From contig MCFH01000003.1 of NCBI GenBank assembly GCA_002104945.1, positions 806,001 through 870,000 of the forward strand: 64,000 nt of DNA, written 5' to 3'. Each line of letters begins with the position of its first letter. Position 1 is the stretch's first letter. Below are positions 1 through 64,000 of the stretch, piece after piece. The position numbers were made by a program, and so were the translations under genes. A model generated the notes under the pieces. It was not told the origin of the DNA. It saw only the letters and a list, made by a program, of their open reading frames with translations, and made no database searches. This DNA is from Piromyces finnis finn (taxonomy: Eukaryota > Fungi > Neocallimastigomycota).

Positions 1-325
1 AAATGATAAAATAGAGAAATAAAAAATTTTTTTTTGATTATTTATAATTAAATAATTATAGATATAATTATTATTTATTTATTTACTTTAGTGTATAATG
101 TGTATGTGTGTGTGGAGGTGCACGATATTATGTGTAAAAGGATTTCTTTTTTTTTTTTAACATTAAAAAAAATTTAGACTTTTTTTTTTCCTTTTCATTT
201 TATTTTTAAACAGAATTTAATTATTTACTTATAATAAAAAAGTTGATTTTTTTTTTTACAATGAAGCTTTAATATTTATAGATATTTATATATTTATATA
301 ATACTACTATTTCTTTTTTTTTTTT

Positions 326-3140
326 TTAATAATAGTTGTTGTTGTTATTGTTATAATTGTTATTATTATTGTTATAGTTGTTGTTGTTGTTATTATTATA
401 ATTGTTATTATTATTGTCATAGTTGTTGTTGTTATAATTGTTATAGTTGTTATTATTATTGTTATAGTTGTTGTTATTGTTATAATTGTTATAGTTGTTA
501 TTATTATTGTCATAGTTGTTGTTGTTGTTATAATTGTTGTTATTGTTGTTGTTGTTATTATCACTAATTTGAATACATTGATGATAATAATCATTATATA
601 CTTTACATACAAAGCCTTCTACACAACATGTAGGTCCTTGATAGCCTATACCACCGCATTGGTTAAATGCACTAACACAATTACTAGGTGAAGGTGTAGT
701 GGTGGTTGTGGTAGTGGTAAAAGTAATAGATGTTGAAGATGGTGTTAAAATTGTTGTGGTTGTTCTAAGAGTTTTAGTAGTTGTAATAATAGGAATGGTT
801 TTAGTGGTGAGAACTGTTGCAGATGGTGTTGGAATTGGTGTGGACGTGGTAATTATTGTAGTAGTTGTTGAAAGAGTTTTCGTTGTTGTAATGATAGGAA
901 CGGGTTTAGTAGTAGAAGTTATAGTAATAGTAGAGGTAATGGTAGTAATTGGACTGGCTGATGTAACGGTGGTAGTGGTTGTTGTTGGTAATGTAGATGT
1001 AGTGGTGGTAGTGGTGGTGGTGGTAGTAGTGGTGGTAGTAGTTTCAATGTCAGATGTAGTAATATCAATTGTTGTTGTTGGTTCTTCTTCAATGGTGGTA
1101 GATTCTTCAAGAGTGGTGGTGGTGGTAGTAGGTTCTTCCTCCAAGGTTGTTGTGGTAATGGTATCTTTAATAATACCACACCAATCACCATTTTCAACAC
1201 CCCAATCACCATCACTGTCAGTATAGGCAACTTCAGTTGTTTGGGTACAACATGGATAACCTTGGACTTCTGACCAACATTCTATTGGATTCTCTGGATC
1301 TTCAATAGGATTGATTTCCTTTTCAAAAATGTATGGACCATCCGAGACTTCCATGGAATCTACTTCATAAATCGTAATAGAAAGCATTGTAGTGGTATCC
1401 GTTGTGTTAAAATCCAATACACCAAAAGTGGAACTATACGTTTGATTATACCTATAAACATAATCTCTATTAGGATTAGAGGAGAATCCATAAAGTTTAC
1501 TACCAGTGGAACAATTAGAAGTGATATACAATGTACCATTGACATTTTTATTTACTTCTTCCTTTTTAATGGAAGATACGCCGTAATAACCTTCCATTTG
1601 ATCATTATCCGTACCCTTATAATGAATAAAATTAGAAACGGTGTAAACATGATCATGACCATTAAGTACCAAATCAAAATGATAATGATCCATTAAACGG
1701 GTAAGACATGGACGTAACTTTGAGGTAATATCGGTATCTGATGAATGTGTACTACCATTGCCATAAATATCATGATGGAACATGGCAATACGCCAATTGG
1801 CCTCTGGATACTTGGTGAGGGCTTCCTTAATGACGGTTTCAAAATCGGTACAATCAGAATAGTTGGTTTCGAGAACAACCACAACGACATTATTATATTT
1901 GAAATAATAACTATAACCAGGAATAAATCCTTCCCATCGACTACCCTTCCAACTGTCCTTATAGGATGGGTTGGTAAAGGAATTAGGGGTATTGAAATGA
2001 TTTCTATAGTTTACAGTAAGAGAATCATGATTACCAATGGCGGTTGCTGAAGGAAATTGTTTCAATAATTCTGGAAGAAGGAAAGCAGAATATTGGGTTT
2101 CTTGTTCAAGATAATTGGCTTCAGACCAATCATCTGCCATAGTTTCTGCTTGATCCCCAGCAGATAATAATAAACTTGGTTCATTTCCGGCAATCTTAAA
2201 TGAATTTACAATGGTCATGTTCCAGTTGAAGGCATCATTTCGAATAGCTTCCTCCATAACAAATTTTTTACTTTTACCGCCAGGTCGAAAAGCAAAACGA
2301 TTTTTGGAACCACCAATTTGAGGATCACCAACAAAAATAAATTTAAATTTTTTGGAATCATGGGTTTTAAATTCAATAAGATCTTCCTCCCATTGTCCAT
2401 TTAATTTTCTTTTGTAGTAATAAACGGAATTACGATCTAAATTGGTAACACTAACTTTGTTAGAATAGTATTGAATACCTTGTAATTCGTAATGCTTTTC
2501 ATTGGTACCAGTGAATTCTTCACAATTGCTTAAATCTTCACTGGTACACCAATAAATTACAGGTTTATCTTCTGTAGTAGAATACCAACCAAAATTAACT
2601 TGGGATTCATCCTCTCCAACAAACACGGAAAGACGTTCAAAATTATTTTTATATTCATTATCCCATTTCTTTTGGAAGTCATTCCATTCCTTTCTAGTTT
2701 CATCTTTCAATTCACGATCATTCCAATTGGGCTTACTTTTTCTTATACCACACCATATTGAATTTCCATTTTCATCCGTTGTTATACCCCTTTAATTTAT
2801 TAATATTATTATTGGTGTTGTTGTTGTTTTAGTATTGATGGTGTTATTATAAATGTTGTTGTTGTTGTTGTATAGTATTGATAAGTGTTGTTTTTAATGT
2901 TGATGTCGTTAATGATGAATGATGTTTAAAAAAAATTATATATATATAAAAATATTTTAAAAAATATTAAATTAATAATATAAAATTTACAATCTATTTA
3001 AAATTTAAAATAAAATTTATAATTTGATAATTTAAATGTGATAGGAATGAATATTTACCAGTTACCATCTTGATCCTTGGAGTAGATTTCTTTATTTTTG
3101 TTACAACATGGAATTGCTATAAATATATTTGTATATTTTT

Positions 3141-3171
<31 letters not shown>

Positions 3172-4032
3172 TTATTAAGTTTTACTATTTTTTTTTTTTA
3201 TTATTAATGACGACTAGAAATAAATTATTTACATAAAGCTAAGGACCAGCATTCCCCGTTAGGAATACCACATTTTATTCCATAATCATCTTCATACCTA
3301 TATTAGTATATATAAAAATATATGGATTAACATATTAAATATATGTCTTTTTTGTATAATATTGGTATTATTTTTAATTTTTATTTATTTCTTACCAGTC
3401 ACCATTTTCATCAAATACATTAGCTACTTCACCATTTTTACAACTATTATTATTAATAAATTAAATTATAAAGGTATTAATGAACTATAAATTTTTATCT
3501 TTATTAAAAGTAACAAAAAAAGTGTTGAATAATTAAATATTTAATTATATATATATACCAAGGAAGATTATATTTATTTGCCCAACAAGCTTCTTCTTCT
3601 TCTTCCTTATTTCCTTCTTCTTCTTTTTTTAGTATTCCACACCAATTTTCATTATAAATTCCCCTAAAAATTATTTAATAGATAAATTATTTATTAAAAA
3701 AAAATAAATATATTTTCTTAAAAGTAAGTGAAAAAGAAAAAAAATTAGATTTTTACCAATCTCCATCATCATCAGTGGTAATTATAGTAGTATCTTCAGG
3801 ACAACTGAAGATAAAATATATAATTGATATTATTTTTAGGATTTTCCCATTATAAAGTTTATTATTTAATATCGTTTAAACTAAATTATATGTATAAAAT
3901 ACAATTTAATATTTTTATTTAAATTTACCATGGATAACCAAGTTTTATTGACCAACAATTTGAATTGACTTCCTCAGCTTTTATTTTTGTTAAGCTTAAT
4001 AATAATGATATACCAAATAATATATATTTCAT
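326..4032 (-). CDS. Secreted purple-acid-phosphatase-like metallophosphoesterase: signal peptide, 3 N-terminal fungal dockerins, catalytic domain, 4th dockerin, Thr-rich linker, CBM1, Asn/Tyr-rich tail (7 exons, ~963 aa)
   Basis: Hand-spliced exons 4032-3929, 3804-3757, 3663-3559, 3443-3396, 3297-3233, 3116-3059, 2789-326 (all GT-AG, total 2892 nt, in frame). N-terminus [19 protein letters not shown]. Dockerins [78 protein letters not shown] and [24 protein letters not shown]. Calcineurin-like motifs GDPQ, AGDQAE, GNHD, FHH, GHDH. CBM1 [35 protein letters not shown]. Confidence 0.9.
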
Positions 4033-7000
4033 TTTTTCTTTTTTTTTCTTTTCTTTATTAAAAGTTGTATCTTTTAAATACTAAAAATAAAATAAAAAAA
4101 AAAAAACAACAAAAAACAAAATAATAATATTAATATTAATAATAATAATAATACTATTATTTTTATTTTTCTATTATATATATATAATATGAAGACTTTT
4201 TCTTAAAAAAATTTCTTTTTTAATTATTCTATTCTTTATACAATTATATTGAATTTTAATTAATTTTCTTTTTTTATCATTTAAATTGAATTTGTTTTAT
4301 ATAAAAAAATGGTTAAAAAATATTCTTTCAAAGATATATTTTTAAATTAGTTTCAAACTTTTGTTTAAATGATACTTTATTTTTTATTTGATATTTGTTG
4401 AATAAATTTTATTTTCTTATGCTTGCTAAGAAAATTGACTTTTTTTGAATACAATTCAAAATTGAATATATTGAATATTATTAACAAATATCAATGTATT
4501 GAGAAAAGAATGTTAATGTTAATTTTTTTTTTTTTTTTTTAATTATTCTTTTTCTCACTTTTTTTTTAAAAAATTATAATTTGGTATTCATTTGAAATTA
4601 TAAAAAAAAAAAAAGTTTTTTTTTTGCCTGAATTCTTTAAATATTTATATCTTTTTTTTTTTTAATTAAAAATTTTTAGGGTTAACTTTTTTTAGTTGGT
4701 GGTTTTTCTTTGGTTCAACAATAGTAAAAAATTAAATTAAAAACTGAAAATATTATTTTTTTTTTTTTTTTTTTTGAATGAAAAACGCTTTTTAGATGTT
4801 AACGATTTATGTAAAAACTTTGTATTCATTGCTTTTTTGATGATGGAATGTTAATGAAAGAAAAAAAAAGTTTATTCTAATAATGAATATAAATACAATT
4901 ATGAATGAATCTTTTTTTTTTTTTTTTTTTAATCTCTTATTTACTATTATTCTAAATTATCACACTTGAAGAGAAAAAAAAAGAAATTCTATCATTACAT
5001 TTCTTTCTAAATAAAAAAACTTATTCAATTTTCTCTCTTTCTTTTAACTTTTCTAATTCTTTTGTAGTCATTCTTTTCCTTCAACTTTCTTATAAACTTT
5101 TTCTTCTTCTTCTCTCCAAAAAAAACCAACCAACCTTTCAAATAAAAAAAAAGAAAATTTCATTTTAAAATTAAACTTTAATTATAAATTGTTACACAAA
5201 ACTTTAATTATTATAAAAATATTTTTAATTAAAATTTTAATTAATGTCAAAAAAAAAGATTTTCAAAAATGCATTTTATAATTAAATATTATTATTATTC
5301 TTTATTAATTATAATAATAATAAAAAAAAAGAATTACTCATTATTATAGCTTTTATTTTTTAAAAAAAATAAAATGATGTATTGATGATCAATAAAAAGA
5401 AAATGTGAAAAAAAGGTAAATATTGATAGTAAGCAATAATAAATTTTAATAAATAATAAAAAAAAATAATAATTCTTATTATTATTTATTATTTATTATT
5501 TATTATTGTAATTAAAAAAAGGGGAATGATTTAATTTATCATAATTTTTTAATTTTAATTCCTAGATATTTATTTAATTATATAATTATTTATTCATTTA
5601 GTTTTATAGATATTTATTTAAGTATTCATTAATATATCAATGAATCTATTGGCTATAAAAAAAGGAAGGATTAAAAAAGTCATGAAACATTTCATAAAAA
5701 AATTTGAACCAAAATTTAGGATTCAACCAATAATTAAATAGGAATTATTAAAAAATATACTGATTTATTAATAAATAAAGTTTGGTATCACAAAATGATG
5801 TCATCCATTTTATTAAAAAACAATAAAGAAAAGTTGAAAGGAGAAAATGTGACAAGTGCATAAGTGAAGGTGGTGGTGAAAGATGTGGTAGGTTGTGAAA
5901 GGTTGTAAAAGAGAGAAAGTGAAATAAAAAACCTTTTTTATGATGAAATGAAAGATAATCTTTTTTATTATTATTATAATACTTTTATAGTGAGTTTGTA
6001 AAGAATCTATTTACTACCATTTGATTTTTTTTTATTTTTTAAAAAATGAAGCGTATACAAACATAAAAAGGTCAATAGATCAATATATGTCAATATATGT
6101 TAATATATACATACACAGCATTGCTCTATTAACCCATGCTTTTTTTTTTTAAATTGTACATTTTATTAATGTATTTTAGTTTTAGGCAGATGACTTTTTT
6201 TACTAATAATTTATACATGTTTTATCGTGTTTTATGTGTTTGACATGAATAGAAAAGGCAAAATCTATAATAAAATATATATAATAATTAAAAGAAATAA
6301 ATGAATCACACAAAGAAAAAACTAATACAATAACATCCCTCTTGATAAGAATTGGACCTTTATTAATAATGTTTCATGAATTGCATATTAAAAAGAAGAA
6401 AAAAGGATAGATTTACATAAACCAATTTTCATGTTTATATAATATAGGTTTATATGGTTAGAATACTCTTTTTTTTTTTTTTTTAAATTGTAGAAATGTA
6501 ACAAATTTTTTTTTATTTTACTTTGCCTTTTTTTAAATACTTTTTTTTTTTTGAACTACTAGTTTTATATAATATATATCAAATGTAATGGATTAGGAGA
6601 TATAAAGGTGTATTATATAAACGTTTCAATTATATTTAAATGTTTAAACCCTACGAATTAACACTTTCTAACAATATGTTTTTTAAAGTTATTTTTTTGT
6701 AATACATTGTATTGTAATGTATTAATAGCTCACGTGTCTATTACTATATCAAGTCACATTCTATTGTATATATTTATTCAAATTTACATTAATTAATGTA
6801 AAATAATAAAAATACCTATTAATAATCAACATTTGTGTTGTCAATAGAGCAAACAATTCTGATGTTTAACTATCAATGTTTTTTATTTATTATCTCATTT
6901 TAGAACAATAAATAAATTCTATGTATTTTAATTTATAGCAATATTTATTTATAAACAATACAATAATATTTTTGTGTCAAAAAAATACACATCATAATCA

Positions 7001-7681
7001 TAAAAATATAATTAACCTATCAATATAAGAAAAAACTAACATAATTAGTATGTAGTTAATAAACCACAGAAAAAACTTATTAACCTCACATTGCAACTAA
7101 TCTATTATTAAAATATAAACATATACATATGTACACTTAGCAATCTTATTCTAGCTTATTTAATAGTTACTGCTTAGAATATAAGAAATATAAGAAATAA
7201 TTGTCAAATACATTGTAACATATTGCAATTGATTAAATATACAGACTACATTGTATTAAATTTACACTCTAGTAACTTTTTTAACTTTACAAAAAAGGAA
7301 TAAGAAAATTGATAGTCTTTGAAATTATAAAATATTTTAATTCAATATATTAATTCTTAATCTTATTGGTTAGATTCCATTTAAAATCATTTTAAATTTA
7401 AATTTAAAATTCCTTCTATGTATTTTTATAAATAATATTATTTGATCTTTGCATAGGATATGGTTAATTATGAACTTCTATTAGTTCAACTGTTTCATTG
7501 CTTTTCTTTTCTTTTCTTTTATTCCTATATAAAGTTTATTTTTCTTTTCATTTATATGTTTTATTTAATAAATCTTGTAAAATATTGTTTAGTTTTTTTT
7601 TTATTATAAAATAATTCATTCTTTTGCCAATAATTTTTAAAAATAAAACAACTTTAATGATAATCCTATAAATATATATAT

Positions 7682-7683
<2 letters not shown>

Positions 7684-7715
<32 letters not shown>

Positions 7716-8205
7716 TTCCGAGTGCATTTCTCCCATCGATCAGAGTTAGCTCCAATGGTGGTTCTTAGAGAAACGTTGGCTCATTCCTATTGCTAGGTGG
7801 TTGTGACCCTCCTGGTCTGTCATACTGTTTCTTCAGCTTCGACGCTCACTTAATTCATGTACATTAGATGCATGTCGTTGTACGATATTTCACAACTACA
7901 ATGCTAAGCCTCTTATAGTCAATTTGATCATGTGTCAACCGCCCCCTAATGTTTACACTTAAATTGATTAAGGAATATTATGTGTTTTTGGCATAGCCTA
8001 AGTCACCACTTATTAAGTTCTAATTTGGAATGTACCATGTACACTAGACCCTCTCAGGCCGGCTAGACGAGTGTTATTATCATAGTAGTAAATTAGAAAG
8101 TTCATTTATACTTTCCTGAATATCATAACCCAACCCATGGCAAACCCAGTGGGAAAATCCACAGGCACTGACATCTGCGGGGTCGAACCAGAAGCCTTAT
8201 GTATG
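7684..8205 (-). mobile_element. SINE-like non-autonomous retroposon (probable tRNA-derived head, LINE-derived 3' tail, poly(A))
   Basis: GC-richer non-coding island. T-run at 7684-7712 is a poly(A) tail on the minus strand. The head carries a Pol III B-box/T-arm-like GGTTCGACCCCGCAGATGTCA. Flanked by ATATATATAA at 7674-7683 and 8206-8215 (low-complexity candidate TSD). 39/44 nt match to the LINE 3' end at 59719-59762. Confidence 0.7.
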
Positions 8206-8864
8206 ATATATATAATATATATATTTTAAAATCATTAATAAAAGGTTATTATCTATTATTTTTTAAAACTTTATTTTTTTAATAAAAAATATTTTTATTT
8301 AAAATAGTTACTTTATCTTTTTTTAACACTATATTTTTGTAAGAAATGATTTGAATTTTAATAATTTCCCTAATATATTTTGGTGTAAAAAAAAACTACT
8401 AAAATTATAATTCTTTTAAAAAGAGGTTGTTAATTTACTAAATATTTATTCAATAAATTTGTTTATCTTTTTTACTATTTATATACACTTTTTCATTATT
8501 TAATTTATCCAAAAAACACAGAATTTTCATATAGTTAAGGAATATTTTTATATTAAAAGATAAAGAAATAAAAAAAAAAAAAAAAGACACCAAATATTGA
8601 GTATTTAAAATTATTATAAAAAAGAATGACAATAAAATATATAAATTAAAAATTATATATATATAAAAATAAGCATTATTGAATAAAAAATAGAAAAAAG
8701 ATTATATTTTAAAATAATAATATTGATTTGTTTCAATATTTAATAATATTTAAAATTTATATATAATAATAAAGTTATTTAAACCTTTATGTTTGAAAAA
8801 AAAAAATCAAATTTATTATCAAATTTTAGTTTCTTTTTTTTTTTCAAATGATGAATTATCAACA

Positions 8865-15624
<6,760 letters not shown>

Positions 15625-16295
15625 AAAAAAAGAAAAAATATGAAATACTTTATATCGATTTATAAAGTAAAAAATATATAAAAAAAAAGAAAATATAAAT
15701 ATAGTTCTATAAATTTAAAAGTAGTATTATTTATTCTTTTAATCCGTAAGCTTTAGAATTCTATTAAAATTAATTAAAGTAAGAAATAAAATTATAATAA
15801 AACAAAAAAAAATATTACTTTAAATTTTAATTATACATAATAACTTTCCTTTATAAAAATAACAAGATAACAAGAAAAAGATAATTTTACTATTAATTGT
15901 ATAGATTTATTTTTCCCTTTATAAAATTTAAAAAATAAAAAAAGAGAAATATATAAATATAAATGATAAATAAAGTTTTTTTAATTTTTACTAAAAATTA
16001 GATTTCTTTAAAAAAAAAAAAAAAGTTATTGAAAATTTAAAAAATAATTCTTGTATTATATTTATACGTTTTAAAAAATGAAAATTAAAATATTTTCAAT
16101 TTTTTAAATTCATATAACTTGGTACTTTTTTTTTTTTTTTTTTTGAATTTGATTAACAAAACTTTAAAAGCATTTTCAATTATTATTTAAAAAAATAATA
16201 ATAAAATAAAATATTATAAAAATCAAATCTATTATTCTATTACAAATTTTAGTTTTTCTTTTTTTTTTTTTTTTTCAAATGATGAATTATCAACA

Positions 16296-19200
16296 ATGTA
16301 TATAATATTAAAATTATTCTATTTATTTAGTTTTATTAGAATAATAAGGATTGTTAATGGTATCGATATTAATAATGAAAAAGATTTTGTAGAAAATATT
16401 AATAATAATAAAAAAGAACAAATTTTTAGGATTCATAATGAAATAATAATCAATGATAAGGATATTCTGTCACCATCGATAAAAAATATTACTATTATAG
16501 GATCCACGAAAGAAGAATCTATCATTAATTTTAAAAATAATGACTCAATTAATATATTATTTTCAAAGTATTGTCAATCCATTTTTTTAAAAGATATAAC
16601 GTTTATTGGCAATCTTCAATTCATTGATAATCAAAATATAACTTTTAATAATGTTAATTATAATGGATATTATATAGCGGAGCATACATATGAAGATGAA
16701 GATAATAACTCAGAAATTAAAGTATATGATTCGAATTTTATTCTACCAAATATACGTCAAGGTTATGAAATTAAAAATTGGAATATTGATATTTTTAGAT
16801 CTAATTTTTATGGAAACAATCAACATGAAATGTATATGATAAAATTTAAAAGTACACTAGAACAAAGTAATATATTAAAGATAGATCAAACATTTTTTGA
16901 TGGTAATTTCCATAATAGTGCTCTTCATTGTGACTACGGTAGTATCAATGTATATAATTCAACATTTCAAAAATGTTATAATGGAGATAACTTAAAAGGG
17001 TAAATTTTTTATTAATAAAGTGTAAATGTTAATTTAATATATTTCTATTTAATATATTAAAAATATTCTTGATATTAATATAATAATATAATGAAAACAG
17101 CAATAACGGCAATAATAATAATAATAATAAATAAATAAATAAATACATAAATAAATAAATAAAATAATAATTTATCTATATTCATTATATTATTATAATC
17201 ATGTATTAATATCTTACAATAGAGGGGGTGCAATATCATTTCTCAATACGATTAGCTTAATTCGTAATGTCACATTTGAAAACAATTATTCTGATTTCGC
17301 AGGTGGCTCTATACTTCATGAAAATGTTTATACTTCAAATATAGATTCGGTTAATTTTTATAATTCTTCTAGTTCTATTTCTGTAAGCATAAATTATACT
17401 TATATATTATTTATACATATTATTTGTTATATTATAATATAATTCATTATATTAAAATAATGATTAAACTAAAAGTTTATGCCATTTATTAATTAATAAG
17501 AAAAATAATACAATAATTAAAATTTGTTCAATGTATTAACCCAACTAATATGATTATATGTCATTAAAAACATTCTATTTTAATAATTCAGGGTAATACA
17601 TTTGCTACTATTAATAATAATCAATATAATTCAGAAATCGAATTAAGTAATATATATCAATATGGTAATTGTACAAACAATTATAATGTTGAGGGTTCAA
17701 TTTTTAGGTATTATATATATATAGATAGAAAAGTATATAAATAAATTGATAGGTATATAATATAAAAAAGGTTATCAATAAGAAAATTAAAGGTTTATTT
17801 AAAAAATAATAATTTCAAATTATAAATATATTATTTACCAAAACTACTATAATTAAAAAATTAAATTCAAGTTCATCTGGATCCAATATTATTACTATGG
17901 ATAACTATCATGGTAAAAATTTATGCTATGGTGATGCGATTAATGTTGAAGGTGATGGGAAAATAAAATTAAGGTAATTATTTTTTTAAAAAAAAAAAAA
18001 GGAGAAAACATATATTTAATTTAAAAAATAATATTCAATATCATTAATGATAATAATTTAATATTATATAAAAATAAAGTAACTTTTTTGCCGAAGACAT
18101 TTATTATAAATTTGAAAATTCTTTCATAAAAACACATAGTCCTCAGACAAAGGGTCCCGATATTTCTATAATGAATTGTTTAATTAAAAATATATATCAA
18201 AATTATAATTTTTATTCTGCAGCTTTAACTACTATAAACATGGGAACAATAAGATTTGAATTGTACATACTAAATATAACAACCTCATAATGATTATACT
18301 CTTTTTTATTTTAAAAAAAAAATATTAATTATAATTCATCTTATATATTTAATATATAGATGTGATATAGATAATATTAATGGAGTTAAAATAGGGTATG
18401 TAAACATACTGTATTGTTATTGTTGTTATTATTTCGGTGTGTTGTGTGTTTTATTAAAATAAATTATTAAAAAATTATTTTTACATGAAAGACTCACATC
18501 CCAGGAAAATCAAGCAATAATTAAAATAACAGCTTCAAAAATAAATAATATAAATTCAATATATCCAGAACCAATTTTTTATTCAAAAAATTATCATGAA
18601 TATTTTGAAGATGGTTTGAAATTATTTATTAACTTTATATATATATATTTATATATATTTTAAATAAATTAATATATTTTTTATTATAAACATCATTATA
18701 TATGTATATATATCTATACATATATTCCATTATCAATTTTAAAATAGCTGGCTTATGTATTCAAAATGTTATATTAAGTAATGTTTTTCAAGACGGAGGT
18801 ATTATAAAAAAAATAAATTAAAATAAAAACAAAATATATAAATATATATAGTTTTTTATTCACTCCCTTTTTTTATTATCATTATTAAAATTATAAAATA
18901 TTTTAAAAAAAAAAGTTATCTTTCATTCAAGTAATCTACTTATTTATTTATACCAAGTTACAGTAAGTACATATAGATTAATAGTTGTATTTTCTACATA
19001 TATTTAATAATGATATTTACATATATCATACAAATCATTATCATTATTATTATTATTTTATATTTATTTTTGAAAAAGTTTTACAATATACATGAATGCT
19101 ATAAATATAATAATTGTAATGCATTTGATGATAGTACTATAGATTCATATGACTCAGCTATCCTTCATCATTCATCAGAAGTATATTTGTATATGAACTA

Positions 19201-21798
19201 TTGTTCATTTGATCATATTTATGGAAGTAATATATACAAAGATATATAAAATGAATAAATTATATTATATATACATATATTAATAAGGTTTTTTCATATT
19301 ATTACATTAATATATCATAAATAAAAAAGAAAAAGGCATTTCTCTAAATACTGGTTATTTTTCAATAAAAAATAGCGAAGTAGTTAATTCATATTTTGAA
19401 AATGGCTTTTTATACTATCCTGAAAATATAATTATCAGTACTTCCTTTTCTTTTGAAAATTTTATTTTTTCAAATAATAAATCCAATAAGGGTACATTTC
19501 TTCATATAAGTGATTGTATTTCGAGCAATAATTACTCTTTATTGGTCAGTAATTCATCATTTAAAAATAATTCAGCTGAAAAATTTGGAGGGGTTATTTA
19601 TTCTGAAGCAAAAAAAGGATTTAGTGAAAATTCTTCTGTATTTAAAAATAATGTATTTGAAAATAATACGGCTTCTCTTGGTAAACTAAAACATCTTTTT
19701 TTTTTATTATTCATAAAACTACAATAAAATAAAAAAAAACAGAAGTCAAATAAATAATAACTTTTAAACTTAATCATACTTTCTATTAATACTTTAATTA
19801 TAATTATGATAATATATAAAATAATTAATAAATGTTTTTTATGTAGGAAAAATTTCATATGTTTTTGATCTTAATCATGAATCAAAGATTCTTCCAGAAT
19901 CATTATTGATGGATTTAAAAAAAATTGATAATAATTTTGTAACAAATCCAACGTATTTAAAATTTGATGAAAATTATAATAATACTATTGAAATATATTC
20001 TGGTGATAGATTAGAACAGGAATATTCAAGTAGGCTTTTATTCAAATACATAATATTTATAAAAAGTATGAAAAGTTAAAAGTAATTGTTATACTAATTT
20101 ATAATGATATTGTTTTTGTTTTTATCTTCATGTATATATATTCTAGGTAGTATATACGACGACTATGGAAATAGTAAATATCCAAAAAAATATAATTCTT
20201 TCATATAAAATATATAAATAAAGTTTTATTATTGTATTTATCATAACTAATTTTTTTTGTTTTTTATTATCTATCTATAAAGAATTTTCATTCTCTAATG
20301 ATATCAATGATTATGAAATAAAAGATTTGTTATTTTATGAAATTTCTTTTTATGGAAAGGAAGATGAAACCTTACGCTCAAAAATATACGGTTCAAATAG
20401 AAGCTATTGTTTAAATAATTCATGCAAATTTAAAAATTTAAGATGTAAATATTATTTTAAATATTATATCAAATATTATTATTATTATTATTATTATTAT
20501 CATTATTATTATTATTATTAATGAAGAAAAGTAATGAATAATAACGATCTTTTTATTTTCACTTTCATTGGCACTTTTTTAAAATATATAAAGTGGTTGG
20601 AACTCCTGGTGACTACGTATTAGAATTAAAAATAGTTGGATTTGGTAAATATAGATAAGAAGAATAATACCATTATAATAAATTATAATTAATTAATTAA
20701 TGATCATTTATAATAAATATAATATATCATATTAAATTTGAAAAAAAAAAAAAAAGGAAATTATGAAGAATTTTTAAATAATTCAATAAAATTAAATGTT
20801 AAAATTAAAGAATGCAACGAACCTGGGTATATATATCAAGATAAAGATGGTGAAAATATAAAATCATGGTAAAACATCATTGATATTATTATAAATGTTA
20901 TATATATATATTATATATTTTACTTTTTTTTTTTTTTTAATTTATTAAACAAATGAATTACTTCTAATATAATATTACCATATTATTCATAAATATAAAA
21001 TTTTAAATATTGTATTGTAAATTAATCATTATATATATTATATATGAAAATTGATATTTGTATTTATCCTTTTTTATATTTTTACATAGTTATAAACCAA
21101 TATGTAATCCAAAATGTTCTAACCAAGGTGTATGTATTAACGATAATATATGTGATTGTTCAAAAACATCCTATACTGGAAGGATATGTTCTGAAAGATA
21201 TAGACTTGAAAAAAATAAAATTTTCAATTATATAATTCTCGTTATTTCAATTGGTCTTATCATTGTAACAATTGGGTCAATATATTTTGTTTTCCATTAT
21301 AGAAAAAATGAAATAATTAAAGCAGGTAATATAAATAAAATAAAACATTCATTCTTTTATATGAAATGAACATATATGATATATTATACAACAATAATAA
21401 CAACTACAATAATAATAATATATATATATATTATAGCAAGTTACAATTTTATGGTATTAATTCTTATTGGATTAATACTAAATTTCATTTATATAATATT
21501 ACTGACAATGGAAATAAAATCATATAAAATATGTATTTATACATCTTTTATTAATAATATGGTATATATATCTTTTCATTTTTTTTACTAAAATATACAA
21601 TATTATAATGCTTAAATAAAAAAAAGGCATTAAGTTATTTCGATTAATTTTTTATAATATTAAATAATTAGGGATTTTCTTTGATATTTGGATCAATTAT
21701 ATCAAAAACATTAAGAGTTTACTACATGTAACTATATTAAAATTATTTTTATATATAAATATTAAACAATAACTTATATATAATATATAATATATAAA

Positions 21799-21829
<31 letters not shown>

Positions 21830-22714
21830 ATTATTATTAATATTATTATTAAAATATATATATAAATAATGTACTATATATTATTATATTATATTTATAT
21901 TATATATTATTATATTTATATTTATTTGGAATAAATTTATAGTTTTACACTTCAAACTACATCAACGAAATTTAATGGAATTATATACTATTTTTTAATT
22001 ATAGCTTTGTTAATATTTCATTCTTTTATCGATTTAAAATATTCTGTAACAAAATCGGTAAAGAAGATAGAATCATTAATCGATGAAATGGAGTATTCTG
22101 AATGCGAATATCCAAATGATGAAAAAATTAGGTAAATAATTGAGAACTTACACACATATATTATTATATGCTTAAAAAATATATTTAAATAAAACTATGA
22201 CATATACATTCGATTAAATCTAATTTTTTTTATAATTCTCTATAACATTTTATAAAGGTTAATGGTTAATTTAATTATTGTTATTATTGGATGTATTTCA
22301 ACCTACAGAATGAGATATATAAGTCATATATTTAGAGAGGTAAATATAAATAGATAAATATATTAAATGTTTTTAAGCTGTTAAAGATTTAAACTTTTTT
22401 TTTAATTATTAAACAAATAATATATATATGTAATATATATAATATAATGTTTCTATATTTCGTAGCCTTTAGCTATTCCTTTATATTCCTATTTAATTTA
22501 TATTGGTTTTGTATTCGTAATATATCTCACAAAATTCATTAGTGGAAATGTTTATCAACTTTTATTTATTGTCAATACTATTGGAACAATATTTTATTCA
22601 ATGATTATTCTTTACTTTTTATTATTTATTAAATTCTACAATATTATTAAGAATAAAAAGAAACACATTAGAAATAAGTACGATAATAAGATTTTAACAT
22701 ATATTAAGAAATAA
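16296..22714 (+). CDS. Class C GPCR-like receptor, beta-helix/EGF ectodomain, copy 2 (multi-exon)
   Basis: Same exon series as copy 1. ATG 16296. Last exon 22466-22714 ends ILTYIKK-stop. The 3' half is nearly identical to copy 1; the 5' end is nearly identical to copy 3. Confidence 0.8.
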
Positions 22715-23446
22715 AAAAAAAGAAAAATTATGCAATACTTTATATCGATTTATAAAGTAAAAAATATAAAAAAAGAAAAAGAAAATATAAATATTATTCT
22801 ATAAATATAAAAGTAGTATTATTTATTCTTTTAATCCGTAAGCTTTAGAATTCTATTAAAATTTATTAAAAGTAAGAAATAAAAATAAAATAAAAAAAAA
22901 ACATTACTTTAAATTTTAATTATACAAAATAACTATATAAAAATAAAGGAAAAAAAATTTTATTAAACATGAAACCTTTTTTTATCTACTATATTTATTG
23001 TTACTGATTTCAGTTATTAAAGATTAAAATTATATAAAAAGAAAAAAAAAACTAATTTTATTAATATTTCCTAAATTTTTAAATATAAACTGTATAGATA
23101 TATTATTTTTCCCTTTTTAAAATTTAAAAATATTAAAATAGGATAAATAATAAAGTTTTCATAATTGTTACAATAATTTTAAAATATAATAAAAAAAAAA
23201 AAAAGAAATTTTTTGTGTTTTTATAACTAGACGGAAAATTAAAATATTTTCAATTTTTTAAATTCATATAACTTGGTACTTTTTTTTTTTTTTTTTTGAA
23301 TTTGATTAACAAAACTTTAAAAGCATTTTCAATTATTATTTAAAAAAATAATAATAAAATAAAATATTATAAAAATCAAATCTATTATTCTATTACAAAT
23401 TTTAGTTTTTCTTTTTTTTTTTTTTTCAAATGATGAATTATCAACA

Positions 23447-26400
23447 ATGTATATAATATTAAAATTATTCTATTTATTTAGTTTTATTAGAATAATAAGG
23501 ATTGTTAATGGTATCGATATTAATAATGAAAAAGATTTTGTAGAAAATATTAATAATAATAAAAAAGAAGAACAAATTTTTAGGATTCATAATGAAATAA
23601 TAATCAATGATAAGGATATTCTGTCACCATCGATAAAAAATATTACTATTATAGGATCCACGAAAGAAGAATCTATCATTAATTTTAAAAATAATGACTC
23701 AATTAATATATTATTTTCAAAGTATTGTCAATCCATTTTTTTAAAAGATATAACGTTTATTGGCAATCTTCAATTCATTGATAATCAAAATATAACTTTT
23801 AATAATGTTAATTATAATGGATATTATATAGCGGAGCATACATATGAAGATGAAGATAATAACTCAGAAATTAAAGTATATGATTCGAATTTTATTCTAC
23901 CAAATATACGTCAAGGTTATGAAATTAAAAATTGGAATATTGATATTTTTAGATCTAATTTTTATGGAAACAATCAACATGAAATGTATATGATAAAATT
24001 TAAAAGTACACTAGAACAAAGTAATATATTAAAGATAGATCAAACATTTTTTGATGGTAATTTCCATAATAGTGCTCTTCATTGTGACTACGGTAGTATC
24101 ATTATATATAGTTCGGCATTTCAAAAATGTTATAATGGAAATAATTTGAAGGGGTAAATTTATTTTATATTGGGTGTTAATGTTCATTTAATACATATTT
24201 ATTATAAAATATTTTTGATATTAATATATAATATAATTATATACAATTATATATTAATTATATAACAAAAACAACAATAAAAATAACAATAATGACAATG
24301 ACAACAATATTAACAATAATAAATAATAATGAATAATAATATATCAATACCTATATTCATTATACTGTTATAATCACATGAATAAACATGATATAGAGGA
24401 GGTGCAATATCATTTCTCAATACAGATAATACATTATATAATATAACATTTGAAAATAATTACTCTGATTTTGCAGGTGGCTCTATTTTTCTTGAAAACA
24501 CTTATTCCTCAAATATAGATTCAATTAATTTTTATAATTCTAGTTCTATTTCTGTAAATATATATATATATATATTATTTGTTGAATTATTTTTATATTG
24601 TTTTAAAATATATGTTTCATAACATTATAATAATGCCATATCATATATATTAAGACAATCAATAATATATCATTAAAATATTCAATATATTTTTTCTATT
24701 TTAATAATCTAGGGTAATACATTTGCTACTATTAATAATAATCAATATAATTCAGATATAGAAATACATAATATATATCAATATGGCAATTGTACAAATA
24801 ATTATAATGTCAAGGGTTCAATTTTTAGGTATTTTATATTAATAGATAGAAAAAATAGTTAGTTAAATAGATAGTAGATATAGCATAGGAATGTTAGCAT
24901 TAATAAACATATAAATAAATAATTATTTCAAATTATCAATTTATTATTTATTAAAAATCCCTATAATTAAAATATTAAATTCAAGTTCATCTGGATCCAA
25001 TGTTATTAGAATGACTAATTTTTATGGTAAAAATTTATGTTATGGTGATGTGATTAACGTTGAAGGTGATGGGAAAATAGCATTAAGGTAATTATTATAT
25101 TAAAAAAAAAGTTAGAAAAAAAACACTTTAATTACATATAAATTGTAGAGACCTTATTTTTTTATTATAATTAAAAATGATATATGAATTTTAACTTTAT
25201 TTCCCATAATATATTTTCAAAAAATCAAAAATTAAATATATTTAATTATCAATAACAAAAATATTTTAATATTATAAATAAAAAAAAATTCATAAAGTAA
25301 CTTTCATGTTGAAAACATTTACTTTAAATATGAAAATTCCCTCATAAAAACACATAATCCTCAAAAAAATGGCCCAAATGTTTCATTATCAAGTTGTTCA
25401 ATTAAGAATTTATATCAAAATTTTGAATTTTATTCTGCATCATTAATTACTATTAACCAAGGAATAGTTAAATTTGATAAGTACGCACACATATATATAT
25501 ATCATAAGTATCATAATAATTATACTATTATTAAAACCTAATTTTATTTCAATTTATATTTTTAAATTATAGCTGTAATATAGATAATATCAATGGAATT
25601 AAAATGGGGTACGTATAAATGAGATATTTATTTATTTTTAATTTAAAAAAAAATTTAACAAAAATATAAAATATAAATTGTAAAATATTTAATAAAAAAA
25701 AAAAAGACTTACTTCTCAGGAAAACCAAGGAATAGTTCATTTTATAAGTACTGTAATAAATAATATATATTCAAAATATCCAGAACCCATTTTTTATTCA
25801 AAAAACTATTATAAATATTTTTCTGAACGTTCGTATTTCATTTTTCTTTATATAAAATTACTTTTTCATATTACATATTCATATATTCATATATATTTGC
25901 TTTAAAATATTAATATAGCTGGTATATATATGTATAATACTACATTAAGTAATATTTTTCAAGATGGAGGTACTAAATTATCATTCATATAAATATATAT
26001 AAATATATATCATTTTTATAATTATTTTTATTTAATATTTCTTATAATATATTTTCAAATAAGTTATATTCCATTTAAGTAATATGCTTGTTAATTTATA
26101 TAGAGTATCAGTAAATATATTATTATTAACATTTAAATTTTTTTATATTTGAATGTATATAGACTTAATTATCATCCCTTTAGTTTACTAAAGATTGTTT
26201 TTTTTTTTTTATTTAATAAAAAGCTTTATAATATACATGAATGTTACAAAACTAATAGTTGTAATTCATTTAAAGAAAAATTTTCAGAAACATTTGATTC
26301 ATCTCTATTATATCATTCATCAGAAATAAAAATAACATTAAATCACTGTTCTTTTGATCATATTTATGGAAGTAAATATATTAAATAATATTAAATTTTT

Positions 26401-29400
26401 TATTAATTTATTTTCTACGTAATAATAAATGTTTATGTTATCTACAATAAATAAAAATAAAAGAAAAAGGAATGAAATTAAATGATGGATATATTTCTTT
26501 TAAAAATAGTCAAATTGTTAATTCATACTTTGAAAATGGTTTTCTCTACTATCCAAATAATAATAATAAGGAAATTGAAGTTTCTTATAATTTTGAAAAT
26601 GTAACATTTTCAAATAATAAGTCAAATAAAGGTACATTTCTACATATTAGTGATGTTATTTCTGGTTCTAAATTTCTTCTTGACGTTAGAAAATCGAATT
26701 TTATAAATAATACTGCTGAATACTTTGGCGGTGTAATTTATTCAGAAGCAAAAAAAGATTTCAGTTGTTACAATTTAATATTTAAAAATAGTATATTTGA
26801 AGATAATACCGCTATTCTTGGTAAATTAAATAGTATAATGAAAAGAAAGAAAATAACTACAATATAAAAAAATTTTTTATTTTAACCACATGATATAATA
26901 TACAATGTATAAAATAATATAAATATATAAAAATTTGCTTTTATATTTAGGGAAAATATCATATGTCTTTGATATTGAACATGAAATGCTTTTCTTTCCA
27001 ACTTCATTATTAGATGATTTAAAAAGTTTTAATAATAATTTTGTAACAAATCCAACCTATTTAATGTTTGATGAAGATTACAATAATACAATTGAAATAT
27101 ATTCTGGTGATAGAATCGACCAGGAATATTCAAGTATACTTATTAAAAATAAAAAAAAATTAATATAAATAAAAATTATTAATATATATGTATTGTATAT
27201 TTTTTTATTGCTTATATATATGTGTATATAATTTATTATTAGGTAGTATATACGATGATTATGGAAATAGTAAATATCTTTCAAAAAATTATTACATAAA
27301 TATATAAAACACCACGTTTTATTTTTTTTTTAAGTAATTTCATAATTTATTATAATCTATATAGAATTTTCACTTTCGGATGATATAAGTAATTCCAAAA
27401 TCGAAGATTTGATATTTTACGAAATGCTTTTTTATGGAAAAAAAAATGAAGTATTACGTTCAAAGATATATGGTTCAACTAAAAGCTACTGTCTAAATAA
27501 TTCGTGCAAATTTAAAAATTTAAGATGTAAATGATATTTTAATTATCATTATTACTAATTAATTTATATAATGCAATTATTATTATTATATATATTTCAT
27601 GTATATATAATATTGGTGCCTTTATCATAATTTTTTTTATTAATGTATATGTTTTTTGAAATATATAAATATAGTGGTTGGACCTCCTGGTGACTATGTA
27701 TTAGAATTAAAAATTGTTGGATTTGGTAAATATAATGATAAGAAGAATACTATTATACCAAAGTATAAGGAATGAATGAATATTTATAATTAATAATTAA
27801 TATTATATACATTCAATATTAAATTTGAAAAAAAGGGAATTATGAAGAATTTTTAAATAATTCGATAAAATTAAATGTTAAAATTAAAGAATGCAATGAA
27901 CCTGGATATATATATCAAGATAAAGATGGTGAAAATATAAAATCATGGTAAAATATTATAGATATTATGATAAATGATATATAAATTGTTATATACATTT
28001 TTTTTTACAATATTAAATAAATAAACTCCCCCCCCAATATACTAATTCTTTTATTATTTATAATTCTAAAATTTTAAATATATTGTAAATTACTTTGTAT
28101 ATGAAAATAAAATGAATATTTGTATAACTTTACATAGTTATAAACCAATTTGTAATCCAAAATGTTCTAATCAAGGTGTATGTATTAATGATAATATATG
28201 TGATTGTTCAAAAACAACCTATACCGGAAGAATATGTTCTGAAAGAAATAGACTTGGAAAAAATAAAATTTTCAATCAAATCATTTATATTATTTCGATT
28301 GGTTTTATCATTGTAACAATAGGGTCAATATATTTTGTTTTCCATCATAGAAAAAACGAAATAATTAAAGCAGGTAATATATGAAAAAAAAATTAAATAA
28401 ATTAAGCATTCTTATATGGTATTAACATATATTTAATAATAAATAACAATATTTATATTACATTTTATAGCAAGTTTTAACTTTATGATAATAATTCTCA
28501 TTGGATTAATATTAAATTTCATTTATGTAATACTATTGACATTAGAAATAACGTCATACAAAATCTGTATTTTATTATCTGTAGTTAATAATTTGGTAAA
28601 GGTTTTTTTTATATATATAAATATAAATATATGATAAATATAAAATATAAATAACATTAAATAATAATGAAAAAAAAAATAAATTTTAAAATTATAAACA
28701 TTTTAAAAAAAAAAAAAAAAAATAGGGATTTTCTTTAGTATTTGGATCAATTATATCAAAAACATTAAGAGTTTACTATATGTAATTAAACAATACCTAT
28801 TATTATGTTAATTATTATATTATATTAGTGAATTACTAACATATAACATATATATCTTCTTTTATATATATATATTTATAATTATATAATATGATATAAC
28901 ATGGTATATGTGTATATATTATTATATTTTTATATTATTTAAAATAATTTTAAATAGTTTTACCCTTAAAACCGCATCAATTAAAATCAATGGGATTTCA
29001 AACTATTGTTTAATTATAACTCTGTTAATATTTCATTTTTTTATTGATTTCAGGCATTTAATAACAAAATCTGTTAAAAAAAAAGAATCCTTAACCATCG
29101 ATGAAATGGAGTATTCTGAATGTGACTATCCACATGATGAAAGAATTAGGTATATATGATATATGTTTAAATATAATTATCAATTTATTTGAAGATGAAC
29201 AATGTATTAATTAGAAAAAAAAAATACTATTTATATTTAATATTTTATAAAGATTAATAATTAACTTTATTATTATTCTTATTGGATGTATTTGGACCTA
29301 CAGAATGAGATATATAAGTCATATATTTAGAGAGGTTAACTAACATGTTTTATATTCTAAAAAAAGAAATACATTTATATTTACATACATAGAAATAGAC

Positions 29401-29802
29401 ACTCTAAATTAATACTTTTTTAACGATAGACATATAGACATCTATATAATATCTATATATAAGACAATATATTAACTTTTTTTTAAAATATATATATTTT
29501 ATATATTTTAGCCTTTGGCTGTTCCGTTTTATTCTTATTTAATTTATAAAGGAATTGTATTTATTATGGAAATTTTCTGTTCAAATATCAATAATCTATC
29601 CTATTTAGCGGATTCATTTGGAACAATATTATATTCATTTATTATTTTATATTTCTTATACTTTATAAAATTCTATAATATTCGATTTACTTTAAACAAA
29701 ATGGATAATAGACAACATCGTGCTTCTAACGTGTTGACATATATTAAGCAAGAAAAAGTATTTATAACGTCAAACTATGTCATGTCATCAAATGTTGTAT
29801 AA
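23447..29802 (+). CDS. Class C GPCR-like receptor, beta-helix/EGF ectodomain, copy 3 (most divergent 3' half)
   Basis: ATG 23447. FINNTAEYFGGVI and FEDNTAILG repeats. EGF-like CNPKCSNQGVCINDNICDCSKTTYTGRIC. GFSLVFGSIISKTLRVYY. Last exon ends at stop 29800-29802. Confidence 0.8.
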
Positions 29803-30503
29803 ATTATATATAAATTTTATATAAAAAAAGATAAAAAAAAGATTCTATACTAATTAGTTTTTAAATAGATTAAAAGTATAAAAAAAAAATTAAATAATTA
29901 ATTTTAAATGATAAAAAATACTATACAAATATAATATTAAAATTATCTAAACATTAAATATAATGCAAAAATAAACCATTCCAAAGTTAATACCATAATT
30001 CATTTTATATCATTACAATAATAAAAAAATTTTATTAAAATTAAGTAGTACTATCCCATCCAAAATTTATATATATATTTTAGAATATAAATGATATATG
30101 TTTTGATCATTAATAAATACTATATATTACTATAATATTAAATAATAAACTTTCACAAAAATTAAAAAAAAAAAAAAAAGAATCAATAAAATCACATACT
30201 ATATAACTAATTTTTAAATATTTAATTATAATTAACTTGTAACTAATAGATTACAAAAAAAAAATTATATTTTAATTTTATCTATTTTATTTTATGTCTT
30301 GTTTTCAATTTATTTTTGATGTTTTAAAAAGTTGACTCTGCCTATAAAATTAAATTTATATAGTTTAATTGAACTTTTTATAAATGTAACCTGATGTAAA
30401 AGAATAATTTATATTATTTTATAATAAATGATTATTCTGAAAGTATAATTTTTTTATAATTTGATATATATACCTTAACAATATATATATTATATCATAC
30501 AAT

Positions 30504-30535
<32 letters not shown>

Positions 30536-32028
30536 CAATAGAGATAAAAGAATTCTGTTATTAAACATAAAAAAACTGACCAATATTAATTTTGTTATTA
30601 TTCCATTTAATAAATTTAATATTACAATCAATAGCAGAATTGGTATGAACTTGAACTAATAACAAAATTCACACGATAACCATTAATCTTACTTTATATA
30701 TAACCATGTATAATTATATATATTTAAAACTCAAAATAAAGTTTAAACAAATAAAATAAAAATAAAAGATTTCAATAAAAAAACTAAAAATTAAATATTT
30801 AAAAAATTAAAAAAAAAGAAAAGGTACATGTATATAATAATTAAAGAGGATAAAAGGGTTTTCCTATTCCTTGACAATAATTCCTTGTGTATTAATTATT
30901 ACCTTTTGATTCCATATCTGAATTTCTTCTTTGTCTTATTCCTTTGAACCCTCAAAAAAAAAAAAAAAATAAAAATAAAAATTTTTAATCCATTTTAGAT
31001 TTTTGTGTTTTTTACCACACTTTTACAACATCTTTTTTTTTTTTCAGTTTCTAAACTTTATTTATACATTTTTTTTTCTAAAATAAATATTATATAATTT
31101 TTAACTTTTAAATGTTTTTTGTATTTATAATTTTTTTTTTTTTGGGATAAATATTATATAATCTTGATTTCCTTTTAATGTATTTGTTGGTTATCTTTTT
31201 TTCTTTTCTTTTTAAATAAAAGAATTTATGATTTTTCTGTTATTTAATAAGAATCTATATTTTATATGATTTTATATATTTTATATATTTTATATTTATA
31301 TCTATGATAACTATGTTAAAGTTTTTTAAATAATAATATATATATTTTTACTATTAAAATTAAAATAGTAAAAAAAAATTTTAAAATATCTATGAAAAAA
31401 AAATGAAATAATTTACTGCAATAAGTATTGTATAGAGTAAATTTCATATTAAAAATAAAAAATATAAAAAATAAAAATAATAAAAGATTTATTTTTAATA
31501 TTTTATAATTTCATTTTTTTTAAAAAAAGAAACTTCAAAGAAGTCATCTTGAATCTATATTAATTAAATAAATATATATAGAAAAAGAGGGAAATAATAA
31601 AAATAATTATTTATACAGTGCATTGTTTCGTATATTTATTTTAAAAACTTTTATTATTTACCTCTTTTTATATTTAAAAAAAAACAATCAAAAGATAAAC
31701 ATAAAGATTGTTTTTTTTTCTTTTCTATATTTAAACCAATCTTTTTTAAGATGGTGCTTTTTTTTTGGTTTGTTTGCTTGTTTTTAATATTTTTTTACCT
31801 TTTAAAAATTTCTTATCTATTTTAGAAATTTTTTATTTGAGGTTTTCTATATTTGATAGTAGTTGTAGAATTTTTTTTGTTATCTTTAATAACATGTGTT
31901 TGTTTTTATTTTTTATAAACCTTTAAAAAAATTTTCTTATTCATTTTAAAGGGTTTTGATAAGATTTTCTAAATTTGATAGTAGGAATTCTAATAATTTT
32001 CTTTTTAATTTAAATAGTATTTTATTTT

Positions 32029-34617
32029 TTAGTTAATAGTCTTTTTGCTTACTAAAGTTACTGTTCTCTTTACTTTAATAGTTGACTTTTTTGATGAAGT
32101 ATTTTCTGATTCTTCTTCAAAATTATTCTTTGAAGTAGCTGCTACAGTGGTTGATTGAATTTTAGTTTTAGTAGTAGTTGGTGGTGGTAATTTGGAAGTA
32201 GTAGTAGTTGGTGGAAGCTTAGAAGTAGTAACTGATTGAGCTTTAGTGGTAGTATTTGGTGGTGGTAATTTGGAAGTAGTAGTTGGTGGAAGCTTGGAAG
32301 TAGTAGTTTTTTCATTATGTTGAGTAATAGTTTCTACTTCAACGGTGGTGGTTTGAGCTTTAGTAGTAGTTGGTGGTGGTAACTTGGAAGTAGTAGTTGG
32401 TGGAAGCTTAGAAGTAGTAACTGATTGAGCTTTAGTGGTAGTATTTGGTGGTGGTAATTTGGAAGTAGTAGTTGGTGGAAGTTTAGAAGTAGTAGTTTTT
32501 TCGTTATATTGAGTAATAGTTTCTACTTCAGTAGTGGTAGTTTGAGCTTTAGTAGTGGTATTAGTTGGTGGTAATTTAGAAGTAGTGGTTTTAACTGGTG
32601 GTAACTTGGAAGTAGTAGTTAATGGAGTTTTAGCAGTAGTTGGTGGTAACTTGGATGAAGTAGTTGGTAGAATTTTAGAAGTGATAGAATTAACAGTGAC
32701 AGTTGTTGTGGCTTTTTCGTTATGTTGGGTAATAGTTTCTACTTCAGCGGTGGTGGTTTGAGCTTTAGTGGTAGTTGGTGGTGGTAATTTGGAAGTAGTG
32801 GTTGGTGGAAGCTTGGAAGTAGTAGTTTTTTCATTATGTTGAGTAATAGTTTCTACTTCAGCGGTGGTGGTTTGAGCTTTAGTGGTAGTTGGTGGTGGTA
32901 ATTTGGAAGTAGTGGTTGGTGGAAGCTTGGAAGTAGTAGTTTTTTCATTATGTTGAGTAATAGTTTCTACTTCAGCGGTGGTAGTTGGTGGTGGTAATTT
33001 GGAAGTAGTAGTTGGTGGAAGCTTGGAAGTAGTAGTTTTTTCATTATGTTGAGTAATAGTTTCTACTTCAGTTGTAGTGGTGGTAGTTGGTGGTGGTAAT
33101 TTAGAAGTAGTAGTTGGTGGAAGCTTAGAAGTAGTAGTTTTTTCGTTATGTTGAGTAATAGTTTCTACTTCAGCAGTAGTAGTTTGAGCTTTAGTGGTAG
33201 TTGGTGGTGGTAATTTGGAAGTAGTAGTTGGTGGAAGCTTGGAAGTAGTAGTTTTTTCATTATGTTGAGTAATAGTTTCTACTTCAGCGGTGGTAGTTGG
33301 TGGTGGTAATTTGGAAGTAGTAGTTGGTGGAAGCTTGGAAGTAGTAGCTTTTTCGTTATGTTGAGTAATAGTTTCTACTTCAGCGGTGGTAGTTGGTGGT
33401 GGTAATTTGGAAGTAGTAGTTGGTGGAAGCTTGGAAGTAGTAGCTTTTTCGTTATGTTGAGTAATAGTTTCTACTTCAGCAGTAGTAGTTTGAGCTTTAG
33501 TGGTAGTTGGTGGTGGTAATTTGGAAGTAGTAGTTGGTGGAAGCTTGGAAGTAGTAGTTTTTTCATTATGTTGAGTAATAGTTTCTACTTCAGCGGTGGT
33601 AGTTGGTGGTGGTAATTTGGAAGTAGTAGTTGGTGGAAGCTTGGAAGTAGTAGCTTTTTCGTTATGTTGAGTAATAGTTTCTACTTCAGCAGTAGTAGTT
33701 TGAGCTTTAGTGGTAGTTGGTGGTGGTAATTTGGAAGTAGTAGTTGGTGGAAGCTTGGAAGTAGTAGCTTTTTCGTTATGTTGAGTAATAGTTTCTACTT
33801 CAGCAGTAGTAGTTTGAGCTTTGGTGGTAGTTGGTGGTGGTAATTTGGAAGTAGTGGTTGGTGGAAGCTTGGAAGTAGTAGCTTTTTCGTTATGTTGAGT
33901 AATAGTTTCTACTTCAGCAGTAGTTTGAGCTTTAGTGGTAGTTGGTGGTGGTAATTTGGAAGTAGTAGTTGGTGGAAGCTTGGAAGTAGTGGCTTTTTCG
34001 TTATGTTGAGTAACAGTTTCTACTTCAGTTGTAGTGGTGGTAGTTGGTGGTGGTAATTTGGAAGTAGTAGTTGGTGGAAGCTTGGAAGTAGTGGCTTTTT
34101 CGTTATGTTGAGTAACAGTTTCTACTTCAGTTGTAGTGGTGGTAGTTGGTGGTGGTAATTTGGAAGTAGTGGTTGGTGGAAGCTTGGAAGATGTAACTGA
34201 TTGAGGTTTAGTGGTGGTAGTATTTGGTGGTGGTAATTTAGAAGTAGTAGTTGGTGGTAATTTAGTAGAGGAAGTAGTAGTAGTAAATACTTCATTAAAT
34301 GGAATAGCATCTTCATTTTCAGCTTTATTATTAGTGTTTGTTGGTGCTGGTGCTAATCTAAATAATGGAGATTCTGTAGAAGTTGTTGGAGGAATTTTAC
34401 TACCAGTTTTTGGTGGTACCTTTGAAGCAACAGTTGGTGGAACCTTACTACCAGTTTTTGGTGGTACCTTTGAAGCAACAGTTGGTGGAACCTTACTACC
34501 AGTTTTTGGTGGTGCCTTTGATGATATTATTTTGGTATCATTTGAAATAGCTCTACCTACAGCGCTATTAACAATTATTAATATTATCAATAAACTAAGT
34601 AATAATTTACTATTCAT
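32029..34617 (-). CDS. Secreted mucin/extensin-like Thr-Pro-Lys tandem-repeat protein (862 aa, single exon)
   Basis: Uninterrupted ORF. Signal peptide MNSKLLLSLLIILIIVNSAVG. Sixteen EVET(I/V)TQ(H/Y)NEK motifs embedded in TTSKLPP repeats. No recognisable catalytic domain, dockerin or TM anchor. Confidence 0.85.
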   Translation of the reverse strand: MNSKLLLSLLIILIIVNSAVGRAISNDTKIISSKAPPKTGSKVPPTVASKVPPKTGSKVPPTVASKVPPKTGSKIPPTTSTESPLFRLAPAPTNTNNKAENEDAIPFNEVFTTTTSSTKLPPTTTSKLPPPNTTTTKPQSVTSSKLPPTTTSKLPPPTTTTTTEVETVTQHNEKATTSKLPPTTTSKLPPPTTTTTTEVETVTQHNEKATTSKLPPTTTSKLPPPTTTKAQTTAEVETITQHNEKATTSKLPPTTTSKLPPPTTTKAQTTTAEVETITQHNEKATTSKLPPTTTSKLPPPTTTKAQTTTAEVETITQHNEKATTSKLPPTTTSKLPPPTTTAEVETITQHNEKTTTSKLPPTTTSKLPPPTTTKAQTTTAEVETITQHNEKATTSKLPPTTTSKLPPPTTTAEVETITQHNEKATTSKLPPTTTSKLPPPTTTAEVETITQHNEKTTTSKLPPTTTSKLPPPTTTKAQTTTAEVETITQHNEKTTTSKLPPTTTSKLPPPTTTTTTEVETITQHNEKTTTSKLPPTTTSKLPPPTTTAEVETITQHNEKTTTSKLPPTTTSKLPPPTTTKAQTTTAEVETITQHNEKTTTSKLPPTTTSKLPPPTTTKAQTTTAEVETITQHNEKATTTVTVNSITSKILPTTSSKLPPTTAKTPLTTTSKLPPVKTTTSKLPPTNTTTKAQTTTTEVETITQYNEKTTTSKLPPTTTSKLPPPNTTTKAQSVTTSKLPPTTTSKLPPPTTTKAQTTTVEVETITQHNEKTTTSKLPPTTTSKLPPPNTTTKAQSVTTSKLPPTTTTSKLPPPTTTKTKIQSTTVAATSKNNFEEESENTSSKKSTIKVKRTVTLVSKKTIN
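32160..34510 (-). repeat. Coding minisatellite (~96-114 bp units plus an N-terminal 24-bp KVPP repeat)
   Basis: Near-identical units visible at DNA level (gaagcttggaagtagtag..., tcagcggtggtag...). All length variants keep the reading frame. Confidence 0.9.
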
Positions 34618-36579
34618 TTTTAACTTTTTTTTTTTTAAAAATAAAATTGTTTTTGGTATTTTGAAGCCTTTTAGAGTTTATTTTTTTAAACTATTTGATA
34701 ATGTATGTATCTTTTTTTATTGTTGTTGTTGTTGTTGTTCCTAGTTCTATAGTTTTTCTTTCAATGTTCTTTATAATAATAATAATAAATTCATATACTT
34801 TTTCTTTAATAAAAATATACGAATAACTTTTATTATTAATTATTTTTAAAGGTTTCTTTTTTTTTTTTTGGCTTTTAATTTTTTTTTTTTTAGGAAATCA
34901 AAAAAGAATTTTTTGGGAGGTTCTTTCCTTAAATATTTATATTTTTTTTTTTTTATTTATTTTTTTACAGAAAATTTTTTGATTGCAGGTTTACTTTTCT
35001 TTCAGTGACGATCCCTTCAGAAATTCAGGCAAAAAAAAAACGTTTTTTGTTTATTTATTTATTATTTTATTTATTCATTTACTTTTATTAATAAATAAAC
35101 GTGTATTTAATTTAATATAAATAATATATAATAAATAAATTATTGATTTAAAAAATATATTGTTAATATATATAATAATTATATTATGTTTTAACATTTA
35201 ATAAAAATTATCATTATATTAAATTAATTAATATAAAAATATAAATAGAAAATTGTCTAGAAAAAAAATCATTTATTTATTTAATTATATAATTGTTTAT
35301 TTATTTATATTTATATAATTAAGATATATAATTGTTCATTTTTTATTTATTATATAATTATTAGGTAGTATATTTATTGATTATTATACTTATAATATTT
35401 ATATTTACTATACCTACATTATTCTAAATTTATCTATTTATTTATTTATTTATTTATTCTATAGTTTTTCTATCGTCTTTTTCTATCTATTTATTCAATA
35501 CTTGATAATTTATTTAATTTTATAGAAATTCATTCATTGATTTTTATTAATTTTAATGTTTTTTTTCTTTTTTTTTTATGAAAATGAAAATCATTTTTTA
35601 ATTTAAAATTTAATTTATTTTAATGGATTGTTTTTATTTAATAATTAAAGTTACACGAATTTCAATAAATAAATTAAATTTATTTCATCCATTAATTATT
35701 AATATATTAATAATATGTTAATCAATTCAATTGGATTATATTCAATGCATGAAACATTTTTTATTATTCTTTCTTTTTTTTTTTTGAAAGAAAAGTTGGA
35801 ATAGGGAAAGGGATGAAGAAAAAAAGAGTCTTTCCTAACAAAAAAAAACTAGACTTTTAGTATATATTAAAATGAAAAAAAGGAAATAATAAAAAGGTTT
35901 TTATGTCTTTCTTCTTTAGAAAAGAATTATTGCTTTAAAATTGAAAAGTATAAAAAAAAAGGAACATTTTGATAGAGAAATAAAATGATCCATTAGATCT
36001 GCATCTCTAAATAAATGAATTATTCAAATTTTTTTTTACTATTAAATCTAATTTAACAAAAAAAAACTTTAATTTTATTCTTTCATACCATCTCATCACC
36101 TACTAATAAATAAATATGTAGGTAATGAGATGGTATGAAAAAAAAAAGGCTTCATTCTCTTTTTTTTTTTCTTACAAACAGTAACACTTTAAAAAAAAAA
36201 TCTCATAAATTTATCCCGCCGTTCTTTCATCGTCATGATAATATTATCACTTTTGATACAAATTCATTTGGGATGGTTACGCCAAAATATTTTTAGGATT
36301 GTAAAAAGTGGATCAGAAATAATTGTTTTTATAAATATAAAAATAGAAAGATTAGGATAATAATGAAATAGAATGAATGGTAATTAAAGAGTAGGAAATG
36401 TTATGAATTGTTATAAAATAGAATAATAATAAGTTTATAAAAGTAGAAAAGTGCTTATATATATAAAATAAAATTTAATAATATTAATAGTATTATTAAA
36501 TATTACTAGTATTAAATAGTATTAATTATTATTATAATTATTAATTATTGTATTATGAAATATTCATATTGAATAATAT

Positions 36580-36626
<47 letters not shown>

Positions 36627-38867
36627 ATCACTATATCTTATTATTGATCTTTTTTATTATTTCATTTTTTTTTAATTAAATCATTATTACTCATTTTCAA
36701 TAGATTAAATTATATATTAGTTTTTATGGCGATAATTAAATAAATAAATTAAAATTATATTTACAATATAATTTATAATATATTTAAATCAATTGATGTT
36801 TATGGCAATAATTAAATTATCAATTTCATTTTCCATCCATCGACAATTTTTATCTTTTTCCTTTTCAAACTTGCATTGTTCAAATTGTGCAATGTTACAC
36901 GAATTTGAAAATGAATTTATCATAGATGTCACAAAACCTTAATTATTATAATTTAAATTAAATTTTCTTTTTTTTTACAAATTTCTTTTTACAGAAAAAA
37001 AGAACAAAAAAAAGCAATGCTGTTGTTGATAGTTAAAATAGTCAATAAATGAATCAATAATAAACTAAATAAATAACTATTATAAATAAATAAATAAAAA
37101 GTAAAAGGAAGAGAGGTGATGGAAGGAGTGAGATATAAAGTAGTGAATAAAAGTAAAGGAAGGTATAATAGAGTAAATAAATACATTATCATCATGACAA
37201 TATTATTGTATTATTATTGTTAAAGAAGAAGAAAAGTATTTGGTTTTACATCATTTTTACTGTCTATTATATTTTATATCAAAAAAAAAAAAAAAAGATG
37301 ATTGCTATTTATTTAAATAATTATTAGTTTATTCAATAATTTATATTAGTTATTTATTTAGTTTATTCATTTATTTATATTTCATTCTATTTATTTATAT
37401 CATTCATTTATTTTTATTAAAGATTGATCTAGTTTAATATAAATTTATTCATTGATTTCTATGTTACACACATCAAAAAATTTTTCGGGGTGGATAAAAC
37501 ATCTTTAATATAAATGTTTATTTTCTTAAAACATGAAAAGAAATCCCTGAAAAGAAAAAGTAATTTTCTATAATCAAAAAAAAAAAAAAAGATTATCATA
37601 ATTGGACTAAATAATACTAAATAATGAAAAGAAAACTAGCCTAAAATTAAAATTATCATTCAAGTTTTTTTCTTTTAATTATAATGAAATATTATCCTTT
37701 TAATACAACTCAAATATACTTTTTTTCTTTTTAAAAAAAGATGTTGATCCCTTTCTCATATTTTCAAAAAAAAAAAAAAAAATGTCAATGAAAAAGTTTT
37801 TTGCCTTTATTTTAATATAGATACATGACAGATTATACTGTAATATATATATAAAAAAAAGTATTTTATTAGTTTGATTTTTTATCTATACATTCACCAT
37901 ATATAATAATATATATAAATAATATTGGAATCATCCAAAAAAAAATGTCACCTAAGGATTAAAAAAATAGGAGAATAGATCAAACTTTTATATTACAATA
38001 CATTACATTATTTATGATGTATACAAAATGTAGGAGAATAAAAATTATTAAAAGGATTTAGGATGATTAAAAGGATAGAAAAGAAAACTAAATTGATATA
38101 AATATAAAAAGAAAATAGATTTAAATAGATGTAAAAATAAAATATAAATTAATAGTTAAATAGAAGTATAAAATGGTATTGTTATTAATACACAGTTGTA
38201 AATACTCTATCTATCTATAGAATAGAATTAGAATTTTATTTGAAAAGGGTTAAATTGAAATTAGATAAAAGAAAAAAAAATTTTCTTTTTTTTTAACAAC
38301 TACTTTTACTTTGGTTGGTGGATAGAATGGAAATAAAAATAAAAAAAAAAAGGCTTTCTAATCCTAAAACAATTAAAGTTTATTATAATATCATGAAAGT
38401 TTTTTTTTTAAATTGTTTCATATTTTGATTGACGGTAAAAATCTTCAAAAAAAAAAAGAGAGCCGTAACATAAAAATAATTTTTTGATAATAATAAACTT
38501 TTTTTTTGTGTGTAAAATGTATCAAGTTTGTTTTACGATACAAAAAACAAAATAGGATTTAAATAATAAAAAATTAAAATTATTCATCTTTATATTATTA
38601 ATGTAGTTATAAAAAAAGATGATAAACTAATCCTATTGAAATGGTTTAAAATTTATATATATTATGAAGCTACTTTTTATTTTATTAATAAAATTAAAAT
38701 GATTAAAGTTATAATGAGAATTATTTTTTTTATATATGCAGGTGTGTATATCTATCAATTTATAAATAAAAAAAATATCCATTTTTTGGAATTTATGTTT
38801 TATTTTCTACTTTTCTATCCATATTATCATATAATAAGGATGAAAATAATAAACTTTTTATTTCATT

Positions 38868-39164
38868 TTATTCTTTATCTTCTTTTTTTTCGGTATCATC
38901 ACCACCATCATCATCATCATAGATAGATGGGGGTGGTGTATAATGAGATGTTTTAACAACATAGGTGGTTGAGGTTAATTCATAATAAGTACCAGCTAAT
39001 TTTTATATATATATGTGTGTGTGTAAAATTATAAATATTAAGAATTAATAATATTTTATAATAATCACAATACTATTTATTATAATAGAGTATTGTATGG
39101 TGATATTATGTAATGGGATTTTATATTCTTATTATTATGGTTTCTAAATAGAAATGATAATCAT

Positions 39165-39200
<36 letters not shown>

Positions 39201-39790
39201 TACTTATTGGAATTTCACCTTCTGGAGTTACATTATCAAAATAATATTCAACACCTTTATCATCTTCATCTTCATCTTCATTTACATTAACATTTTCAAT
39301 TTCTTTACCATAGCCAAAACGAGTATAAATTAAATTTGGATCTTCTAAATAACTATTAATTCTTTCTTCTTCTTCTTCAGTTTCATTAATCTCTTCAGCA
39401 TCAACATCTAAAATTTCTTTTTCTTTATAATCTTCTTCATTAAATATAATCTTTGGCTTATAACTATCATATTTAAAAGGAAAATATAAATAGTTCATTA
39501 GGAGGATAAAAAAAAATTAAGAATTGTTTATTTTAAATAAAAATATTGTTCCTTACAAAGAATGAGTTTGAATCCAGCGATCTAACGAAACAGAACTTCT
39601 TCCGGCATTTTCTGGATAAACATAGTAATACTTTTTTTCACGAGAAAATGGATTGGCTTTATATAAAACAATAGTTGGATATCCTTTATATATATTTAAG
39701 TATTTATTATTTTGAAGATAAAAAATATGAATTCAAAATAAAAAAAGGTTTTTTTTTAATAAATACTTTTTTTTTTTTTTTCATTATTAC

Positions 39791-39832
<42 letters not shown>

Positions 39833-39846
39833 CATCATCATCATCA

Positions 39847-39877
<31 letters not shown>

Positions 39878-39953
39878 CATCATCATCATCATCATCATCA
39901 TCATTATTATTATTATTATTATTATGTTTATTATTATTATTATTATTATTATG

Positions 39954-40000
<47 letters not shown>

Positions 40001-42077
40001 GTTTATTATTATTATTATTATTATTATGTTTATTATTATTATTATTATTATTATATTCATGGATAGTTTAACCTCTTTTTATTTATATATATAGTTTACC
40101 TTCTAAATTTCTCCATAAAGACATTTTTGGAATTTTTTGATCTTCAGCTTCATACTTTACAATACTAAATTTTGTACGATAATTAGCATACTTTTTACCC
40201 AATTTTTCTAGGGTTTTTAAAAGCTAATAATATGACATCCATTTATAATATACAAAAATTTAAATAGAGTAATAGGAATAGTGATTATAATTATAAAATA
40301 TTATGGATATAAATAATGGAAATTATAATTAAAAAAAAATGTATATATATATATAAGGGGTTACCTCCTGTGAAAATGGACAATCTATTTTATAGTAAAC
40401 GACCAAAGAATCACGAGTAGGATTTAAAGCATGAGGATAATATAATCTTGGTACTGATTTCACCACATAATTTTCATAATCCCACATACTTTCAAATTCT
40501 TGAATGATTATTCTTGGGGTTAAGACACCTTTATAGTATTGAGCAATAAAGAATTCTACAGCAATTTGATCTATGGCATCCTCTGGTTCTAAAATTTCTT
40601 GAATGGAATACATCGTTTGGAACTCTGGCGCAAAGAGTAATACATTATGATCACGTGGTTCATCCAAGGTATCTATATCAAAGTTAGCGTCATTAGAGGT
40701 GAAAAGGACAAAGTCATCTTGGTAGCGTTCACCGATTTTTCCTAGAAATTGATGTACGTCTTCTTTTGTTTTCTTTTCATCCTTATTAAGGTAGATAAGG
40801 AATGGTATATTCCATTTCTTATAAATATCTTTTTTGTTGGGTTGGTAGTCTGAAACAACTGGTAATTCTTGATCAAGAATGAAATTACGGAAACGTTCTG
40901 TATCGTCAAGGTCACTTGGAGGGTATTCATAGCATCTATGATGAACACAATAGACAACATCATTTTTAAACATGGTAATACCGGTGAGTTGTTTCACCAC
41001 ATCACGACAATGTTTGTCTTGAATGGTGAAAAACTTTAATTCATCTCCATTAAAATAATTTTGACCAGAAAAATTAGAAGTATCAGTGAGGACATTAGAG
41101 GCATTTCTATATCTTATATAGTCGTCATGATCATGAGATTCAAAACATCCCATCATAATTCTTTTGTTTTCCCTAAAGAAATTTTTCATTTCCGAACTTT
41201 GCGAAAAAATAACATTTTCATCCATCACAAGTTCAATTTCAACCACCTCAACTTCTTCATCATCACCATCACCATGGTCGTTGTTCATGGAAGATCCTCC
41301 TTTTACGGATTCTTCCTCTCCTTCTTCACCACTTCCTGGAGTTTCTACTCCTTTTTCATTTTCATTGTCATGGTCACCACTCTTGTCACTTTCTTCTGTT
41401 TCAATTTCTTCCATCATTTGGACCTTATTTTGAGTTTCAATATCTTGTTCTTGGTCATCATTATCGTCTTTTACGATTTCTTCTTTATCAGCTTCTTGTT
41501 TTTCCTGATCATCAGTTTCATCTTTTACGATTTCTTCTTTTTCAGTTTCTTGTTGTTCTTGATTTGCTTTACTTTCTCCTTGTTCCTGAATTTTTTCTAT
41601 TTTTTCTTGTATATCAACTTCTTCTGCGATGACTGGTGGTTGTTCCTCTACCACTTTATCATTTTCTTCTTCTTCCTTTATTCTATACATTTCATTTTCA
41701 TATGGATGATGTATGAAATCGCCCATGTGAACTGTAATAAAATGACCTAAAAATCCATCATCAGTTACTTCTACTTCTTCCTCCTCTTCATTACTATCTA
41801 TACTATCAATTGTAATTTCTGCTATTTCATTTTTATTTTCATCATTTTCTAATTCTGCTGGAATGTCATCATCAAAATTGCCATCTGGTTGAAAAGTTGA
41901 TTCTTCATCGGATAAAACATCTGTTTCTTCTTCTCTTTTTATTACTTTTGAACTTATTATATTACCATCGCTATCTATCTTATATTTTATAATTTCTTCA
42001 GGTTTATCGGCATAACCATAAGTAAACAATAATGTGACTATTAATAAAATAAATAATATAAATGATAACTGTTTCAT
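38868..42077 (-). CDS. Protein-disulfide-isomerase-like protein (acidic N-terminal region, b/b'/a'-like thioredoxin folds, CPFS site; 5 exons, ~783 aa)
   Basis: Exons 42077-40365, 40223-40100, 39683-39557, 39463-39204, 38995-38868 (2352 nt, in frame). Signal peptide MKQLSFILFILLIVTLLFTYGYA. PDI-like segments ELPVVSDY, FFIAQYYKGVLTP, DSLVVYYKIDCPFSQELLKTLEKLG and the GYPTIVLYK cis-Pro loop. Ends TEKKEDKE-stop. Confidence 0.7.
39781..40056. repeat. Compound (ATT/ATC)n microsatellite in intron 2 of the PDI-like gene
   Basis: Directly visible. Explains the poly-Ile ORFs 39675-40094 and 39707-40060. Confidence 0.9.
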
Positions 42078-42760
42078 TTTTTTTTTCGTTATATGTGTAA
42101 ATGAATTTTAAAGAATTGCTTTATTTTTTTTTTTTTTTCGGATTTCTATTTTATTTTATTTTATATTATTTTTATATATTTGTCTATTATTAAATTACAA
42201 ATGTTTAAAAAATTCTAAATATGATTTACAGGACAATGGATATATAGATATTAAAAAAAAAAAAAGTTAGAAGCATGTTAATTCAACCCATTATTTGAAA
42301 TTTAGATTGGAAATTCATTCATGAAAAATAGATTTCTAATTTATATATAATGAATTTCTACTATTATACTTTCTATATATATATATTAAATTTTATCGCT
42401 ATTTTTATATAAATCGATATTAATATTATAAATATATATACCTTGTCTATATATAATACTTGTTCTTTTTTACAAAAAAAGATTTCATTTATTTTTGTTT
42501 TAGTTATAATTTTGTATATTTTAATAAAATAGTTTTTTTTTAAGTATTTATTGTTTATTTTATTAATAATTATGTTGTTATTGTATTTATTTTACTTTTA
42601 TATTCAATAGGGAAAAAATAGAATTTATGTAAAAAGATGTATTACACCTTTTTAAATAATAACTTTTTTAGATATATTGAATTTAATACTTTCAAAATAT
42701 TTCGGTATGAATAAATAAATAATTCTTTATATTTTAAATTTAAATATTGAATCTTTCAAA

Positions 42761-42793
<33 letters not shown>

Positions 42794-45034
42794 TAAATCA
42801 ATCTAATTTTGAGTTTGTTTATTTGTTTGTTTGTTTGTTTTTTACACTTTTCTTTCTCTCTTTTTTTTTAAAAAAAAAAAAGAAAATTTAAATGTTTTTT
42901 TTGTTTTTTGTTTTTTTATTAAATTAATAAAAAAAATTTTTTTTATATAAAAGTTACAGGTAAAAATTGTTTTTTTTTTTACAAAAATAAAAGCAACGTT
43001 TGTAATAAAAAATACTTTTATTGAGAGGCAATGATGATACTATGAATGATAAAAAAAAGTATTTTGTATAAATACAATGGTTATAATAAAAATTATATTG
43101 ATAATAAAAGAAAAAAAAAAATAGGGTTAATTACAACAATTAATACTTATTAACGACAACTAATAACAATAATAATAATTAATAGTAATGAACATCATTT
43201 AACAAAAAATGATAAGGATTATAACAACTTTATTAAACTAAAACATCATTAATGTTGTCCTGCATAAACTTTTTAAAATTTTAATCATATATATTCCATT
43301 CCAAGATTTTAGTAAGGATAAACATTTTCTGAAAGGTTGCTTTAATAAAGTTTATATAAAAGATAAACTTTATTAAAGCATTACCTATTTTTTTTAATGA
43401 TAATGATAACTACAGTTATATATAAATGGATATTCCATAATACTTTAATAACCCCAAATACACCCACTTAAAATTTTCTAACCCTTTCCTTTAGTAAAAT
43501 GTAAAATACTAAATCATGTGAAATATATCATGTGCTTTATGTATAAATATCATATATATGCTTATTAATAATAAATATATGTAATTTCATTGTTTATGCA
43601 TTTGAAGGTTTAATTTAATTAGAATAAAAACATATTGTAAACATAATATATTGTTCAATTTATTATTTTAATTGTGATTGGTTAGATATATATTGTTAAA
43701 GCATTATTATTTATATTAAATAAAATCCTGGCAACCTTTTGACCACAATTTCAAAAAGTTGTTGGTTTCGAGTTTGGTAATAATTTGTCCATTCAAAAGT
43801 TTTTCATATTTGTCATCTTTTTATTAATATAAATAGATAAAAAGGAATAATTTTTTAGTGGAGAATGTAAGATATAGTTTTATGGTCCTTTTTATATAAG
43901 AAATAGCTTTAATCACATATATTTTTTTCTATTCTATATACTAGCATTGAATAGCATTGAATAGTATTGAAATAATATTATAGTAGTGTTTTTTTTTAAA
44001 GTGGATATATAAATATAAATATCTATAATTTTTATTTTATTTTTTTTTTCATTTTCATTTTAAAAGATTTTTTCTTTTATTTTCATGTATTTAAAGTCAT
44101 TTTTAAAAATAAAATTCTTTATTATTGACTTTTTTTTTTAAAGGTGAAAAAATAATAAAAATTCTTGTTCTTTATAAATTTTTATTTTTTTTATTATTTT
44201 TAGCAAAGACCATTTAACAAAATCTTTTATTTTCAAGAAAAGTTAAAAAAAGAAATTTATTAATAAAAAGATAACTTTTAATAATAACCAATTTTATAAT
44301 AATAAAAACAAAACAAAAGAAAAATATTAAAGTAGTTATATAATATATTGAAATAGTTTAAATTTTATATAATAAAAATTTACATTGCTTAGAAATTTCA
44401 AATTTCATATTATTTTAAAATAGACCATTTTTAAATGAAAAGATATTCATTTTAATACTACAATAATAATAACATAACTTAACAATAAACAATAAAACCT
44501 ATTATTTAAAATAAAAGAATAAATAAATAAAAAATATTGTATATAGGATTGATATTAAGAGGACGATATTTTTATAAAATTTATAAAATAATAAAGGATA
44601 ATTGTATCTTCACAGTAAAAACAATAAAGATTTAATAGAATATTACCTTTATAAAAGTTAAACTATGAAAATAATAGAAGTAACAAGAATAACAACCTAA
44701 CATAGTTTATCAGATATAATAATTGATTTAAAAAAGATTTAAAAACATCCAATTTATTTTTTTTTTAATTGTTCAATTATATATAAAGAAAGAAAGAAAA
44801 AAGAAAAAAAAAAACAAGGATTTTCAATTTTTTTTATTCATATTCTTGTATAAATAGTGTAAAAAAATGAACATCCCTACTATGAATGGTAAATATATAT
44901 ATGAAATATCATTGTTTTTTTTTAGTTGTTAATATTGAAATTTGAAACTTTTTTTTTTTCTGTAAAAAGCAATTGGATTTAAAAAAAGTTTTGTGGAATC
45001 AACTAATAATTAGAGTAATAATAATATAATAATA

Positions 45035-45071
<37 letters not shown>

Positions 45072-46134
45072 CATAATAATAATAATAATAATTAGAGTAA
45101 TAATAGTAATAACAACAACAGCAACAACAATAATAACAACAACAATACTACTACTACTACTACTACTAATATTAATAATATTAATAATTGTGTTAAAACT
45201 GTCAATGCCAAAAATAAATGTAGATAATTTAATAATCAAATAAATCAAAGACATTTCAAATGATTCAATTTCAAATTTCAACTGTTATTTTCATTTTCAA
45301 ATACAATAGAGTGTTTAATTCAGCATACATAATTAATACTCACAGATAAACATTAATTTCCAAAATAATAAGCAATCCATCTTCAGCTTAATTGCTTTTT
45401 AATGGCCATCTTTATAAAAAAAACCGCTTTTCAAAGTAATGATTCAATAAAATGAATTTAATTAATTTATATATGCAATAAATATAAATTTATAATTATT
45501 ACAATATACTCTAATATATATAGATAAAATATATAGGAAAAGACATTAAAACAAAAAATTTTTTTAAATTTAAAAATCAAAAAATATATTAATAATATAT
45601 TGTAATACATTATAATATATATAGATTATTTTTTCAATTGTAATTAAAAAAAAAAACAGTTTTTTTTTTTTAAATAATCTTTGCACATTAAAAAGGGAAC
45701 ATTGAAAAGATTAAAAAAAAAAGTTCATCATACTAGGAAAGATATTATTATTTATAGTCTATTCATCGTGATACACTAATTAGTTGGTTTATTTATTTAA
45801 TAGTAAAAACTAAAGTAAATTCAAAAATAAAGAAAATCTTTAAAAAATTTATATATTTTATTACTATTTATTTATTTATTTATTTATTTTTTATATAAAA
45901 AGCTTTTAATACCAAATTTATTTGTTTAAAAACACATTTCGTTTTAACACAATTTTTTTTTTTTTTACCCTTTCTATTATTATTATTATATATATAATAT
46001 ATATGTAAATTAAAAAAAAAAAAAAAGAAAAAGTTAATAATCCAACAAACTTTAGTAGTACATCTTTAAACGCAAGCACAAATACTCTTAAAAAAAAAAC
46101 TAGTAATACTTCAATACTTGATTGTAATAATAAA

Positions 46135-47871
46135 ATGTATCTTTCTAATCCAGTTGTTAGTAAAGTTCCATGTTCCATTAACGTATTATCCTCAGTCACT
46201 CAATCCATATCTAAATGCAATTTCAATACTACTAAACCAAATCACTTTTTATTTTCTAAAAAAATGCCTACTAAAGTTTCAAATACCAACGGTCAAACTT
46301 TTCAAAAAGTTCCAACTTCCAATGCTAATTGGAAAATGGGTGAACCACAAAAAATTCTTTCTGGTAAAACACTTACCATAGAACCTAATAATTATACCAG
46401 TTCTCAACTTCATCAATTTCTTTTAGGAAGTGTAAGTTTTTAAAAAAATATTATTAATATATTAAAATAAGTCGTATTTTTTTTTTTTTTGTTTTTGTTT
46501 ACCAGACATAGAAAAAGTGTCATGTAAAAAAAGAAATATATGTATATGTTTCCTATTTTTTATCATAGTAAAAAATAATGAATTGTTGGTTTAAAAGAAA
46601 AAGTTTGATAAACAAAATGTAGAGTAACAAAAATTGGGTAAAAAAATGGTGTATGGTTTATTTAAAAGTTGGATAATATATTAATAATAATAGTAGTAAA
46701 GATAAGTAAAGGAAAAATAGTTACATCGTAATATATACAACAAAAAATAAATATTAATTTGAATTAAACCTACACCAAAAAATAATTATTAATTTGAATT
46801 AAACCTATCTAAATATATCAGTAATTAATTTATAACCCATCTCAATGCCAAAAAGATAAGAAGTCATTATTATTTCTATTAATCCAATATTTTTTTTTTT
46901 TTTTAAAAAAAATACAAATAAATAAAACAATATCAATTATTAAATTTTAATAAATTAAATAATTAATAATATGCCTCAATTTTATACATGACACCTCCAA
47001 AATAAAATGTATAGATATTATATATGTATATATATAAATAGTTAAACTTTATCTATGATACTTAAAAAATGTATAAATACAATATATATTTAAAACATTT
47101 TATAAACAAAAGAGTTGATGAATAATTTTATAAATAATATTTTTTTATATAAATTATAAAACAAATATTAGTTTCCAAGACCAGCATGTATCATTTCAAC
47201 GATATCACCAGAAGGAATATCCAATGCTGCACCATATTCTTTTACTAATTTAGTTTGCTCAGATCCACCTACATTTAGTCTTACTGTATTTAAAAATCCT
47301 GATGGATCTTTAAAGGATACACAAGTAAATATTGATGCTTCTAATGAATTTGCTGTTAATTTAATATCTGATTGGTTTGTAGAGTAAGTTGAAAAAACAA
47401 TGGCAATTCCATTTAATACCATATAAAATTCATTCTTTTTTTTTTTTTTCGGAATCGAATAAAAATTAACTCTTTTTATTTATTATAAAAAAAAATAGAT
47501 CTGCTCATGCAAGTGGTATGAATTGTTCACCTGAAGTATCAGAATTTGAACATGTTGGTTTCACTCCAAAACCTTCCACAATTATAAAATCACCATTGAT
47601 TGCTCAAAGTCCAGTAAACTATGAATGTAAAGTTTCTACTCGTATTCCGTTTATTAATAAAGAAGGTCGTGAAACCGCTATTTGTTATATGGGAGAAATT
47701 GTTCGTATTCATGTCAACGAACAAGTTTTTGATAATGAAAAATCATCCTTTTTGTATGAAAATTTAAGACCATTAGTAAAATTAGGTGGTTCTCTTTATG
47801 CCAAGGTGAATACTGTAGTGGATCCAACTCAAAATTCCTCTACCTCTTCCACTTCTTCATCTTCACAATAA
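46135..47871 (+). CDS. Flavin reductase-like FMN-binding (split-barrel) protein with N-terminal extension (3 exons)
   Basis: Exons 46135-46431, 47172-47383, 47499-47871. Family motifs PRPACIIST, NAAPYSF, KDTQVNI, EFAVNLIS, SEFEHVGFT, PLIAQSPVNYECK, LRPLVKLGGSLY. The exon1/2 junction gives GSFPRP, one residue shorter than the usual GSxxPRP, so that junction is less certain. Confidence 0.8.
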
Positions 47872-48250
47872 TTTCCTAATTTTTCATTCCCCTTGATATG
47901 CCATTTTATATCTTCCTTCTTGGAAAACCAAAGTATACAGTATATATTACCCAATCATTTTCAAAATGAAATTAAACCATATCTCTTTATTTTTTTTTTT
48001 TATTATTATTTTTTTCCATTAAGATAGTAAAAACAAAAACGAAAAAAAAAAATTATTATTATTATTATACATATAAACTATATAAATAATTTATTACTAG
48101 AACCTCTTTTTTTTTTTTTTTTTTTATATTATTAAAAAAAAATACATACTATTTTTCTATATATATATATATATCTACATGATATTATTATTTTTTATTT
48201 ATTCCTATTTATTTATTCATAATTTATATCAAACCCTTTTAATTTAATTA

Positions 48251-48282
<32 letters not shown>

Positions 48283-48547
48283 AAAGATTACCCATGTTTA
48301 AGAGAAGTAAAAAAAAGAAAAAGAAAAAAGAGTATATATTTATACCCTTTTTTTTTTTTTTTTAGAAAAAAATAGTCAAAAAATAAATAAATAAAAAAAA
48401 ATATTTATTATCAATTATAACAATATTAAAAAAAAAAAAAAAAGAATGAAAACAATTATTATTATTACTTTTTTTTTTTTTTTTTTTAACAAATTACTTC
48501 TTTCTACAAACACTAAAAAACAAACAACAAAATCTATATATTATGGG

Positions 48548-48587
<40 letters not shown>

Positions 48588-49085
48588 GATTTAACCTTGT
48601 TGTTGTCTAAATCTAGAGTATAATTAATATTACCATCATTTTTAACTTTATTCCTTTCTCTCTCTTTTCTTTTTTTTTTTTTTTTTTTTTTCTCATTCTA
48701 AATTATCTTTTAAATGATGATACATAACTATATTATAAATTAATTTCTTTTAAACCTTTATTTTTTTTTTTTTTTTTTAAAAATATAAATTATAAAATTG
48801 TAGTTTTTTTTTTTTTGTATACACTTTTTTTTTTTTTCTTTTATTCTTTAAAAGATGGTATCAATGGAAATAATAAAATACTAAAGTTAATAAATATAAT
48901 GCAATAGTATTGAATCATTACTATAAAAGATGTATAGTTTGTTTTTAAAAAAAAAAATAATTATAATAATAATTTATATGAATAAAGTAAGCAGATATAA
49001 TTTTTTTTATTAAAAGTTATTATGTTTTGTATGTGTATATATGTAAAATTGTATAGCTATAGAGATAATTAGCATAACAAATAGA

Positions 49086-49140
<55 letters not shown>

Positions 49141-52100
49141 TCTATTTTTAAACTGAGAAAGGAATAATATATATATATATATATATAAAACTTGTCTTTT
49201 GTTTTATTTAAATTGAAAATACCCTACAAATAAAACATGAAAAAACATGAAAAATAATAATTAAAATAAGTAAATAGCAAATAATAATAAATAACAAATA
49301 TTTAAATATTAAAATAGCTTATATAGTTTTTTTTTTTTTTTGAGGGTGTTAAAAATAGTTATCTTTTTTTTTTATATTCAAAAGACTGATTTACATTATT
49401 GTCCATCCGATAGGTTATATAAGCCATAATACTACAATACACACAATATATTTTAATTCATCATTTATTCTTTTATACCAATAACTTTATATATACGCCA
49501 CAATAAATAAAATACTATATAAAATAAACAAATAAATATGTAAATACACTAGACGTTCTTTTCTTAGTTATTTTTTGTAACGCCAAAATTATATATTAGT
49601 AAGGTTGACATTATAATTAAGATTTTCTAATCGGTAATCATTAAGATATTTCAAAAAAAAAAAAGAAATAATATTAAAATTGGTCAATAGTTTATTAATG
49701 ATGATAATACAATTAATACCTATTATAAAATAAAATTTTTATTAATACTCATTAGATAAAAACAAGATAAGTTGTAAAGTTTGTTTTATTCAATGAATAT
49801 ATTCTATTTATTTTTTTAAAATTTCATTATTAATTTCAAGATTAATAGATTAAGCGTGGTTAATACAATATCATGATAAAAATAAATAAATAAATAAATG
49901 ATTTTTTATACTATATTATCATTTCATAAATTATTAATGAAATTAAAAAAAAAAAAAAAAAACATTTATTTTAAAGCATACCTTTTTTTTTTCTTCTTTA
50001 CTAAAATATACTTAAATTACCTACCTACACAAACAAAACATAAAAACTATTATCTTTCCTACATACACACTACACCCTATAATAATATTAATTAAATTTA
50101 TTTCACAATTTTTAATTATTTTAATTATTGTAAATTAATTAATTAATTAATTATTATCTATTATTATTATTGTTTTTTTTATAGTTATTTATTTTTTCTT
50201 TTTATTGTTAAACCTTGTAAACCTTTGTTATGTTAATTATTTGTATTAATATTAAACTTTTCTTGTGACACTGTATATTCCCATGTACAAATTTAAACTT
50301 TCTTTTATTTAATTACTAATGAAATACATATATGAGTTTGTGTAGTATAAAATTCATTTTTTTTTTCTTTACATTTTAACTATATATTATTTTTTTTTAA
50401 TTATACTGAAAAAGTATTGATTATTTTTTTTTTCTTATTTATTTATTAATTATTATGGTAGGAACATGTTGATAATTGTAAATATTTTTAAATAAATGAA
50501 CTTTTGTTATTATTATTATACATTATACATATTTAATATTATTTATTAAAATTAATTTTATTAATTTCTAGTTTAGGTTTTCATTGATAATGGACTAGCA
50601 ATTAATAAATAATAATTCAATTAATGTTTTATTATTATTATTCTAGTTTCAAATTTATTATATTACTTTTTTTTTTTTTTTTTTTTTAAATACTACACAC
50701 TCTTTTTTTTTATTATATTTTAAAATTACAACACATAAATATAGTTTTTTTTTACTTTTTGCCTTGTTTTTTTTTATATAAATAACTCTACCATTAATAA
50801 AAATAAAAAAAAAAAAAAAAAAAAGAATGGAATTATATTACTCGACCACCTTTTCCTCTTTTTTTTACAATGATTTTTATTTCAATTTAAAAAAGGGTAA
50901 ACTTATTAAAAAGAATTTTATTTTCTAATACTATAAAAACATTGAAAAATTTCATTAATGTATTTACGTATAGACACATGTCATATTTAAGGTAATATAA
51001 AAAAATAATACTTTTAAAAACTGTTTTTAAACAAGAGCTTTTTTTTTTTTTTTTTTTTTTTTTAAATTGTTTATTAAATAAAAAAATTAAAAAAATTTAA
51101 TAAAAAAGAATTAAATTAAAATTTAATTAAATTAAATTGATTTTAACCATAAATGGTAATATAAAAATTTATTAATGAAAATTTTGATTTTAATAAAATT
51201 TTGATTTTTAATTAATTAAAATTGAAAAAAAAAAAAAATATGAAAAAAGCAAAAAAAAAAAAAGGCAATAACAATGGCAATGGCAATGGAAAAGAAATAA
51301 AAAAAAAAAAGAAATATTAATATTTTCTTTTTAAAGATAATAAATAAAAACTAATCAATATGTTTATATATCTACCATTGTATTGTATTGAAAAAAACAA
51401 ACAAAAGAAAACTATTAAACTTTTTTTTTTTTTTATTAAAGTTTAAAACATTTTTAATCAATTAAAGAAAAATTAAAAAAAATAAATTTAATAAAAAAGT
51501 ATTTATTTATTATAATTTAAAAAAAAAGTCAATTATCATTGTAAGAAAGGATTACTCAAACTTTTTTTTTTTTATTTATTCTTTACCTTATTTTTTAATA
51601 ATACATTATTTTTTAATAATAATATTTAATAATATTTAATAATAATAATAATAATTAATACTCTATATAAATAGTGTTAAAAAAGAATAATCTTTTTTTT
51701 TTTTTATAATTTAATTTGTATTTATAAATTATTTTTTATTTTATTTTATTTTATTTTATTTTCTTTTTTCTTTAAGTATTAAACTTTTTATTGACAACCA
51801 TTTTTTTTTTGTAAATATTAACTATACCACTACTACTTAATATCTTTTGTAAAAAAAAAAAAAAAATAATTTTTTAAAATTAATAAAGAAAAAAAGAAAG
51901 AAAAAAAAAACTTTCTATTCCGCTCTGATTTTTTTTTTTAACTTTGACTAAATTTTAAAAAAAGAAGAAAATTCAAAACAATAATTTAATATATATCTTT
52001 AAGAACAACAACAACAACAACAACATTAATTTAAACAAATAATAATAATAAAAAAAAAGTTTAAGCTTTTTTCATAGTATTATTCAACTATTCATTTTTT

Positions 52101-52853
52101 TTTTTTTTTTTCGTATATATTATTTCTAAATTCAACATAAAAGATTTCAACAGACCAAAACCAAAACCAAAAAAACAAAAAATCAAAGAATAATTAAAGA
52201 AAGAAATTATTAAAATTTTACTTTTTTTTTTTTTTTTTATCATTATTACGAATATAATTTAATTTAATTTAATATATTCTCTCCTTTTTTTTTTTTTTTT
52301 TTTTTTTAATTCAAAGTTAATTCAACATTCAAAGAAACAAACAAACAAACAAACAAAATAAAAAAGAATTATAATAGTAATACTAATAAAAAAGAAAGAA
52401 AGAAAGAAAAAATTGTCATTTAATAAGAATAATTATTATTATGATAATAATTTAATTCTAATCCTAAATATTATTTTAAATATAATTAAATTATATTTTC
52501 AATAAAAAAATATTGATTCATTTTTGTAAATTTATTTTTTTTTTAAATTCACCCATTTATAATTTTGAAATTGTAAATTTAAAAAAAAAAAAATTACTTC
52601 TGTCAATCATAGCTCAGAAAATCATAAAAAATAATTGTGGGCACCCTAATTCAAATACTAATTCAATATTAAAACTATAATATTCTATTATATCTATTAT
52701 AGTATAGTACATATTTTTTAAGAATTAATATATAAATTATTTATTATTTTCATTCTCTATAATATTACTGTTAATACAACGTCAACACATACACACATAT
52801 ATACATACACTATTATTATTATTATTGTTACTATTTCAACAACGACATTAAAC

Positions 52854-54708
52854 ATGAGTATAAATTCTTCTATGCAAGTTACACCAATACGACCAAACCA
52901 AACCGAAACATATTGTAGTCAACTTATATCCTCATCATCTTCATCCATTCATTCTTATTCGCTATCGTCATCATCCATATCTTCTTCACAAAAATCCCTA
53001 ACATCTCTATCTACCGATATACTATTACACCTTATTGAATATCTACCTCCAACAGCACTTGTTAAATTAAGTATGACATGCCGTAAATTATACCAACTCT
53101 CTCAAGATGAATTATATTGGAAACGTCATATACAAAAAATGAAAGATGGTCTACTCTATCAAATATTATTAAAACATGAATTACATCGAAATTTTAGTTG
53201 GAGGTACCTTTTTTTATAACTTTTTTTTAAAAAAATAATAAAATATAACTTTAAAAATTATTTTATAAATATATTTATTATATTGGCAATATAATTATTA
53301 TTATATATTAAACTCTTACTAATCCTATTTTTTTTTTTTTTTGCTATTATTAATTATATTTATTATTTACATATTCTTTTATTATTATTATTATTGATTA
53401 TGTGATAACTATTATATACACTTTTATAATTATAAATTATTCCCGTATTTTTTTTTTTTGTCATTTCATAAAGACAATTATATTCAAGTGTAGTATCTTC
53501 ACATTGTGCTAATTGTGGTTGTTCTACGCCTTACCTCTTTCTTCTAACCAATACAAAAGTATGTCGTAATTGTCTTGAAACTTCTGATGATTATTTAATC
53601 ATAACTAAATCTATAGCCATTTCTCAATTTCTACTAACTGAAAAGGATTTATCAACTATACCTAAGGGTATTATTGGCCAAAAGGGTGATCGTAGTTTTA
53701 TGGGTTATATTCAAGTCTATGCTGCTAAGTCTGTTAATAAAATGTAAATATCAAATCCCTTGTTGAAAAATAACGGAGGAGAAAAATAATAATAATACTA
53801 TTTTTTTTTTAATGAATAATATATATATATATTTTTTACAAAATTTAGTCAAAATTAGTGATATAATCATTTATTAATAATAACAAGAAAAAAAAAAATA
53901 CCATAACTTATTATTTTTAATCATATTTCCTACATTTATTGTTATTTATCCTTATTAGATCTATTGAAAAGTGGGGTAGTAAGGAAAAGAGAGATCGTGA
54001 ATTAGAAAAGAGAAAGCGTAAGGCACTTCATCATTGGAAGCAAAGAATGGATACCTATATTTCTTTTCATCCTTCATTACGTTCTAAAAAGCGTGTTATT
54101 GATACCCAAAAAAAGAAATTACACCTTTCTTCAACCACCACCACTACATCAAAAATTAAGGTTCCGAAGCGTCCACCTACCATGCCAATTATTCTCAAGG
54201 ATATTAAAGATACCATCATTGATAACTATGATCGTTTTTCTATGGTCATTAATCTTGGGTAACTATTTAAAATATTTGGTTATAAAAAATTTATATATAG
54301 CTATATAAATGTATAAATATGATTTTTTTTTTTTTTTTTTTAAAAAAAAAAAGGGAATAAATAGTTTTAATGGATAAATATCGTAATATTTATACATCTA
54401 TATATAATAGGATAAATGATTTAAAATGAGTTTGATTCTAATGTTATTTTTTTTTTTCATTTAATATTTTTAGTTTTGTTGAAAAGGATACTGGTCGTTT
54501 CTTTGAACCAATTCAATGTGGATTTTGTGATGAAACTAAAAAGATAACTTCAATGTCTGAAGAAGATTCCATTTTCGAAAAACCATGTAATATTAAATAT
54601 CCTACCATTTATACAATTCATAGTCTTAAAGATCATATCACTAAATGTCATATTGATTTATGTGAAAAAATAACCAATGTTCGTATAAATATCATACAAA
54701 ATTGCTAA
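52854..54708 (+). CDS. F-box protein with XPA/Rad14-like zinc-binding/DNA-binding region and C-terminal CxxC..HxxxxH zinc motif (4 exons, ~384 aa)
   Basis: Exons 52854-53203, 53474-53743, 53959-54258, 54474-54708 (1155 nt, in frame). F-box LTSLSTDILLHLIEYLPPTALVKLSMTCRKLYQLSQDELYWK. CANC..VCRNC..YLIITKSIAISQFLLTEKDL..SIEKWGSKEKRDRE resembles the XPA core. CGFC...LKDHITKCH at the C-terminus. Confidence 0.75.
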
Positions 54709-54872
54709 ATTTTTTTAACACTCCCTCTCCTGCAGTTTTAAATATTATATATATATAATATTTTTTTCCTGATTAAATTCTATTTATACCAATCGATTTA
54801 AATATTTAATTGGAAGGGAATTTTTATATATCAATATTTTAAGCATCTAATTTTTTTATATATTCCTTTTCA

Positions 54873-54914
<42 letters not shown>

Positions 54915-56836
54915 ATAGTAATAACAAAACAACAAATGACAATAATAATTTTAAAAAAAAAAAGGTTGTAATTCACCCTATGTATAATATATATTTTTAA
55001 TTAATATCTATTTATTTTTTTTTTAATTTCTATAATTCTTTATTTTCTACATTTCTTACTTTTAATTATATTTCGTTTTATCACACACATTTTACACCTT
55101 TAATTTTATTATTATTATTATTATTTAAAAAATAAAAATTAAATAACACTTTTTTTTTTCTTTTTATTTATTTAATATTAATGTTTGGTATTTTTTTTTC
55201 CCTTTTTTACAATAAATATTGTTGTATCAATCTTATTTTATTATAACCTTTTCATTAACATAATTATTGATGAGCTATTATTCTTTGTAAAAAAAAAAAA
55301 CATTTTGTAAATACTTTAATATCCTACAAAGAATATTAATAAATGCAAAGAAAAAAAAAAAGAAATATAACACATCATCCATTTTACCAATTTTAATAAG
55401 CAAATTCAATGATACTTATTTTTTTTTTTTTTTAAAAAAAAATAGTTTCAAATGATGTTGCTTGTAGTTTACCTAAAGGGAAGTTTATTTTTTTTTCTAT
55501 AAAAATGAATAATGTACATTTCATCAATTACATTACATTATTTTTGTAATTATTAAAAGGTTTTTCCTTTTTTTTAGTTCAAGTGATGCGATGTCATTTT
55601 TTGTGGTTAATTTTCTGTGGTTAATTTTTTAAATTAGCTGCTTTACTATTATATTATAATAGAGTGTAATATATTATAATATTTTAATCAATATAAATTA
55701 ATAAATAAATTTTTAATTTATTTTTATGTACATAAAATGATTGGAAATAATACAATTCAAATAATGTAGCATTAATTATAAAATTAATGTATTATACATT
55801 TTAATTAAACTTTAATCTAATTTAATAAATAATAAATTAAGTAATAAATTATATTGAATAATTAATTGTACAATACACTCGATTGAATTAAAAAATATAT
55901 TATATAATATATTATATAATATATTAGTTAAGTCGACTTAACAAAAAAGAATAAAAATTTAAATTAAAAAGTTATTTATGAAAAGTGTATCAAGAAATCT
56001 TACCAAAGATTTTAAAAAGAGGTGGTGAATGTTGCTGTTTTTTTTTTTCTTTCTTTTTTTTATTTTCTATTATATATACACTTTTCTTTTTTTTTTTATT
56101 TTTCAGATTTTTATTAGGATTTAATATTTTTTTTTGAATAGCTATACTTCTTCTTCTTATTCAATTATATAAGGTTTTTTTTGTTAATATTGTTATTTGT
56201 AACTCTATTCATTTGATTATAATCTAATATATTATATCTATTTAAATAGCAATATATTTTTTAATATAATAAAAATGATTTTTTTAAAATTTTTTTTTAC
56301 TATAAATAAAAAGCAATATTTCCCTTAAAAAACTTTTTTTTTTTTCTTCTTTAAACAAATATAAATATAACCTTTGTAGTAGGTTTTTTTTTGTTGTTGT
56401 TAAATTGATTTTGTTTATAAACAATCTAAAAGAAATAAAGAACTAAAACAAGGTAAATAGGAAAAAAGATACTTTTTTTTTTTTTTGTTTTTTTAAACGA
56501 TAAAAGTGAGGAGAGGATAATTGGGTTAATAAAAAAAAAAAAGTTATTTGTTGTCTTTAAAATATAACCATAGGAATAAAAGGGAAGGGGAAGTTTTTTT
56601 TTATATAAAATAAAAAGAAAGATATTAAAATTAAAATTATTTTTGTGTAATAGGAAAAAAAAAAAAAAAAAAGAAACCTTAAAGAAAGTGTTATTGTAAG
56701 AGATATATAGGTTTTGTTTTTAGTATTTCGTTTGGTTGTTATTATTATCTTTTTTTTTTTTCTATTTTAAAAAAGAAAAACTCAAATAAATTTAAAATAT
56801 CATGAATATTGACTTTTTTTTTTATATAAAGTAAAC

Positions 56837-58686
56837 ATGGATACTATTGAAAACCACAAGCCACACATTAGACAATACCCAGATGCCAATGGTTTCTTTG
56901 GTAAATTTGGTGGTAGTTACGTCAATGAAGAATTACAAAGAGAAATGAAAAATATTGAAAATGCTTACAATACTATTTGCCGTAGTCAAAACTTCATTCA
57001 CGAATTACGTCATATTAGAAAGCATTTCCAAGGTCGTCCAACTCCAGTCTACTATTGTAAGAACCTTTCTGACTTAATTGGTGGTGCTCGTATCTACTTA
57101 AAGCGCGAAGGTATTATTTTGATGAAATAATACATTAAAAAAAAATGATCATAAAGAAGAAAAAAAAAATGTTGAAAAGTTGATAAAAAAAATGTATTAT
57201 TAAAATAGTTTATTTATAATTTTTTTTATATAGACTTAAACCACTCTGGTGCTCACAAACTTAACCACTGTATGGGTGAAGCTCTTCTTGCTAAGTTCAT
57301 GGGCAAGAAAAAGTTAATTGCTGAAACTGGTGCTGGTCAACATGGTGTTGCTTTAGCTACTGCTGGTGCTTACTTTAACATTAAGACTGAAATTCACATG
57401 GGTGAAGTTGATATTGCTAAGGAACACCCAAATGTCGTCAGAATGAAGATTTTAGGTGCTGATGTTGTTTCTGTTACTCGTGGTACCAAGACTCTTAAGG
57501 ATGCTGTCGACAGTGCTTTCGAAGCTTACTTAGCTGTAAGTAGTTAATGATCATGAAAAAGAATAGTTCAATTTTTTGAATTTATATTTTTTTTAAAAAA
57601 AAAATTAATAATATATTTAAATTTTAACTTTTTTTTTTAATCCATCATTTACATATATATGTAATTCAATTATCTATAAAAAATAGGATCCAGTTAACAC
57701 TATGTAAGTATATTGATTTAAAACTAATAGAATTTTATTATTGAATTAAAAAGAGGAAAAATCGAAATATTTAATAAAAATTATTAATATAATTTTTATT
57801 TTTAAATGCCTATAGTTATTGTATTGGTTCCGTTGTTGGTCCACATCCATTCCCAATGATGGTCCGTGAATTCCAAAGAGTTGTTGGTATTGAAGCTAGA
57901 GAACAATACCAAGAAATGACTGGTGAACTTCCAGACCACGTTATTGCTTGCTGTGGTGGTGGTTCTAATGCTATGGGTATCTTAAGTGCTTTCATTGAAG
58001 ATCCAGTTAGATTACACATTGTTGAACCAATGGGTCGTGGTGAAAAGGTTGGTGACAACGCTGCTTCTGTTAAGTTCGGTACTGAAGGCATCATTCACGG
58101 TTTCAGTAAGTAGACGAATAAGTTTATCTTTTAATTACTTAATAGATTATCATTAATAATTGAAGTATTTTAAAAATTTTTAAAAAATTATTACAATTAA
58201 AATTTGTTGCTATACTGAATATCCAATTTTTTATATTAAAAATCGAATTAAATTATTAACATTTTTCATATTTATTGTATTTTAATAGACTCTATTGTCA
58301 TCAAGGATGAAAAGGGTGAACCAGCTCCAGTTTACTCTTGCGCTAGTGGTCTTGATTACCCAGCTGTTGGTCCAGAACATGCTTTCCTTGTTAAAGAAAA
58401 GAAGCGTTATGAAGCACACACTGTTACTGATATTGAATGTATTGAAGCCTTCTTCATTCTTTCTAGACTTGAAGGTATCATTCCAGCCTTAGAATCTGCT
58501 CATGCTGTTGCTTATGCTATTAAGCTTGCCAAGGAAAGAAAGAGTGAATCTATCTTAGTTAACTTATCTGGTAGAGGTGACAAGGATATTGATTACGTTG
58601 AACAAACTTGGGGTGAATACATGAAGAAATTCCCTAACTACAGCCTTTTAGAAGGTATTGACTGCTCTGGAATTAACATCCTTTAA
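56837..58686 (+). CDS. trpB: Tryptophan synthase beta chain, stand-alone (5 exons, ~426 aa)
   Basis: Exons 56837-57110, 57234-57535, 57687-57703 (17-nt micro-exon), 57816-58105, 58289-58686 (1281 nt, in frame). Motifs [22 protein letters not shown] (PLP lysine), [61 protein letters not shown]. Confidence 0.95.
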
Positions 58687-59286
58687 ATGCAATGATTTAT
58701 TTCTAAATCTTTACAAAAAAGTGTAAATCTTTTAGAAAAATAATTTGTTTTGATCTAACGAATTTTTTTTCACATCTATAAACAAAAAATCAATTTAACT
58801 TTGGAAAATAATTATATATAACAAGAAAAAACAAACAACTTTTTTTTTTTTTTTTTTACCCCTATGTAAATATAAGGATCGTTTACCCAAATAAAAAAAA
58901 AAAAAAAAAAGCGATGAAAAAAAAAAAGTGAAAAAATGAATATAAATAATTGTAAAAAATATAATTTTTAACTTGCAAGTAAAAAAAAAATATTAATAAA
59001 AAAATAATAATAAAAAAAAATTAATATTTTAAAAATTAATTATTTAAAACAACCTTTTTTTTTTTTTATAAAGATGGTATTAAATTTTTTTATTATTTAT
59101 TGGAAGGTGTTTTAAAGAGGTATAATTGCCTAATATTATTACTGTCGTTATTAATTATATCAATTTTTATATTAAATTTATTTCATTTTATTTCATTCAA
59201 TTTCCTCTTCTTTTCTATCCCTCTTGGGAACGTGCCTTCATTTATTTAATAAATGGAATTTCTCAAGGGGGTCTGCCCTCTTGGGT

Positions 59287-60028
59287 TAACAATAATAATA
59301 ATAACAATAGTAATAATAACAATAGTAGTAATAGTAATAATAGAAATAGTAATAATAACAATAGTAGTAATAGAAATAATAATATTAATAATGATAGCAA
59401 TAGTGAAGATAATAATTCTAATTTAGATAGTAATTTAGTTAATGATAGTAATAGTTCTAATAATCCGGTGAATATTAATGTGTATGATTATTCTAGTGTG
59501 TGCAGTAAAATATTTAAATTCCTTCTTGGGGGAAGAAGTTTTAACAATATCAATTACAATTCAAGGGAATGGAAAGAACTTTGTAAGCGTCAGATTCAAT
59601 CTGGTACTAACGAAGGAACACCATTCTTGACGGTAACCGCGGAACTTCTAACCAAAATCATGCCTTTTGCTATTGGCCAGCAATGGTCAATGTTCAAAAG
59701 GTTTGAAGCAACATCCAAGAGCGTCAATGCTGAAGAAACAGTAAGACAGGCCAGGAGGGCCAGCGCAACCAATGGAGATCATAATTTTGTTCCATGACAA
59801 AATTTTGATCTTTGGCTCGGTGTCCCATTGGAAGTCAAATACAATTATTATACTTTAGTATGATAGTGGCTTTCTTACTTTAATTAAAATTACTAGAATA
59901 CATTATACCCATTTTTTATTCATTTGTGTTTATTTAAACATATTTTTTTTATTTTTATTTTTTAATTTTTTATTACATGTATTATAATTTTAATTAAATT
60001 AATAATAAAGTTTAAAATATTTGATGCC

Positions 60029-60066
<38 letters not shown>
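59287..60066 (+). mobile_element. 5'-truncated non-LTR retrotransposon (LINE) copy: C-terminal ORF remnant, 3' UTR, poly(A)
   Basis: 35-nt poly(A) at 60032-60066. Exact 13-bp direct repeat TGCCCTCTTGGGT at 59274-59286 and 60067-60079 (TSD). The open frame ends ...SVNAEETVRQARRASATNGDHNFVP-stop at 59797. Shares its 3' segment with the SINE-like element. Confidence 0.75.
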
Positions 60067-60068
<2 letters not shown>

Positions 60069-60752
60069 CCCTCTTGGGTACGTGCCTTCATTTATTTAAT
60101 AAATGTAGTTTCTCAAGGGGGTCTACTCATGCTCATGGTACTGAGAGAGTAGAAAGAATTAAATCCAAGTATTGCGCAATGGATGCTTGGTTAGTCTTTA
60201 AGGATCCCTCTTGGGAACGTGCCTTCATTTATTTAATAAATGTAGTTTCTCAAGGGGGTCTACTCATGCTCATGGTACTGAGAGAGTAGAAAGAATTAAA
60301 TCCAAGTATTGCGCAATGGATGCTTGGTTAGTCTTTAAGGATCCCTCTTGGGAACGTGCCTTCATTTATTTAATAAATGTAGTTTCTCAAGGGGGTCTAC
60401 TCATGCTCATGGTACTGAGAGAGTAGAAAGAATTAAATCCAAGTATTGCGCAATGGATGCTTGGTTAGTCTTTAAGGATCCCTCTTGGGAACGTGCCTTC
60501 ATTTATTTAATAAATGTAGTTTCTCAAGGGGGTCTACTCATGCTCATGGTACTGAGAGAGTAGAAAGAATTAAATCCAAGTATTGCGCAATGGATGCTTG
60601 GTTAGTCTTTAAGGATCCCTCTTGGGAACGTGCCTTCATTTATTTAATAAATGGAATTTCTCAAGGGGGTCTACTCATGCTCATGGTACTGAGAGAGTAG
60701 AAAGAATTAAATCCAAGTATTGCGCAATGGATGCTTGGTTAGTCTTTAAGGA
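60069..60752. repeat. Tandem array of five 137-bp units, each folding into three hairpins; partial unit at 59217-59273
   Basis: Units start at 60069, 60206, 60343, 60480, 60617. Units 2-4 are identical; unit 1 has GGGT for GGGA; unit 5 has GGAA for GTAG. Confidence 0.95.
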
Positions 60753-61386
60753 AAAATTATTAGGACTAAGCTCATGGTACTGAGCGATTAAAAAACATTT
60801 TATTCATCGAATTTAAGTATTTGATGAATAAGTTGAATGTTTGATATTCAGGTAAGTTTGTATAGTATTTAATTAGAAGAGTAATACATTTTGTTGCTGT
60901 ATTTTTTCTTTTATTCATGTATTCATGTAGTACTATTCTTCTCTTGTAAGAATCCAATGTAGTCAACTTTAGCATTTGCATTGTATTTTTATATTCATGT
61001 AGCTATTGTTGTATTGTTTCTTGTAAGAGACTGATTCACTCTACATCATGTAAAAATACTATTCACAAGCTTTCTGGTGTTGACATTCTTGATTCAAATT
61101 TTTTTACCAATTTAAATATTTAATGAAAAGAAAAGTCAAACAAGTTTAGTGTCAAAAAGCGAATCGAATTTACTAACAACAAACCAAAACTAGAATTTTT
61201 AAAAAAAGTTAACAACTAGAATTCAAAAAAAAAAAAAACTTTAAACAAAGCATCGTAACAATTTTTGTACTATCCAGTACTTTTAAGAAGAGAGAGAGAG
61301 ACAGATTTTTTTCCATATACGTTATATTTATAATTTTTATTAGTATTTATTTTATATTCAATATTTTTTAATTAGAATTTATTATC

Positions 61387-64000
61387 ATGTCAGTCCTTTA
61401 TATTAAAGATAAGAATTATATCAGACGTGGTACCCGGTCTTATGGTATCCCCTTAGATGATATTCGCTCCTTCTTTATCCGTGGTATTCGGTCATGGTCA
61501 GTAAATATGCTATGGGAAAAACTCGAGGTTATTCTAGAAGATAAATTTAATTCAGTTATTAGTGTTAAATATTTTCAGACTTTCAATGATCACTTTTTCT
61601 TAGTCAAGGTTCATGGTTCAACAAAAGATTGTATTAAAATCTTACACATGTTAAAGAAGAAACTTTCAGTTACCTCAATTTCCTTTTCAGCTCGTAGTAG
61701 AAGGAATCACAAATACACTTTTTCCACTCTCAAACGTAAAATTTTAGTTTCTAATAAACATCAACATTCTATTCAACAATCATTTCAACAATCAGTTCAA
61801 CAATCTCATCAACAATCCGATCTTCAACAAGATCTTCAACAAGATCTTCAACAAGATCTTCAACAAGATCTTCAACAAGATCTTCAACAAGTTTCCCATC
61901 ATGAAAATATTCCAGATCTACAGCAAACACAATTTCAATCTCAACATTCAACAATTAATTCTAATAGCTCTATCAACTCTGATAACAGTTCAATAGTTGA
62001 TAGTTCTTCAGTTTCACAGCCATCTAGTAATAGTTCTACTTATTCCTCTGATGCATCATCCATTAATAACGATGACTTTAATAATAATAATAATAGCAAC
62101 GATTCTTCCTCATCCAACAAGCCTGATAACTTTTCTTTTTGTCTTAGTTGGAACACCAATGGGTGGAATCACGAAAAGAGAGATAGTATTAGCTATTTCA
62201 CAGCTATTTTCAAACCATTATTTTTATGTTTCCAAGAAACTGGTAATGGTTCTGGATCGAATACAGATTATCCTTGTCGTGTTACTTTGCGAAACTATAG
62301 ACACTTTTTCAAGAAAGCTGACGAATCAGTTCCTGGAATGAGAGGTTTATATTTAGGTTTTCACAATTCGTGTCAAGCCTCACTTGAAAACTTCTCTGGA
62401 AAGTATATTATTTCTATTTATACTTTTAGTCTCTGGAATAGATTTAAATGCTCGATTGGAAATGTTTATATGCCTCATAGTCATCACAACATCTATGTTG
62501 ATCATGCAAAGTTAGAAGTTCGCTTGTGGTTACAAACTCATTCATCCCATCCATCGATTCTTGTTGGTGATTTTAATATGTCTAAAGTAAAATTATCCAA
62601 CTGGTTATCAACTAATAGATTAGGAGATTGGGAGATTCTTCCGCTTAGAGGGTCTACTATCTCTTGGACTCGAGGTGAACAATCTTCCGACATTGACCAT
62701 GCTCTTATCAATTTGAAGATGAAAGATCTTATTCACTCAGGATCATTTATAAATAATTTTTATCCTGTATCAGACCATAAGCCACTTCTTATTAATGGTA
62801 AAATTATTCCTATGGAAGATTTTTCTAATGACTTTAATGTTCCTAAGAAAATTATGAAATGGAATAGATTAAAATGTATTGAGGAAAAGGAATCTATTCT
62901 CAGTCATAATAAATTCCAAATTCTTTCAGCAAAATTCAACGATCCTAATGTTTCTACAGATGAACTTTCCAAAGAGTTTACTTCAACTGCTTTTTCAATT
63001 GCAGACGAGCTCAGTATTACCTCAGCTAATAATGTTATAAAGTCTTCATTTCATATTTCACAACAAATTTTTAATCTTCAAAAAATCAAAATGAAGTTGT
63101 ATAAGAGATTTAAAAAAGAAAGAATTTATGATATAGATGAATTTATTAAAAGAATTAAAATCTACCGTAAGCTCATTGATTACATCCACAAAAGATGTAA
63201 TGAATTTAGGAAACAAGAATATATTCATTGGATTAAAACAGGATGTGAATATATGAAGAGTCATAATCCTAAGAAGGCCTGGAAATGGATCAAGAAAACT
63301 GCAAAAATTGGAAAAGATTCTTTCTTTATTGCTCAACCAATTAAAAATAAAAATGGAGAATTAGTTGTTGCTACGGAAGAACAACTAGATGTGTGGCATG
63401 ATCATTTCGAAAATCTTGCATCAGATCCAAGTGGTGTAAGTCTTGATTTAGAGCATTGGTATGAAGAACCAATGAATAAACGTTTTTCACTTCCTATGCT
63501 TGATGAATGGGATATCAACCAAGATATTAGTATTGATGAAGTCAAGTCAGCTATCCTCTCTACTCCAAATTATAAAGCATCAGGTCCGGATGGTATTCCA
63601 ATTGAATTTTACAAAGCATTAATTCCATCAAGTAATGATTCTAATAATGCTACAGATAATAATTCTTCCGGTAATACTACTTCAGATAATGATGCTCATG
63701 GTTTAAATTTTATTCTTAAATTATTCAACCGTATTTGGGATGGAGACTTTCCCAACTCATGGAATGAATCCAGTATTGTTTCTATTCCTAAGAAGGGAGA
63801 TTTGACAGATTGTGATAACTATCGAGGTATATCACTTATCAATAATGGTATTAAGTTGATTTCCAAAATTGTCACCACTAGAATTTCAGAATATGGTTTA
63901 AAGAATAATTTCATTAGACCTGAACAATTTGGTTTTCGAAAAAAGGAAGAAAGTATCAGTCTTTTCATTTCAATCCAAGAAATATGCCGTAGACGTCAAT
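61387..64000 (+). mobile_element. Non-LTR retrotransposon (RTE-like) single ORF: N-terminal domain, Q/S/N linker, AP endonuclease, reverse transcriptase; open to the window edge
   Basis: Stop-free frame from ATG 61387 to 64000 (absent from the ORF track because it is unterminated). APE motifs SWNTNG, CFQET, LVGDFN, SDIDH, SDHKP. RT motifs KASGPDGIPIEFYK, PKKGDLTDCDNYRGISL, EQFGFR. Confidence 0.92.
61822..61890 (+). repeat. 12-bp GATCTTCAACAA (DLQQ) x5 coding repeat in the LINE ORF linker
   Basis: Directly visible and in frame. Confidence 0.9.

Follow-up and report, generated by a model that had tools for sequence, protein, structure and literature searches.

The minus strand of the window, the whole 64,000-nt stretch of DNA analysed here, carries at 4032..326 a transcribed and spliced gene for a secreted multidomain protein. 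Read from the sequence, the gene has seven exons with a total of 2892 nt and 963 codons. All six introns are GT-AG, 93-269 nt long and rich in A+T (85-91%). The product consists, in order, of a signal peptide, three intron-split dockerins, a metallophosphoesterase with the fold of purple acid phosphatases (PAPs), a fourth dockerin, a Thr linker, a CBM1 and an Asn/Tyr tail. We consider it likely that the locus encodes a secreted, transcribed PAP-fold metallophosphoesterase of Bacillota origin, belonging to a family that was expanded and tagged with dockerins and CBM1. The exons and domains are as follows, with the contig pieces of runs X1, X2 and X3.

3929..4032, minus strand: exon 1, ATG at 4032, with a signal peptide of ~19 aa (hydrophobic core, ...KIKA; read by eye) and the first third of dockerin 1 (CW..LGYP; dockerin HMM 3-12); contig piece 3929-4022, the furthest that the contigs reach
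3757..3804, minus strand: exon 2, middle of dockerin 1 (HMM 14-28, 14.2 bits); contig piece of 49 nt ending at 3804, joint 3804>3929 in X1-X3
3559..3663, minus strand: exon 3, end of dockerin 1, Glu/Lys-rich spacer and start of dockerin 2 (HMM 30-41 and 2-12); contig piece 3559-3662
3396..3443, minus strand: exon 4, middle of dockerin 2, divergent (HMM 14-28, 8.4 bits); contig piece 3394-3443
3233..3297, minus strand: exon 5, end of dockerin 2 (without the second Trp) and start of dockerin 3 (HMM 3-5 bits, weak); contig piece 3233-3295
3059..3116, minus strand: exon 6, middle of dockerin 3 (HMM 11-28, 20.5 bits); contig piece 3058-3116
326..2789, minus strand: exon 7, 820 uninterrupted codons and a stop (328-326), the ORF 326..2710 extended to the acceptor at 2790/2789; end of dockerin 3 (HMM 32-41 at its start), catalytic module, dockerin 4, linker, CBM1 and tail; contig piece 2639-2788, joint 2788>3058 in X1-X3
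2387..2623, minus strand: N-terminal beta-sandwich of purple-acid-phosphatase type (Pur_ac_phosph_N; model strands 28-115; aligned to kidney-bean PAP 42-112 by the family profile)
1643..2344, minus strand: calcineurin-like metallophosphoesterase domain (Metallophos; motifs GDPQIG, GDQAE, GNHD, HHD and GHDH; PAP fold match)
1301..1642, minus strand: C-terminal beta-rich part of the catalytic module (full-length alignment to bacterial proteins; model strands 376-465)
1166..1288, minus strand: dockerin 4, intact, within exon 7 (Pfam CBM_10; family dockerin HMM 69.9 bits)
668..1165, minus strand: Thr-rich linker of ~165 aa (translation), with short 9-15 nt repeats at 999-1042
575..667, minus strand: CBM1 (Pfam CBM_1; HMM 52.4 bits)
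329..574, minus strand: predicted Asn/Tyr-rich low-complexity C-terminal tail (ORF open to 326), with an in-frame 45-48 nt tandem repeat

Runs X1, X2 and X3, which come from two studies, each gave one contig of 584-682 nt in which all six introns are joined as modelled, with no mismatches. The dockerin exons are therefore spliced to the catalytic exon, and the spliced form is transcribed. The labelling of these runs as RNA is a guess, and their RNA nature is taken from the spliced contigs themselves. The X1-X3 contig data contain no depth inside intron 6. The earlier note on this DNA had proposed the gene and its spliced architecture and had named dockerin exons left unspliced to the catalytic exon as the result that would speak against it. 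The exon model and the contigs confirm the architecture, and the opposite of the adverse result was found in all three runs.

The dockerins and the CBM1 form a layout for targeting to the cellulosome and to cellulose. Dockerin 4 was matched by Pfam CBM_10 (PF02013) with 57 bits against a cut-off of 23 (E 2.8e-15). Pfam gave no match on the single N-terminal exons, which are too short to score, so a dockerin HMM built from the dockerins of homologues was run on those exons one by one. Dockerins 1-3 appeared as colinear HMM pieces with exon-wise sums of ~39, 20 and 35 bits (exons scored singly), and the pattern CW..PCC...DG.W...CGI is readable over split codons. Dockerin 2, with its weak HMM score, is the most divergent of the N-terminal three; it is degenerate and may not bind. 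The CBM1 was matched by Pfam CBM_1 (PF00734) with 47 bits against a cut-off of 20.6 (E 2.3e-12) and has the framework QCGG...YY.QC. Its Phe, Tyr and Tyr occupy the positions of the Cel7A aromatic triad. The Pfam matches to CBM_10 and CBM_1 support the targeting layout described in the earlier note, and from these domains alone we infer docking to the cellulosome. The tail repeat was found by TRF at 335-547, with a period of 45/48 and 4.3-4.6 copies.

The catalytic module most resembles plant PAPs in fold. In the HMM scan that had been suggested as a check, Metallophos (PF00149) was, like CBM_10 and CBM_1, above its cut-off, with 46.2 bits against a gathering cut-off of 21.5 over residues 123-356 of the catalytic piece, which places the module in the metallophosphoesterase superfamily. 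Pur_ac_phosph_N fell just under its cut-off (28.8 bits, cut-off 30); precomputed annotation lists it in most homologues. No NCBIfam family covers the catalytic module. The AF2 model of the module has a pLDDT of 91.3 and a pTM of 0.93. Foldseek against the PDB gave the kidney-bean, sweet-potato, lupin and wheat PAPs as the best folds (E 5e-22 to 1e-18, TM 0.60-0.73), followed by PhoD. The Foldseek matches extend over both domains with TM 0.65-0.73, indicating the plant-type two-domain PAP architecture of an N-terminal fibronectin-like domain and a metallophosphoesterase domain, and the family profile matched PAP 1kbp with E 1.2e-12. The metal ligands of the plant enzymes (kidney bean 1KBP/4DHL, sweet potato 1XZW, lupin PPD1 3ZK4, wheat phytase 6GIT) can be aligned with the fungal protein at six of seven positions, as can the second-sphere His residues. 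However, the identity to these enzymes is 14-16%, Glu stands in place of the plant Tyr ligand, motif I reads GDPQ instead of GDxG, ~25 residues are inserted after motif I, and there is no match to Metallophos_C. Bacillus subtilis PhoD (2YEQ), likewise secreted and with a PAP-related phosphodiesterase fold (E 2.5e-12), is a weaker match (TM 0.50-0.54, 11% identity), and the Pfam PhoD domain was not found in the fungal protein.

Automatic annotation and a 2015 transcriptome paper give dockerin-tagged relatives the name of another enzyme type, a Ser/Thr protein phosphatase. The paper lists 'serine and threonine protein phosphatases' among the dockerin transcripts (PMC4672494), and one bacterial relative (P0085) carries the same name. 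This identity is very improbable, because the fold and the domain order with the N-terminal beta-sandwich are PAP-like, the PPP signatures GDxHG and GDxVDRG are absent (motifs I and II are GDPQIG and GDQAE), and the protein is predicted to be secreted.

The active site is strongly conserved with two substitutions. D129, P130, Q131, D186, N227, H228, H322, H352, D353 and H354 are invariant in a 47-row alignment; H312 is at least 90% conserved there, with Asn instead in one of the 37 bacterial homologues. H322 falls within the His295/His296 stretch of PAP in the family profile alignment. Among the five blocks checked, GD, GNHD, H312 and GHDH are present and conserved; in block I, which is D-P-Q, a Gln takes the place of the expected His. 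This Gln is invariant in 120 homologues (83 fungal and 37 bacterial). Motif II is GDQAE, and its Tyr position is D, E or N in fungi and N or S in bacteria. Among the matches listed, none of the same 120 homologues has Tyr at the PAP chromophore position, which bears out the earlier statement that the chromophoric Tyr is absent. The set of seven ligands that includes the Tyr of GDxxY, the residue of the Fe(III)-tyrosinate chromophore, is incomplete, so the protein is not a true purple acid phosphatase. With the motif I Gln and the change of Tyr to Glu, the metal site is unlike that of every characterised PAP, so activity and metal content are not to be assumed. The lack of His in motif I and of Tyr in motif II would also suit a catalytically dead scaffold or binding protein that kept only the fold. 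We find this hardly credible, since both substitutions are fixed in all 120 homologues, bacterial ones included, and the other ligands and both second-sphere His residues are invariant or nearly so. Such conservation of ligands is what purifying selection on an active site produces.

The earlier note had also raised a possible phytase. A dedicated cellulosomal phytase of the PAP-phytase type would free phosphate from plant phytate. Phytate is not a cell-wall component, so a CBM1 would give a phytase no obvious advantage. The fold matches include the wheat purple acid phytase (6gja, E 8e-20), which is also the best single-sequence PDB match (E 0.056) in a comparison in which eukaryotic PAPs are barely detectable by sequence. 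But the wheat enzyme, at 14% identity, scores no better than non-phytase PAPs, and 6gja and 6git rank below the kidney-bean and sweet-potato PAPs by both fold and profile. The catalytic Tyr common to all PAP phytases is absent, and the nearest relatives are uncharacterised Bacillota enzymes. Nothing specific lies behind the phosphate-scavenging role suggested in the earlier note or behind the phytase reading, and the latter is improbable.

The catalytic module likely came from bacteria. Homologues were collected by one word-seeded search, on which the eukaryote sampling rests; it gave 229 matches, of which 120 are listed. Among the matches listed, the named eukaryotic homologues are from Neocallimastigomycota only. 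The next nearest relatives are from Bacillota, with 33-38% identity over 89-98% of the query. In the tree, rooted on Actinomycetota, the fungal proteins form a single clade (SH-aLRT 100) nested in a clade of Lachnospiraceae, Selenomonadaceae and Veillonellaceae (96) and also within a Bacillota clade (99). The tree comes from a quick search, its fungal stem is long (1.28), and possible long-branch effects are flagged. The nesting of one fungal clade among secreted gut Bacillota enzymes supports a bacterial origin; with its absence from other eukaryotes among the matches listed, it points to a bacterium-to-fungus transfer of the module. The suggestion in the earlier note that the intronless catalytic exon is bacterial thus gains support from the catalytic-domain phylogeny it had called for and from the identity to full-length bacterial relatives. 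Metagenome matches of ~500 aa without apparent dockerins (44-52% identity) were rejected as closer bacterial donors, because they lie on gene-sparse fungal contigs, have tandem copies and stray CBM_10 fragments and were called by a prokaryotic gene finder.

The gut Bacillota relatives (Lachnospiraceae, Oscillospiraceae, Selenomonadaceae, Veillonellaceae) are uncharacterised, secreted PAP-like metallophosphoesterases homologous to the catalytic module over its full length. Their GDPQIG, GNH and GHDH motifs are identical to the fungal ones, and their motif II also lacks Tyr. They differ in that motif II ends in Asn or Ser, whereas the fungal motif ends in Asp or Glu, and in that they have no dockerin or CBM1. 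These bacterial proteins carry signal peptides, and some have Big_2, FN3 or FIVAR modules. A YibE/F membrane-protein gene, absent from the fungus, follows the bacterial relative in 55 of 80 loci. No other conserved neighbour emerged when 59 bacterial loci were clustered. Rfam found no riboswitch upstream of the bacterial relatives at 11 loci, and therefore no ligand clue. The model of the YibE/F partner (pLDDT 81.5) has one TM helix, an OB-like beta-barrel and a helical bundle. Foldseek found no PDB match to this fold at E <= 0.001, hence no functional clue, and a literature search for YibE found nothing relevant.

The gene exists as described but is no novelty, being one of the paralogues in an annotated, uncharacterised family. 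The Piromyces finnis genome has at least 10 paralogues, and the catalytic frame is uninterrupted in all 10 copies. Five of them form a tandem array with a common layout. Relatives with 45-63% identity are annotated as 'Metallo-dependent phosphatase', 'Purple acid phosphatase' or 'Non-catalytic module family DOC2' in Piromyces finnis, Piromyces sp. E2, Anaeromyces robustus, Neocallimastix californiae and Orpinomyces, and they share the combination of CBM_10, Metallophos, Pur_ac_phosph_N and CBM_1 with this gene. Three annotated relatives, P0010, P0012 and P0016, share the 1,653,768-nt contig of the window. The uniqueness implied by the earlier note was therefore wrong: at least 10 paralogues here, and annotated proteins from four further anaerobic fungi, have this layout. 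About a quarter of the 83 listed fungal homologues have both dockerins and CBM1. No protein identical to this gene product is among the listed homologues, and the 3+1 dockerin count is unseen there, whereas 2+1+CBM1 and 4+1+CBM1 occur.

We propose that the protein is a secreted binuclear metallophosphoesterase with the two-domain fold of plant PAPs and Gln for His/Gly in motif I, its activity being predicted. The chromophoric Tyr is replaced by Glu here and by Asp in most paralogues. The source of the catalytic module would be a secreted gut Bacillota enzyme, acquired once by the ancestor of Neocallimastigomycota. Amplification in this genome to at least 10 copies, some of them in tandem, would have followed, and each copy would have gained intron-rich fungal dockerin exons upstream and dockerin(s), a Thr linker and CBM1 downstream. 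The dockerins may hold the enzyme on scaffoldin and the CBM1 on cellulose, where it may hydrolyse phosphate esters exposed or released at the digested plant fibre. Phosphate or nucleotide salvage would be the simplest benefit.

A different benefit would follow if the enzyme is an accessory phosphodiesterase and not a nutrient scavenger. Tethered to the cellulosome, it would cleave phosphodiester-linked material coating or anchoring the substrate, giving better wall access or a competitive advantage. The candidate substrates on the bacterial side are the extracellular DNA or teichoic acids of competitors attached to the fibre; on the plant side they are glycosyl-inositol-phosphoryl-ceramides or GPI-anchored arabinogalactan proteins. 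The predicted double anchoring to scaffoldin and cellulose, together with at least 10 copies, is closer to what is seen in CAZyme accessory enzymes than in a housekeeping phosphatase. The structural neighbours beyond PAPs are the diesterases PhoD, SMPDL3A/B and GpdQ, but the top fold matches belong to monoesterases. On the bacterial side, the ancestors are secreted or located at the surface, and Big_2, FN3 or FIVAR modules occur in some of them. The dockerin-tagged 'phosphatase' transcripts of Orpinomyces are constitutive and not substrate-induced (PMC4672494 supplement). We regard this role as possible but unlikely. It is similarly doubtful that the expanded dockerin/CBM1 family is no phosphate scavenger but a new cellulosomal accessory class, a phosphodiesterase stripping the fibre surface of bacterial biofilm DNA or teichoic acids, or of sphingolipid- or GPI-linked components of the plant wall, and that it was recruited from the two-gene module of Bacillota enzyme and YibE/F.

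Work on fungal cellulosomes has dealt almost entirely with their action on carbohydrates. Anaerobic fungi also have other non-CAZyme dockerin proteins (serpins, CotH, expansins, 'phosphatases'), likewise dockerin-tagged non-glycosidase cargo, and the 'phosphatases' are mentioned in passing, as a class only (PMC4672494, PMC10978972). We found no analysis of this group in the searchable literature and no paper joining 'dockerin' with metallophosphoesterase, calcineurin-like or purple acid phosphatase. Two HGT surveys do not mention the phosphoesterase family in their main texts, and PF00149 is absent from the PMC11291939 supplement. Papers on CPPED1 and on an Akkermansia metallophosphoesterase concern other subfamilies. 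A large, conserved and bacterially derived phosphoesterase family on scaffoldin, and often on cellulose too, would make some phosphate-ester chemistry routine at the fibre surface. Phosphorus nutrition, nucleic-acid salvage and removal of a phosphodiester-linked barrier or competitor are possible roles, and any of them would extend the list of what cellulosome parts do. Because expression and assay of the family are easy, the substrate question is tractable, and the answer would also give a function to the widespread unnamed pair of enzyme and YibE/F in gut Bacillota. The single gene by itself is an ordinary finding.

The gene is a single one, read in reverse from window position 4032 to 326, and its main features are as follows.

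4032, minus strand: ATG start codon, the start of a typical signal peptide as read from the sequence
2789 to the stop codon at 328-326, minus strand: exon 7, an uninterrupted open frame of 820 codons
335-547: in-frame tandem repeat encoding an Asn/Tyr-rich tail (45-48 nt unit, 4.3-4.6 copies, 86-88% match)
2639-2788, 3058-3116, 3233-3295, 3394-3443, 3559-3662, a 49-nt piece ending at 3804, and 3929-4022: pieces joined in contigs of the public sequencing runs X1-X3

Six short exons follow the ATG, separated by introns of 93-269 nt that are all GT..AG with an A+T content of 85-91%, and the coding sequence totals 2892 nt (963 codons). Each exon junction splits a codon (Cys, Trp, Cys, Trp, Ser, and Trp), and the split Cys and Trp codons are those of the conserved Cys/Trp residues of fungal dockerins. 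Sampled words of 1200-4100 were present at 61-64% in four public runs, approximately the exonic share. We compared the contigs of the public runs with window 1200-4150. X1, X2, and X3, from two studies, each gave one contig of 584-682 nt in which the exon pieces are joined with zero mismatches, and the middle of the largest intron had zero coverage in the contigs. The RNA label of these runs is only a guess; they are RNA or cDNA because their contigs lack introns. Splicing is as modelled, and the joining of the dockerin exons to the catalytic exon, on which the earlier note had made its reading depend, is present in the contigs of X1-X3. The 3′ end, comprising CBM1 and the tail, is backed by the open frame only, since the run contigs end within the Thr linker. 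Run X4 (a third study) has just one long contig over the catalytic exon, and it differs by A>G at 1493 and by G>A at 1583, which is probably strain variation.

In exon 7, Pfam detected CBM_10 (57 bits), CBM_1 (47 bits), Metallophos (46.2 bits, cut-off 21.5), and Pur_ac_phosph_N (28.8 bits, slightly below the cut-off of 30). The N-terminal exons, searched one by one, were too short to match Pfam. A dockerin HMM was trained on 232 dockerin copies taken from the fungal homologues and run on each exon (E1-E7) separately; the matches correspond to thirds of the domain in colinear order.

E1: HMM positions 3-12
E2: positions 14-28
E3: positions 30-41, then 2-12
E4: positions 14-28
E5: weak match
E6: positions 11-28
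Start of E7: positions 32-41

Because these pieces run colinearly over E1-E7, three N-terminal dockerins are predicted, the second of them degenerate. The layout is thus a signal peptide, three dockerins, the catalytic module, a dockerin, a Thr-rich linker of ~165 residues, CBM1, and the Asn/Tyr tail, and the observation of the earlier note is confirmed. The repeat tail follows CBM1, which is the usual end of CBM1 proteins. Dockerins 1 and 2 share both intron sites (window 2790-3928), one within the leading Cys codon of the CC pair and the other within the Trp codon that follows D-G-x; dockerin 3 has the latter site too, and its first intron is displaced by a few codons to an earlier position. 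The tandem paralogues (779-802 kb of C156, the genome contig containing the window; loci L085-L088) give the same piecewise matches. The shared intron sites and these matches suggest that dockerin units were duplicated along with their introns.

AF2 modelled the catalytic module from a 47-sequence alignment with high confidence (pLDDT 91.3, pTM 0.93). In the PDB, the model most closely matches the two-domain purple acid phosphatases (PAPs) of plants, including the kidney-bean enzyme (E 5e-22, TM 0.65-0.71, identity 15%) and the sweet-potato, lupin, and wheat phytase PAPs, followed by PhoD, mammalian PAPs, SMPDL3A/B, and GpdQ. The family profile found the PAP 1kbp at E 1.2e-12, whereas the sequence of this gene on its own hardly detects any PAP (E 0.056). 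Among 83 fungal and 37 bacterial homologues, GDPQIG is invariant, and GDQx[D/E in fungi; N/S in bacteria], GNH[D/E], H[H/Q]D, and GHDH are conserved. The PAP metal ligands are retained at six of seven positions. The Tyr ligand was never found among these homologues, which bears out the earlier note on the missing chromophoric Tyr, and without this defining ligand the protein does not qualify as a true purple acid phosphatase. The family has an invariant Gln two residues past the first Asp, whereas most metallophosphoesterases have His there. The second-sphere His of GNH is retained, and an invariant His322 lies in the stretch aligned to PAP His295/296. Given the fold match and the retained ligands and His, the protein is PAP-like in fold and probably also in chemistry. 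The motif I ligand would be Asp129, because it directly follows strand 121-127 in the model, rather than the invariant Asp159 of the following helix. The 47-sequence alignment of fungal and bacterial proteins shows no variation at N158, D159, and W163 of that helix (residues 158-163, window ~2222-2239). None of the three belongs to the five classical metallophosphoesterase motifs, and a lower-pLDDT insertion of ~25 residues precedes them.

The signal peptide would export the protein from the cell, the dockerins should bind scaffoldin, and CBM1 should bind cellulose, by which the binuclear metal centre would be kept at the fibre surface. We infer the steps beyond export and anchoring, and the simplest predicted role is to salvage phosphate or nucleotides as plant cells lyse. 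A viable alternative is that the enzyme acts as a phosphodiesterase on fibre-surface polymers. Phytase activity, a possibility raised in the earlier note, found no specific support; overall, the interpretation in that note is partly supported.

A search of 5.8 billion proteins gave 229 matches. The first ~80 are all from anaerobic gut fungi at 39-59% identity (Piromyces finnis, Piromyces sp. E2, Anaeromyces robustus, Neocallimastix californiae, Orpinomyces, and metagenome contigs), with names including 'Metallo-dependent phosphatase', 'Purple acid phosphatase', and 'Non-catalytic module family DOC2'; many carry precomputed CBM_10, Metallophos, and CBM_1. The shorter 'dockerin-less' metagenome matches were rejected as possible closer bacterial donors, being catalytic exons that a prokaryotic gene finder had predicted in fungal contigs. 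Bacillota proteins rank next (33-38% identity over nearly the entire module). The species-genome scan found Lachnospiraceae, Oscillospiraceae, Selenomonadaceae, and Veillonellaceae, and Actinomycetota at 27-30%; ESM-Atlas neighbours are likewise Bacillota clusters. In a quick IQ-TREE tree of 110 rows rooted on Actinomycetota, the fungal sequences form a single clade (SH-aLRT 100) on a long stem (1.28), inside a 96% gut Bacillota clade that itself lies inside 99% Bacillota clades. The catalytic frame is unbroken in all 10 genomic copies, and the dockerin-coding 5′ part is rich in introns. The nested position and the intronless frames beside the intron-rich part support the bacterial origin proposed in the earlier note, in which one transfer would have been followed by duplication and fusion to fungal targeting modules, as read from a quick tree search with a long branch and with eukaryotes sampled among the matches listed. 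Almost all bacterial enzymes (P0082-P0115, first 40 residues) have a conserved A-(A/G)-T-E-H-W-N-D-A-S after the signal peptide, and the fungal enzymes retain W-N-D where the N-terminal helix begins.

The genome (56.46 Mb, 232 contigs; the window is C156:806001-870000 of 1,653,768 nt) contains at least 10 paralogues, five of them in one array.

C156:779-810 kb: head-to-tail array of five copies, the gene under study being the last

In each array copy, split dockerins at the N-terminus are followed by an intronless catalytic exon and then by C-terminal dockerin(s) and CBM1, as scanned on concatenated, unspliced contiguous genomic pieces. The 83 fungal homologues carry their dockerins before the catalytic module, after it, or in both places, in many different arrangements, and CBM1 is also present in about a quarter of them. 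Enrichment-metagenome contigs of other anaerobic fungi (L001, L003/L004) hold tandem arrays of this family, with three copies in 17 kb of the 30.8-kb L001, and prokaryotic gene calling detaches their dockerin and CBM1 exons. Dockerin-tagged 'phosphatases' have been listed in passing as Ser/Thr protein phosphatases, seemingly constitutive (PMC4672494), and again in passing elsewhere (PMC10978972); our literature search found no analysis of them. The 'protein phosphatase' label is at odds with the fold and motifs. The gene is not unique: it adds one more member to a family that is known and annotated but uncharacterised.

A gene for a YibE/F-family (PF07907) membrane protein comes after the enzyme gene, on the same strand, in 55 of the 80 bacterial loci. 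These comprise nearly all non-actinobacterial loci (L005-L058, L066, L069, L076, L078, and L084; e.g., L011:5842-8610 and L045:5875-8855), from Bacillota, Synergistota, Bacteroidota, and Desulfobacterota. YibE/F is absent from the loci of Actinomycetota relatives and was not found in the fungus. A clustering of 59 bacterial loci showed no other conserved neighbour, no riboswitch was found ahead of the pair in 11 loci, and the YibE/F model had no significant PDB match. The secreted PAP-like enzyme and YibE/F form a conserved two-gene module, a defined target for bacterial genetics. In Megasphaera sueciensis, a second, unrelated small Metallophos/Metallophos_2 gene (L011:8642-9748, minus strand) lies immediately downstream of the YibE/F gene.
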